Origin: Sporopachydermia quercuum
Lineage: Eukaryota
Reading direction: 5' to 3'
DNA length: 64,000 bases
Assembly: GCA_001599295.1 (NCBI GenBank)
Contig: BCGN01000002.1
Location: 1,922,001-1,986,000, forward strand
Shown: in pieces, positions 1 to 64,000 of the stretch
How positions within the stretch are numbered: the stretch's first letter is position 1
How the letters are laid out: every line of letters starts with the position of its first letter
Translations under genes and position numbers: made by a program
Notes under the pieces: model-generated
What the model was told of the DNA's origin: nothing
Databases searched by the model: none
The model's input: the letters and a program-made list of their open reading frames with translations, nothing else

Positions 1-196
1 TCATAGTATCTTGATTTATATATAGAATACAAGTACCACGCCTTTTAGAATCTTCAGACAGTCAATTTATTGCTTTTGTTGTAAACAGTTCCATAAATCT
101 ATTGATAGGAAGGATCTGTATTGTAGTTTTACTAGTAAGCCAGAAGACTATTGGGATAACTTAGGATATTATCAAGCACCAAAAAAATAAATCAAT

Positions 197-1975
197 ATGA
201 GTGAAGGTACAAGCTCCAGTAGGAGCTCATCGATATCAATAGGAACATCGAACGATCACCACTCGAGTGACGTTGAAAAGCAGTTCGACATGTACTCTAA
301 ATCACTGTATAGCAGCAGTTCCAACAATGAAACCAAATCACAGATTGATATAGAAAGTATAGCCCCAGACGAATCAGTAAAGGATGTAGCTATGTCAGAA
401 GGAGACTACTGTCCTAGGAATTATTCATTAATGGGTCGAGGAAGGCTAGGTAGTTTTTCTCGTAGTGATCGTTCATTATACATGAAGCCAGATGGTACTC
501 AAATAAAAGTACCAAGAATTGGTGGTGGGAAACCCTTTCCAAATCATCCTGAAGATTCTTGGAAATATACTGTGGAGTTTGATGGAACTGAAGATCCAGC
601 TTTCCCTCAGAACTGGTCAAGAGGCCAAAAAATATTCACAACTCTTTTACTAGTGTTGAATACTATAGTTGTGACATGGGGTTCTTCAGTGTATGCTCCT
701 ACTATCACTGAAATATCAAAAAAGTTTGAAGTGAGCGAAACCGTTGCAACCTTAGGTCTTTCTCTTTATATCCTTGGGTTTGCTTCAGGTCCTTGTTTAT
801 GGGGCCCAATGTCGGAAGTTTATGGTAGAAAGATGCCAATAGTTCTATGCACTTTTCTCTTTTCAATATTTCAATTTGCAACTGCTTCTGCTGAAAACAT
901 TCAAACGTTGCTTATATGCAGATTCTTTGGAGGATTTTTTGGTGCATCACCGATAACTATAACTGGGGCTACCTTTTCTGATATGTACTCCATCAGAATT
1001 AGAGGTGCTGCTTTGGCGTGTTTTCTCTTTGGTGTATTCTTTGGTCCTTTACTATCACCAATTATTGGTGGAGTAATGGTTGAATATATTCCAAAATATG
1101 GCTGGAGATGGACCAATTATTCAACGGGTATAATGGGTTTGGTGATCACAGCGTTGCTTCAGTTATTTCAACAAGAATCATATGCCCCAGTCGTGTTATC
1201 TGAAAAGGCCAGAATTTTGCGAATTCTAACAGGCAATTGGGCTGTTCATTCTCAGATTGAAGAGGTAGAAATGGAATTCACAAGCTTGCTTATAAAGAAC
1301 ATCCAAAGACCAATAATGATGTTGATGAGAGAACCTATTCTGTTCTTTATATCAATGTACAATGCATTTCTATATGGATTGATGTACCTAATCTTAAAGG
1401 CGTATCCTATTATATTTATTCGTGGTTATGCAATGAGAACTTCTGTTGGTATGCTTCCATATCTAGGGTTGATATTGGGAACCTTTTTCGGTCTCATTGC
1501 TTGTTTACTGGGTGAACGACATTTCAATAACATGATGAAGAAGAATAACAATACAGCTAAGCCGGAAGCAAGAATACCAGTGATGATTCTTGGGGCCATA
1601 TCTCTTCCTATAGGATTATTCATCTTGGGATGGACAGGAAATAAACCTGATGTAATTTCACCATTCATCCCACTATTCTTTGGAGGAATTCCAATTGGAT
1701 TCTCCATGCTAACGATTTTCCCTATATCAAATAGCTATTGCATTGACATGTACTTAAAACACGCAGCATCCGCATTAGCAGTTTTGACATTCACAAGATC
1801 AGCATTTGGCGCTGCATTTCCTTTATTTGCCACAGCTATGTTCGATAATCTTGGAATTGGGTCTGCTGCTTCCATCCTAGGTGGAATAGCTGTATTAATG
1901 ATTCCCGTACCCTGTATCATACTGAAATACGGTGCTCAGATCCGCGCAAGGTCAAATTACAATTCTACTAATTAA
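197..1975 (+). CDS. MFS drug:H+ antiporter, DHA1 family (Tpo1/Flr1/Mdr1-like)
   Basis: 592-aa ORF with a long hydrophilic N-terminus, 'DPAFPQNWS', motif A 'WGPMSEVYGRK', 'LLICRFFGGFFG' and about 12 hydrophobic segments. Confidence 0.9.
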   Translation: MSEGTSSSRSSSISIGTSNDHHSSDVEKQFDMYSKSLYSSSSNNETKSQIDIESIAPDESVKDVAMSEGDYCPRNYSLMGRGRLGSFSRSDRSLYMKPDGTQIKVPRIGGGKPFPNHPEDSWKYTVEFDGTEDPAFPQNWSRGQKIFTTLLLVLNTIVVTWGSSVYAPTITEISKKFEVSETVATLGLSLYILGFASGPCLWGPMSEVYGRKMPIVLCTFLFSIFQFATASAENIQTLLICRFFGGFFGASPITITGATFSDMYSIRIRGAALACFLFGVFFGPLLSPIIGGVMVEYIPKYGWRWTNYSTGIMGLVITALLQLFQQESYAPVVLSEKARILRILTGNWAVHSQIEEVEMEFTSLLIKNIQRPIMMLMREPILFFISMYNAFLYGLMYLILKAYPIIFIRGYAMRTSVGMLPYLGLILGTFFGLIACLLGERHFNNMMKKNNNTAKPEARIPVMILGAISLPIGLFILGWTGNKPDVISPFIPLFFGGIPIGFSMLTIFPISNSYCIDMYLKHAASALAVLTFTRSAFGAAFPLFATAMFDNLGIGSAASILGGIAVLMIPVPCIILKYGAQIRARSNYNSTN

Positions 1976-3111
1976 GCCAAACAGTATCCAGCAATTGAAA
2001 GTTCAACTTTTGGAAATCATACAATTTANCTTTCATTCAGCTCATCAACTCATCAATTCTCCTTAGCATAATATCTCACATCTGGCGATATCTTATGACT
2101 GATTGCGCTGCACTACCCACATACATCATAGATCTGTATATATACATAAAGCATTAATAGCCTAACCAAATTCACAGCAACATTATACTACGAGTAAGCA
2201 TTAGATCCTCTTTATAATGGCCAATAGTAANCATAATAATCCTAATAATCCTTGCAGTTAACATAACGATCAAATCATCGTTCCTTCCATCACAATCCTC
2301 ATCAACCATCCCACATCACCCTTTACGTCTCATAACACATACATGTCCCATTCATTCCATGATCATTGTCCGATAATGTAATCTTCACATCTTTTCCCCA
2401 GGCACATTCAACCTTTTAAAGATCACGTTATTAAAAGATTACGTTAAAAAATATTCCCTTTCCAGTAATGGTAGTGACTTTTTTAGGCACTGCAAATACA
2501 GCAGCAACAAAATACAGTAAGTTCGGTCAATAGGAAGTTCGTTCCATAATACAATAGTAATCCAAACCAGAAAACCTGTCACGGATACAAAATATAATAG
2601 GGAAAAGCTTTCTTTCTTTCTTGCATTATAATAATCACAAGATCTTCAAAATAGAAGCTACATTTATTTCACCTAGATAGTAGTACCAAGTGTGTGGAGA
2701 GAGTTGATCAACAGTTCTGAGCAACGGAAATTTCTTTACTGTTTATAAGAATTTTATAAGATTAAAGGAGGCAGGTTTTTGCTATCAGGAAGAACAGTAA
2801 AACGAATTAGCATTAGATTGTGTTTCATGATACGAACTCTTCAAGATACTCTTGAGTAGTAGAAAACACTGTTGCAACTGAAGATTTTAGATTGTGTCGC
2901 TTTAGTTAAATTGGCAAAGAATGATAAAGGCAAGGAATAGTACACAGTTATAAGGATACAAGGATACAAGGATCATACTTTTCATTTAGAAACCACTTCA
3001 ATATCCGGTTTTATACTATGAATTGAAGTTTTAGAATCCAATCGTACAAGTTCTCAGCTTCACTGAAATATCATCAACTGATTTATCATTGAACAAAACA
3101 ACANTATCACA

Positions 3112-5004
3112 ATGTCATTCGCATTTGACTGGTCGTCTATCGAGCAAAAGCAGTTCTCGTCTTATACAAAGACACTGCTAACAGATGCTCTCAATATGGG
3201 TCAAAAACCTCCAGTGATTGCAGATAAAATTACAGTATCAGATCTTTCATTAGGTACCCAATCGCCAGATATCGAAATTCTAGAAATTGGTGATATAGGA
3301 TTAGAAAGGTTTCAAGGTATATTTAAAATTAAGTACTCAGGAGATGCAGCAATCACTCTTTCAACAAAAGTTCAGGCAAACCCATTGAACATTTACTCAA
3401 CTATTTATAACAATGATTTAACCAATAACTTTGCAATGCCAGATTTTCTTATGGCTGATGCTACATTTCCAATACCACTTATCCTGTCTCTTTCAGAAAT
3501 CAAGTTATCAGGAATCATTATAATGGTNTTCTCAAAAAAGAATGGGTTAACACTTGTATTCAAGAATGACCCTTTAGAATCAATTTCTGTGTCATCTACT
3601 TTCAATAAATTACCCGTGCTCGCAAAGTTTTTACAGGTTCAAATTGAGAATCAAATCAGAGATTTATTCAGAGAAGANCTGCCTACAATTCTACACAAAC
3701 TTAGCCATAGATACACTACTGCAAATGGTGGATTAATGGCTGTTCAGTTGCATAATCAATTGTTACGCGCTAATAACTCACCATTAAACAATCTACAACC
3801 AAGTGGNTCCAACTCATATGGGTTTGAAGATATCAACCCTGATTTACCTCAACTATCACCTACCAATATGCTTAAGCTACAGATGTTGTTTGCATCCAGA
3901 AATACCCTATCTGTTTTCACTCCAGCAATTAACGATGTAGTTTATAGATCAACTATGGATAAGTTTGAAAATAAATCTGAATTGTTCTTCAAGTTGAAAG
4001 ATTTGAACATGGATAGGAAACATTTGTCCGGAGACAACTATCATCAAATGGAACAATATATCAAACAGATAGCTACTATGCAATCAAAGGTTTATTATAG
4101 AAGTATACATGAAAAACCTAGAAGAAGANTTTTGACACTAGGTAGAAACAGGGATGGAAGTACTAAAGTTAAGTCTGATATACAACCTCCTATTGAACTA
4201 CCAGCGGATATGAAACTGGAAACTTCTGACACTCTATCCGTTAATTCTGATGCCACCGCTGTAGAAAACGATAATGCAAGATTATTAAGTTCTTTGAAAT
4301 CTCATGAAATGATGAAATCTCAAACATATAATGGCTCAACTAACCTACAAAAAGTTGACAAGGAATCCCATTTCGAAGTTCCTAGGACCCGATCACATCT
4401 CAATGTGAACGGAGGAACAACTCTTGGCCTTACACATACCAAGAACAGACAAAGACATTCATCCAACTATGTCAAATCACCAAGGTTTACCTATACGACT
4501 GGTACTTTTGATGATGAGTTGAATGATGATATACCTGGAATGAATGTTAATGACCCCAGTGTACTTCCNGGAAAAGAGAAAGTACCTTCAGCCGTTTTCA
4601 GATTTGGTGGTGATGTTTCTGAGTTAGATAGCAGTAGCGAATCAGAAGTGGAGCATGAAATTGGAGCTGTTGCTGGAATGAAGAAGACAAGAAACCACCC
4701 AGAAATGAAACCAACCAAAAATTCGGTTGAACCTCAAAAGATGCAAACTAATAATAGCAGTTCGGACAAATTAACACCTGAGCATACCCTTTTCAATTTT
4801 GCTTCTTTGTTAGGATCTGGAAAGAGAGATATTCTTGGTTTGATGAGCGATACGAGTTCTAATTCTANAAGCAATAGTAATAATCAAAACAACAGTAGAA
4901 TTAGATTGTCGTCAACATGGGGAGAAAACAAATTTGATCGGAAAAAGATTATTGATTTCTTCCAGTCCAATGTAGTTGATTCACCACCACCGTATCAAGC
5001 ATGA
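3112..5004 (+). CDS. MDM34: ERMES complex subunit Mdm34 (SMP domain)
   Basis: N-terminus 'MSFAFDW', '[10 protein letters not shown]', 'TKVQANPL', '[19 protein letters not shown]'; C-terminal PY motif 'PPPY'. Adjacent to BOL2 and NIF3 as in S. cerevisiae YGL219C-YGL221C. Confidence 0.95.
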
Positions 5005-5343
5005 ATCAGTTTGGTGGCTTTTCAGTTATTAGCATTTTCAAACTTAACCTTCTCAAGTGAATCAAATAATTGAATGAGTGATTTCATTCATCGTGTTGTT
5101 TATTCTTCTCCTGTCATCTTATATTATTATGTGTACTACCTATACTTTTATTGGTTTTTATGGGAAATGTTTACGAATTTATGTCTTTATGTTTGACCTG
5201 TCTGTCACCTGTACGTAAAACGGAATTGTAGTTGTAGGTCTTATGCGCTGCATGAAAATAGACAAAAATGACTAAAAATAATAATACACGTTTATCAGGG
5301 TGATGTTAAATTTATGCTATTAATCAAAATATATAGTTCTCAA

Positions 5344-5702
5344 TCATTCACCTTGAGCTTTTTGCCATTCATCAACGGTATATGATTTCTGCGTGAAGGC
5401 ATGTATTGCTGCGATTTCGTCTTTCAAAGCAGTATTAACCAGCCTATGCCTCACGAGCTTATTTTTCCCTTTAAACACATCAGAAACTATCACCACTTGG
5501 TATGCTTGTCCACAACCACCTGAATGCACGGGTCAATTAGAATCAATATCAACATTTATATATCAGTAATAACACCTGCGAAGCGTNGAATCTTTGTCCA
5601 ATATATGTCACACTTACCACTCATATCNATAATCTCCAAATACTGGGCTCCCAGTTTTTCAGTTATCATCTGCCGTAGATGTTCTTCTGTCACTTGACTC
5701 AT
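5344..5702 (-). CDS. BOL2: BolA-family protein Bol2/Fra2; exons 5702-5618 and 5519-5344
   Basis: ATG at 5702. Intron 5617-5520 (GTAAGT...CAG). Spliced product MSQVTEEHLRQMITEKLGAQYLEIXDMSGGCGQAYQVVIVSDVFKGKNKLVRHRLVN...IHAFTQKSYT matches cytosolic Bol2, and synteny agrees. Confidence 0.92.
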
Positions 5703-6355
5703 TGTATAATCGATTCTATGCCTTGTAGATAAATGTCCAATTAATCTTTAGCTCAACAATCGCTGCTTAATAATCATTGAGCGAAATGATAATACAGGAA
5801 AGAACAAGTTTAGTTAATGCTAGATACTCTGTTCACTTCAAAATGTTTTTTTTTTTGCTTTCAGAACCAACAATACTATAGCAATATTACCAAAGTATAC
5901 TCTTCAACCATCAAATAATATCGAATACCATCAATGTCCACATACATTAAATCTAAAATCAGCTAGCCATTCTCGATTCATTATCTATAAGATCTGAGTT
6001 CCTTTTTACTTGTATTTCCACTGCCCAAAAATTGACTGACTTTGTGTGACCACATTATTATTGAGTACAAACGTATTTCGAGGCAAAATGAGACTTGATG
6101 TCTCTCATGCATGAGGGAGCATGATTATACATTGTCATATTTCAAATTCTGCTTTTTTGGCTGATTATGTACATCATTTTTCTTCCTTTCGATTAGAAAC
6201 AAGTAATGATTAAGAGAACATTGACTGAGCTTCTATATATTTATTTGGCAGTGAAATAAAGATTTTGGAGAATTTAGCAATATATTTTTAGTATATACTT
6301 TAGTATATACTTATTGGNTGGATCCTTAGATACTTTCGTACAGTTGACCTACTGA

Positions 6356-7407
6356 ATGAACAGAATGTCAAATCCTCGTCTAGTTAAGTCAATTGTTTCT
6401 GCAGGTATGTAATANAATATTACAACCTTCTATTCTGGATTATTAGTTGATGAAAGAAAAGTAATCAAGGGCCGCTATCTGAATACAATTTCAAGGGCTT
6501 CTTTTCAATTAATTTGAATTGATTCAATTAGCTAACGTATTCAACAGTTGAAACCGTTTATCCTAAAGTGCTTGCTGAATCAGCATGGGATAATACTGGA
6601 CTTTTGCTCGATTGTCCTTCATTAACAGAAACGGCAACAACAAAAAGGAAAGCTGCAGTTTTACTAACAATTGATCTAACAACAAGGGTTGTAGACGAAG
6701 TTATTCAGCATAACAAATCAGAAGAGAATTCTTTAATTGCTTTAGTCCTCGCGTATCATCCCTTTATCTTCCGAGGTATCAAATCTATCACTACATCGAA
6801 TCCTCAGCATGTCTCAATGTTGAAATTAATCCGCGAAGGCGTTTCTGTTTATTGTCCTCATACAGCTGTTGATGCAACCCCCGGAGGAGTAAATGACTGG
6901 CTATGTGACATTGTTTCATTAGGAAAGTCCAATGAAGTTTCGAGGAACGTGATATCGAAAACTATTAATCCACCTGATGGATTTGATGGTGCCGGTGTTG
7001 GAAAAGTAGTCGAATTAAAAGATGCTATATCCTTCAATGAAGCATTGAAAAGAGTCAAACAAGGAGTCAATATGTCTTTGGTCCAAGCAGCAAGAACCAA
7101 AAAACACTTGAAAAATCCAAATGATTCATCAATCAAGACCTTTGCAGTGTGCGCAGGTTCGGGTGCAAGTGTTTTCTCAGAATCACATCAAACTGTAGAC
7201 TTATTTTTCACAGGTGAACTTTCTCATCATGATTTATTAAGAATGAATGAAAATGGGAGCAGTGCAATTCTATGTGGTCATTCAAATACTGAAAGGGGTT
7301 ACCTTTCATTGATGAAGGCCAAACTACAAGACGTGTTTAAGTCTAGTAACTTAGATATTGATATCACCATCAGTGAAACAGATTCTGATCCTTTAGAAAT
7401 ATTATGA
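6356..7407 (+). CDS. NIF3: Nif3/DUF34 metal-binding protein; exons 6356-6404 and 6548-7407
   Basis: Intron 6405-6547 (GTATGT...GCTAAC...CAG) restores '...SAVETVYPKVLAESAWDNTGLL'. Motifs 'AYHPFIFRG', 'HTAVD', 'TGELSHH', 'HSNTERGYL'. The start could be 6356 or 6365. Confidence 0.93.
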
Positions 7408-7617
7408 AATTCCAAGATTTGATGAGGTATCTACAAATATATGGTTTGTAAGTTAATTTGCAAACCTAAGAAAACAAAAGAAAGCTATATCTTACATTCC
7501 CTGAAAGACGAACCTACAAACAACTACTAATCATCTTATAACTAAGAACTACTAAAATTAGTGAATCACTTTGAATATAGTTGTATAAATATAAANGAAG
7601 AAAAATGCATAACTTGA

Positions 7618-9522
7618 TTATTTCCAAATCTGCCACCATGGGGTGTTATCTTTGACAAGATGTTCTTGAACTTCAGCATCGCTTAATTCTCCTTCCTTTG
7701 CCATTTCCAAGGATTGAACAGAAGCTAATCGATGGTTTCTTGTTAATAATCCAAATACGATAAGTGGCACGCACAAACATGTACCAGTAAGACATAGTAA
7801 TCTTTGGACGTGTCTGTAAGCATCTACAACATCCATTCTATAAGGTGTCCCCCAAGTGTATTCAAGAATGAATTCAAATGGTGAACCATAAGCTAATGCA
7901 ACAACAGCAGGATCAGAAATTCTTTTAGCAATTTGACCAGGTAACACTTGAGTCCAAATAGCACCAGAAATACAATTTCCCAATGCTGAACCAATTTGAT
8001 AAGAAGTAAGGTATAATGATGTGATGACAGCAAGATTCTCGTGTTTAGTACAACTTTGAATTGAAACTTGCACAGGATAGGTAAAGAAACCAGCACCAAA
8101 ACCTAGCAAGCATAAAGAGCCAATAATTCCACTGACACTTGATGATCCGCCTCTGAAATGAACTAATAAGCCCATTGATAGTAACCATATGCATGTACCA
8201 AATACGACAAAAGGCTTGAGAATTCTAATTCTTGAGATAACCAAACCCAATATACCACCAGTAATAACTGATGTGAAAGAATATAATTGAGTGATATTTG
8301 TTGCTGCTTTATTTGATTGATTGACTGCAACAACAAGAATGGTATACATAAAATCACCCTGCATATACCAGATCAAATTGATAAGAACACCAATACAAAG
8401 AGAAGCCCAAACACCACGATCTTTGATTAATTGGGTAGGAGCAATTGGATTTCTTGCTCTAGTTTCCCAGTAAATAAATGCTGGGAGACAAAGTCCACCA
8501 ACAATTAAAGGAGCAATGATTTTTGCCTTTTTCCATTCAGAAGAAACACCACCAGCAAGAGTTAAAGGAACTAAGATCAATGCCAAGAATGCTGCCAATA
8601 GAATCAAACCGATGACATCTAATTTCCAGAATAATTCAACAAGAAATACCCCTTTTCTTCTGAAATATTCTTTATACCCAAGGTCTTTGATTGAAGGTGT
8701 TTTAAAGGCATCAAGNTCACCAGAACGTTTTGCTTTCCAAATCATATGAATAAAACAAAGAAACAACGGAATGGCGGAAACTGGGTAAATAAAGGCCCAC
8801 ATACCAATACCCCAACTCCAATTTGCCATACCAATTGAAGATGCAACGTCACCAGCAATCCATGCATTAACGATGAAGGGATAAGCAGGAATGAACGAAA
8901 CAAACAGTCTCCAATTCAGATTAGAGTAATCGGCAATAAGAACTTCTAAAATCAATTGACTTCCTGTATAGCCTAATTGATAAAGTAAAGCACCAGCAGC
9001 AAAAGATGAGACACCATGAGANTGAGATTCAATTATAGTACCAATGACATAGAATATAACTGCAACAATGAAAAGTTCCATTCTACCAAACACATCAGAC
9101 AATCTAGCATACAACGGCTGAGTTGCTGCAGCCATGACACTTCTAGCAACATTAACGGTAGATAATAAAGAGTGCTGGGAGTATGAGGAAGTTGCTTGAG
9201 CTTGAAAATTATAACGAATACTACCATCTAAACTATATGTATACGATACGCAAAAGATGGAGATATAGAGAATGATTCTTAACCATTTTGATTGATAATG
9301 CCTTGCAATAACTTCTGATTTTCTAACACCAGGTTCTGCCAGTGCAATCGGATCTTTGATAACAGAACTTTCATCTCTTCCTGTTTCTAAATCTTTTTCA
9401 TTATAGGTTGATAAATCGTATTGTTTGAGAGAATTGTCAGGACTATCTTTAATGATAGTTGAAGAAACACCGGCTCTTCCATCAACTTCCGTGTCTACAA
9501 TCTGAGAATCTTTTTCTGACAT
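7618..9522 (-). CDS. SIT1: Siderophore-iron transporter, ARN/SIT family (MFS)
   Basis: 634 aa with 'ATSSYSQHSLLSTVNV', 'YARLSDVFGR', 'WSWGIGMWAFIYP', 'AYGSPFEFI', 'VVDAYRHVQRLL'. The exact ARN paralog is uncertain. Confidence 0.88.
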   Translation of the reverse strand: MSEKDSQIVDTEVDGRAGVSSTIIKDSPDNSLKQYDLSTYNEKDLETGRDESSVIKDPIALAEPGVRKSEVIARHYQSKWLRIILYISIFCVSYTYSLDGSIRYNFQAQATSSYSQHSLLSTVNVARSVMAAATQPLYARLSDVFGRMELFIVAVIFYVIGTIIESXSHGVSSFAAGALLYQLGYTGSQLILEVLIADYSNLNWRLFVSFIPAYPFIVNAWIAGDVASSIGMANWSWGIGMWAFIYPVSAIPLFLCFIHMIWKAKRSGXLDAFKTPSIKDLGYKEYFRRKGVFLVELFWKLDVIGLILLAAFLALILVPLTLAGGVSSEWKKAKIIAPLIVGGLCLPAFIYWETRARNPIAPTQLIKDRGVWASLCIGVLINLIWYMQGDFMYTILVVAVNQSNKAATNITQLYSFTSVITGGILGLVISRIRILKPFVVFGTCIWLLSMGLLVHFRGGSSSVSGIIGSLCLLGFGAGFFTYPVQVSIQSCTKHENLAVITSLYLTSYQIGSALGNCISGAIWTQVLPGQIAKRISDPAVVALAYGSPFEFILEYTWGTPYRMDVVDAYRHVQRLLCLTGTCLCVPLIVFGLLTRNHRLASVQSLEMAKEGELSDAEVQEHLVKDNTPWWQIWK

Positions 9523-9621
9523 TTTGACTAAATGTTAAACNTTTACTTGAATACAATGATATATTGATTATTGCATACACACTAGGGATATAGCCAATAT
9601 CTTCACGGAATAGATCAGTTG

Positions 9622-9698
9622 TTATCAGATTGATCAGTGACTAAATATGCAAGAGATCTAACCCAATTTATAAATTTTTTACTGAGTTCATCTGATAG
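9622..9698. promoter_or_regulatory. SRE-type GATA elements upstream of the siderophore transporter
   Basis: TTATCAGAT at 9622-9630 (ATCTGATAA on the minus strand) and ATCTGATAG at 9690-9698, 100-175 bp upstream of the ATG. Confidence 0.6.
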
Positions 9699-10199
9699 AA
9701 AGTAACAACGTAATGCAGGGTAAAACTNCCAAAATAAAAAGAAACTTCTCTTTAGAGTCTTTCAACTAATGAAAAAAATTTCTTTATTGAAAGGCATTAA
9801 ATTGATTGTTCCATTGACATTCTCCTATTTAATGTTTTATAACACGGACTTAACTTGTCAAAACCAAGATTATTAAAGTATTGTAATTTGAAACCTTAAA
9901 CCTTATCTACTTTAAACGTCAAACGTTAAAAGTTAAACCTTATAAGCTAGCGCTCATTTCCTAACTTCAGCTATAAACTGATTGACATTTCAATTGGGAT
10001 GAGATCTACTAATAATCATTTCAATTAATATTTCTATGATTTGTTTGATACAGAATTCCTTAGTTTCAACAGTAGTGCTAGCTCAAGAGAAAGGATATGC
10101 TGGATGAAGATTCTTTGCAGAAGCAAAATAGACTTAATAAAGACAGAATTATGAATTAAAACAAGAGTTTAGCATAAGGTAAAACGATTTTAAGTTAAT

Positions 10200-10712
10200 G
10201 AGCTTGTGCCGTACAGCTAAATATGTACTATTGCGTACATCTTCCCCATTCTCCAACTTGACAGATCTCAAATAGTGAATTCACACATATGTTTTACTTC
10301 ATATGGTCTTAAAAATCTATATTTTCATGGCTAATATTTACTAATGAAAATGACATTGTGCTCATTGCACTATGTTCAAAGCTTCAAGCTGAAAATCTCG
10401 TTTCCACCAGGTATTATCCCTTCTACCTCCTCTTTCATGTTGCCTATAGCACAACATTGTATACATACTTGAAATTTGCTCCTATTTCACTCCACAACTC
10501 ATTTTTTCTTAATCAATTACATCTCCTTCTCTATTTTCGTAACTAGATATTGGCTCAACCATGAAATTTGGCCTACACCAATCTCATTATATACATTTTA
10601 ATTTGTTTCATTGACGAACTTTTTTGCCTACAGCTTGAATGAGGTAAGATTCCTTCGAGTTGAGGTCAAACCTTATTAGTATCATTTAAGGTTCAACTTG
10701 ATCACCCCTATA
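10200..10712 (-). mobile_element. Decayed Ty1/copia pol fragment (RT C-terminus to RNase H)
   Basis: Minus-strand motifs in copia order: YR (10712), RFDLNSKESYLIQ (10673; cf. RPDLxxAVSYLSQ), GDVID*EKMS (10526; cf. GDxxDRKSxSG), NVVL, TWWKR (10409), HYLR (10277), ENGE (10253). Broken by stops and frameshifts. Confidence 0.6.
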
Positions 10713-10859
10713 CCCTATCAAACTATTATTAGCATTTTTCTGTTGATCATATCGATAAGATTATCTCAGAGTTTATTATTTGAGAAAGATTTTCAATTCA
10801 AGAGGAGGAAGAGGTAAAGTAAAGTAAGCATTAGTAAAAGAATATTATGAAAATTTAGG

Positions 10860-11790
10860 GACGATTGGGAATTAGAACGACCTCTTTCAAATATTGGAAT
10901 TGGTGAACTAGGCACTGCCTTTAGAGGAACACTTAATATATTTCATTCAACCGCTGAATAGAACTTATCAAAGAAAAGATTACCTACCCTTCGGACCTCA
11001 AGCAAGCCTTGATTCTGATGAAGGAAACTTCAATTGGCTATGCATTGTACGAGAATAGTAAGGATACCTCAAGATGTCAAGACGTCATAACAATGATTCT
11101 GCTGGAAGATTTGCTTGTTAACTACTACGACTTGGCATCTGGACTCTAAGCAAGAACAATTTGCTGTCAACACCGTACCAAGTTGGAATTTTAGTTTATT
11201 TTATTGGACCANAAAATATTATATCAGCCATTCATATATATTTTATTCTGTTAGAATATATAGCAACGGCATTTGAAGATACANCAGTTCTGAATGCGAA
11301 TTTTGGATCAAGTGGTGATTGGTTCAATTGGATCCTTGCTTACTAACTTTAGCATTAAACCACTTTGGACCGTTATTATTTCAGTCCCTACTTATGTCAT
11401 TCTCTTTTAGAATACGAACCTCTTATTTGAATTCTTGACACCCAACTTTATTCTTATTTTGTAAGTTTTCAGAGTAAGAGCTGTTCCTGGATCTGAGAAA
11501 CCAAAAACCTATCAGCTTTTTCTGAGCCGTACCCTTATTTACGATAGAACAGATCTGAAACCACATTAGTATGCTAAACCTAACTCTTTGAGTTATAGAG
11601 TTACCAGCCGACAATCGAAACCATTTTGAAAACTGACTCATAATTAGGTAAATGAGTACAGAAAAAGCAAAGAAAGCATGAATAGTTGAATAAAGTATGT
11701 GAGTCAAATAGTCTGTCACTGAGAGATATTTCATACAAACCGAAGCAGTTAAGAATGATATTTAAGTTTCACAATGAATTGGGAATTGGT
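10860..11790 (+). mobile_element. Decayed Ty1/copia pol fragment (RT to RNase H end)
   Basis: In order: GELG (10902), LRLGIWTL, YQVGILVYFIGP...LLEYIAT (11176), NANFGSSGD/SIGSLLTNFSIKPLW (11293-11368), NRSETTL, KYVS, DISYKP (11725), ELGI (11776; cf. ADIFTKPL...LG). Confidence 0.65.
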
Positions 11791-12469
11791 TTTCTTCATC
11801 CTCTTATGACCGATACTTTGAACTCTTATTTTCATCGTAATGGTCTTTTTTCTTTCAATAAACCAATGAAGAGTCGTCGAGCCGAATTATTGTATCATAT
11901 TATTATCTTTTGCTACAGTGCTTGGCTCACATAAAATAATAGATGCCAAGCATTAAATAAAGTTAGCTGGAATTAGTTTCTCCTTTTTAAATGTCTTAAA
12001 AAATCAAGCTATTGTAATAGAGCAACAGTATAAGGAATAGCTGTAGCGGTTAAGGCATTTAATCACTCAAGTTTGCTTGTTTTCTATCCAATTGGAAAAA
12101 AAGGAAATAATTCGTTCAACGTTCACATATTCCCCACAACANTTGGAGATTTTGACGATAAACTTAAAGATTGATCTGATCTATTATCAGTCTGTCTTGA
12201 AGAAAAAAGTNACTAAATTTTGCATAGAAAACTGAACTGAAACTGAGTTTACTACTCAGTAAACCAAAAATCAAACTGATCCTATTAGAATTATTGTCCA
12301 AAATAAGTTATAATAAATATCTAATTACAGAAATTTGCATCGCTTTAAGTTGATGTCTAAATACTTGAATAGTTGATGAAACCGGATGAGAGAGAAAAAT
12401 ATAAATTATAATTAAAGATGAAGAATATGAAATATAAGAAGCGCCAAAAATATTTGAGGGTAAAAAGAA

Positions 12470-12540
12470 TGCGTCAGCCCGGAGTCGAACCGGGGGCTCT
12501 TCGATGGCAACGAAGAATTTTACCGCTAAACCACTAACGC
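12470..12540 (-). tRNA. tRNA-Gly(GCC)
   Basis: Reverse complement GCGTTAGTGGTTTAGCGGTAAAATTCTTCGTTGCCATCGAAGAGCCCCCGGTTCGACTCCGGGCTGACGCA folds as a cloverleaf and is followed by a T-run. Confidence 0.97.
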
Positions 12541-12995
12541 CTAATTGAGAAGTTTACCGTCAGGTTGTATATAATTCAGTAAAATATATAAATAAATTTA
12601 AGACATTAATGAAGAATTATATTAGAATTCTTACTCTTTTCCATTCTTACTCTTATTTATCCTAATAGGGTTCTCAATTTGTAAACCAGGATGGTCGGGA
12701 TTTTTATGTTAACATATGAGTATAAACATAGAATGTATGTGGCCATTAGCTTTAGATTCTTTCTTTCTTATTTACTCTATGAACGGATTTATAGCTAGAG
12801 CTGTAGAAATCTGTTTGAAAAGCTCGAATGTGCCAAACAACTGATCTATTCTCCTTGTACTATCTTCTTGTATATCGTTTAAACCAATACCACATTTATT
12901 ACTGCTACATTCTTATAGAAGCTCCAAAAATCCTTCCTTCAAATACATATTCAGTTCTCTCTATGTTCCTTTTAACTCTTCTCTAGTATAATTTC

Positions 12996-14162
12996 TCATC
13001 TAGCAGCATGCATGGCTACAACATTGGGCAACCCAAAACATTTATAATCCAGAATCTTAGCTTGATAACATAAGCCTTCAGTCTCTATTCCATCATAGCC
13101 TTCTTTCCTGTTCCATTCAGAACCTATCAAATAGAAAGGAGGAAACTGAATCCCCTGTGAGAATATCTCTGTTTTATAAAGCAACAATGCACCACCTACT
13201 GAGTCAAGTTCAACTGTATGTTTGTAGGCTGCCTCAGAATTGACTTCAATTGTATCATCAATCATATCTCTCAAAAATTTCGTTTTACCTTTAACGGGTC
13301 TCGGTTCGAAAAAGAAATCTTCCGAAGTTCTCATTTGTTCATAATCTTCAGCTGTTGGAGTTCTCCGTGGTCCGACCCAAGAATTCAAGTCATAATCAGG
13401 ATTTGATACTTGAGCTATACGTGGAACAACAATATCAAAATCTTCTGTAGTGACCCTTTTAAGAAAGTCACTTGGGACTTCGACTAAGTCATTATCGATA
13501 CTCAATACGAAAACTTCATCCTCAACTGCATGATTATGTAAAAAGTTTCTAGCTCTGGCAATTGTCCTTCGTCTTGTTTTCTGAATATCAGAAGAGTGCC
13601 TACCATTAGATTGTTCTTTCTCAAAATGTTTTTCGATAAATGGAGCATGGAGAAGTACAGCTCTAGTGAATTCAGCTTCCTGTAGTTCAGTACTGTAGAG
13701 TTCATCAAAGTAAGCGTTGGCTTCCTCAAATTCATCCTGATTTTTGAACAACAATCCCACAGATATACTGTTAGGCTCATAATCAAAAGACCTCATCAGA
13801 TCCAGTAATGATAAGAAATCTCTCCCATTTCCATAAGAATCTCGACCAGCAATAGAGCTAAGAATCATTACCTTCGGTGATTTTGATTCAGCTGTCTCTT
13901 TTATCCTATATTCATGTTTTCTATAACTATTAGAAGACTCAATGTATTTATAACCATAGAGGTGATCATCGATTTCATTTTTCCATGATTTGTTGCAAAA
14001 CTTAGCTGCAGATGCCTCCTTTATGTCAGTATATGACGGAATGCTAGCTGAGATGGTCTGGATTGACAATGAATTGATAAGAGCCAGTACCAAAACAAGT
14101 ACCAGAGTTAAACCCACAGAAAGAAGGAAGAATCCTTTCTTGCTGGATAATCGACTCCTCAT
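12996..14162 (-). CDS. Anp1/Van1/Mnn9-like (GT62) Golgi mannosyltransferase, type II membrane protein
   Basis: N-terminal TM anchor; 'RHSSDIQKTRRRTIARARNFL', DxD in 'IDND', 'YDLNSW', 'LDSVGG', 'IETEGLC'. Confidence 0.85.
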   Translation of the reverse strand: MRSRLSSKKGFFLLSVGLTLVLVLVLALINSLSIQTISASIPSYTDIKEASAAKFCNKSWKNEIDDHLYGYKYIESSNSYRKHEYRIKETAESKSPKVMILSSIAGRDSYGNGRDFLSLLDLMRSFDYEPNSISVGLLFKNQDEFEEANAYFDELYSTELQEAEFTRAVLLHAPFIEKHFEKEQSNGRHSSDIQKTRRRTIARARNFLHNHAVEDEVFVLSIDNDLVEVPSDFLKRVTTEDFDIVVPRIAQVSNPDYDLNSWVGPRRTPTAEDYEQMRTSEDFFFEPRPVKGKTKFLRDMIDDTIEVNSEAAYKHTVELDSVGGALLLYKTEIFSQGIQFPPFYLIGSEWNRKEGYDGIETEGLCYQAKILDYKCFGLPNVVAMHAAR

Positions 14163-14774
14163 TGCATTTGACTCCCCTGATACAAATATTGTTGATGCTT
14201 AAATTCTTGATCCCCCGAACTGTACTTCATTGAGTACTATCTGTACACTATCTTCTTGTTTCCCTAAGATATATAGATTCACGCCATAACGTTTCTATCA
14301 TTATACCAATTCACCACAATTCTTCAAGAAACATCAATTCAGCNTCTATTGATCAATTCAACTAGCCATCCTTTATATATGATTTCCTATTTTCAACTGA
14401 TTGATTTCAACATATGAAACGTTTGTTTGCCTTTAATCTCCATAATCTGACCCCTGTGGTTCGGATGAATTCCGTATCTCCAATTCTGTTGATCATCTTT
14501 TCCGTTTATATCGAACTTCCGATTTGTATTTTTGGGGGTGCTTCTCAAGAATACTTATCCTCCCCATTATTTCCTATCAGGGCATTTGTTTCCACAACAG
14601 ACTATTTTATTCCTTTCCGTTTCTATTCTTCTTTATTCATCCAGTAATTTGTGATTGAATACTAACTTGATTATTTACAATTAATCTTGCAATACAGTAA
14701 CAAATTAATGTCAGTTGGTATTAGAAATGTACCGATTAGTACCTCGAGGCAGTTGAATATATATTAACTAGAAA

Positions 14775-16418
14775 ATGGCAGAGGTTTCAGTTGGTACCAA
14801 TTATTCGGGAAATAAATCAGAACTGGCTTTAGAGGCATTTGAGAATGCTGTAGCCAAAGAAAGGGTCGGACTTATGTCTGATGCTGTTATGTATTATAGA
14901 AGAGCTTTTAAGGTGAGTCATTGATATCCCAGGTGGTGCTTGTGTTAGTACTCTATAAGCGTGGTTAACTAACAGGTTATCAATTAGCTTGACGAGAGAG
15001 TTGATAGACTGTACAGAGAAAGACACTACCCTTCACTAGCATCAGGAAAGAGTAATAGTACAGCAAAGTCATCGACTAAAATTTCTTCCACTGCAAAAGC
15101 TAAAGGAATCATTAAAAAGAATGATGGGTTTAACATATCTAAATCTGCNATAATATCTATCAATTTAAGGGATTTTGCTGATTCTCCTATACAACCAGAG
15201 CTCGAGTCTGAACCATTTTCAATCAATATTCTCCCTAACGAAATACTATCAGAGATTTTACAGAAATTGGCTAGAGATGATCCATCATCATTTGTAAAAG
15301 CTGGGCTAACTTGTAGGAGGTTTGCTTTTGCAGCATTTGGTTTACAAGACTGCTGGAGAGTGCTGTGTGAAGAGAAATACCCGTCTATGAGCTATTTCCC
15401 ATCATTTAAACTTCACAGCTTAGGTGAAGAAGAAGAAACCTTGTTACTTCCAGTTGAAGAGCCAATACGAACAGCTGTTAGTAGAGATAACAGAAATGGT
15501 GGAAATCCCCACGTTGAACAAAGACCTCAAAGAAGAGTGAATCTCTACTCAACCCACTCAGGTAGAGGTATATTTCGTCCTAGGTATGATCCAGAGAGTA
15601 TGAAGAGCATATGTGGAGATCAGAAAATAATGGTTCGCTATTACGGAAAAAATTGGAAAACAATGTATTTCACTCGCCCTTTCATAAAATTCAATGGCGT
15701 ATACATCAGCGTTGTGAANTATATCCGACAGGGCTTAAATATATCTGCTATCAACAAGCCCGTCCATATGGTAACTTATTATAGATACTTGAGGTTTTTT
15801 CGCAACGGCACCTGCTTAAAGCTACTTTGCACGCAAGAACCAAAAGTAGTACTACCGATTTTGAAAAATTGGGGTAGTAGTAATGACGAAAGTTTGATTG
15901 AATCAATATCTGAGGAACACAGAAACTCAGAGAATTTAGCTAGACTGTCTTTAAATTCAAGCGGAAGCGACACAGGAAGCGAGAACCCTTCTTTTTCAGG
16001 AGGCAACACCAATTATGCCACTATGCAAAGTCCAACTGATCCCGCTATCAGCATGAAAGATCAATCAAATCTTGCTGATGAAATAACATTAGCTAAATGG
16101 AAAATGGATCCTGATGGGAAGTTACTACAAATAGAGTCGTTGTTCAATTCAAAGGGAATGTCAAAGAGAAAATACAGAATAATCTTCGAGCTGGAAATCA
16201 AAGATCTGATTCATCATGGTAACCACTCGCGAGTAAGTTTTGGTAAACTATCATGGCTGAATGTGTATACTGTTGACTTACAGAACGAAGGTAATAGATG
16301 TGACATTGCAATGCATAATGAGAAATCATATACGTTTTCACTGGTGAAAAGCTATACTGACGATGATTCAAAAGGCCCTGAAAGTGGTTTAGTGGAGAAG
16401 GAGTTTGCATTGGAGTGA
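14775..16418 (+). CDS. HRT3: F-box protein Hrt3 (FBXO9-like); exons 14775-14912 and 14988-16418
   Basis: Intron 14913-14987 (GTGAGT...ACTAAC...TAG) joins 'MSDAVMYYRRAFK' to 'LDERVDRLYRE' in frame with F-box 'LPNEILSEIL' and with 'RPFIKFNGVYIS' and 'VTYYRYLRFF'. Confidence 0.9.
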
Positions 16419-16602
16419 ACAAATATGATTAGCTGATAGTACTTACGAATGACGATAAAGATATACATTGATTATGGAGTCTTGCTGCAGGATGTTACAG
16501 TATGTTTTCATGAAATCTTGGAAAGCAGTTTTGGGGCATTGACACAGTACATATTCTATTCTTTTTGATAGACCTAAGTAACAGTATTATTTGTTTTGTT
16601 AC

Positions 16603-16626
16603 ATTTATTTATTTATTTATTTATTT
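16603..16626. repeat. (ATTT)n microsatellite
   Basis: About six tandem ATTT units. Confidence 0.85.
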
Positions 16627-16730
16627 GTTCTTTTATTCGACAACTCTTAAATACAGTAGGTGATATTTCGGAAATCATATTTCGGAGAAGATGCATTAGA
16701 ATTATAACTTGTCAAATCCACCCAACACAG

Positions 16731-17288
16731 TTTCACATGCAAATTCTGCATTTGTCATGCTGTAGCTTATATGTTTCGAATTGCCAAAATCATTTGACCT
16801 CATTGTATGAGACCACATTACAAGCGCCTGGTGTATGTATAGTAAATCCGCTTAAGACTGCACAGCCAAAGATAGAAGCGGCATTAAAACTAAACGCTTC
16901 TGGACTTAGAATTTCACGAAGTTAAATCCAAATTATGTACTTATTTGATTATAACTGTTAATGAAAGATTCAAAAGATTTAGTTAAATCTCCAGTAAAAG
17001 TTCATTGGGGATCACATGCATGTCACTTTTTGTCCAATAGTTCAGATCACATTTGTCATAAATCAGTCCTCTTATACTCTACCTCAAAGCTCTCAATGGT
17101 TTATGTATTTAAATAGTCAAAACAAGGACTCTTGCTCAGTCATTTATCAATATATTTCCAGAAAACCTATATAAATATATATTCATTACTATCACTATTA
17201 CCATTCACCTCCAAAGCATAGCTTCACTTTCCTCCCTTCAACCCTAAACCACATGACAATATTGTGTCTCGCCATGTTTTTGCATGTG
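16731..17288. promoter_or_regulatory. Cluster of CACATG E-boxes (ICRE/UAS-INO-like) upstream of the INO2-like gene
   Basis: TTTCACATGC at 16731, TCACATG at 17012, CACATG at 17250, CATGTG at 17283. Confidence 0.55.
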
Positions 17289-17734
17289 ACGACATCTGAG
17301 CTCTTCTTTCCCTTTGGAAATTTCATTTCAACTCTTTCTTTGCTTCTTGCTTGTAAGTGCTAGATCATAGTGGCCTATCCATAAAACAGTAGCATAGCAT
17401 AAATAATATCGGAGATTAGTATATTTGGGTTGAAATCACATTATACAGTTGAAAACGAGAAGCCAGTTTCATCTACTAGACTCAAAAAAGTGTGCTGTGA
17501 ATAAATCATATATATCAACAAAGTTGAAGTTGGGTAGTTGCTAGCTAGCAAAGAACTAGCAATCACCATCTAGATATAACAAGACTTACTATTAGAAGCC
17601 TAAGTTACATTTCTATTACATACATTGAATCTATCATCGACCTCATTTTTCCCTTTGCTTTCTGCTAATAAGTGTCTGTACTAATACCTGACAGTTCAAA
17701 ACCCTGAGTACACAACACCGGTCGCTTTTCTCGT

Positions 17735-17761
17735 ATGCCAACGGAATGGAGCCTCAGATAG
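17735..17761 (+). other. Out-of-frame uORF overlapping the INO2-like start codon (MPTEWSLR*)
   Basis: ATG at 17735 lies 11 nt upstream of the main ATG (17746) and stops at the TAG at 17759-17761. Confidence 0.55.
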
Positions 17762-19749
17762 AATTTCCAACCGCGGGGAAAGCAAATAGCTCTAGTCAAG
17801 AGCTAATGTCACTATTATATGATCCTAGCAATATATTTGATCCCAAACGTGATATCGACTTAGATCAAGCTTATGCTGCTTTTCTAGAGCTTGATGCCTG
17901 CGAAACTTCTCATGATGGACACAGCATACCAAGCAGCATGGCAAGCAATGAACATCAAACGCCAGTTCAATCTTACTTTCAACCACGAGGGCAAAGCCAG
18001 AATAGTTTCAGTGGTCAAAATCAACTACAACTGTTAAATCAAAACAATCACCCTCCTTCTCAACAGAGTCAAACATTGTATACTGGTTNAGATTTACCAG
18101 GCATTGCTGATAGCGTTGTTGATAATAGAAGTATACCTAATAGGGTGGAACCTTTGAGAACATTACCTGCCCCTACTATGACTATTCAAGATCATCTAAA
18201 TACATCGTCACATTTCAAATATGCTTATCATGGTTTGGAATCTCTCCCTTCAACGAATCCTCCTTCTCCTGGTGATACTTCTCGTGGTGATGCTCGATCT
18301 AGTGTATTGTCAATAAGTAATAATGAGTCTTCTATCAGCAAAGCTGACACTGAAAGATTTCAACCTTTGCTAAGCGAGAAGGAAACTTTTGCTTTTACTG
18401 AGTTTCTTGATAATATAATGAAAGATGAATTACCGGCAAGAAAGAAGCATCAGAGACGAAGCACAGTGCAAAATTCAATCAAAAGTGCAACTAAAAGCTC
18501 AGCGAAAAGGAAGGCAAGACCGACGAGTAATGGGAACAATAATGAAAACATTGACAACAATAATAAAACTAGTAGCAGTAACAATAGAAACATCCAACAG
18601 AATGAAAGTACTGTTTTGCCATTCGGTAGTGACCGCGGATTTCAAAACGATGGGTACACCTTTGTTTCACCAGTGGCCAATAATCAAATAGGTGCTTCTT
18701 CCATATATCAACTGTTAGGAATAAGTAACCAACAAGGAATGATGAATGCACGTGGTGAGTCAATAAAAGACGTCGAAAAGAAAATCAAAGCAGATCGAGG
18801 CTGTAGTGACCACATCGAAACTATCGCACAATCCTTTCCAACTTATGATAAAAATCATGAAAAAATGAATCCCAACCTCAACCCACAGCATCAGTTCATT
18901 AATAATAATGCTCAAATCCCAACGATGTCAGCAGGTATAGTCAATCATATACCAGCATTATTAACTCCTCATGCGAATGATGGATTGAATTTATTGATGG
19001 CAGCTGCAAATTCGTCAACAAAATCAAATAATCCTTTATTGAAAGCTGTGTTTTCTCACCCTTTCAGTAACATCAAAGCACAAGCGTTATTTGATAAAAC
19101 ACCAGTAGGCAATCCTCATAACAATATGGATCTAGATGTTAATTCTGAAGCTATCGTTAGTTCTTCTAATGTGGATACTCACCATAACCTTCATTATAGT
19201 NATCCTGGCTCTAACTTAACAAACCAATATTCGCATTCACATTCACGTTCATATTCGCAGTCTGATACAAACTCGGCAAGTCCAGCTGATGGTACCTTAT
19301 CGCCATCTCCTTCTGTTAGTAACTCTAAAGATAAAAAGCTAGAGAAATCAAGCAATAAGAAAACAGGAAAACGAGAAAGAATGCTTACAGAAGACGAAAA
19401 ACGACAGAATCATATTTCAAGCGAAAAAAGAAGAAGAACACAAATAAAAGTCCAATTTGATACCTTATGCAAATTAGTGCCTTTTCTTGATGAATCAAGC
19501 CCTTTATATATGCCGCATCATTCACAGTCGAATTCTATAACGAATAGTGACTCAGATAATGGTAGTAAAGAGACAAACGAGAAAGAAAAGGTAAATAAGA
19601 AAGGATCAAAGAAACCAAATTCGAAGTGCGATATAGTTCATACAATTGCAGATTATTTGGAGTTTGTTGAGCAATGCAATAAGAAACTGAAGATGTTAAT
19701 GAATGATGCTGGTATATATACGATCGGGAATGGTAAATTGATTAAATAG
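17746..19749 (+). CDS. INO2: bHLH transcription factor, Ino2/Yas2-like
   Basis: C-terminal bHLH 'LTEDEKRQNHISSEKRRRTQIKVQFDTLCKLVP...SKCDIV'; Ino2-like 'LLSEKETFAFTEFLDNI'; 'FGSD.GF' motif. Adjacency to HRT3 fits pre-duplication gene order. Confidence 0.7.
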   Translation: MEPQIEFPTAGKANSSSQELMSLLYDPSNIFDPKRDIDLDQAYAAFLELDACETSHDGHSIPSSMASNEHQTPVQSYFQPRGQSQNSFSGQNQLQLLNQNNHPPSQQSQTLYTGXDLPGIADSVVDNRSIPNRVEPLRTLPAPTMTIQDHLNTSSHFKYAYHGLESLPSTNPPSPGDTSRGDARSSVLSISNNESSISKADTERFQPLLSEKETFAFTEFLDNIMKDELPARKKHQRRSTVQNSIKSATKSSAKRKARPTSNGNNNENIDNNNKTSSSNNRNIQQNESTVLPFGSDRGFQNDGYTFVSPVANNQIGASSIYQLLGISNQQGMMNARGESIKDVEKKIKADRGCSDHIETIAQSFPTYDKNHEKMNPNLNPQHQFINNNAQIPTMSAGIVNHIPALLTPHANDGLNLLMAAANSSTKSNNPLLKAVFSHPFSNIKAQALFDKTPVGNPHNNMDLDVNSEAIVSSSNVDTHHNLHYSXPGSNLTNQYSHSHSRSYSQSDTNSASPADGTLSPSPSVSNSKDKKLEKSSNKKTGKRERMLTEDEKRQNHISSEKRRRTQIKVQFDTLCKLVPFLDESSPLYMPHHSQSNSITNSDSDNGSKETNEKEKVNKKGSKKPNSKCDIVHTIADYLEFVEQCNKKLKMLMNDAGIYTIGNGKLIK

Positions 19750-20426
19750 TATTAGATTCTAGATGCAAGTTATTAGGATAATTATTGAGAAACTATGGTA
19801 ATGCTACTAGTGCTATTTCAATCTCTTTATTTGGTAATTGCTACATGCTGATATAGTTAATGATACTGGTTAATATTTGTGGTGTGATTTCCTTATTGCC
19901 ATCAAGTATTTTAATACCTGATTCTTATGGTTGATCTACTAGTAATATGATCATTACTATTATTGATAAGATTACAATTAGTGGTGAATGGTTACTTTCA
20001 ACCCAGCGAACAGCAGATATAGTTTTCCTATCATGGTTCTATACGCTCATTCAACACTAGTATTTATAATATTATCAATAACTACAAATTGGATACTATG
20101 CTTGGTATTAGAACTATCATATAATTGCTAGTACTTCGTCTATCATTAATATCAATGTTTTCAACTCATAACAACCTTGGAACTCAATTCAAAGAACTCA
20201 CCACTAATTCTATAGTTCTGCTATTAATTAGGTAGCCATTTTTCATAATAGTCTAGCTACAACACATTCATTGGCTACATCTCTTACTATTATGCTACTC
20301 ATTCAATTCTTGCTAGTTGAACCATATACATAATGTATAAACTAAGAACATATGATAACACATTATAAAATAGACTATATAGCTCGTAAAGTACCAGTAA
20401 TAATAGAAACTACTCCACGGTTTATA

Positions 20427-22877
20427 TTAACTATTGCTTTGTCTATAAAACAGAATATAAGCAGTTTTGGAGTTATCATCATAATAATTGGCTTTTCGTG
20501 ATCCACCCATATTACCATTATTATTGACGCTATTATTACTGCTGCCACCATTAGTATTAGTGTTGCTACCACTATTATTATTGTTACCACCATTGTTCAT
20601 GAATGAGCTCTTCTTTCTAGTAGATGCAGGTATAAAATCATCATCAGAATCCACCACATCTGGTTTCACGTTCGCCGGTGGACCAATAACCACACTCATA
20701 TTAGTGTCATCAATCCTTAACCATTTATTATTGTCTTGTTGCACATCTACTGTGTAATGGCCTCCTTCCGTTGTCATACCATGATGATAAACAACNCCAA
20801 ATAATTCATAACGTCTATTTCTTTTATCTTCCAGTAGTTTCTTTTTATTAGATGATAAACTTGATAACGGTATTTCCAAGGTGCTACCATAAGCAATCTT
20901 CTTCAATATTTTAACTGATTTGCCCATGATAAATGAATTATGAGTGTTAGATTCCATACTACCTGAAGATCCATTATTTGTAGAATTGGATGAATTGTTA
21001 CCACTTGAAGAAATTGAGCTGTTCTTACCCAATGATTGATCATTGACAAAAGTAAACCTTTTCAAATGAATAATTAGCACTTTTGGTAATTTATCAATAA
21101 AGTTTTGCTTTTCTGCTTGAACAGTTACGCCGGATGATGTTCTATAGTCTAATANCTCTGGCAACGATAATAACGTAAACGCATCTTCAATACTATTTAC
21201 TTTATCATCCGTAATATCCAAATGTAAATGTTGGAAAGGATCAAATGTGATGGATTTTGATTCCTTTTGGTTAGGAATAGATAAAATAGATTTGAAATTC
21301 CCAGTGAGTAAATAAGCAATTGGGGTTGGTGATACTTCTACTGTTGTTTTAGTAGCAATTTTAGTCTGTCGTTTACCAACTTCTTGCCAACCACCTTCAA
21401 CTTCTGAAAATGGTTCATGGCCTAATAGTTCATCAACAGAGGTATCAATTGATTCTGGATAAATCGAATTCTTAATGCCATCTTGCTCCTCTTTTGATAA
21501 ACTATTAATGGCGTTTGCCATTTCATCGTTTAATGCATCTAATAGGTAACCCAGAAATTCCTCAGCATCTTCTTGTTGTCCCCATACTAAGTGCTGGAAC
21601 CTTTGATGTGATACCAGTGATCTATAGAACTTATCTAGTTGAATTGGATCACCAGTTTTGATTTCATTCAATTCGCTCTTATGTCTTTCATCTTTCCTAT
21701 TCCCATTACTGTTGTTATTATTATTACTACTACTATTACCATTATTAATATTACCATTACTGCCATTATCGTTACCATTACCATTACCGTTTCTATTGGA
21801 AATATGTTCTTCATGTTCATTATGACTACCATCATTTTGACTTATGCTTTGTTTTGAAGATTGTTTTCTAGTTCCATTGACANCATCTTTTATTATAACA
21901 CCATCTCCTTTGACTTCATTATACGGTTTGAACTCTTCGAATAGGTCAACTAATGCATCTAGAATCGGTGTTGATGAGTTCGATATTCTACCAATAGTTT
22001 TATTGCCAATTAACGTTATCAGGTTATAAAAGGCTTCACAATGAACCAATATCTGTATAATTGAGTTCATAAAACATATACTGCCAGTGTTGATTAGTCC
22101 TCTTTCGACGATATCTAAATGTTTAGTGTTTTTCTTGCTGTACATGTACTTCACTAGCAGTATGCCTAAGTCTTTATCATGATTAGAGGTTCCTTTTGAA
22201 AGAACAGATGGTGTTTCATTGTTATTGTTATCACTATCATTATTAGTAGCAGTAGCGTTCTCGGAATTACTGCTATTGAAAGTGTCTTTTGAATTACTAT
22301 TAATCGACTGCGCAATAGTACCTGAACTAACATTATTATTCGTATTAGCAATTCCTTGTAAAATATTCTTATTGGTGGATATAGTTTTCGATTCAGCTGG
22401 TGCAGTTTTAAGTTGTAATCGTTCTGCCCACGATAGAGGTTTCTTTNGACGAGTATCATTCGAAGATGCATCTGGCTGAGTAGCAATAGACTGATTCTTT
22501 TCCTCAGGGGAGCTTGATGGTTCAGAAATTTTGGTAATAGATGTTATATTAGTACTAATAGTAGTGCTGGTATCGATATCAGGTTTCGATAATGATGGCT
22601 CATTTGAAGACAAGGAAATGGAACTCTCGTGCAAAGAACTTTTGGTTTTGGCTTCTTCAGTAATGCTGCTGCTACTACTATTACTTGTATCCTGCTTTTC
22701 AACATCAGATTCCGGCGGACTACTCGTTTGCTTCGTTTTGTTCTTCTCGAGAGATTTATTTAGCTTAAGTTCTTTGATCCTCTGTCGCCTTGATTCCTGA
22801 TATTGTTTGAAATCCTCTGGCGATGTGCCTATATAGATAGGCCTTATACGAACGAGTCGTTTGCTTTCACTTGTCAT
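20427..22877 (-). CDS. UBP3: Ubiquitin-specific protease Ubp3 (USP10-like)
   Basis: Cys box 'RGLINTGSICFMNS', 'GQQEDAEEFL', 'LIIHLKRF', His box 'HHGMTTEGGHYT', 'TAYILFY'; Asn/Ser-rich insertions. An extra 5' exon cannot be excluded. Confidence 0.92.
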   Translation of the reverse strand: MTSESKRLVRIRPIYIGTSPEDFKQYQESRRQRIKELKLNKSLEKNKTKQTSSPPESDVEKQDTSNSSSSSITEEAKTKSSLHESSISLSSNEPSLSKPDIDTSTTISTNITSITKISEPSSSPEEKNQSIATQPDASSNDTRXKKPLSWAERLQLKTAPAESKTISTNKNILQGIANTNNNVSSGTIAQSINSNSKDTFNSSNSENATATNNDSDNNNNETPSVLSKGTSNHDKDLGILLVKYMYSKKNTKHLDIVERGLINTGSICFMNSIIQILVHCEAFYNLITLIGNKTIGRISNSSTPILDALVDLFEEFKPYNEVKGDGVIIKDXVNGTRKQSSKQSISQNDGSHNEHEEHISNRNGNGNGNDNGSNGNINNGNSSSNNNNNSNGNRKDERHKSELNEIKTGDPIQLDKFYRSLVSHQRFQHLVWGQQEDAEEFLGYLLDALNDEMANAINSLSKEEQDGIKNSIYPESIDTSVDELLGHEPFSEVEGGWQEVGKRQTKIATKTTVEVSPTPIAYLLTGNFKSILSIPNQKESKSITFDPFQHLHLDITDDKVNSIEDAFTLLSLPEXLDYRTSSGVTVQAEKQNFIDKLPKVLIIHLKRFTFVNDQSLGKNSSISSSGNNSSNSTNNGSSGSMESNTHNSFIMGKSVKILKKIAYGSTLEIPLSSLSSNKKKLLEDKRNRRYELFXVVYHHGMTTEGGHYTVDVQQDNNKWLRIDDTNMSVVIGPPANVKPDVVDSDDDFIPASTRKKSSFMNNGGNNNNSGSNTNTNGGSSNNSVNNNGNMGGSRKANYYDDNSKTAYILFYRQSNS

Positions 22878-23930
22878 ATTTTGATGATGTATGGAAAAGT
22901 GGAGGTTGAATGCTGTGTTTGTTCAGAAGTAATTAATGGAGTGGACGAATACTTCTTAATTCTTGAAAGTGTTCTATACTAAATGAATAATGGATTAATG
23001 CTTAGGTTGGAATAGGCTTGCTGTTATTATTCTTGCTATTATTCTTGACATAAGTACTAATATTCACCGTGATTTTGATGCCAATTGTCATGACATTATA
23101 CTTTCCCTGATAAAATGAAGTATAAAATCAGGAATGGTAGTAGATAGTTAATGTAGAATAGTATACAATATGTTTATCCTTTAGTTGTTGAGCATATAGA
23201 ATACTGCCAATGTTTTCAAAAATTAATAGCTTTTGATCTGAAATGAAAGTAACATAAAACAAAAAGGCTGATAGTTCTATGTTTTCTCTTACTAGACTGT
23301 TGTATTTCGCCTTCAGGTCTTCACTCCTGGCGAAAAAAAGTGTTTAATGTTGATTAACTGGATTGTGAGTTGCAAGTTTCCTTTCTTTATGGTTAAAAAT
23401 GCGTTTTTTATTGATTTGATTCTTTCCAAGGTTCGTTCAAATAATCTATCAAAAACTTGTAGTCTGCGTTTTATTATTAATTGTTTTCTTTGTTCTTCTT
23501 TATGGGATTAGTCACGAGCTTAATGTGTTGTATTGATTGGTGGGTGTTCTTCCACAAGTTGCATAGTCAACCTTTCTATATTCTTTTGTTATGTTATAAA
23601 TTTCTAATTGCAGCTGCTGTTTCGATATCTGCAGGTCTGAAAATTTCCTTTAGATTTTCTATAGTTGAGAATACCATTCAGGTGATAGACAAATGTGTAC
23701 TATTTATGATAATAAATGTAATTGCCTATGATTAATCGCTTCTTGCCATAAGAAAAAAAGGTTGTTCTCAGATTTACACCCATCAGCCTTGTATTTAAAG
23801 TTTGGTGGATGCATGTTAATGCAGGAACATACATAGTATATGCATGATGATCCATTAACTGATACCCAATATGCGAAAGGTCGTTTGTTTGAAGAGAATT
23901 AAGAGTTGAAGTATTTCAAACTTGATACCG

Positions 23931-24545
23931 TTAAGTATTATTGTAGATATCATTGGTAAATTCAATTAACAAAGAAGCAACAAGATGTTCACAATGAATT
24001 TTGTTCTTCTCTCGTCGTTGTGGCTCAAATGGATTCGCGCCAGTTGTATGTTCCTGATGGTACAGCTTCCCAGTGAAACCAACACACTGACAGGCCCAGG
24101 TTCTTAAATCGCATATAGTAATTACTGATTCACTTGCAGAAAACTGTTGGTTTATATGATTAGTTGACATTGAACTTGTCGTAGCAGAAGAAAATATTGA
24201 AAGTGCCGTGTCAAAGGTGGTGCCAGGTGCACCGAAGTAATACAAAGAACTAAACAATTTACCATAGCCATTCTGTTCAATTAATTCTAAAGCTTTGAAA
24301 TATACCACAGGAAACAGAAATGCAAGAACAACTGAGTTCTTTTTCAACGTCTCAATATCTCCCTTATTTGGTAACTTCTTAATGCCGGTTGCCAAGTTCT
24401 TCCTATTGTAGCTTTTATTACTGTTATCCTGAATCTCTTCGTCATCCTTATCGCTGCTACTTTGAACCTGATGAGCTTTTCGTAACTCCACAGTCAAGCT
24501 TTTGAGTGTCTTGTGGACAACTTCATCAAAAGAATCTGTTGTCAT
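23931..24545 (-). CDS. SWIM zinc-finger protein, Shu2/Sws1-like (Shu complex)
   Basis: 204 aa with 'DLRTWACQCVGF...CEHLVASLL', a CxC-Xn-CxH SWIM signature. Confidence 0.65.
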   Translation of the reverse strand: MTTDSFDEVVHKTLKSLTVELRKAHQVQSSSDKDDEEIQDNSNKSYNRKNLATGIKKLPNKGDIETLKKNSVVLAFLFPVVYFKALELIEQNGYGKLFSSLYYFGAPGTTFDTALSIFSSATTSSMSTNHINQQFSASESVITICDLRTWACQCVGFTGKLYHQEHTTGANPFEPQRREKNKIHCEHLVASLLIEFTNDIYNNT

Positions 24546-24693
24546 GATAGATTGAAAACATTACCGTCAGTTTTATTCATATTAATGGGAATCTGGTTTG
24601 CTTTCAGTCAATAATAATACATTTATAATATTCTTCTATCAATAGTACGATCCTCTAGTAATAACAAAAAATAGTTGGATAACCACAAAGATA

Positions 24694-24708
24694 ACGCGGA
24701 GAGACGCG
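24694..24708. promoter_or_regulatory. Two MCB-like ACGCG cores upstream of the SWIM gene
   Basis: ACGCG at 24694 and 24704, 10 bp apart and about 150 bp from the ATG. Confidence 0.45.
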
Positions 24709-24912
24709 CTATGTAATCAAAAAGGAAGATACAATCACGTGATCTAAACGATATGAACGGTTGAAGACTATCATTAATCGTTGGATGAAAAAAGGAAAAT
24801 ACTGTATCGTTAAACGATTCAATTGGAATAATTATTTCTATTTATTAATGGTTTTACAAATATTTATACTCAAAAGTAAGCATATCAGAGTATATAGACT
24901 TGACTGACATAC

Positions 24913-26190
24913 TCAACTGCTTCCTAACAATTCACGGCAGACGTCTCCCCATATCTTTATACCTGCTATCTCATCTTCTGCTTCCAAATAACTTATACAA
25001 ACTCTGATACAAGACTTACCCCAGCCCTTTGCATCATTCGCTACTTCGAAATCATTTCCGGGTGCCAAAATAACGTTTCGCTCCTTACATATTTTACACA
25101 TCTCCGGAACATCAATTTCTTTCGGAAGTGTTACCCATAGGAAGTAACCACCTTTACCTCCTTCAACGGTAGTGCCTTTAGGTAAATTTTGGTACAGCGC
25201 TGCTATTACTCTCCTTACTCTATTACCATAAGTGTCCTTCAATTTCGTGATAATCTTGTCCAAAGATCCGTCTGATATTAATTGACCCACTATCATTGAA
25301 GTAAACTGAGAAGGTGTACCTCCAGATTTATTGGCACCACCGGCGGCCAATTGTGATGCTAAATTTGAATTCACCGACTCCTGCCAGCCAACTCTTATTC
25401 CTGGACCAAGAAGCTTAGAAAAAGAAGAATTGGAGACACTGTTACCAAACGTTGTAGGCTCGGTAGTTCGATCAATAGTTACCAGTTTTGGCAGCATTGA
25501 CTGGGACTCGTCGTATCTCAATAAATCATAAATATCATCACAGATCAAAAGTATATCGTGTTTTCTTGCCAAATTAATCAACTTTTTTCTTGTATCAATC
25601 GAAAGTGTTCCACCCCTTGGATTAGAGAAATCAGGTATGCAGTACATCACATATCTATATAGCTTCCTGTTTCTTTCAGGATCTTGTACAACAGTTACAT
25701 CACATTCTTCTTCACTTAGCAAACTGTCAAAATACTGTAACCGCTCTCCCAAATATTCTAAATCTATCTCACCGTCTGCTTTCTCAATCACTGCTGTGAC
25801 CTTTCCACCAAAACCTGCATCAATCAATACAGAATTGATCAAATAATATGTTGGTGAAACCACGAATGCCTGGCGTGTAAAATTTGTATGAGGGAGAGTA
25901 GTTTGGGCTAATAAATTCATAATTCCATAACTGGCACCACCAGTCAAATTGATCCAATTTGGGTCTATACTGTCTTTAGGCTCTTTACGATTGGATGTGC
26001 TCCATTCGGCAATCGTCTTTCTGACCCAAAGTGATCCTGGATCACTACCATAGGTGAGAGGATGTCTGTCATCTTCGGGATGTAAGTCGCTAATTTTCTT
26101 TGTTAGAAGATTATTGACAGCTTCCTTTACTTCTTCTACAGGAAGCAGTCTGTCAGATGGATGACCTCTATACAGATTAATTGGTTTCAT
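24913..26190 (-). CDS. PLP-dependent class I aminotransferase, YER152C-like (2-aminoadipate transaminase)
   Basis: Likely ATG at 26190 'MKPINLYRGHPS'; 'LTYGSDPG', 'PDFSNPRG', 'DDIYD', 'SFSKLLGPGIRVGW'. Syntenic with UBP3 and OXA1. Confidence 0.92.
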   Translation of the reverse strand: MKPINLYRGHPSDRLLPVEEVKEAVNNLLTKKISDLHPEDDRHPLTYGSDPGSLWVRKTIAEWSTSNRKEPKDSIDPNWINLTGGASYGIMNLLAQTTLPHTNFTRQAFVVSPTYYLINSVLIDAGFGGKVTAVIEKADGEIDLEYLGERLQYFDSLLSEEECDVTVVQDPERNRKLYRYVMYCIPDFSNPRGGTLSIDTRKKLINLARKHDILLICDDIYDLLRYDESQSMLPKLVTIDRTTEPTTFGNSVSNSSFSKLLGPGIRVGWQESVNSNLASQLAAGGANKSGGTPSQFTSMIVGQLISDGSLDKIITKLKDTYGNRVRRVIAALYQNLPKGTTVEGGKGGYFLWVTLPKEIDVPEMCKICKERNVILAPGNDFEVANDAKGWGKSCIRVCISYLEAEDEIAGIKIWGDVCRELLGSS

Positions 26191-27081
26191 TGAAGCAAAC
26201 CAACTCTTTTGACTGGCAGCGAGAGGAATACCTATGATAGGAAAAAGACGATGATCAAAGCAAGCTACCAAAACTAACAGATGTTCAACGGAGTAAACGT
26301 AGGACTATTCTTCCTCAAATTTGTAAAGCAAGTATGAATAAGAAGATAGTTCTAGGAAACGCTATGTAGAAAGAATTATCAACCAAGGAGGGAGACAGAA
26401 AGGAAACTGGGAACGAGGCTATCAGCCTCGAAATTTCGGAAATGATATAAATATATCCCTAAAGGGTAAATATGGCCGATGAGATAACAGACATGCCACC
26501 TTCGTAGCACAATGACTCCTTATGCAGAAACAAAATACTGGAAGTCNATGAATTGAAACTAGAAATAGATTTAGTGTTTTTTTAGTGTTTTTCAGATAAT
26601 TTCAATATAGTACAAATCAATATAGTAATAATACATATATTCCTAAGTTCTAGCAAATCAGTTTAACATATTGAACGAAGGGAATAGCTGGACAGTACGA
26701 AAAGTGACAAATCATCTCGGAACCTATCTGAGAGCCAAAGCTATTATTTCCGAAATACGTATCTCATNTGATGTTGTTAGAACCGGGGTAATTATTTGTA
26801 TCGAGCCTGGCACGAAGCAAATGATAATAGGAAAACACTGAAAATAGTAGCCGTAAAAATCAAGAGTGAGAAGCAAGTAAATAATTTGATAATAACCTGA
26901 AATTCAAGTATTTATTTTTCCTCTGGGTCCGGAATTATGTATAAATTCCGTATGAGTTGCGGATGTTTTCACAACCACGAGAATCATCATGAGAACTAAC
27001 TTACTTACGTCTGAGATTATCTTAATATTCAAGATACTATTGTCAACGAACAATTTCGTGAAATACATTCTAAAACCTCCT

Positions 27082-28560
27082 CTAACTCTTTAAAACAGCT
27101 TCTTCTAGTTTTTTATATACAGGACTATAGTCTATCTCATGTTTCTTCAAATAATATTCAATCAAAGCTTCAGATGTTATCAGTGACTCAGCTCGGTCAT
27201 TGTTGGACTTCTTAATAAAATAGTGAAATATCTCCTTCATTGTCTTCGCATCCATAAGTAAGTTCAATCTCATTATTAGTGTATCAAGTAAGGATTCAAA
27301 ACTATTACCTTTGTCTAAATCTTTAGCTTGCAAATGAACTATTAATCTCCTTGAATCGTTAAGAATTAGTTCATTGAAATTCACTCCACTAAAGGTCTTT
27401 TCTATCATATTGAGGACATTTATTAACTTTTTGCTTGAGTTATTATTAATCTCAGCCATTGGCAAAGATGCTACCAGAACGTTCAAGATGAAAACAGTTC
27501 CAAAGTTAGTTGAATACAAAGAAATCCCATCGTATCCATTGCCAACAGCTNTATCCTTTTCAACCTGTTTGACAAGTTCTTTCAAATACCTGAATTCGAA
27601 ATAACCCCAACAGTTGTCCCACTCAATGGAAATACCTTCCAAAAGGCTTGGGAAGTCAAATAAGGATAGGTCTCTCAGATAGCACTGGCTTTTCGTTGAT
27701 TGCATAATACGATATATTATGCGAAACCAATGGTGCTCTCGTAAAGTCTTGTTTGTTCTACTTTTACTCAAGGTTTCAATCAGCAATATGTAAACTTCTT
27801 GTAAAACATCAAACGATACATCAAATGATGAAACCTCCAAATGTTTTAATAAAGATTGAATCAGCTCAAAATGGCCGTATGCGCTTGCAATGTTCGTTAA
27901 TTTTAAACAAGTGTTCTCGTCAATTAGCATGCACCCTGGTTCGATTAGATTATTGAATATGACTGAGATTATCGAAAGATTATTAACCTGAATAGCATCT
28001 TGTAGTATCGTGTGAAATAAACTTATATCGGCCATATTGGTTAATATCTCTTGCTCACTTAATGGTATCTTATTCAATAGGTCAAATGCTAAGTTCATTT
28101 TACTCTCCCTCACCAGTGATCGTAAAATGTCGTACAAAGCTATCGACGTGATAAAATGCCAGATTTTACCCTGACTCTGATCGCTTGCAAAGCAAAGTAG
28201 TTCGACTGCTTGTAAATAGTTACCATCTGTTGCGATTAATTTTGATAATTCCTTGTTCAATTGCTCAGGTGATTTGATTAATGCTAAAGTCTGTTGGATT
28301 GATTTCGTGGAATAACTCCGAGTTGAATTCAGTTGGTATTTTAAGAAGGTTTTACTAGCAGAATTCAAGTAATCATATTTATGTAGGTATTTGCTTTGAT
28401 GAAACGTAATGCATAATGAAGGTATCACCTTCTTGACACTCTTGCTGTGTGAATTGAAGTTTCTACTGAGTGTTTGAATCGACTTCAGGCTGAAAAGTCG
28501 TTTTTTCCCTTTAAGTGTTAGAACACCTGTGCGAAGACGCAGACATTGAATATTTTTCAT
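27082..28560 (-). CDS. Putative mitochondrial helical-repeat (PPR-like) protein at the PET122 position
   Basis: 492-aa ORF with a basic, acid-free N-terminus ('...RSYST') and about 35-aa helical repeats. Divergent from OXA1. Confidence 0.6.
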   Translation of the reverse strand: MKNIQCLRLRTGVLTLKGKKRLFSLKSIQTLSRNFNSHSKSVKKVIPSLCITFHQSKYLHKYDYLNSASKTFLKYQLNSTRSYSTKSIQQTLALIKSPEQLNKELSKLIATDGNYLQAVELLCFASDQSQGKIWHFITSIALYDILRSLVRESKMNLAFDLLNKIPLSEQEILTNMADISLFHTILQDAIQVNNLSIISVIFNNLIEPGCMLIDENTCLKLTNIASAYGHFELIQSLLKHLEVSSFDVSFDVLQEVYILLIETLSKSRTNKTLREHHWFRIIYRIMQSTKSQCYLRDLSLFDFPSLLEGISIEWDNCWGYFEFRYLKELVKQVEKDXAVGNGYDGISLYSTNFGTVFILNVLVASLPMAEINNNSSKKLINVLNMIEKTFSGVNFNELILNDSRRLIVHLQAKDLDKGNSFESLLDTLIMRLNLLMDAKTMKEIFHYFIKKSNNDRAESLITSEALIEYYLKKHEIDYSPVYKKLEEAVLKS

Positions 28561-29305
28561 TATTGAAGGTATTTTTAGTAATCAATTAACAAGAAGAACG
28601 GGTTCATTGGTCTATGTACATCTCTTTGATCATTTCACGGTTTAACTAGTACTAATTCTTCAACCAGGTTGTACCTTCCCTCCTGAATACACTTTCGCTC
28701 AAAAAAATGCTATTATCGCTACAGAGTTACTCCAGCGCAACATCTAATAAAAAATACCTTTCAATCATCTCTCGGTTTATCTAGCCATAGTCTATTGCTA
28801 TTTAATCGCAGATACTCGCAATAACGCTCACTCATCAATAATGCTTCTACAATCAATCATTCCAACGTTTCGAGCCATCATTATATTTGTTTGATCACAT
28901 AATCAACAATGAATTCTCCACAAACTGTCAACTGTCCGTAAATTTAACCCATTTCTCGGACGGCTTCCAATCTACTTCCATTGGACGATTTTCCACATGA
29001 TGTCCCGATATATTTCACTACTATCAATGAAAAATCCTCATTGCTCTTTCCAATCACCATTTGACAGTAAGTACATACAGTNAATGAACGTTTATAAAAG
29101 CGATATTGATATTGCTTTGAAGCATCACCGATAGATCACATTATCTTGCATTTTTTTGTATAAAAAAATCTCCTGTTGAAGTACAGGATTTTTGGCACAA
29201 AGAATTGGCATTTCCAACACCAGGTTCCCAGTTGTACCNGATACAATCGGAGTAGTGGTGTGTGAATGAAGTGTAACTATTAGAAGTAATAGCTCTACTT
29301 ACAAG

Positions 29306-30673
29306 ATGATGTTAAGACAACAAGCTAGAATTGTCAAGCAAGTTTTGTCGATCAGCGGAACAAGCTCCCGGGCAGTAATTGCTCGTTCCCTTTCAACTGG
29401 CGGTTCAACAGACATTGGTCACAACTTCTTCTGTGCCAATAAACTGATGGTCGTTGCAGACAAGAAAAGTAGTAAATCATTAGTATTCAACAGAGATAAT
29501 ACAGCAGCTAAGTTCGGATTGTTAGGGATCAACTTCAACTGGTTGAAAGGTAAAAAGAAAGATGCCGCCGAAGGTTCGACTGAAGATCTGAAAGTTGATC
29601 CTGCTGTTGAATCAAGTACTGAATCTGTTATTACTGCTAGTACAGAAGCAGCTACTGATTCTGCATCTACGTTGAATGCAGCAGTTCCTGATAGTGAAAT
29701 CTTGACTGAATTACAACCATTCTCTTCTGAAACTGTTGATGTAGCTTCAGGTGTCATTGGTGAAGCTTCTAGTCACATTGGATACTTACAATCTATAGGT
29801 ATCGGCAATGGACATTGGCCATCTGATCTGATCGCAAGAGCTTTGGAGTTCATTCATGTTACTCTCGGAGCTCCATGGTGGGCAGCTATTGTTATTTTCT
29901 GTGTTGGCTGGAGAATTATTTGTTTCCCCTTGTTTTCCAAAAGTGCTGATACAACTGCTAGAATGAATTTGATGAAACCAGAATTAAACAAATTAGAATT
30001 GGTTCCGGATGCTAATACTTCAATGGAAGATATCACCCGTGTCAACCATGAAAGAACCAAATTACATCGTAAATATGGTGTGAAGATGAGATATTTGCTT
30101 GTTCCATTATTTGTTCAGTTTCCTTTCACTTTGGGATCTTTCTATGCCCTTAGAACTATGGCTGCAGTTCCAGTTGACGGTTTCATCAATCAAGGCTTAT
30201 GGTGGTTCCAGGACCTTTCAGTGACTGACCCTTATTTCATTTTGCCTATTGCAACAGCTGGTATGCTTTATTTGCAAATGTCTATCAATGAAACTTTTAA
30301 AATTGGCGATAAAATGATAAGACGTATGATTATGTTGTCACCGTTGTTTTCCATTNTTGTATCTGTTTGGTTCCCGGCTGCCTTACTATTATATTTCTTT
30401 GTTAATACTTCAACATTGTTTGCCCAAACTGCTTTATTGAAATCGGATAGTGTTAGAAAAGCCATTGGTATTCATCCTTATGTACCAAAGCCTGCACCAG
30501 CTCCCAATGAATCAAGTTTTCAAGATACTATGAAGAAGTTCAAAGCATCAATGGAAAGAAGTCGTGTTGTAAAGGAAGAACAAGAGAGATTGAAGCAATT
30601 GGCCGATAAGGAAAGAGAATTAAGTAGTCGTACTGTTGCAAGAAGAGTTAAGAATAAGAAGAGGAAGGAGTAA
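29306..30673 (+). CDS. OXA1: Mitochondrial inner-membrane insertase Oxa1
   Basis: Presequence; 'HIGYLQSIG', 'LEFIHVTLGAPWWAAI', 'GLWWFQDLSVTDPY'; basic coiled-coil C-tail. Confidence 0.96.
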   Translation: MMLRQQARIVKQVLSISGTSSRAVIARSLSTGGSTDIGHNFFCANKLMVVADKKSSKSLVFNRDNTAAKFGLLGINFNWLKGKKKDAAEGSTEDLKVDPAVESSTESVITASTEAATDSASTLNAAVPDSEILTELQPFSSETVDVASGVIGEASSHIGYLQSIGIGNGHWPSDLIARALEFIHVTLGAPWWAAIVIFCVGWRIICFPLFSKSADTTARMNLMKPELNKLELVPDANTSMEDITRVNHERTKLHRKYGVKMRYLLVPLFVQFPFTLGSFYALRTMAAVPVDGFINQGLWWFQDLSVTDPYFILPIATAGMLYLQMSINETFKIGDKMIRRMIMLSPLFSIXVSVWFPAALLLYFFVNTSTLFAQTALLKSDSVRKAIGIHPYVPKPAPAPNESSFQDTMKKFKASMERSRVVKEEQERLKQLADKERELSSRTVARRVKNKKRKE

Positions 30674-30760
30674 ATTTTTGGTTTATTTATAATTGATGAC
30701 AAAGAGAATTAGTATAGTTTCTTGTTGATTGATTCATTGGTTTCTTAGTATTTATATTAT

Positions 30761-30830
30761 CTTGTATATACTGAATATAAATTATTGGCCCATAGGTTTA
30801 TGAACAGCGTGAAGAAAACTGATGTAAATA
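30761..30830 (+). promoter_or_regulatory. Puf3-binding elements in the OXA1 3' UTR
   Basis: CTTGTATATA at 30761-30770 (CNTGTAHATA) and TGTAAATA at 30823-30830. Confidence 0.6.
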
Positions 30831-31004
30831 GTAGGATAAAACGGAAACGAAATAACGTTATGAATTCATACGAAGATTACTACCATGGGTATTTATTCAT
30901 AACAAGTAATTATAGTATACATTTATTAGTGAATTAATACATATTATCATATCACTGTGTATCATATTGTATCGATGTATCATTTCTTTTCCCTTTCCTT
31001 CTCC

Positions 31005-34000
31005 TTATTGGTTGTTACCAGTCAATAGAAAACTTTCTTCTTCTTCATCATTACTGCTATTAACATCATTTTTTCCTTCCTCTGGTTCTCCTTCAAGCAT
31101 TTCTTCACTCTTATTTTCTTCCTTTCCTTCATTCTCGGGCTCATTTTCCATTTTCTTCTCGTTATCAAAAATNTCATTACAATGAACTATCATTGTTAGA
31201 ACTAAATTATTTATCAACTCAAACTCATTTGACACATTCACTGCTTCCGTCTCACGAGTGAAACTCATAGAAAATACAACAGCCAAATTATGATGATCCA
31301 TCTTATTTCTTTCTTGATGACTAGCAACAAGATTTAAATGAATCATCAACCTTTTCAATAGTTCATAATTTTCCTTCGGTAGCTTATTGACAATATGTCT
31401 AATTTTGGGTACTTGACCTAACCTAATAGCTGTTACCTCGTATTTGCTTTTACCAGCTGTTCTTTCAATGATATCCAAAAACTCGTCAAATAAATCATCA
31501 GTTAGCAAAGACTCAGGTAATTCCCTTAAATACAGCTTGAAACATGAAGCAACAGTATTGATATCAAACCAGCGATCATCTTCCATATTGACAATGTCAC
31601 CAGAATCAAAAGCTCTCTTTAAAGCATTCACACTACCAACAGATCCAGAGATTCTATAAAGACCAACTTCATCTAAACCTCTCAGTTCAATCTCTGCTAA
31701 CAAAGTCTCAGCAACTCTTGGTATTAAACAGCCATCACGTTGAGATAAAACATTTATAGGCACACCAAATGATTTCATGATTGATCCACCATTGCTGCTG
31801 ATTTCTGATAAATAAGAGTATTTTTTAACCTGCTTTATAGTGTAAATCCAGTCAATTGATTGTCTCTTACTTGTTGATTGTAATGTATAATCAGTACCAT
31901 CTTTAGCAATGATTTTCCATAATCCTTGGAATTGATTTGATGTGATTGGCAAAACTTGAGTTTCTGTTACTTTAATAGTAAACGATGGTCTAGCTTTGAT
32001 ATCATTAAAGCTGTTGACATCTGGTAACTCTTTTGTTTGAACTGTTTTATCGGCTATGATAGGATTCCAAGAATTAGTCATTGACAATGAGAAGGGTCTG
32101 AAAGGACGTAGAAACTTAGACAGTTTGCCAGAACGCTTTTCGCTAGAACTATTCAAAGTGCTATTACTGCTACTGTTATTGGTATATGTTGAAATCCGGG
32201 AATCTGATCTTGATAGCGTTGAAGCATTAGATGCAACTGGTTCTAACGTATGGAACAATGAGGTACTAGAGTTTCCGGTACTGCTATTTACACCCACGGT
32301 AATTCCTGTACTACCTAACACTGTACTATCACCGTTTCTCATTTGATTAACAATTATTTCCTTTTGCTTATAATCTCTGTACAATTTATCAATCTGCTCG
32401 GCAACATTACTCTCAAATGCTTTTTCTTTCACCGTAATTTTGGAATACTGTTCCCGTTCACTATATGCTGCATGTTTGATTCTTCTTAAATCTTCCTGCT
32501 TGAATCCATTCCTTTGGGTATCAAATAAGAAAGCAAATTTAGGTCCATTGTCACTACCGATATCAGTAAAACTAGTACTCTNAAATAAGTTACTCTCGAG
32601 TTGTTTATAATCCTTTAAATCAAGAATATTCACAATACAGTTATAAACGTATCTGTTTTTATCGAAATTGATGAGGTTTGTTTGAGCCAGTGACATATTA
32701 GGCACGTAGCATATAATTTCCAGCAATCTTTCAGAAAACCAGCCAATGCAAGGACATAACGGTGTTGATGCTAATTGCGGGTCAAGATCGGTTTTGCTTA
32801 TAAGAGGAATCACGCTTTCGATACGTGAGGCATCATTAAATCCAAGCAAAGTACATGCTAGATTCCATGATTTTGCAAAGTATCTACTTTCTGGTCGAAG
32901 AATAGCTGATGTAATAGCTGATTCGATGAAAGAAGGAATACAGGGTTTAATAGACGCAGAAGAAGCGGTAGAAGTTCTAGTTGATGAAGCAGTTGCTGAT
33001 CCCGATCCCGGTCCTGATCCTGAGGTAGATTCACTATCTGATGTTGAACTAGACCCATCATCGTTAAATAAATCAACATTAGACATTCTAGCTCTAATAA
33101 TACCTAACATCTTCAGCAGGGAAACCATCTTCTTGACTCGTTCCTGTCTAGTAAGATCTTCAGCCGTGATCTCCTTCAGAATATAGCAAGAGATAAGCGA
33201 ATGAAGTTGCAACAAACTCTTGAATACGGGTGGTAATTTCTGGAGCACTTTATCTTCGTATCCCTCTGTATACAAAGTTTCCAACCACTGATAAATGTCC
33301 TCAATGATTATATCACTTTCGTTCGAATTAGGATTATTTGACAATGAATAGTTGAAGAAGCCTTTCAATGAAACCACACTTTGCATCAGCAACGTTTCAT
33401 ACACTGTTGTGCATTCAATTATATTCAATAATGAGAAATAATGGCTGACAATAGAATCCATTTCTTCTATAAACGATGAAAGCTCGGGGATTGATCCGGA
33501 CATTGGGATTTCTATCCAAGGGNAAGATTTGCAAAAGGGGATAAGCTGAGGCAATTTAGGATAATCGTCAATTGGTCTGTAAGTATTCTTAATGATTTTG
33601 ACTTTGAGAGCTTCTAATGATGATTTCAATTCGGAGTATTTTGTTTCCAAACTGTTGATATAGATAGAAGTAGTACCGCCAGTTGAATAATTTGTATTCT
33701 TAGCTCTTGTTGCACTGGAAACATCAGGAATATCATTAGTACTAATTCTGTTAATGCTACTAGCAATACTAGTGCTGGAACTGATTATGCCGATGCTTCT
33801 TTCATTGTTACCGTCATTTTTATCATAAATGCTGCCCAACCGATTATCAGATCTCCTATCTTCCATTCTCTGATTCAATTGTTTCTCTCTGGCTTCTTCT
33901 TCGTGATGCAAATTGCCAGTAGCTGAAGCGAAAGATGAGTATGAAATCCGTGTCCCCACAGTTGATGTTTCTTCATTAGAAAGTCGGATATTACCAGCAG

Positions 34001-37000
34001 TACTGGCAATAGTAGCTTCATTCTTAACTATACCAAATGGCTCTTCCATGATATGATTACTGCTTATACTTAACCCATCAATATATTCTTTAATGCTGGT
34101 CATATCTGATAATTCGTTATCAATAGCAGCAGTAGACGCAGCAGTAGACGCAGCCTTGCTACTACTGCCATCATTATCGACTGTCTTCAAATTCGGAATT
34201 CTAGCATTCCATTGTGAAACCTCCTTGTCGACATCAAATAGAAACTTCAATAAAAGCTTCCGTGTAGACAAGCTATTAGCGAAGTCAAAGAAACAGTTGT
34301 TAACCCAGAAATGGATTATTGATAGAACTGACAATTGAGTGTCTATTAATTTGATAGATGCTTTGTCGCTGTGCTTGGCATTAGCATTCTTATTGGCATT
34401 GTTATGAGTATCATAAAGAGGATCAAGAGTGTCATGAATAGCTCTGTTGACGTCCTTATTACTCCTATTGATGGATTTCTTATTATCAACACCATTGAAC
34501 TTCTCAATGAGCTTTTGAAGTAGATCTTGTGATGTTAGAAAGCTTCTGTAAGTTGTAAAGAACATTGACATATAATTGATCATGTTCATAGTATAAGTAA
34601 CTGAACCACTAGCATTAGTATTACTATTATGATTAGCAGTTCCCTTCTTTAAATCGTCAATAATACTGTCATTTGCCTGTTCTTGACAATTTCCTTTCGA
34701 TTTGAAGACTTTCTTGCTTTCGTTGATCTCGTCGACAAATTCATCAACTCCGGATACTAATAATTCAATTAGCNTATTAATACTGCCTGCTTTAACAACA
34801 ACTTCCTTACCATTACTTCCAATAGTAGCAATAGTACTAACGCTATGACTAACACTATGACTAGCACTGTTGCTGGTATTATTGCTAGTGTTGCCAATTC
34901 CATACTGCCCTGATAACCGTTTGATAGAAGTATTCTCAATCACTACAGAACATGGTCTGGATGATATCATTTGCTCTTCATGCTGTAAAGATTTGAATAT
35001 CAAGTCCTCGTTCTTCAATTCAAACACCTCAACTCCAACATCCAGCATGTCTCTAATGGATTTAAGAAACTTGTGTCTGCTGATATTCTTCAATGCAAAG
35101 AACCTTAACGACGAAGATAAATCTCTATCTGAGGTGAATTCAAGCAATTTCTGCTTATCCGAAATCGGTTTCACGATTGGTAGGCTGGCAGGTTCGGAAT
35201 ACGATCGTTCTGTTTTAATAATGTTGATACTGTCGGAGGTTCTTCTGTTACGTTTAGAATGGTCAAAGCGAGGCGTGGGAAAAGCAAATGAGTTTCGATG
35301 GGATTTATTTGCAGACGTAGTGCTGTTGATGCTGGAGCTGCTGGTGTCGATATCTGATCTGGTTATAGATGAAAAGGAAACTCTTCCAGTATGAGTTGTT
35401 GATTCATGAATAGTATTAGAGCGCTCACAGCTAGTTGTAGTAGATCCACAGTTACTAGCAACAGTACTAGCACTAGCACTATTGCTACTACTGTTGCTAG
35501 TAGAGCCATTCAATGAATTATAGATTCCAGTAGCAGAAATTAAAGCTGTTTTGGAAAATATATGAAAAGAAGGTATCGTATCATTGAACACTATTGGTAG
35601 ATAGTTTCCTAGTACTAATGGCGTTCTAGCTGTTGTATAGTACTTCTCGTAATCACCTAAAAACACTGGTTCAATCAATAATGATTGCTCCATTAGTTCG
35701 GCCTGTGTTGGTGCTTTCTTTTCACTGCTTTGCCTGAATTTCGTATAGAGAAGCTCTTGAAGGTGATCAACAGGTTTAGGTAGCCTGTATGTTGATTCAA
35801 ATGAAGGATTATCCTTTATAGACCCAAGGAGTTCTTTCCAACGCGAAAATGCAAGCAGAAGTCTTGAGAGTTTCTTATCGTACTGTTTGATGGTGAGCGA
35901 GNGTTGTTTTCTGATTGTTAGATCACCAAAGTAAGGAATCACTAGTTTTTTTGGATATTTCTTGCCTATAGAAGGTCCTTGAGCTAATATATGATAAGAA
36001 GATGATGCACGAGAATCCATAGCATTTGCAGTATTATCAATGGATTCTTTAAGTTCAAATTCAATACTATTACTATGGCCATTGTCATTATCGTTCTCAT
36101 TCTCACCACTGCCAATCATCTCATTCATCATTGANCTTTTATCCAAATCATAAGCCACAACAGCCCATTCTTTTCTCACCACTTCACTAAGTTCATCAGA
36201 TACCAAATTCCAAGTAGCCTTCAAGCGTAAAATCATTGGTGAACACACTGCTGTTGCAATTGCTAACCATCCGACATTGTCTCCAATGTTTTCAAGCTCA
36301 ACTCCTATTTCTATCCATTTACTGAGAACTTTGCCTCTATAAACAACGTCCTGCTTAGCTCTTTTTTCCTGTAGCAAATGATATAAAACTGACCTAGTGA
36401 GGAAATGTCCTGTAGGTGTAATTATTGGCAATGGGTTCTGGTTTCTGTAGTTGAGCCCTATATCAAACAGTAATGAGATATCCGTGAAAGGAGACCAATT
36501 GAGAGAATACGCCAGGTGGAAATAAGCGATTTGAACTGCCGTTGTTCTAGCTGATAAATCTAATATGATATTTGCTGGAAGAATAGATGGAGGATTAGCA
36601 AGTGGAATAGCACTGGGATCAGAAGTAGATGCAGGATCAGAAGAAGGAATCTGCTGCTTTGAAGCTTCATCTGTAGGAATTAAAGAAGAGTATGTTTGAA
36701 TAGGAGAAGTGGTTAATTTGCTGCTGCTATTTCTATTGCCAACACTTCTACGGCTTTCCTTCTCACTCGAACTTTGATTTATCACCAGCAGAACATTTGA
36801 CGGCAAAGCTGTTTCCGCGCTCATATCAATATACTGCGAGCATTGTTCTAATAAATCTAAATTCCATCCTGATAGGTTTGAAATCGGCTTCTGCTGCTTT
36901 GATAGTAAGATCTTCAATTCATTTGCTATTGAATCATCAACTGGGCTTAAACATTCAATCAGTTTCATCAACCCGCCAATCACAGGTGTTTCCAACAGTA

Positions 37001-38642
37001 AACCAGAGAACTTTTCAACAAATATTCTGACAATAAAAGATACTCTTTGAATAGTTTGATTGATGGTGTCTGTTGTTACTGCTGTTTTTCTTGCTCCCTC
37101 TGAGGCAACAGTTGTGAAAAGAGTAGTATATTGAGAGAATAGCTCCAAGGCAAAATGGATATTGAACAGCAAAGGAATTAGTTGAATGAGTCGATGAATT
37201 AAGTGATTGTCGTCGCAAGGATAAACAATGATAGTGTGGCATACAGCTTCTAGAGACCCATTTTCCACTATGCTTCCATTGTTTGATATGGACAATTCGG
37301 GATGAGGGAATTTGAACTGCGTGAATTGAACTATGGGAGGATCTGATGGAGTAACAATAGCAGAACTCGTTCCCTCTGCTGCTGCTGCTGATGCTGATGC
37401 TGAAGTTGCACTTTCTCTAGATGTAGCTTTAAGTGTGAATTTACTGCCAGTTATAGTTGAACCGGTTCTGCTACTACTGGCAACGTTTCCTAAGCCATAA
37501 TTGCTACTGCGACTATTTTTTCTTTCTCTGTGCTTCTCCTTTTCTCTCTCTGCGCCATTTACCTGATGAATGCTACTGGAAGAATCTTCAATAACAGATC
37601 TATGACGTAGCAAACTAGTGTTGACTGGAGCTCCTATTTCGACAGAATAGGGATCGAAGCATTTGATCCCCAGCTGCGAGTGCTTATAGAAATGAAGATG
37701 TAATCCTTTCAACACAACTCTGTATAAACTCCAAGTACAATTCTCAGCATTTGTAGATTCACCCCAAGTGGAGAAAACAGCTGAGCTTCTATTCATCCAA
37801 TCTGATTTGAATACAGTGGAATCAAAATTGGATATGCTAGAAAAATCAATTGATGGCTTGCGTTCGCCAACAGATAACGAGGAAGAAGAACCAATGATTG
37901 CTTTACTAGAATTGGAACGAAGAACCTTGCNATTATTGGTTGTTGCAGCTGAGGATAATGTGGAATTGCTTTGTTTCCTTGATAGTTCTAAAGAAGGATC
38001 ATACAATNAAGAATCGTTCAATGGTTGATTGGCATGAAATGAGAAGGATGAAGAATGGTTGAGAGAATTAGCTGTAGACACTGTGTTTAAAGAGGATGCT
38101 GTTGTTGGTTTGAATGCATTATTAGATGTGATTGCATGCAAATCGCTATTTTTCTTTCTCGGTGAAATAGAAAGAGATTCCGTATTAGTGTTTACAATCA
38201 CTTCGTCATTTTCTTGAAATGACTCTGTTGATGATGTAAGCCGATCAGAATTGGAAATTTGAGTGAAGAAAGTAGAATACCTGTTTGAGGGGTCTCTACT
38301 GGGCGTTTGATCATTTTTTCTTCCTGTTGGAATGTTGAGCAATCCATCACTAGTCATCTCCTCAATATTAATGGTTGAGTCACTGAAAGATCTATCAGGG
38401 TCATAGGTTGTACCAAAAGACTGATCATTGGCTGTAGAAGTATTTATTGAGACATTTGACGAACTAGCAGGTTTATTTGAATGGATTCCAAGATTTAGAG
38501 GCACTTTTGACGATCTTCTATGAAGCAATGATGTGAAATTGCTAGCAGTACCACCATTTGAATTAGATGATGTTGTTGTTGAATGCTCTTTATCAGCAGG
38601 AGAATCTTTTGGATTCTTCCTACTTTTACTCCATCGTTTCAT
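31005..38642 (-). CDS. BEM2: Bem2: RasGEF-like, PH and RhoGAP domains
   Basis: 2545 aa; C-terminal RhoGAP 'EIELRGLDEVGLYRISGSVGSVNALKRAFD', 'CFKLYLRELPESL', 'NKMDHHNLAVVF'; 'LINFDKNRY'. Follows OXA1 as in S. cerevisiae. Confidence 0.95.
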   Translation of the reverse strand: MKRWSKSRKNPKDSPADKEHSTTTSSNSNGGTASNFTSLLHRRSSKVPLNLGIHSNKPASSSNVSINTSTANDQSFGTTYDPDRSFSDSTINIEEMTSDGLLNIPTGRKNDQTPSRDPSNRYSTFFTQISNSDRLTSSTESFQENDEVIVNTNTESLSISPRKKNSDLHAITSNNAFKPTTASSLNTVSTANSLNHSSSFSFHANQPLNDSXLYDPSLELSRKQSNSTLSSAATTNNXKVLRSNSSKAIIGSSSSLSVGERKPSIDFSSISNFDSTVFKSDWMNRSSAVFSTWGESTNAENCTWSLYRVVLKGLHLHFYKHSQLGIKCFDPYSVEIGAPVNTSLLRHRSVIEDSSSSIHQVNGAEREKEKHRERKNSRSSNYGLGNVASSSRTGSTITGSKFTLKATSRESATSASASAAAAEGTSSAIVTPSDPPIVQFTQFKFPHPELSISNNGSIVENGSLEAVCHTIIVYPCDDNHLIHRLIQLIPLLFNIHFALELFSQYTTLFTTVASEGARKTAVTTDTINQTIQRVSFIVRIFVEKFSGLLLETPVIGGLMKLIECLSPVDDSIANELKILLSKQQKPISNLSGWNLDLLEQCSQYIDMSAETALPSNVLLVINQSSSEKESRRSVGNRNSSSKLTTSPIQTYSSLIPTDEASKQQIPSSDPASTSDPSAIPLANPPSILPANIILDLSARTTAVQIAYFHLAYSLNWSPFTDISLLFDIGLNYRNQNPLPIITPTGHFLTRSVLYHLLQEKRAKQDVVYRGKVLSKWIEIGVELENIGDNVGWLAIATAVCSPMILRLKATWNLVSDELSEVVRKEWAVVAYDLDKXSMMNEMIGSGENENDNDNGHSNSIEFELKESIDNTANAMDSRASSSYHILAQGPSIGKKYPKKLVIPYFGDLTIRKQXSLTIKQYDKKLSRLLLAFSRWKELLGSIKDNPSFESTYRLPKPVDHLQELLYTKFRQSSEKKAPTQAELMEQSLLIEPVFLGDYEKYYTTARTPLVLGNYLPIVFNDTIPSFHIFSKTALISATGIYNSLNGSTSNSSSNSASASTVASNCGSTTTSCERSNTIHESTTHTGRVSFSSITRSDIDTSSSSINSTTSANKSHRNSFAFPTPRFDHSKRNRRTSDSINIIKTERSYSEPASLPIVKPISDKQKLLEFTSDRDLSSSLRFFALKNISRHKFLKSIRDMLDVGVEVFELKNEDLIFKSLQHEEQMISSRPCSVVIENTSIKRLSGQYGIGNTSNNTSNSASHSVSHSVSTIATIGSNGKEVVVKAGSINXLIELLVSGVDEFVDEINESKKVFKSKGNCQEQANDSIIDDLKKGTANHNSNTNASGSVTYTMNMINYMSMFFTTYRSFLTSQDLLQKLIEKFNGVDNKKSINRSNKDVNRAIHDTLDPLYDTHNNANKNANAKHSDKASIKLIDTQLSVLSIIHFWVNNCFFDFANSLSTRKLLLKFLFDVDKEVSQWNARIPNLKTVDNDGSSSKAASTAASTAAIDNELSDMTSIKEYIDGLSISSNHIMEEPFGIVKNEATIASTAGNIRLSNEETSTVGTRISYSSFASATGNLHHEEEAREKQLNQRMEDRRSDNRLGSIYDKNDGNNERSIGIISSSTSIASSINRISTNDIPDVSSATRAKNTNYSTGGTTSIYINSLETKYSELKSSLEALKVKIIKNTYRPIDDYPKLPQLIPFCKSXPWIEIPMSGSIPELSSFIEEMDSIVSHYFSLLNIIECTTVYETLLMQSVVSLKGFFNYSLSNNPNSNESDIIIEDIYQWLETLYTEGYEDKVLQKLPPVFKSLLQLHSLISCYILKEITAEDLTRQERVKKMVSLLKMLGIIRARMSNVDLFNDDGSSSTSDSESTSGSGPGSGSATASSTRTSTASSASIKPCIPSFIESAITSAILRPESRYFAKSWNLACTLLGFNDASRIESVIPLISKTDLDPQLASTPLCPCIGWFSERLLEIICYVPNMSLAQTNLINFDKNRYVYNCIVNILDLKDYKQLESNLFXSTSFTDIGSDNGPKFAFLFDTQRNGFKQEDLRRIKHAAYSEREQYSKITVKEKAFESNVAEQIDKLYRDYKQKEIIVNQMRNGDSTVLGSTGITVGVNSSTGNSSTSLFHTLEPVASNASTLSRSDSRISTYTNNSSSNSTLNSSSEKRSGKLSKFLRPFRPFSLSMTNSWNPIIADKTVQTKELPDVNSFNDIKARPSFTIKVTETQVLPITSNQFQGLWKIIAKDGTDYTLQSTSKRQSIDWIYTIKQVKKYSYLSEISSNGGSIMKSFGVPINVLSQRDGCLIPRVAETLLAEIELRGLDEVGLYRISGSVGSVNALKRAFDSGDIVNMEDDRWFDINTVASCFKLYLRELPESLLTDDLFDEFLDIIERTAGKSKYEVTAIRLGQVPKIRHIVNKLPKENYELLKRLMIHLNLVASHQERNKMDHHNLAVVFSMSFTRETEAVNVSNEFELINNLVLTMIVHCNXIFDNEKKMENEPENEGKEENKSEEMLEGEPEEGKNDVNSSNDEEEESFLLTGNNQ

Positions 38643-39719
38643 ATCTTAAATTTAATATGATAATAGACTGTTTGAATACCTGATAAATAGGTAAAAATTA
38701 AAAACTAAAAGTCTAAAAAAACTGGAAAAAAAAAGGTTTATTTTTTACCCTTGAGTATTTGATTCCTGGTGTATGAATGTATTCACGTCCAGTTGATTTG
38801 TATCGGGAGTACCTTGTTGTATATTTCTTTATTAGAATAGTCCTGATACTAAGATTTTGCCGTGAGAACTCATTTAGTAGATTCCTTTGATTCTTGGTGC
38901 CCACTGAAGAAATTGAAAGCCCTTTTGACTTCAAATCGCAGTTAAAAACTGATGTGACTGATTAAATCTGTTATTGATCTTCTCGTTGTTCTTCAGTTCC
39001 CGATGAAATAGACTTATGATTTCCTCCAAACAGTAAACAAACAGCAAGCGTAGGTAATAAATTATGTAAACTATTAATGGGGCTTGCTGTTCAACAAAAA
39101 AATCGTCTTGTGATTAGATTCGCAAGATTGATAAATGTCTGATACGTCAGTTCTTAGGTGTTGATATTTTTGTCAGTCCAATGAGTACATCCCACTCATA
39201 AATACAGGTTTGCCTGCCAATTGAAAATTTTTAGTAGTTTAAATTGGAAGAGCGAAACAACAATTGGTAACCCCAAAAATACTTACATATGCGATGATGT
39301 GCAATTCCTTGATAATAAAGAATAAAGGGTAAATTTTTTATCAGGTTGTTTGCTTCAAAATACAACAACTTTCATTTTTGTTCGTTCGTTTTTTGCTAGT
39401 ATTATTATTTGCTTTTCATTTCCCGCATCTTTCAATCCAATCGTTCTAACCTGTCTATTCTTAGGGGAGAGGATTTGGAATAAAGTTGGAGCGTTTGAAT
39501 AGAGTTGTTAAGATTGTGACGTTAAAATTTCAACTTTAACTTGAAATACGGAAACTTAGTATTGTGTACTGAATACTAGTGAAGCGAAGGAGAAATGTAC
39601 TTAAGGATGAATATGGAGATGGAAATGATGAGTAGGTAGATAGATGATGGCTTTTAAATAGATAGTGGGAGAGGAATATGAACAATGATTCGAATAGGTT
39701 AATGGAAATGCATTTTAAT

Positions 39720-40690
39720 GAATAGAGAATGTAAATAATTGAGTTTTGGCGGTGACGNAATTGTAGGGAAGTGGAGACGAAGTTGCCCAGTGGTATATTT
39801 GATTTATATGATATGTATATGTTCTTCTTTTTGGCATTTTATGATGAATGGAAATTGGAATAGAATAGTTACTGCAAAGTAAAATTTGCTGATTGAATAG
39901 TCATTTAAGCATAAAAGCTATCAGCTTTAATTATTAGTGGTTTACCCATGGTATTGCAATATATCTTAACCATAACAGATATCAAATCGTCTCAATGTCG
40001 AAATACAGTTTGGTATTCCACTACATCCCCCAATTATCAGTAGGCCTAAAAACTTGGGCTTCTCCTGATACTTGCTAAGATTCGATGTAATTTACAGAGC
40101 AACTCTAACTATGCTAACTGAGGTCTTGGGTATAACTGAAGCTATCAAGTTAAGGAGAAATAACGTTCAGGAACAAAAACCTAAGCCCATATGCAAGAGA
40201 TACTATGTAGATGTATATAGATAGTATTGAGAGTGACATTGATCTTATGTAGTTACTCAACCATATTAGTGTGGTCCGTGTTATTTTGCCTCGTATACTC
40301 ATTTACTATTGATTCCAAAAAGGTATAGCCTCTTCTTACTTTCTATATTCCTGTTGGCTTTACTGTATACGTACGTTTAAAATTGTCTCACTATGGCTGA
40401 ATTATTGAAGGAGGCAGTATGGATTGTGTAAGCAGTTAGTAATTCGACCGTGGCAACTAGTGATAGGGAGATTATAATGGAGCACTGATAGCATCAAAGC
40501 ATTTGAAAGTCAGAAGTCAACAAACTCATGAATTATCTCACATGAACAAAGAATAAGGAGAATAAAAGTAATTGAATTGGAAATCATTCTTGCTTCAACA
40601 ATAGGCATACAATGAGGTTGATCAGGTATGCAGTGTTGATGCATCTTTCATGCAAGAGATTTTTGGGTTAAGAAAGTTAATTGAATGTGT
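39720..40690 (+). mobile_element. Decayed Ty1/copia pol fragment (RT YVDD region to RNase H end)
   Basis: In order: NVNN*VLA (39728; cf. YVDD), FDLYDM...FL (39798), PM, CRNTV/GIPLHPPIISRP (39996-40047; cf. YRSIVGSLLYL...TRP), YLLRF, KEAVW (40408), GDYNGAL (40467), RSQQTHELSHMNKE (cf. RSKHIDxxYHxIRE), IELE (40571), LRKLI (40668). Confidence 0.65.
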
Positions 40691-40745
40691 CAGTTTGCTT
40701 GAAACGGTTACTTTAAACCCATTCAGCGAACAAATTTAGTAGGAA

Positions 40746-40764
40746 ATCTGATCTGATCTGATCT
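40746..40764. repeat. (ATCTG)n short tandem repeat
   Basis: ATCTGATCTGATCTGATCT. Confidence 0.8.
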
Positions 40765-40881
40765 ATCGTAATTTTGAGTTTACCTACTCTGACGCTAAGA
40801 ATATGAGTATAACGTTTGAGAATATCAGCTGAAGTTAGCGCTAAAATGTATAATTTCAAGTTTAAACAAATCAGGGTTATT

Positions 40882-40919
40882 TGCGTTCAATGAAGGTTTN
40901 NAAACCTTCATTGAACGCA
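40882..40919. repeat. Perfect 18-bp inverted repeat with an NN centre
   Basis: TGCGTTCAATGAAGGTTT-NN-AAACCTTCATTGAACGCA. Confidence 0.95.
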
Positions 40920-41260
40920 GTTTTAAAGATTGTTTCAGAGTGAGCGTAGATTTGTGTACAGTCTGGAAGCACTTGTTCTTAAAAGTTAATTTCCCAAGGA
41001 GTAAACTTTATGATATTACTGTTTAAACATAAAAACACCTTAACTATATTTCTACATAAAATACTCTAATGATCTTCAAATCGACAGTTTAAGTTTTCAA
41101 CTTAAAATTTAAAACCCAGTTGTTACAATTTGTTAGCTAGAAATTAATCTATAAAACGATATATGTTACAGGCTTTCTTATGATATGTATCAAATATATG
41201 TAATTAGTCAAACCAAGATTTGATGAGGAGAATGTGTAACAGACAATTGCAGGGTTTTAT

Positions 41261-41780
41261 GTACTCGGTTCCTTCCCTGATGTCAGCTTCAGGGATCATA
41301 CTAATATGCTTTTGACAGAATCCTGGTCTGCAGTTATCGCTCTATTTCCGCTCTCCATGGAATTAGACCCGCTAAAACAATACACTAAACATCCTTCTTA
41401 TGTAGGCCAGTAGCAAACTGAAATAGATATCAGATATGTTCTGTTTTATTTGTTTCATCTTATGGTGTATCAAAAAACTTGAATCTAATCAATTTAATGC
41501 AATTCATGACTTGAAACATGGTTGTTTATTTAACTCATTTCAAGAGATCGATACCCTTAATTAAAGTTTCAGTATGGTCGGTAAGTGTCCATATAGAACC
41601 GTTCAAGTGAAAAAAGGTACCAATTATTACTTGCGGAGTACAGATATATTCATTGTAGTAAATTTGAAATCAATTACAATCTGTTTATTCAAATTACAGT
41701 ATTGCACAATAATTGAACTTGGCAGTTCGTAGTTCTCTGAAAAAGTTGATTTCGAAGTCCCAAAGGTTATTTTTAAACTG
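41261..41780 (+). mobile_element. Possible further copia RNase H fossil
   Basis: Weak in-order motifs: SFPDVSFRDHTN (cf. FSDASFxD), PLS/W, HCSKFEINY, IIEL. Confidence 0.3.
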
Positions 41781-42479
41781 TATTAGTATCCAAACAGGAG
41801 ACGATCGATTTTCATCGATGATCGATACCCATTCCATTAATTTGATATTTCAAGATGAACCACGTACTCTGTTTCTTAAGTAAGTAAGCAATATCTAATT
41901 AAGAACTTATTTTTAAATATTTACAGAATGATTTCGAACTTATTACTATAAAGAAGATATAGAAATATATATGTATACGATTATTATGCATTGCTCGAAG
42001 AGCTCAACTGTTTCAAGATGAAGAGACGGAGCCTCGTATATTCAAAATCTTGTGAATTACCCCTCAGGTCTTCTTCCACATGTAAATATATGATTATGTA
42101 ATCATTTAGGTTGATGTGTATATGTAGGACTAACATTACCATCGAGATTACATGTGTGTGGTTAGAATGACAAGAAAACTGAAGTCAATCAATCAATTGT
42201 GGGGGAAAATCTCTATTTCAAGAATGCTGAACTGTGATACCTTATGGAATTGAAGTTGAAACATTTTGACGGGGCAAAGAATAAGTATATTCGGCAGCGA
42301 GAGGAAGCTAGGAGATAGGAAGACTGTTCAGACCCAGAAGAGAGTAAATCAAGAATCGTAACTACTCACTTGATTGCATAAACTCACAAGCAAATTTAAT
42401 TAAAAAGAAATCAGAAATCTTCAGTTGATTAATTCTGAAATTTTGTAGCTTAGAAATAGCTTGGAAAATTGTGGTAACA

Positions 42480-43479
42480 ATGGAAGTTGAAACTCAATGG
42501 CAAACAGTTACAGCTCTTCTAAAAGATTACTATCACCTTTATTCAGAATCAAGTTTAACATCTAGGAAGATTTCAGGCTTGACCAAAGAGAAGCTGGATT
42601 CTATCATTGAAGACAATGCTGATACGTTAAAAGCACAAATCAAACTGATAGAGTTCCATATTGGGTCAGTCAGAGAGGGTAGAGGGTATGTTCTTGAACA
42701 AAATGTTGGAAAAGTTTAAGTGCTTTTGGATTAGCAACATTAATACTAACGTATGGGCGTCTTTATATAGGCTTGTGAACAACCTACTGGAAAACATTTC
42801 TACACTAATTCCAATTGTGAAAGCTATCAATAAAGAAGAAGCAAGGGAAAGAGGAAGGAAAAGAAGGTTGGATGTTCCTGAAACGAGAAGTAAAAGAGGT
42901 AGAAGGTATGAACTTATCATTATAACACTAATGTTCATTATTAGTAGTGAGGATTACTAACAGTGAAAATAGTTTCCATACAAGTCAGTTTAATCCATCT
43001 GAACCTATAGTGACAGGTTCTGAGGTTGCATATAGGCTGAAGAAAGGTAAAGGAGGATCAGATGACGAATGGATTCAGTGCGTTATTACCCGTGTGATTG
43101 GCGATGGTACTAAGTATGTTTTCTTTTTTCTTTTTTTATAATTCAATTGAGGGGACAGGGACAGTATGAAAATACTAACAGAAATAGGTTTGAGGTACAA
43201 GATCCAGAACCTGATGAGAATAGCCAACCAGGGCAGTTATTCAGAACTACCTATAGAGATGTTCTTCTGATTCCGCCTCTGGAAATGTCGCCTTCACTGG
43301 TTAATTATCCTTATGGAACAGAAGTATTAGCAAGATATCCTGAGACCACCACATTTTATAAAGCAGAGGTTATAGGAATGAGAAGGGATTACTGTAGGCT
43401 TAAATTTGAAGGTGAAGAAGAAGTTGGGAAGGAGACTGAAGTTGAGAGAAGACTTGTTTTACCTTTACCATCCAAATGA
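42480..43479 (+). CDS. SGF29: SAGA subunit Sgf29 (tandem Tudor); exons 42480-42685, 42771-42905, 42973-43113, 43188-43479
   Basis: Three GT-AG introns with TACTAAC branch points restore 'KRGRSFHTSQFNPSEPI', 'EWIQC', 'FEVQDPEPDE' and 'VLARYPETTTFY'. Confidence 0.92.
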
Positions 43480-44175
43480 TTACACAATTCGAATTAAATT
43501 ATTGGTGAATTTGGATATATATTATTGGTGGATTAATGAGAAGAGTTATGTTTGTTTGTAGAATATCAACTAATCAAGTGATGATCTAAGGATTTAATAT
43601 GTGTACTATACTGTAGTTTCAGCTTATCATGCTCAACTATCGCAGCATCAGTTGAAGTCCCTTTAAGCGTAGTCTCAAAGAAAGTACCACAGGACCTAGT
43701 ATCAAGCCAATAGCTATTACTCAGTATCTGTAACAGTATTTACGTCAACATTACTCTCATAGTATTAATCATTTTACCTATTGAAAGTATCTACAAAAGT
43801 CACGTGAATGATTCCTTTTAGTTTAATGGTAAAATGAAGTACCTCTAATACTGAGTTTACACATGTCAAAATTTCAGTACAGAAGAGGGTATCTCTCGAG
43901 ACATAACTTCCATCTCCAGTAAATCACTAAACGCTAAGAGGAAAGGAAATGATTTCTTGGATTTCTCGGAAATTATTATTGGAAAAAGATACAACAATAC
44001 TACGCAATGCTCAATTCAACTGAAGGCTTTATACTGTAAGTTAGTTGGATCATTATATGGATGATTTCAGCGGTTGATGTTAGTAAGTGAAGTCTTGGTT
44101 TACTGCTAACATAATAGCATAGTCGNTAGTAGGAACTGTGAATGAGCTGTAGTTGAGTTGGTTGATTGTAACGTA

Positions 44176-45717
44176 ATGATGAGCCTAACAACAGTCAGTG
44201 GAATTACAGCTAGGTATTTCTCGATATCTACGATCACAAGACAAATGCCCGGATCGGATATTTCAAGCTTATCGAGTGATGGGCAGTTTCATCCTCGAAT
44301 CAAAACTCTTATCTCGCAGTTAGACAGAATTGCACCTAGGTTCACTCTTCAGAAAGATGAGGTAGATATAATATACGATCCAAAGGAATTCTATGAATAT
44401 TTGAAACTTCGAATAGGCCAAGCGGAAGACAGAATATTTTTGGCATCACTATACATTGGAAAGTCGCAGGATGAACTCGTACAACATTTAATTGCTGCTT
44501 TGAAGACGAAACCAAATTTAAAGCTTCATATCTTAACAGATGCTCTAAGGGGCACAAGAGAGGCGCCAAGAAAATGTTCAGCATCTTTACTCTCAACACT
44601 AACGAAAGAATTTGGGAACAGAGTTGATATTAGAATGTACCATACTCCTCATTTGTCAGGAGTGCAGAAATTTTTAGTACCCAAACGATTCAATGAGGTA
44701 TTTGGTTTACAACATATGAAGCTTTACGGGTTTGATGATGAAATAGTACTTTCTGGTGCCAATCTTTCAAGTGATTACTTTTCCAATAGACAAGACAGAT
44801 ATTATTCATTCAAATCAAAAGCCATTACTGATTATTATTTCAAAATCCACGAGGCCATAAGTTCCATTAGTTATAAGTTAGTGTCATCTACTAAGCCAAG
44901 GTTTAAGCTATACTGGCCTGGATCAAATGCTATATCAGAGCCAAAACTTAACCTTGAAAGATTCTTCGCTGAATCAACAGCACTATTGGAACCAATTTTG
45001 AAGCCTCAGCAAGGAACAATGGACCGTCTAGATTTAGATGAATCAGAAGTCTCCACAATTGTTTATCCCGTTTCCCAATTCACACCTATTACAGTGCCAG
45101 ATAAATCTACCGAGAAGCCAGCTATTTTGAGAATACTTTCATTACTAGATTCTAAAGACACAAATTGGGTTTTCACCGCTGGGTATTTTAATATTTATCC
45201 AGAATTTAAGGATAGGTTATTAATTTCCAGAGGTGAAGGAAAAGTTATAACGGCAGCTCCAGAAGCCAATGGATTTTATNAATCAAAAGGTGTATCTAAA
45301 TATCTGCCTGATGCCTATTTGTATCTTGCTCAAAGGTTTTTACAGAATGTGAAAGACCGACCATCAAATTGTGAAAATAAAATCGGTGTTTATGAGTGGA
45401 AAAANGGTGTTGTGAATCGTCCTAATGGCTGGTCGTATCATGCTAAAGGCATTTGGCTTTATAACCCACAAGAATCGAAGCCTAGTCTGACTGTTATTGG
45501 ATCGTCCAATTATACTAAAAGGGCATATCGACATGATCTAGAGTCCAATGCAATTTTAATCACAAAGGATGAGCAATTGAAGTCTAAAATGAATTTAGAA
45601 GTGAATCTCTTGTTGAAGCATGCCAACGAATTGAAGCTGAACGACTTTGAGAAAGAGAATAAGAAGATAGCGCCTTTAGTGAAACTTGCTACAAAAATTG
45701 TTGGAAATCTTCTTTGA
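44176..45717 (+). CDS. PGS1: Phosphatidylglycerophosphate synthase Pgs1 (PLD superfamily)
   Basis: 'IFLASLYIG', 'GLQHMKLYGFDD', 'SGANLSSDYFSNRQDRY', 'WSYHAKG'. First ATG at 44176. Confidence 0.96.
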   Translation: MMSLTTVSGITARYFSISTITRQMPGSDISSLSSDGQFHPRIKTLISQLDRIAPRFTLQKDEVDIIYDPKEFYEYLKLRIGQAEDRIFLASLYIGKSQDELVQHLIAALKTKPNLKLHILTDALRGTREAPRKCSASLLSTLTKEFGNRVDIRMYHTPHLSGVQKFLVPKRFNEVFGLQHMKLYGFDDEIVLSGANLSSDYFSNRQDRYYSFKSKAITDYYFKIHEAISSISYKLVSSTKPRFKLYWPGSNAISEPKLNLERFFAESTALLEPILKPQQGTMDRLDLDESEVSTIVYPVSQFTPITVPDKSTEKPAILRILSLLDSKDTNWVFTAGYFNIYPEFKDRLLISRGEGKVITAAPEANGFYXSKGVSKYLPDAYLYLAQRFLQNVKDRPSNCENKIGVYEWKXGVVNRPNGWSYHAKGIWLYNPQESKPSLTVIGSSNYTKRAYRHDLESNAILITKDEQLKSKMNLEVNLLLKHANELKLNDFEKENKKIAPLVKLATKIVGNLL

Positions 45718-46142
45718 TACTATTATATGAAGAACTCGTCTTATACCAATGATGACGAGTCTGAATGAGGGTAACAATTGATTGCCAAATCTGAAAGATA
45801 AATGAATGAGGATGAAGTGGAAGCTAGCTATCGGACTAATCCCTCTATTAATATCAAAGGTTAAGGATGTAGATACATATGTATATAAAAATTATAGAGT
45901 AAACTCTTAACTGAATAAGAAAGAACCTTTGAACGGACGAATATTCAAGGAAGGACGAAGCGGTAACATGCTTCACCATTAGAGATTTTGTCCCTCTTGT
46001 AGGAGATCCACTCTTGAATGTTCAACAGAACTACGGCTTTATCTACCTGGTTAGTTCTACTTGTTAGGTATTATAATTCTTAGTAGCATTTGGTATTTGA
46101 AATATAACAGCAAGCAAAAATAAAATAAATGATAAAAAATGG

Positions 46143-46238
46143 CGTCACGGACAGGATTCGAACCTGCGCAGGTAAAACCCAACGCCTAAACCACACACTA
46201 ATAGCAGGGCGTCGCCTTAACCACTCGGCCACCGGGAC
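46143..46238 (-). tRNA. tRNA-Ser(GCT) with 14-nt intron (46201-46188)
   Basis: Reverse complement GTCCCGGTGGCCGAGTGGTTAAGGCGACGCCCTGCTA[TTAGTGTGTGGTTT]AGGCGTTGGGTTTTACCTGCGCAGGTTCGAATCCTGTCCGTGACG; long variable arm. Confidence 0.96.
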
Positions 46239-48954
46239 TGATGAAAAAAGGGTTCTAATAATTGCTTTATACTGATTACCTTTTATTCAATAGACCCTTT
46301 TTGTCACAACAATTGCTGGACGGACACATACTACAGTAATTTGATTCACACGAGAACCATCATCAACACGATGAAAATAGGATCAACATACTCTAGTTCA
46401 TTGATTATTCCAGAAAGTATTTTAGATATACTGTAAATTCTTTACAATCGTCTATAAGGATGAAGTTTTGGTTTATTTGGTATTATATATGCGCATTAGA
46501 AACTGAATCTAAGAACCAGAAGAATCAAAGCAAGGATGATTGATCTATCTATTTCAAAGAATGATTGATTCTCGTTCAATCGAAACAAATGTCAATTGAA
46601 TAAGTCAGTATTAGTTCTGAACTGACGAAGTAACTAAATCGAATTAGTCAAATAATCTGGAAATTGCCTTGTATCTATATAATATATATTCTATTTAANA
46701 CCTAGTAGTAGTACCTGATTTCTTATCAAGAAGCGAATGAGTATTGAAATTTTTCATGACGTATGGTTACAGGTTTTACGACATTTTTCACCATATTTCT
46801 ATAATTGTATGGAAGCCCTTAATTCGTCAACAATAGCAGTACTTCCCCACCAACCGCAAGAATAAGGTACCAATATTCAGTTATCGAGCTAGCAAATACG
46901 TTCATAATATTAGTTTTCATACTCAATACTGAATCAATGAACATTAAATCATGACAGCGGAAGAAGACATCATCTAGAGCAAATCAGGTGAATCTGATAT
47001 CAATTTGATGGGTGGCGAGAAAACAGAATATCAAACTTTATTCTAATGTACGGAAGAAAGCATGTATATACATGCAGACATTCGAGAACTTGCATATTCA
47101 AGCAGTACTAACAAAAACGGAGATAAATGATAAATTTCAATGGGTGGAGTTCAAACATGTTGAAACACCAAAGTCCGAACAAATTAAATATTGTAGAATA
47201 AACGTCTGAACAATGCAATAGATTAGTGGACCCTGGTGAAAAGTTAGGTTTTTTTATTGTAAGTTATTGAATTCGATTAAGATGAAGAAAATCGGGTCAT
47301 AGAGGAGAAAAATTTTATTCGTAGTCCACCATCTTTCTTGGTTGGTATAGGTAGTGGGGGTGAGGCTCAATTGAAAGAGGATAATAACACGACCAATTTA
47401 ACACTTCTGACAAGAGTTCTATGATTTTGAAGTGGAGAAGAATGAAATACGACGATAAAGATAAATTATAAGAACACCCACTCTTCCATCTTTGAAGAGC
47501 GAATTAGAAAATGCGAATTGATGCTGAAATTCTTGAGTTGTAAGGAAACAGACACAAGAACCGTTTGATCACCTACTTTCTCAGTACTAGTTAGTGATCA
47601 ACCACTAAACCAGACACTAAATTGTCCACTTACTTTGTTTTATTCATCCGCGAGAGTAATTAATTCAAACCATTTTTCTATTAACTTAACTTGACTAGAA
47701 CATTAGTCATGTACCATGTTTATACATCCTAATTAATTCAATACAATCAATCAATCAATCACCTTTTCTTGAACTTTACCTTTCTATTCAATAAATTTTC
47801 AATTTCGCTTATGGGCTTTGCATCAGATCATTATCAGTACAAATTTCGCCACAATACCTAAACTTTGTTCTTTTTTTGCCTTCAATTCGAACCCTGACCC
47901 AATCCAACATTCAAAACCCGAGGTATATCATTCATATATTCAATTTATCGACGCTGATAGTTATATAAGCTCAATTTCCTGGTTTTATACCCAAATCTTC
48001 TAGCTGATTGATTTAAAAAGGAGAATTAATATCTTATAAGCAGTAAAACGAACATATAGAAATCAATTGCATAATAAATATTGTGTACAGCCATAGCAAT
48101 CAGGTCCCACTGAAACCAAAGATCTCTAACTCTACTTTTAAACTCACTAAGTACACGAACCTTAATTCCAAATCTCTATAAACTAGCCACAATCCTTATT
48201 TCGAATTCTGTGGACAAAACATTCCCTCTCTTGATAATTGGTTCAGTTCGCCCTTTTGCATTGAGGTTGTTTGAGGACTACTTCTGCTTTATACGATATT
48301 TAGGGGAAGGAGTAAAAGATAGTCAAAAGGTCAAAATTACCATTGAAAGAAGTCGTATTGATATAATATTGTGTATCAGAAGAGATAATAAAGGTTTTTT
48401 TGGATTATCATTGAAGATTTGTTTTCAGAGGAAAACAGTTGTATTGTGAATTTTCTATTGTGGGCAAGTCGAAATTTTGCTATCCCCCAGCTCCGGTCGA
48501 ATTATCACACTAGTTTTTCGTTCGAGGCTTATAGGTATCATCAATAAAGGAAGACTCCATAATAGGAATCGGCGAGAGAAACATTGGATTATATTTTGTT
48601 AATTGTTCACTATTTACTCCTATAGCTGCTCAGTTCTCGGAGGTCAATAACTATCATCATTCATTTTGCCTCTTGAAGGATAGAAGTTTCTTAGTTATAA
48701 ACATCGATTAGACGTTTAAAGAACATCAAGAAGGTGATCTCAGCAATCACTACAAAGACAACAAGAATTTATATTGTTGTTTTAATCAATCATCAATCTT
48801 GCCTGCTTTCGAGGTTCTTTCGTGAAAAAAGTTATATCCAGCCCAAGAACGTATGTTTATGTTTGGAAGGTTATAGCTATTTTTGCATTAAATAGCATTA
48901 AAAGGAGTGTTAAGTAGGAGATTTAAAGTGAAAGACAAAGGAGTGAGTGTGAGA

Positions 48955-51168
48955 ATGAGAGATTCAAATTTCAAAGTCGTTTCTGCTAATAAAGCAGCAA
49001 TCACGTTAACATCATCATTATATGATCGTAGAGCCTTGGATTGCTCTTCTGACCAACCACTTGTTACATCATTAAATCACTTGACTTACTTAGTCTCATC
49101 GTCAACTAAAGTCAGAGAAGCACTTTGTAATGATGGTGGTATTGAAAGATTAGTTGATATCTTGAAAGAGTGCAATGCTTTTGATTGCTCTGAAAAGATT
49201 TTAAGGGGTTGGAAATGGACATTATCATTTCAATGTTTACTTGTCGTGGGGACACGAGGAACAGAAGCCACAAGGAAAAGATTAGTAGAAGCAGGAATCG
49301 TTCCCATATTAACAACAATCCTTGACAACTTTTTAATCACCATGAATGCACAACAGGTGGCAACAACAATAAAACACACAGATAAAAGTTTCGATAACAA
49401 GTTTGCTGAAGACTTTCCAGTTGTCGATCAACATTCGCATGATTCTTGTCATATCCTAGTGAGTAATAATTTTAACAGAGAGAACATATCGAGCAGCCCA
49501 AGAAACTTATCAGCCTCGCAACCTTCATTAGATGCCTCAACCACTAGCTCTATTTTCCCCTCCAGCCATTCACAACCATCTAGCTATCAAAGTAATTTGA
49601 ATGGCGTTTATGAATCAGCCCTCAACACAGTTTCACGTACCATATCTAGATTCCTAGACTCCTCAGGTAACAACAGCTTGACTCATAGATCAGAAGGCAG
49701 CTCCGATGATGAGGATCCATCAGTCAGATCAAAAGACGCTACAGAGGATTTAGACATGCTTGATATTGACGGACCAACAAGCCAGGGTAGTTTCAATGAC
49801 GTGAACTCCAATATGGATGGCATGCTCACCAATTTGCAATCACCATCAACATCACAGGAGATACATCCAAGACACTTTAATTACTGGCTTCAAACTGCTT
49901 CGATGAACGATCCATACTCATTACTGGAAATGATTTCGACTTCAAACTCTGTTGTACCATCAGCTGAGTATCCTTCCTTTCAACCAACAGATGCTATTGG
50001 AGAGACAGATTCTTTCACTATTTTTCTTGATAGAGTTAGTTCTTCTCGCGATGCAAAAGCTATGGAAACTTCCCCTCGGTTGTTTCGACATGGCGTTCTA
50101 ATTCCAAAGGAAGAAGATGCATTGTGGGCACTGCAGTTACTAGCATTTATCTCAAAGTATGCCTACTTAAGATCCTACTTAGAACAATCATACATTATTC
50201 CTTCTATGAGTTTAAGATCTCAATGCTCACAACATGAGTTGAGTAGTTATGATATTGACTACATTGAACTTAAGAGTTCAAGTAATACGAAGATGAGAAA
50301 TACTGTTAAGAATTGTGGTGAAAGGAAAGAGGAGGTAAGAATATCAGAAGCATGTGTAACCAAATTCGCTAAGATGAGATGTGATACAAAACATGGAGGT
50401 AACTCGGAATCATCAGATCCAACAATGAGCATAAACATAGACCAAGAAAGGTTAACGGAGATGTTTTTATCTACACAGCATTCTTTTCCTGATACTTTTG
50501 AAGAACTTTTAAATCACTTCAGAAAAGAGAACTGCTTGAAAGTTGTCGAAATCATCAGAAACTGCGAAATGAAAAGACAAGAAAAAGATGCCGAGGAAAA
50601 GGAACTGTTTAATTATGACCACTATAATTTTGATATCGATAACCAAGAAAATGATTTTGATTTGAATGAAGAATATCGCCAAGCTCGAATTAATGTCTTT
50701 CCTGTGGTTGAGAAGTTTACAGTGAAAAGCAAATCATCAGAATATCAATATTGGGCCGGTGTTACAATGAGGAACTCTTGTAGGAAAGATGAAACACGCG
50801 GAGGTGTCAGGCAATGCGCTTGTTTTGATTGCGGNAAATGGGAAGAACATCCAAAGCAATTTGCAAAATGTCGAAGATGTAAGCGAACAAAGTACTGCTC
50901 TAAAGAGTGTCAACTTAAAGCTTGGAACTATCATAGACATTGGTGTTATCCTTCCGGTTTCTCGTCCACAAGTTCGAGCTCGTCATCTGCCAATAATCTC
51001 CCTCCGGCGCAAAGTAATCCAGATCCTACCAGAGAGTCTCCTGAAGATGTCACTGACGAAATGGCACACATCATCCCAAGTACAACGAGGTTCGCCGCAG
51101 CCGAATCTAGTTTGAACGGTAATCGAGTTCCAAATCCATCAACTGTTTCCGAAACAATGGATGGTTAA
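48955..51168 (+). CDS. MUB1: MYND zinc-finger protein Mub1/SamB
   Basis: 'MRDSNF', 'TLTSSLYDRRALDC', 'YWAGVTMRNSCRKD', MYND 'CACFDC...CRRCKRTKYCSKECQLKAWNYHRHWC'. Confidence 0.95.
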   Translation: MRDSNFKVVSANKAAITLTSSLYDRRALDCSSDQPLVTSLNHLTYLVSSSTKVREALCNDGGIERLVDILKECNAFDCSEKILRGWKWTLSFQCLLVVGTRGTEATRKRLVEAGIVPILTTILDNFLITMNAQQVATTIKHTDKSFDNKFAEDFPVVDQHSHDSCHILVSNNFNRENISSSPRNLSASQPSLDASTTSSIFPSSHSQPSSYQSNLNGVYESALNTVSRTISRFLDSSGNNSLTHRSEGSSDDEDPSVRSKDATEDLDMLDIDGPTSQGSFNDVNSNMDGMLTNLQSPSTSQEIHPRHFNYWLQTASMNDPYSLLEMISTSNSVVPSAEYPSFQPTDAIGETDSFTIFLDRVSSSRDAKAMETSPRLFRHGVLIPKEEDALWALQLLAFISKYAYLRSYLEQSYIIPSMSLRSQCSQHELSSYDIDYIELKSSSNTKMRNTVKNCGERKEEVRISEACVTKFAKMRCDTKHGGNSESSDPTMSINIDQERLTEMFLSTQHSFPDTFEELLNHFRKENCLKVVEIIRNCEMKRQEKDAEEKELFNYDHYNFDIDNQENDFDLNEEYRQARINVFPVVEKFTVKSKSSEYQYWAGVTMRNSCRKDETRGGVRQCACFDCXKWEEHPKQFAKCRRCKRTKYCSKECQLKAWNYHRHWCYPSGFSSTSSSSSSANNLPPAQSNPDPTRESPEDVTDEMAHIIPSTTRFAAAESSLNGNRVPNPSTVSETMDG

Positions 51169-51905
51169 ACTAATGATTTAATGACCAATTCATACTAACG
51201 TTTACGCATGCTAATTCAACGTTTGATTGCATTAATTACTGCTAAACTTTCTTCATGAACTACATTCTGCATCTCTAAGGGTTTNATTATTTAGTTTTCG
51301 TGTGTCATGTTCGGATGCTGTTATTCTTCATTTTTTCTTTCTTTTTCTTCCTGTTATGTTTTTTTATTATATTGGAATCATCAATATTTTTCTTGGCATT
51401 TCTCAGTTTTCTGAACTAATTTTCGATATCACTAATACTTATTGTCGCTCTTATTTATTTACTCATTTTTGTTTTATTTATTTTATCTGGTTTTCGTTTA
51501 CTTTTTATTTATTTTGTATTCATTCAAAACATTATTGACGGGTTTTGGCATAGTTTCAGCCAGTGGTTTCGGTTTTGATGGTGAAATGGTTGAACAGTAT
51601 AATATCACGGTGGGTTAGATTCCATAATGGAAAATCTAATGCAAATAAAGCAGATTTATTATATGACCTTGTTTGTTTTCTAGTAAACTATCTATAAAAA
51701 GCTCGTTGATTGAATAGTGAGAACGTGATCGAATTGTTTATCTATCATAGATAAAGCGAAGAGTTCTTATGACTCTGCTTGAGCTACAATCTATGTTTGG
51801 TCACTGCAACGAGCAATACACACAAACAGAGCCCATAGGTTTTCAGCATACAATTACTATCGAATCACCAAACTTCTATTACAACTGAGAAGCNCATCGA
51901 TATTC

Positions 51906-52847
51906 TTAATACAACCTTTCGATATTTCTTATCCATTTCATGGTTTGTTCCATGAACATTAGAGTCAAGATTGTGTGAGGACCGATTCTCAATAAATGAG
52001 CCAGGAAACCTTTATACAATGCAAACACACCTTCCGTTCGAACAGTTTTCTTCAAACAATCGAAAGGTCCAGAATATAAATTACCCCGTTGATTATACAC
52101 TCTTGTCAATAAAACATCCCAAGGGTTCATAACTATAGCTACACCCACACCAGAAGCAGCAGATGCAACGAGGTGTTTCAACGGACCTTCGTCTATCAAT
52201 TGATACCTTTCAATTGTATGCTTTACCCATGTATAAATAGGTAGTTGAACAGAAGAACCTGCACCTGTTCTTAGAATAGCTGCATCAACACCACGATATA
52301 ATCCTTTAAATCCTTCTGCTTTATAGATAGTGGAGAGACCATCCCAAATCGATGTATAATGCGTTTGTTGACCAATTTGAAACATTGGTGAGTAAGATTG
52401 CATTCGAGTCTTTATCAGATAAAATGGTGATCCTGTGACTGCTCCCATAATACCAGACACAGCACCAGCTACAACATTCAATGGAATATTCTGTAATTTG
52501 GTTGAATCTTCGTCAGGAAATACAAGCTCATTCAATATATTCCTAGTAGGTTCATAAANACCTAATCGACAACCATTCAAGCCAATTTGATAGATATAAG
52601 CAGCAAGCAATCCTTTCTGCAGACCTCTGACACCTTCGTTTTTATAAATAACATGCATAGCTTGAAATGGGCCTCTATATATCAATTTAACGTTTTCCCT
52701 TGCTGCTAGTTCACCCTGCAATTGCATTCTAGTCTTAACCAGTTCAATAGGATTAGTAATTGTTACTGCTCCACAGGCCGCCAGAGCACCAGCAATGAAC
52801 CCACCAGTTGTGCTGATGGAATTGTTATCTTTTTCTGATTTCGACAT
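51906..52847 (-). CDS. OAC1: Mitochondrial oxaloacetate/sulfate carrier Oac1
   Basis: Three carrier repeats; 'NPIELVKTRMQLQGEL', 'YQIGLNGCRLG', 'LRTGAGSSVQLP'. Confidence 0.96.
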   Translation of the reverse strand: MSKSEKDNNSISTTGGFIAGALAACGAVTITNPIELVKTRMQLQGELAARENVKLIYRGPFQAMHVIYKNEGVRGLQKGLLAAYIYQIGLNGCRLGXYEPTRNILNELVFPDEDSTKLQNIPLNVVAGAVSGIMGAVTGSPFYLIKTRMQSYSPMFQIGQQTHYTSIWDGLSTIYKAEGFKGLYRGVDAAILRTGAGSSVQLPIYTWVKHTIERYQLIDEGPLKHLVASAASGVGVAIVMNPWDVLLTRVYNQRGNLYSGPFDCLKKTVRTEGVFALYKGFLAHLLRIGPHTILTLMFMEQTMKWIRNIERLY

Positions 52848-54047
52848 CGCAAAAATACTATCAACAAATCTTTCTTTCCAGCTGTTTATTTCTTTGAGAG
52901 TAATAAATGTACTAGTAGATTGACGCTTTCACCTACAACTGAGATATATAAGTTGGAAGAGCCTTCAAAATGCTTACAATGGTTCCGATGGGTGCAATAA
53001 GTCTTGCAACGAAACTATCACCAATCCAACCAAATCCTATCAAATAACTAAACCGCCAGCTAAATACCAGCAATAAAATACAGTATCAGGTTTTCTTATT
53101 AAAGCTTTCACGAGGGCTCAACATACAATGGTTATGCTATGCCCGTTGCTTTCTAACAACCAATATAATTTGGACTCTTGCTTTTCTATGACATATAATT
53201 ATGCGGGCAAGTATAATAATCCAATCTGCCCAAAATTTGCTCGGTGATTTCAACGTACTTTGATTAAATTGTCATAAATTGATATTCTGTTAGCTCTATT
53301 AATTATTTACTACGTTATTCATTTGAAAATAAAAGAATAGACAGAAAAGAAATGTTGGAAAGTTAATCGGAAAGTTTCGAAATTTCACTTTCAAAAAATC
53401 TATACTTCAAATTGCCGATAACGACAAATGAAGGAGATGATGATGGGATGGAAGCCGTAAAGGATCATGTAGCTACTAAAGGAAAGGCTTGTGTGAATAT
53501 TCAGCATTATAGAGCTTTCCAGATATTATTATAACTAGGAGGTTCTTTTTCGACAGCATATCATTATTTAATAGATTTATTGGGGATATGATGAGAATGA
53601 TAGGCAGTAGAGGGAAATGAAGCGGAGGAGGTTTACTATGCAAAAATATGCAAGATGTATGCAAAATTTGCACTTGGGAAGGCAGACTTAATACTGGGAG
53701 CTAAGTTTTAGAGGTTGGAGGTATGATTATTTGCAGTAAACGTCTGAGGAAAAACAGCTCAGATAGAATCAACTCTGAGTTTTTGATCAATCCTACCAAA
53801 TATAACTTGAGGGCAACTTGTGATTAAGGACTGAGGATGATGACTGATGATGCATGATCGAGTGCATACATAGCAATCCGTATTAATGCATACAGATAAA
53901 GACATGCAAATCTTCTCAAGAGGCTCTTCCAAAGGTGTACATTGTTCGTGCAGTTATTACTTATAATTTGAATTAATCCTACGGCGAACTTTCAATTTAC
54001 ATAAATTCAATTGTAATGCAACCTAATCTACCGATTGACATACAAGA

Positions 54048-55023
54048 TTAAGAACCAGCCATGTTTCTAATAACCTCAGAGTGTAATGTCCTTTCCTGGG
54101 TGACTTCTGACAAAGCTACAGGAGATCTCAAATCACCGACTATATCCCTGGTTTTTCCAAAATAAACCTCCTGAAGCATATTTCGAAGTTTTGATTCAAT
54201 ATCTTCAATAATGGTTCCCAAATTGATAATGTGGGAGCTAGAGTTATCAACGGATACCCTTTTCTCTGTTTGACGAGTAAGATTACCACTGAGATCTAAA
54301 GCTGTAGAAGAGACAGAGGAAGATAAATCTAAAATAATTGTTGATGTCACCTTATAACTAACAGTGCCTCTTCCTTCCGGATTGACTTCAAATACATGAA
54401 TACTATCCCACGAGCCACCGTTATTGGAGTCTAACGTCTTCTTTATCAAGACAACACCAGCAAAAGAATAATCAACCAAAGCTTTTTCATAGTCATCTCC
54501 ATCTCCTCCAGATTCATCTAAATCCCATAAATAAACACTTGACACACCTCCTTCATAATATGACTCTCGATATAAATCAAACGAATCATTCATATGTTTT
54601 TCCAGTCTTCTCAAATTATGACTTGGATATGGACATTCATCATCCCCTTCTGATGGCGCTGGAGTGTAAGTATTAGTCCAAGGACTTCTGTAGGAGTCTC
54701 CATCGCGATTATAATCACAAATAAGATATGGCTTGTTGACTTTTGAATCTGATTTGATTATTAATGGTTGATCAATAGAAGACAATAGGTCTTCTGCAAT
54801 ATCCGATGACAACTGACATAATGAAGTCAAATTCTCTCCGATGTTTTTTGGACTAAGCCTTCTAAGAAGGTCTAATGATGCATCAAGCGAGTCTTCAGCC
54901 TATAAGCACAAATGTTAGTTAAGCTGAGGAATTGCAGCGATTTGAAGAGCCAATTGAAGCAGGAAAGATTCAATTGAGAAGGAGGAGATCGGAATAGTTA
55001 TTGTAATCTCCACAACATACCAT
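54048..55023 (-). CDS. CAP2: F-actin capping protein beta subunit; ATG-only first exon (55023-55021) plus 54899-54048
   Basis: Intron 55020-54900 (GTATGT...ACTAAC...TAG) gives 'MAEDSLDASLDLLRRL'; 'CDYNRDGDSYRSPW', 'WDSIHV'. Confidence 0.95.
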
Positions 55024-55972
55024 GATAATAAGCACAGTCTACAGGCAGTATCAAAGGTGAGATCCTTATATAAGATTAATGTAAATCAACCAACTGATTG
55101 ATCAGTTTCAACGATCAAGATATCAAATGTAATGCCTGATCAATTGTAATTAATTGTAATAATAATTAGCTATTGATCAATGAGTACCATCTATACTAAG
55201 GAGTGAAGGGTGTCATTGAAAGTAGGACAAGATGTCGCTGATCAATATTAATGTCAGGACATATTAGNGTCTGATACAAAACAAGCAAGAAAGGAAGGGG
55301 TCGTACAGAGATAATCGTTCTGTTTCTAGAGAACTTATCAATAGGAGGTATTATAATAATGCTCCTATCAAAACTTACAGAAAGCTGTTGGAGAAACCAT
55401 TAAAGGGAATTGATTCAACTGGAAGAAATAATAATTTTACGAACCTTGTAGGGGTTGCATGGCAAAGGATTGAGCAGACTCCAAATCGACTCATAGTTCT
55501 GTCAACTCTTCTGACAATATCTTCAGAAGACCGAGCAGTGTAGCCCTTGCTGCGCTGGAGTCTACAACATCTGCAGAATTAGAAATTTGGATATAAATAG
55601 TATCTGATAAATAAGTCTGGATTACTCGAGTCTCCACAATAGCTAAATCTAAGAGACAAGTCTGTAATGAAGAATTTTTCATTCAATAGATGCTCTTCAA
55701 TTTACACAATATGTAAGTGCTACCACATGTAAAGTAATTGTCCCTTATAACTCTCCCCTATTATTGGACTCTCCTAGATTCGTCCTATTGATGATTATGT
55801 GTTGTTTTTCTCCATAAGTGCCATTAATTATTATATAGCTATCTATTGATATATAAGATGAATAATAAAGCAAGATAAGCACCTGGATAGTAGCTTATTT
55901 ATAGAAGAATAATATGTAACCAAATAGGTAATACTTAGATTTGAAATTGAAAGCCATTTGCAAAATATGTCA

Positions 55973-56060
55973 TCGGCAATAGTTTAGTGGCTAGAATTTC
56001 CGCCTGTCAGGACATTTGTTCAGCACGCGGGGGACCGGGGTTCAATTCCCCGTTGCCGAG
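55973..56060 (+). tRNA. tRNA-Asp(GTC) with 16-nt intron (56010-56025)
   Basis: Acceptor TCGGCAA/TTGCCGA plus G; anticodon arm TCCGC-CT-GTC-A[intron]C-GCGGG; T arm CGGGG-TTCAATT-CCCCG; T-run downstream. Confidence 0.93.
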
Positions 56061-56355
56061 TTCTTTTTATTTTTATTATTAACTTATAATTTTTCATTAT
56101 TGTACTGACTTCTATGTTTTTGAGTCTCTATTACCGCCTAGGTATTAGTTAGATATAAACAAATGATACTAAACTTTCAAATAGCTAATTGTATACCTTC
56201 TATAAGTATTTATTGAGTACTAAAGGAGTTCGTGTGCAAATGATTTTCATGGGTGTTCTTATTTCTTATCACTACCTCCTAACTACCTCCCAGACCAAAT
56301 TCAGTGAACATATTTATTAAGTTTTTTATTCTCTCATCTACTATACTGAACACTG

Positions 56356-57609
56356 TTATAATTTTGCCAAAGATTGCTTATAGTCTGAGTTGTTATAAAT
56401 AGTAGAGTATACTGCTGTTTCTGTAGCCAAGTAACTATTGAAACATGGCTCATCATAGCAAGGAAGAACATGGGAAGCCCATACTCCAGCTATTCCTGAT
56501 TTACGATCAATCCAATAATAGATATTAGTCAATCCACACCAAAAACAACTGCCTGGAGGCTTTCCTGAAGGCGTTTGATCATTGTAAATAAGAAAGGTCA
56601 AACCCCAGCCTGCATCAACACCAGGAAATATGTCAAAGCTTCTTGATGCTATGGGATTAGCAGAGTCAAGATGCCTAAGAATTTTCACTCCCTGGGCTGG
56701 TAAATGATCTGATGTAGCCAGTTCAATTGTCTCCTTCTGCAAGATAACGTTTCCGGTTTCTATACAAACACCATCATTGAGCCACATTCTAAGAAACTTC
56801 ATATAATCTTTTATAGTTCCATATAATCCATGCCCACCATGTTGTAATTCAGGGTTCAGAGGGTACTTATCCCTGGTGGGAATAAGTTTCTTATCGGCAA
56901 CTCTCATATGCACTGTGACTTGTCTTTTTTGATATTCCTCATCACGCATAAACCGGAAAGATGTAATGGAAAGTGGCTTGAATATGCGTTCTGTACAATA
57001 TTCTTCAGGTGTTAAACCTGTTGCTCCTTCTAAGACTAAACCTAACCAATCTATATTGATTCCATAGAACCATCTACTGCCAGGATCAAATAATAGAGGC
57101 GCAATTATAGAGTCTCTTTTACCTGTGGTAAGATTGGGTTTCCCTGTTGCTTTCTGTAGCTTCATGTACTCTTCACTGTAGAAAGGGTATGCTAAGCCCG
57201 TGGTATGGGTCATCAATTGAAGTATAGTTATATCGGATTTAGGTGCCCTTAATATGGGCTCACCATTACTGTCAAATCCTTCAATAACTTTCAACTCTGA
57301 AATCTCAGGAACGAACTTCTTCGCTGAATCACTCAATTTTAGTACTCCCTTCTCCATAAGTTGAAGAATTGCAACACCGATCACAATCTTAGTACAAGAG
57401 AAGAAGGGATAGATAATGTCTCCCGTTAAAGGTTCATTTTTTCCTATTGTTTTGGTACCAAAGAACCCTGAATAAATATCTTCATTCTTATCGGTCACAT
57501 AGGCTGTAATGCCAGGTATATTATTTGGGTTTGCGGTTGATTTTTTCAACACTTCATCAATCTTCTTTTTGATTTCTGCTCGTTGCTTAGCGTTCACTTC
57601 AATTGTCAT
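56356..57609 (-). CDS. Beta-lactamase-fold serine esterase (family VIII/EstB-like) with C-terminal PTS1
   Basis: SxxK 'FSCTK', 'LMTHTTGL', 'PLLFDPGSRWFYGINIDW', 'GGHGLY', 'FWCGLTNIYYWIDR'; ends in -AKL. Confidence 0.9.
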   Translation of the reverse strand: MTIEVNAKQRAEIKKKIDEVLKKSTANPNNIPGITAYVTDKNEDIYSGFFGTKTIGKNEPLTGDIIYPFFSCTKIVIGVAILQLMEKGVLKLSDSAKKFVPEISELKVIEGFDSNGEPILRAPKSDITILQLMTHTTGLAYPFYSEEYMKLQKATGKPNLTTGKRDSIIAPLLFDPGSRWFYGINIDWLGLVLEGATGLTPEEYCTERIFKPLSITSFRFMRDEEYQKRQVTVHMRVADKKLIPTRDKYPLNPELQHGGHGLYGTIKDYMKFLRMWLNDGVCIETGNVILQKETIELATSDHLPAQGVKILRHLDSANPIASRSFDIFPGVDAGWGLTFLIYNDQTPSGKPPGSCFWCGLTNIYYWIDRKSGIAGVWASHVLPCYDEPCFNSYLATETAVYSTIYNNSDYKQSLAKL

Positions 57610-58518
57610 TGCGATGATTTTTTTCGAATGCTCAAACCAAGACCAACTTTGCTTGTTGAGGTTCTATGAATTATGTTAGCAATAAGACTCGGTTTTTAAT
57701 GGATGAATGAGTGAATGTTACGCTGCAAATTATAAGTAAAATAATTTCACGACAAGATGGACACATAATATACGTACTTCTGTTTCAAAATAGCTCCTGC
57801 TGTTTTTCTATGCTGGAGGCAGAAAGGGTTGATGTAAGTATAAAGAAACCCCACAGAAAGATAATTGATCCGAGGCTTAAGCAATCAAAGTTTAAGTTGA
57901 CAAGCAGTTTCTCTGCACATTTTAGTTTGAGTTAAAGTTGAGTTTCTAAGGCAGGCAGAATTCTACTGTTTTTGTTGAAAATAGTAACGGTGATTTGATT
58001 TAAATCAGCAGCTTATTTGAGGAAACAACAAGAAATAAAAGTCAGATATGCCCAATTGAGTTTTATTCAATTATTGTTTATTGAATGCTGAGAAGCATTC
58101 TTTCTCTTACTCCACGGTTTCATTATCCAGTTTGAGTTTCTTAGAAATTGCAAACCTTGTTTTCGACTTGAAAGCTTAAAAGCTTCTTTGCATATTTATA
58201 CAGATCTCGTTCTACAGAAAGCGATCCATTCGAAATATAACAATAGTCATTGTCAATTTAAATAGCAAATAGAATAGATAATAAATAACCGAAACATTAC
58301 ACATATAATCACCAGCTTTCCTTCTTTATCCTCAGAAACCATTTGTTAACTTCCTTCACCCGTGTTTGGACAAATAAAGAAACTAATAAACTCACAAACC
58401 AATTATTTCTATACAGCAAAAAAACTGTATCTAACCAGAGGTTATTACGAACGTTTGTTCCCTTATTTTATGAACAAACATAAATCTCCAATTTCATAAT
58501 CACAACCCAGAATAAATA

Positions 58519-58566
58519 TAAATAAATAAATAAATAAATNAATAATAAAAATAAATAAATAAATAA
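58519..58566. repeat. Imperfect (TAAA)n microsatellite
   Basis: Run of TAAA units in the NAD kinase 3' region. Confidence 0.8.
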
Positions 58567-58682
58567 GCAAATCAATAGCATAATAACTGTATCACACTAT
58601 TGAATTGAGATCAGTTCTTGACAAACTAAATGTCAGTATTGACTGCGTCAATTCATGAGCATTATCTAATACCATGCCAGCT

Positions 58683-60230
58683 TCAGCGATAGATCTTTTC
58701 ATCAAGCTCTGTACGATCAACATCTAAATCCAAATCGGAGCTTGATTCATTATCCGATAATGCAAGTTCATCTATTCGATGATGTCCATTGCCGTTACCA
58801 TTAATGTCACCATTTGGTCCATCTTCAAGGTTCTCATAGTTCAGTTTATTCTTCTTAGACAGAAGATGAGCAAATGGTCTTTGCTGTTCTCTAACGTTCC
58901 ATTTCAAGGTCCTGCTAACGCTATCAATATAATCTGTTGGTTTAGATATTATGGTGGGAAATGGATACTGTGATACACTAACCTCAACATAATCTCCGGC
59001 TTTAATCTCAGTTCTATCCCTGCCATCAAAAGATGCCCATGCTGTAGATCTTGACTTCGCAGGTATTGAAACCCTGAGTTTCATTGAATCAGGTAATAGC
59101 ATAGGTCGAAATGATAAGGTATGGGGACAAATTGGCGTAACAGAAATAGCAGAAACCTCAGGATGAACTAATGATCCACCAGCAGAAAGTGAATAAGCTG
59201 TAGAGCCCGTTGGTGTTGATAGGATTAATCCATCTGCCTGAACGACAGTCAATAAGTTTCCATCTCCATATAGTTCTAGCATAGATATCCAGGGACTAGG
59301 ACCTCGATCAACAACAATCTCATTCAAAACTTGATGTGAGCTTATCAATTCATCATTACTATTATAAATTGAACAAAGAAACCTCATACGAAGATTCACT
59401 CTAAACCCTTCTTCGAAAATACTCCTCAAAGTTGATCTAAAGTTTTCAAATATGAAGTTCGTTAGGAAACCTAGACTGCCGAGTCTGAAAGCCATTACTG
59501 GAGGAACAACTTCTTGAAACAATCCAGACACATATAAAACTGTACCATCACCACCTAATGCTATAACTAAATCAAATAAGTTTGGAGATTTTTTTGCGAG
59601 TTCAGTATCCCAATATTTCAAATAGCCTTCAAAAGATGGATTATCAGCAATCAAACCTGAACTATTGAACCTTTTCGAGTTCCTCAATTTATGATCAACA
59701 TAAACAGTAACTGGTCTTTCACATTTGACAGATAGATCAGCAAACGAATTTGAATTTGAGCTTGATTGCGATGAAGATGCAGATGAAGTACTTTTAACAC
59801 CAGAGATAAGCCATTCAGCCACTTCTCTTGTAAGATAAACAAGGGAATTATCTCTTGCCTTAGTTACAATCATCACCGACTGAACGTTTAAATGGACAAT
59901 AGCTTCCCGCAGCTGAAAAGCTAACCGTTTGACTTCAGTGGCTGTTTTAACACTAGATTTCTATGTTAGCATATAGGAAAGTAGGTGAACAGAACTATTG
60001 ACAAGTATGACTGGCTAATAGAACAATAAGAACGTCCCTAAATTGACTACCATTCAAAACCCAATTATTACATACTAATTTGAATGCGAGATTTTTCCTT
60101 CACCCTTATCTAGATTACCTTTATTAGAAGGTGGCACTTCTTCCACAACAGCATCGCTGAACTTCTCATGAATGTAGCAACCATTGCCAATATCGGAGGA
60201 TCTAGGATTCTCCCTAGTGTTGAAATACAT
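58683..60230 (-). CDS. UTR1: ATP-NAD(H) kinase, Utr1/Yef1-like; exons 60230-60076 and 59952-58683
   Basis: 'LGGDGT', 'LGSLGFL', 'VLNE', 'TPTGSTAYSLSAGGS'. Intron 60075-59953 (GTATGT...GCTAAC...TAG) gives 'SHSNYVKTATEVKRLA'. Confidence 0.9.
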
Positions 60231-61902
60231 GGCTCTTCTTTATTCTTCTCTTCGACTAGCTGATTTTAAGATACTTTTGTTCAAGAATTCTCTTCTTTCT
60301 CACTTATCAGGTTTATTTTGTTTCGACTTGTTGTTTATTGAGGACTTCTCACACTACTTCTATGTTTTAGTGACAGTTGATCAACCTCATACAATGATTA
60401 TGTAGTCTTAGAATAACACTATCAGTAAAAAGAATATCAATAAAATTGTTTTCAATGCAAATGAGTTCAAGGCATAAATTCAATTACCTCGCTGCTATCC
60501 TTCTATCTATTAAACTTCTAACTTTCACTCCTATCTTTCAAGTAGAGTTGAAAGGCAAGGCGATAGAATAACAGAACTCACAGATCTATGAGCAGAGCCA
60601 ATGTCTGAGATTATAAGCTAGCCCACCCAACACCTTACTCTAAGTTCAATCCAAGCCAATAACTCTTTGTAAAAGAAAACAACACTTAAACGAATATAAA
60701 AAATGCTCTCCTTCCTTCTTTCTTTTTATCGTTCTTGTCTCCTTTTTCTTTTTATCCGAAGTGAAACTCTGCTTGAAAAATTCGCTTTTTGGGCTATCTT
60801 TCAGAAAAAAAGGTTAAATACTCAAAATAATGTATGATGACGTGAACAGATATTTGTCCAAATTAACCCGATGGTGATTAAGCGGATTGGAACCGGAAAA
60901 ATGTCAAATTGATGACAGGGAGGCAATATCAATATGAAATGTAGATGTTTTGTGCCTGCGATTCATGGAGTAGACAATTAAGTTATTCGCAAAAGTTGTG
61001 GATTTTGTTAAATTGATGATAGTCACAAATGATGTTTCCAGAAATCAGTACTCAGTTCTGTTTTAGGTGCTAATTTGTAGGATTTTAATGTAGACAAAGA
61101 AGAGAGGTAGACTACGATACGTAGCCAAATTATATCCAAGACGATGACAATATTGACAGTGGATGCGCACAGTCTTTTAGATACAAAGCTAAATATCAAT
61201 ACAATACAAGGAATAATTCGAAAATGACTATCAAGCAGAATAGAATCAATACGGAAAAACAGAGACTCTCATTTATACATCGGGTATTCTTTTCAGCGTT
61301 TTGGGAAGTATATAGCAATTCACCAGTATGCAGCTCTTCTACAAGGTGATGATGAAAAACTTCAAAGGAGCTTCCCCACATAAAATCCGATTTCACCGTG
61401 GGAAAATCATCATCAATCCCTAAACAGTACAGTGCTATCTAAAAGTAATGATAAAGCATATCTGATGTTAGTTTTATGTACCTTTTCCATTGCCCGTATA
61501 TCTCTTTTTGTGGTGTCCTTCCCCCACATTCATGCTATGTATCTGATGACTCACCTGATTGACAGGAAAAACAGATGCGCAAACGCAAAAGAAGTATAAC
61601 TCGGTGAAATCAAGGTGTCAATTAAAGAACAACAAACAAACAAACAGTGACATGATAGTGATCTCCACAATGCTAATCATCGAATGAATAGTTCTGCTTC
61701 ATCCTCATCTATGATCAATCTGTGTACCTGACTGGCAATGCATTGATTGTCAGGGTTGTCATGACGGCAAAATGTTTTTCTGATAGTCAACAAGACATTG
61801 GTTCAGGACAATCAAGACATTGTGACATGAGAAATCACGTGATATCTCGAAATAAACTGTCTCATAAGAGGTGATATGAAGAACCTCATATTTCTAGTAT
61901 TG

Positions 61903-62744
61903 TTACTAATGGCGCTGTTTTTCTGGCTGGCCAGCTTATCACCATTGTAGTTTAAGTTAATAGCAAAAAAAGGTCCATAAATATGATGGGTTAATAGAAT
62001 GGCAGGAAGCATAAAAATTCTGGTATATTAGAAACATCTGTCTAGCAGTTTTTTAGGAAAAGTTTAACTGTTGGAAGCGTCCCCAATGATTGCACATCAA
62101 GTCTGAATCTTCGTTAATGATACCTCATTTGGCTAACGATACAAATAGATCAACATGATATAGACATAGGATAGAAATAGGATAAATTTATCACTATCTT
62201 TGTTGCATTGCAGTAGAAATATATTCTAACGACTTAGTCACGATTCTCTCTTTATTCATAGAACATATAAGTTGAAACAAGACTCATATTTCAGAGGTAG
62301 ACAACTTATGTATGTTGAAGGGTTCATCTTCCTTCTGCATTTCACCAGATCTCTATTCTGATATGACTTCATTCTAGAAAACCGTTGGCCTGAAATCAGT
62401 GACAAATGACCTAAGAAGATTCCGATTTATCGTTATCATCTATTGTATATCGATCATAAAAGTTTTACTAGTAAATAGACTGTCTTACTAAAGATAAAGT
62501 TTATCTTTAAGCTAAAATCTAGGCTCTACATGTGTGACAACATTTTCTTACCGATCTTTCTTCTTATCTAAGCATTGTCGTGTTGTTGAGAGGATCAACA
62601 GAAAGAAAGGAAAAATTTATTCATCAAACATCCAATATTTTTGCCATACTATTTCAAGCAGTTATTTATTTCATCATTTCTTTCATCTCATTTGATCCAT
62701 GTCATTCTTAGACTTCTGAATCATCTCGCATCTTACTTTACTAA
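61903..62744. promoter_or_regulatory. Yap1 response elements upstream of thioredoxin
   Basis: TTACTAA at 61903, 62485 and 62738; TTAGTCA at 62234. Confidence 0.5.
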
Positions 62745-63250
62745 GTGGATTAATAAGCAATTGCGTTACCGAACACTTCTTTAACATGGGATTAAAAATC
62801 AAATCACTCCAACGCCTCAATTCATTATAAATACTTATCAATTATTTACAGCAGAGACTTTCATATATAAATAGCTGCTCATGCCTTCCTTTTCTTATTT
62901 TTCTTTAATTCTTTAATACCTTTCGCATCCTTCCAANTCCTATCATTAATTCCATATCGTCATCATACATTTCATCATATCATCTGTCCCATTGCTCATC
63001 CTTCAGGACTCACGTACAAACATCATATGAAAGGGGAACTGGAACGGCCATCAATCACATCACCATATTAGCATTAATTCTGTTTCACTTCTTCACCTAC
63101 TGTATTATTGTGCTATATCATAGAAGCTATAGAAAAGAATCCAATCAATCAATCCATCGGATATAAATCGACGAAAAAAAGATTAACCTAGTCAGTATAG
63201 TATACATTTAGTACTAAATCAAATCACCAGCGTACAATAAATTCATCACA

Positions 63251-63562
63251 ATGGTTGAACAAATTAAATCAGTTGAACAATTCAAAGAAGTCACATCTGC
63301 TTCAAATTTAGTCGTTATTGACTTCTTTGCTACCTGGTGCGGACCTTGCAAGATGATTTCACCAGTTATTGAAAAATTCTCAAAGGAATTCACTGATGCC
63401 AGTTTCTACAAGGTTGATGTTGATGAATTATCATCTGTTGCTGCTGAAAACGACATCTCATCAATGCCAACATTTTTATTCTTCAAAGAAGGTAAAGTCA
63501 TTGGTAAGGTGATTGGTGCTAATCCATCTGCTATTAAAAATGCTATTCAACAAGCTTTATGA
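63251..63562 (+). CDS. TRX1: Cytosolic thioredoxin
   Basis: 103 aa; 'DFFATWCGPCKMISP'. TRX1 and TRX2 cannot be distinguished. Confidence 0.97.
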   Translation: MVEQIKSVEQFKEVTSASNLVVIDFFATWCGPCKMISPVIEKFSKEFTDASFYKVDVDELSSVAAENDISSMPTFLFFKEGKVIGKVIGANPSAIKNAIQQAL

Positions 63563-64000
63563 CTATACAGCAAGCTATAAACAGGTCAAATGGAATGGTC
63601 TATTATATAATATGTTTCTTTATAAATGATTGAATATATGTTCATTTCAAATAGAACGAGCGTAGATACTCGTATTGTATATGTACTCTAGAAGCAAAGG
63701 ACAAAGGAAGAGTAACGGAAGCAATGAATGTATGTAGAGCAAACCAAAATTAGAAGAGATAAAGAGTAAACCAAACCTGTATATAGTTGAAGTATTTCGT
63801 AGCGAAATATATCATATTCTGAGAGAGGTCAAAATAGCCGGATGTTAGAATGTTCATATATTTGTTTACTTCTAGTAAACCTGACCTTCAGTTCCTTGAA
63901 ACAACTCTTCCATATTTGTCACTGTCATCTACTTGGAAAGCAAATATTGATTACTTGATTTTCTGAATAAATTGATGGATATTAGGTGAGTCTTTTGATC

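Follow-up and report, generated by a model that had tools for sequence, protein, structure and literature searches.

The window analysed here, a continuous stretch of 64 kb of DNA, contains an esterase gene that is read from the reverse strand and has housekeeping yeast genes as its neighbours. A tRNA gene lies beyond its stop codon, and an intergenic region separates its start codon from the stop of a NAD kinase gene. The features on which the analysis draws are listed below in order of position.

55973..56060, forward strand: tRNA-Asp(GTC) with a 16-nt intron (Rfam RF00005, 49.6 bits; ARAGORN with introns allowed), a landmark and not part of the esterase function
56356..57609 including the stop codon, reverse strand: esterase coding sequence, 417 amino acids, a family-VIII-type serine esterase of PF00144 (from the list of open reading frames)
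56359-56367 (codons), with the stop at 56356-56358, reverse strand: C-terminal tripeptide A-K-L, a canonical PTS1 (checked in the translation)
56533-56541, reverse strand: W357-C-G359, the W-x-G motif (checked in the translation)
56740..56772, reverse strand: loop G280-L290 (GVCIETGNVIL) in the long yeast/fungal form, with nine residues between two anchors
57064-57066, reverse strand: Tyr182, the tyrosine of the Ser-Lys-Tyr triad (checked in the translation)
57388-57399, reverse strand: S71-C-T-K74, the SxxK motif with nucleophile serine and general-base lysine (checked in the translation)
57610..58682, reverse strand: intergenic promoter region that separates the esterase ATG from the NAD kinase stop codon (read from the sequence)

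The open reading frame ends exactly at 56356 and 57609 on the reverse strand, and its ATG start is preceded by in-frame stops. The Pfam domain Beta-lactamase (PF00144) covers residues 30-381 and scores 144.7 bits (E 4.9e-42), where its cut-off is 27. Residues 12-404 align colinearly with bacterial proteins, and the gene therefore has no intron. The AlphaFold2 model of the protein has a pLDDT of 95.4 and a pTM of 0.94, and Foldseek superposes it on LovD, EstG, EH7 and EstU1 with TM scores of 0.78-0.81. Sequence search of the PDB returned 47 matches, headed by LovD, EstG and EstU1. The gene encodes an intact, intronless serine hydrolase of family VIII (PF00144) with a beta-lactamase fold. CTG occurs twice in the gene, at residues 251 and 297, and both are variable positions, so that nothing can be read from this protein about CTG reassignment.

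The catalytic motifs of family VIII are likewise intact. In one alignment (A3) none of the 47 rows departs from S71, K74, Y182 or W357, and G359 is nearly invariant; S71 and K74 are invariant also in two further alignments (A1 and A2). The SxxK of the protein aligns with S-A-T-K of LovD, and Tyr182, the catalytic tyrosine in this family, aligns with the Y of 'wiYgagidw' in LovD. In family VIII esterases W-x-G stands in for K-T-G. The enzymes EstU1 (4IVI), EstB (1CI8), Est-Y29, EH7 and EstG share this arrangement with the protein, being esterases of beta-lactamase fold that carry SxxK, Tyr and the W-x-G substitute, but they are only 19-26% identical to it, are bacterial or metagenomic in source, cytoplasmic or periplasmic in location, and lack a PTS1.

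An earlier note, made from the sequence alone, had described an intronless family VIII esterase with SxxK and Tyr whose short tail ends in -AKL, and had placed a tRNA about 300 bp away; all of this is borne out, the distance from tRNA-Asp(GTC) to the esterase stop codon being 295 bases. The closeness of the tRNA carries no weight. The window holds three tRNA genes in 64 kb, so that several of its genes adjoin one, and adjacency to a tRNA was rejected as a mark of integration for this reason. The default run of ARAGORN missed tRNA-Asp(GTC), which was found when introns were allowed. In two sequencing runs, which may be where the window comes from, the esterase and NAD kinase genes lie together on Logan contigs (101 kb and 37 kb long), and the depth over the gene equals that of its flanks; Logan contigs break at tRNA-Asp because the sequence there is repeated. 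Two runs from other organisms in the same study (X4 and X5) match the tRNA part only, which is no evidence that the gene is absent from them. Composition and codon usage of the esterase are native: its GC content (0.384) and GC3 (0.325) are similar to those of its neighbours, and the correlation of its RSCU with that of other genes (0.805, rank 14 of 17) lies within the range of neighbours of similar size.

The closest known relatives of the protein are bacterial. Its best 120 database matches are all of bacterial type, with identities of 42-46% and E-values down to 1e-112, and among 5.8 billion clusters searched no fungal protein was closer than these. Bacterial proteins annotated as methyl-acetate hydrolase or butanediol-diacrylate esterase score 369-392 bits against it, compared with 141.6 bits (3e-40) for LovD, which upholds the ranking proposed in the earlier note. 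The five sequence strings on which that ranking had been based lie at residues 108, 171, 258, 272 and 365, and follow the bacterial consensus nearly letter for letter: VIEGFD..GEP.LRAPKSD, PLLFDPG, GGHGLY, RMWLNDG and YWIDR occur both in the protein and in the bacterial clade of AcmB. The methyl acetate hydrolase AcmB of Gordonia sp. TY-5 and its bacterial clade, members of which are also labelled '1,4-butanediol diacrylate esterase', share fold, length and catalytic motifs with the protein. The protein differs from them in having an extra C-terminal tail ending in AKL and a loop G280-L290 that is two residues longer. The AcmB model (NCBIfam NF052559) covers it from position 4 to 390 of 391 with 435.5 bits, which is short of the curated cut-off (550 bits), whereas the controls from Paracoccus and Gordonia reach 721.6 and 727.6 bits; since the score falls under that cut-off, the substrate may differ from that of AcmB.

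The protein also belongs with a set of proteins from budding yeasts, which are uncharacterised and annotated as 'Beta-lactamase-related domain-containing'; examples are Tortispora caseinolytica ODV91956.1, Babjeviella inositovora XP_018985438.1, Candida viswanathii RCK59358.1 and Scheffersomyces spartinae XP_043051379.1. Our literature search found no tested function for any of these. They form one family with the protein within a single 40-row clade (support 97/84), share the long loop, and score below the threshold of the AcmB model as it does (339-455 bits; 338.8-455.3 bits before rounding), but are only 31-39% identical to it, and database searches found no close orthologue. The tree contains 25 yeast-type rows, the protein itself and 24 others, of which ten are named and 14, lacking an organism name, are taken as yeasts solely from their position among the named ones. 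The ten named rows are all Saccharomycotina: Tortispora (two paralogues), Babjeviella, Candida viswanathii, two species of Scheffersomyces, Pichia kluyveri, Sungouiella, Hyphopichia and Priceomyces. Relatives thus occur in at least ten named budding-yeast species, nine in the yeast-type rows plus Neoaidaea tothii, and in three classes, the class assignment having been checked for four of the named species.

The maximum-likelihood tree groups 15 bacterial rows into a clade with support of 99/95, leaves the protein outside this clade and places it next to a clade of 19 yeast rows (80/84). By AU test, forcing the protein together with the bacterial clade gives a tree 2.6 lnL better than the free-search tree (p-AU 0.647), and joining all 25 yeast-type rows into one clade gives a tree 1.8 lnL lower (p-AU 0.311), which is not rejected. 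One yeast sequence, P0130 of Neoaidaea (Dipodascopsis) tothii, sits within the bacterial clade. The loop G280-L290 sides with the yeasts: it spans nine residues in the protein and eight or nine in all 24 other yeast-type rows, against seven in 118 of the 120 best bacterial matches, though as a single indel character that may have changed in either direction. Resemblance to bacteria is moreover a property of the yeast family at large. The Tortispora protein is 48.2% identical to bacteria and 39.4% to other yeasts, and Babjeviella and other deep yeast members show the same order of resemblance. When 15 yeast-type rows were made into a profile, its search placed bacterial proteins on top, with 119 of the 120 matches listed being of bacterial type; of the 14 database rows that had gone into that profile, only one (P0255) was among the 120 matches listed. 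The protein is thus related to both the bacterial and the yeast proteins.

The protein also differs from the bacterial ones at its C-terminus. It ends in ...SLAKL, and in an alignment with 11 bacterial proteins its tail is about 6-10 residues longer than theirs. The PTS1 consensus is [SAC][KRH][LM], which AKL fits. In the AlphaFold2 model the mean pLDDT falls from the overall average to 79 for residues 401-410 and 49 for residues 411-417; from this low value the last seven residues are predicted to be flexible, and the C-terminus is probably exposed. PTS1-like endings recur among yeast members of the family: they are found in 11 of the 25 yeast-type rows (seven of them canonical) and in none of the 120 best bacterial matches, in keeping with the earlier expectation that bacterial homologues lack the tail. 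The PTS1-type endings of the yeast members include AKL, SKL and AKI. Endings of this kind are seen also in other fungal clades of the family, such as AKL in Wickerhamomyces and FKL in Coniophora. Our literature search turned up no publication that describes a yeast PF00144 esterase with a PTS1, and the accessible part of a review of fungal lactamases mentions neither peroxisomes nor Saccharomycotina (PMC5610705).

From these features we infer that the protein is peroxisomal. The alternative is that AKL is accidental or masked and that the enzyme is cytosolic. This would agree with the 14 yeast-type rows that carry no PTS1-like end, which indicate that not every member of the family is peroxisomal. 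It would also agree with the promoter region 57610..58682, in which the oleate-response-element pattern is absent and the hexamer CCTCGG occurs once, at 57870-57875 (261-266 bp upstream), a single occurrence that is no more than chance since the window holds five copies where 5.2 are expected. Set against this are the match of AKL to the PTS1 consensus, its position on an added tail that the model renders flexible, the enrichment of PTS1-like ends in the yeast rows over the bacterial ones and their presence in Wickerhamomyces and Coniophora, and we consider a cytosolic enzyme unlikely.

As to activity, the protein is most likely a peroxisomal small-ester hydrolase. Pex5 would read the flexible C-terminal -AKL, and the folded enzyme would enter the peroxisomal matrix; there, small carboxylic esters would be hydrolysed via an acyl-Ser71 intermediate to an alcohol and a short acid. 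For the bacterial relatives, the esters would be of the type that a Baeyer–Villiger monooxygenase (BVMO) makes from ketones. An open reading frame with the type I BVMO fingerprint lies directly upstream and on the same strand in 35 of 80 bacterial loci, and all four such frames tested for their domain carry PF00743. In the available portion of one source, acmA-acmB is described as a bicistronic operon, with methyl acetate split by AcmB (PMC6215540). The present gene has no BVMO gene beside it, and the partner monooxygenase that the earlier note had proposed to look for did not come to light: a six-frame scan of the 64-kb window found no copy of the fingerprint.

The nearest solved structures invite a different assignment, to an acyltransferase similar to LovD, one that would pass acyl groups to an alcohol or carrier instead of hydrolysing esters. 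LovD, the simvastatin synthase of Aspergillus terreus (3HLE, 4LCM), and the lovastatin esterase PcEST (6KJC) are the best solved structures for the protein; they share its Ser-Lys-Tyr arrangement at a Foldseek TM of about 0.8, and LovD is the best solved match both by sequence and by fold (E 1.5e-32, TM 0.79). In addition, one yeast homologue was named 'Acyltransferase mlcH' by its depositor, and the fold matches include EstCE1, a hydrolase that shows promiscuous acyltransferase activity. Identity to LovD and PcEST is, however, only 26-28%, and the AcmB model scores far higher than LovD. LovD is an acyltransferase from a polyketide cluster, whereas the window contains no polyketide synthase or other cluster gene around the esterase, and the 'mlcH' label is automatic with no tested function behind it. 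A transferase of this type therefore seems rather improbable.

The reading that best joins these observations, and that we favour with some reserve, is that the gene is a resident of a budding-yeast genome, present in single copy and coding for a serine carboxylesterase (Ser71-Lys74-Tyr182). Its family would extend over several classes of Saccharomycotina and have bacterial AcmB-type proteins as its nearest kin, with putative import by Pex5 and presumed hydrolysis of small esters, and its bacterial look would be a property of the family and not the mark of recent transfer. Slow evolution in the bacterial clade, set beside fast evolution among the yeast members, accounts for the bacterial look of the yeast family. 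The lack of close fungal matches is not special to the esterase, for the neighbouring NAD kinase fares similarly: its best matches are just 55-68% identical and are spread over Ogataea, Magnusiomyces, Lipomyces, Cyberlindnera and Candida, the organism being without a near relative in the databases. The bacterial resemblance does not signal that the gene was recently transferred into this genome, and none of the marks by which such a transfer would be recognised (nesting in the bacterial clade, absence from other yeasts, foreign composition) was found. The observation that all best matches are bacterial can thus mislead where a slow bacterial clade, fast yeast sequences and an organism with no near database relative come together.

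An old transfer is a separate matter. Because the AU test does not reject the protein as sister of the bacteria, the yeast family may go back to a transfer at its root or close to it; either one ancient transfer brought the family into yeasts, or its history in fungi is longer. In its fuller form, a single ancient event would have captured a bacterial acmB-type esterase, the hydrolytic partner of a ketone-oxidising BVMO, for the whole yeast family, which would have gained its PTS1 early and then diversified; we regard this as a tentative possibility. Were it true, many yeasts would hold an undescribed peroxisomal step that splits small methyl or ethyl esters, freeing alcohol and acetate within the organelle of oxidases, catalase and acetyl-unit metabolism. 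What budding yeasts do hold is an uncharacterised family of AcmB-like esterases, many members of which end in a peroxisomal signal. Should these enzymes prove to hydrolyse esters in peroxisomes, the ketone, ester and alcohol metabolism of that organelle in yeasts would gain a step, and the enzymes would offer a candidate case of a gene acquired long ago across domains whose product was redirected to an organelle.

A resident yeast gene also accounts for the data better than the proposal of the earlier note, in which an AcmB-type gene was transferred into this yeast lineage alone, independently of the homologues of other yeasts, and acquired AKL afterwards. That proposal draws on the uniformly bacterial best matches with nothing fungal closer, on the slightly higher likelihood of holding the protein with the bacterial clade, on Neoaidaea tothii P0130, whose position makes separate transfers into yeasts conceivable, and on reports, consulted in their accessible sections, that Kuraishia capsulata and Blastobotrys carry beta-lactamase genes derived from bacteria (PMC5499181, PMC3879985), of which the Kuraishia candidate may or may not belong to the present family. 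The earlier note had set its proposal against nesting of the protein within a vertically inherited fungal clade; the tree comes near to such nesting in placing it beside the 19-row yeast clade but does not settle it. We nevertheless judge a transfer into this lineage alone very doubtful, and the account of a lineage-specific acquisition followed by gain of a PTS1 is not supported: the protein lies outside the firmly supported bacterial clade, its loop is of the yeast length, its composition and codon usage carry no trace of transfer, close fungal matches are missing for the NAD kinase too, Tortispora, Babjeviella and others are also nearer to bacteria than to yeasts, and endings such as SKL and AKL recur across a family that is present in at least ten yeast species.

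On sequence grounds the esterase is probably a family VIII/AcmB-like enzyme, AcmB being the bacterial methyl acetate hydrolase type, from an uncharacterised budding-yeast family whose members often bear PTS1, the C-terminal tripeptide for peroxisome import. The gene and the neighbouring features discussed below are as follows.

56356..57609, minus strand: esterase ORF, 417 aa, ATG start with in-frame stops before the ATG
55973-56060, plus strand: tRNA (Rfam, 49.6 bits)
54048-54593, minus strand: F-actin capping protein beta ORF, covering profile positions 95-237 only
46140-46238, minus strand: tRNA-Ser(GCT) with a 14-nt intron (ARAGORN, introns allowed; Rfam tRNA, 45.7 bits)

The earlier note, made by a model from the sequence alone, had placed the ORF correctly at 56356..57609 and its description of the protein holds. 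The SxxK motif (S71-C-T-K74) and catalytic Tyr182 are intact in the translation, the protein ends in ...SLAKL, and all five quoted strings occur, at residues 108, 171, 258, 272 and 365. The gene is intronless, as claimed, since residues 12-404 align colinearly with bacterial proteins. Pfam assigns the protein to PF00144 (Beta-lactamase) with 144.7 bits, where the cut-off is 27; W357-C-G359 is also present, and in an alignment of 47 rows, bacterial and fungal relatives together, S71, K74, Y182 and W357 never vary. The AlphaFold2 model is confident (pLDDT 95.4, pTM 0.94) and superposes at TM ~0.8 on LovD, EstG, EH7 and EstU1.

The proposed resemblance to bacterial AcmB-type esterases rather than LovD is borne out by the database, LovD and NF052559 comparisons. 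The best 120 of 2374 database matches are uniform (390-435 aa, 42-46% identity, E 1e-104 to 9e-112), a large number bear the label methyl acetate hydrolase or 1,4-butanediol diacrylate esterase, and their organism names are bacterial throughout (Amaricoccus, Gordonia, Bradyrhizobium, Paracoccus, Rhodovulum and others). LovD is the best solved structure by sequence, yet reaches only 141.6 bits (E 3e-40). The esterase matches the NCBIfam AcmB equivalog model NF052559 from end to end with 435.5 bits, short of the 550 set as its cut-off, whereas bacterial controls score 722-728 bits.

The favoured reading is a predicted peroxisomal hydrolase of small carboxylic esters, which would act via an acyl-Ser71 intermediate; its chief competitor as to function is a LovD-like acyltransferase. 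In Gordonia sp. TY-5, AcmB is the esterase of a bicistronic acmA-acmB operon and cleaves the methyl acetate produced by acetone monooxygenase (PMC6215540). Pairing with a Baeyer-Villiger monooxygenase (BVMO) was counted in the best 80 of at least 575 prokaryotic loci as a stop-to-stop ORF of at least 300 aa with the type I BVMO fingerprint, on the same strand and ending just before the esterase gene. Such an ORF lies directly upstream in 35 of the 80, and all four checked by profile are FMO-like flavoproteins (PF00743). The taxa include Bradyrhizobium, Gordonia, Tistlia, Craurococcus, Methylobacterium and Sphingomonas, among others (loci L009-L080). The other 45 loci, including the listed Rhodobacterales and Rhodococcus, have no BVMO within the flanks examined. 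The suggested partner did not come to light in the 64-kb yeast window, where the fingerprint is absent from every frame.

Relatives were sought among 1.84 billion cluster representatives, followed by a first tree, and many of those 31-39% identical to the query have SKL, AKL or a similar tripeptide at the C-terminus. Look-up of 30 representatives named Tortispora caseinolytica (two paralogues), Babjeviella inositovora, Candida viswanathii, Scheffersomyces spartinae, S. stipitis, Pichia kluyveri, Sungouiella intermedia, Hyphopichia burtonii, Priceomyces carsonii and Neoaidaea (Dipodascopsis) tothii; the four species with lineage checked represent three classes of Saccharomycotina. A clade further away holds Wickerhamomyces pijperi and the basidiomycete Coniophora puteana. 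The Hyphopichia burtonii homologue shares a 90%-identity cluster with a basidiomycete deposit, P0411 (Cerrena zonata KAK7676922.1), which suggests either yeast DNA in the Cerrena zonata assembly or a very recent transfer.

Bacterial homologues lack the tail, as anticipated: they end 6-10 residues earlier, in AA, NS, AS and the like, and 0 of the 120 best bacterial matches have an end of the form [SAC][KRH][LMI] or x-K-[LI]. Such ends occur in 11 of the 25 yeast-type rows of the tree, query included, so PTS1 recurs across the yeast family and is not, as the earlier note had it, a signal gained by this gene. Seven rows carry a canonical form: AKL in the query, Babjeviella and P0192, SKL in C. 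viswanathii, S. spartinae and P0255, and AKI in P0173. The last seven residues of the esterase have a mean pLDDT of 49 against a protein average of 95, which fits an exposed tail in the model, and the protein would be imported into peroxisomes.

In a 65-row maximum-likelihood tree (LG+C20+F+G4 PMSF), the bacterial AcmB clade and the yeast rows form a 40-row clade (97/84). The query lies outside a 15-row bacterial clade (99/95) and next to a 19-row yeast clade (80/84). Among the other 24 yeast-type rows, the 10 with names are all Saccharomycotina; 14 are without a name. The tree has a short backbone and long yeast end branches (0.34-1.03; query 0.88), while those of named bacterial-clade members are 0.03-0.26, save two at 0.68 and 0.87. 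Constraining all 25 yeast-type rows to one clade costs 1.8 lnL units (p-AU 0.311); neither this arrangement nor the query with bacteria is rejected. A transfer long ago, at the base of the yeast family, taken jointly with the functional account, is a tentative and rather doubtful proposal, and is the part worth testing. P0130 (Neoaidaea/Dipodascopsis tothii, XP_066790151.1) lies inside the bacterial AcmB clade beside an unnamed 'methyl acetate hydrolase', with a yeast-type 8-residue loop and a KHL end nevertheless; either it was transferred separately or its long branch is misplaced.

A recent, lineage-specific acquisition by this yeast, the origin first suggested, is very improbable. Placing the query with the bacterial clade does give a tree 2.6 lnL units above the free search (p-AU 0.647), so the phylogeny leaves that placement compatible alongside the yeast one. 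Against a recent acquisition stand the bacterial clade that excludes the query and several characters of the gene. Between G280 and L290 the query has a loop of 9 residues, VCIETGNVI. All 24 of 24 yeast-type rows have a loop of 8 or 9 there (KCPETGFQI, for one, in the Pichia kluyveri cluster), as do Wickerhamomyces with 9 and Coniophora with 8, against 7 in 118 of the 120 best bacterial matches. Composition is native (GC 0.384 and GC3 0.325, where the other 16 genes span 0.345-0.398 and 0.244-0.365), as is codon usage (correlation 0.805, rank 14 of 17, like similar-sized genes). The bacterial look is shared by the family at large: Tortispora is nearer to bacteria (48.2% best identity) than to any other yeast (39.4%), as are Babjeviella, the second Tortispora paralogue, P0131 and Neoaidaea. 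A profile from 15 yeast-type rows ranks bacterial proteins first (467-489 bits), and only P0255 of its 14 database rows recurs among the 120 matches listed. The bacterial clade lies near the family consensus, with yeast members each far diverged. The absence of close fungal matches is expected for this organism, because its NAD kinase also finds nothing above 55-68%. The initial observation is confirmed and its interpretation upheld in part, for bacterial likeness but not for recent transfer.

A contaminant read-bin is excluded for the esterase: in Logan contigs from two runs of one organism, possibly the window's own source and so not independent proof, it lies with the NAD kinase gene on 101 kb and 37 kb contigs, with zero differing letters, depth equal to its flanks (34.4 vs 32.4; 100.6 vs 97.8) and interruptions solely at a repeated tRNA.

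Reviews describe bacterial-origin beta-lactamase genes in Kuraishia capsulata and Blastobotrys adeninivorans (PMC5499181, PMC3879985). No publication on a yeast PF00144 esterase with PTS1 turned up in the literature searches.

At a GC of ~35%, the window is unremarkable yeast chromosomal DNA, with genes among others for MFS transporters, Anp1, a ubiquitin hydrolase, Oxa1, a RhoGAP/RasGEF protein, a PLD-type synthase, a mitochondrial carrier, the second exon of F-actin capping protein beta and NAD kinase. The first capping protein exon must sit upstream across an intron, given the partial profile span. The adjoining NAD kinase has named matches scattered over Ogataea, Magnusiomyces, Lipomyces, Cyberlindnera, Candida and others, with nothing nearer than 55-68% in the protein database, so the source is a budding yeast without a near relative there. 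The tRNAs are intron-bearing: 55973-56060, uncalled by default ARAGORN, is tRNA-Asp(GTC) with a 16-nt intron once introns are allowed, and 295 bases separate it from the esterase stop codon, in line with the ~300 bp noted earlier. The default call of 'tRNA-Stop (tta)' at 46140-46238 (minus strand) becomes an ordinary tRNA-Ser(GCT) in the same way.

The hexamer CCTCGG is bound by FarA/Ctf1-type fatty-acid regulators of fungi. One copy lies at 57870-57875 (minus strand), 261-266 bp upstream of the esterase ATG; it is a lead only, because the window holds 5 against 5.2 expected by chance. An AT-rich (TTTA)n-like repeat occupies 58507-58577, between the esterase promoter and the NAD kinase 3' end. 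In the long stretches 38643-44175 and 59874-64000 just three ORFs reach 90 aa: an overlapping pair of 90 aa each at 42.7 kb and a single one of 103 aa at 63.3 kb. Across the window, 59 isolated single N bases (e.g. 45280, 45405, 50835, 52559), none within the esterase gene, give X in translations of the PLD-type synthase, a MYND protein and the mitochondrial carrier; they have the look of ambiguous or heterozygous sites that were masked.
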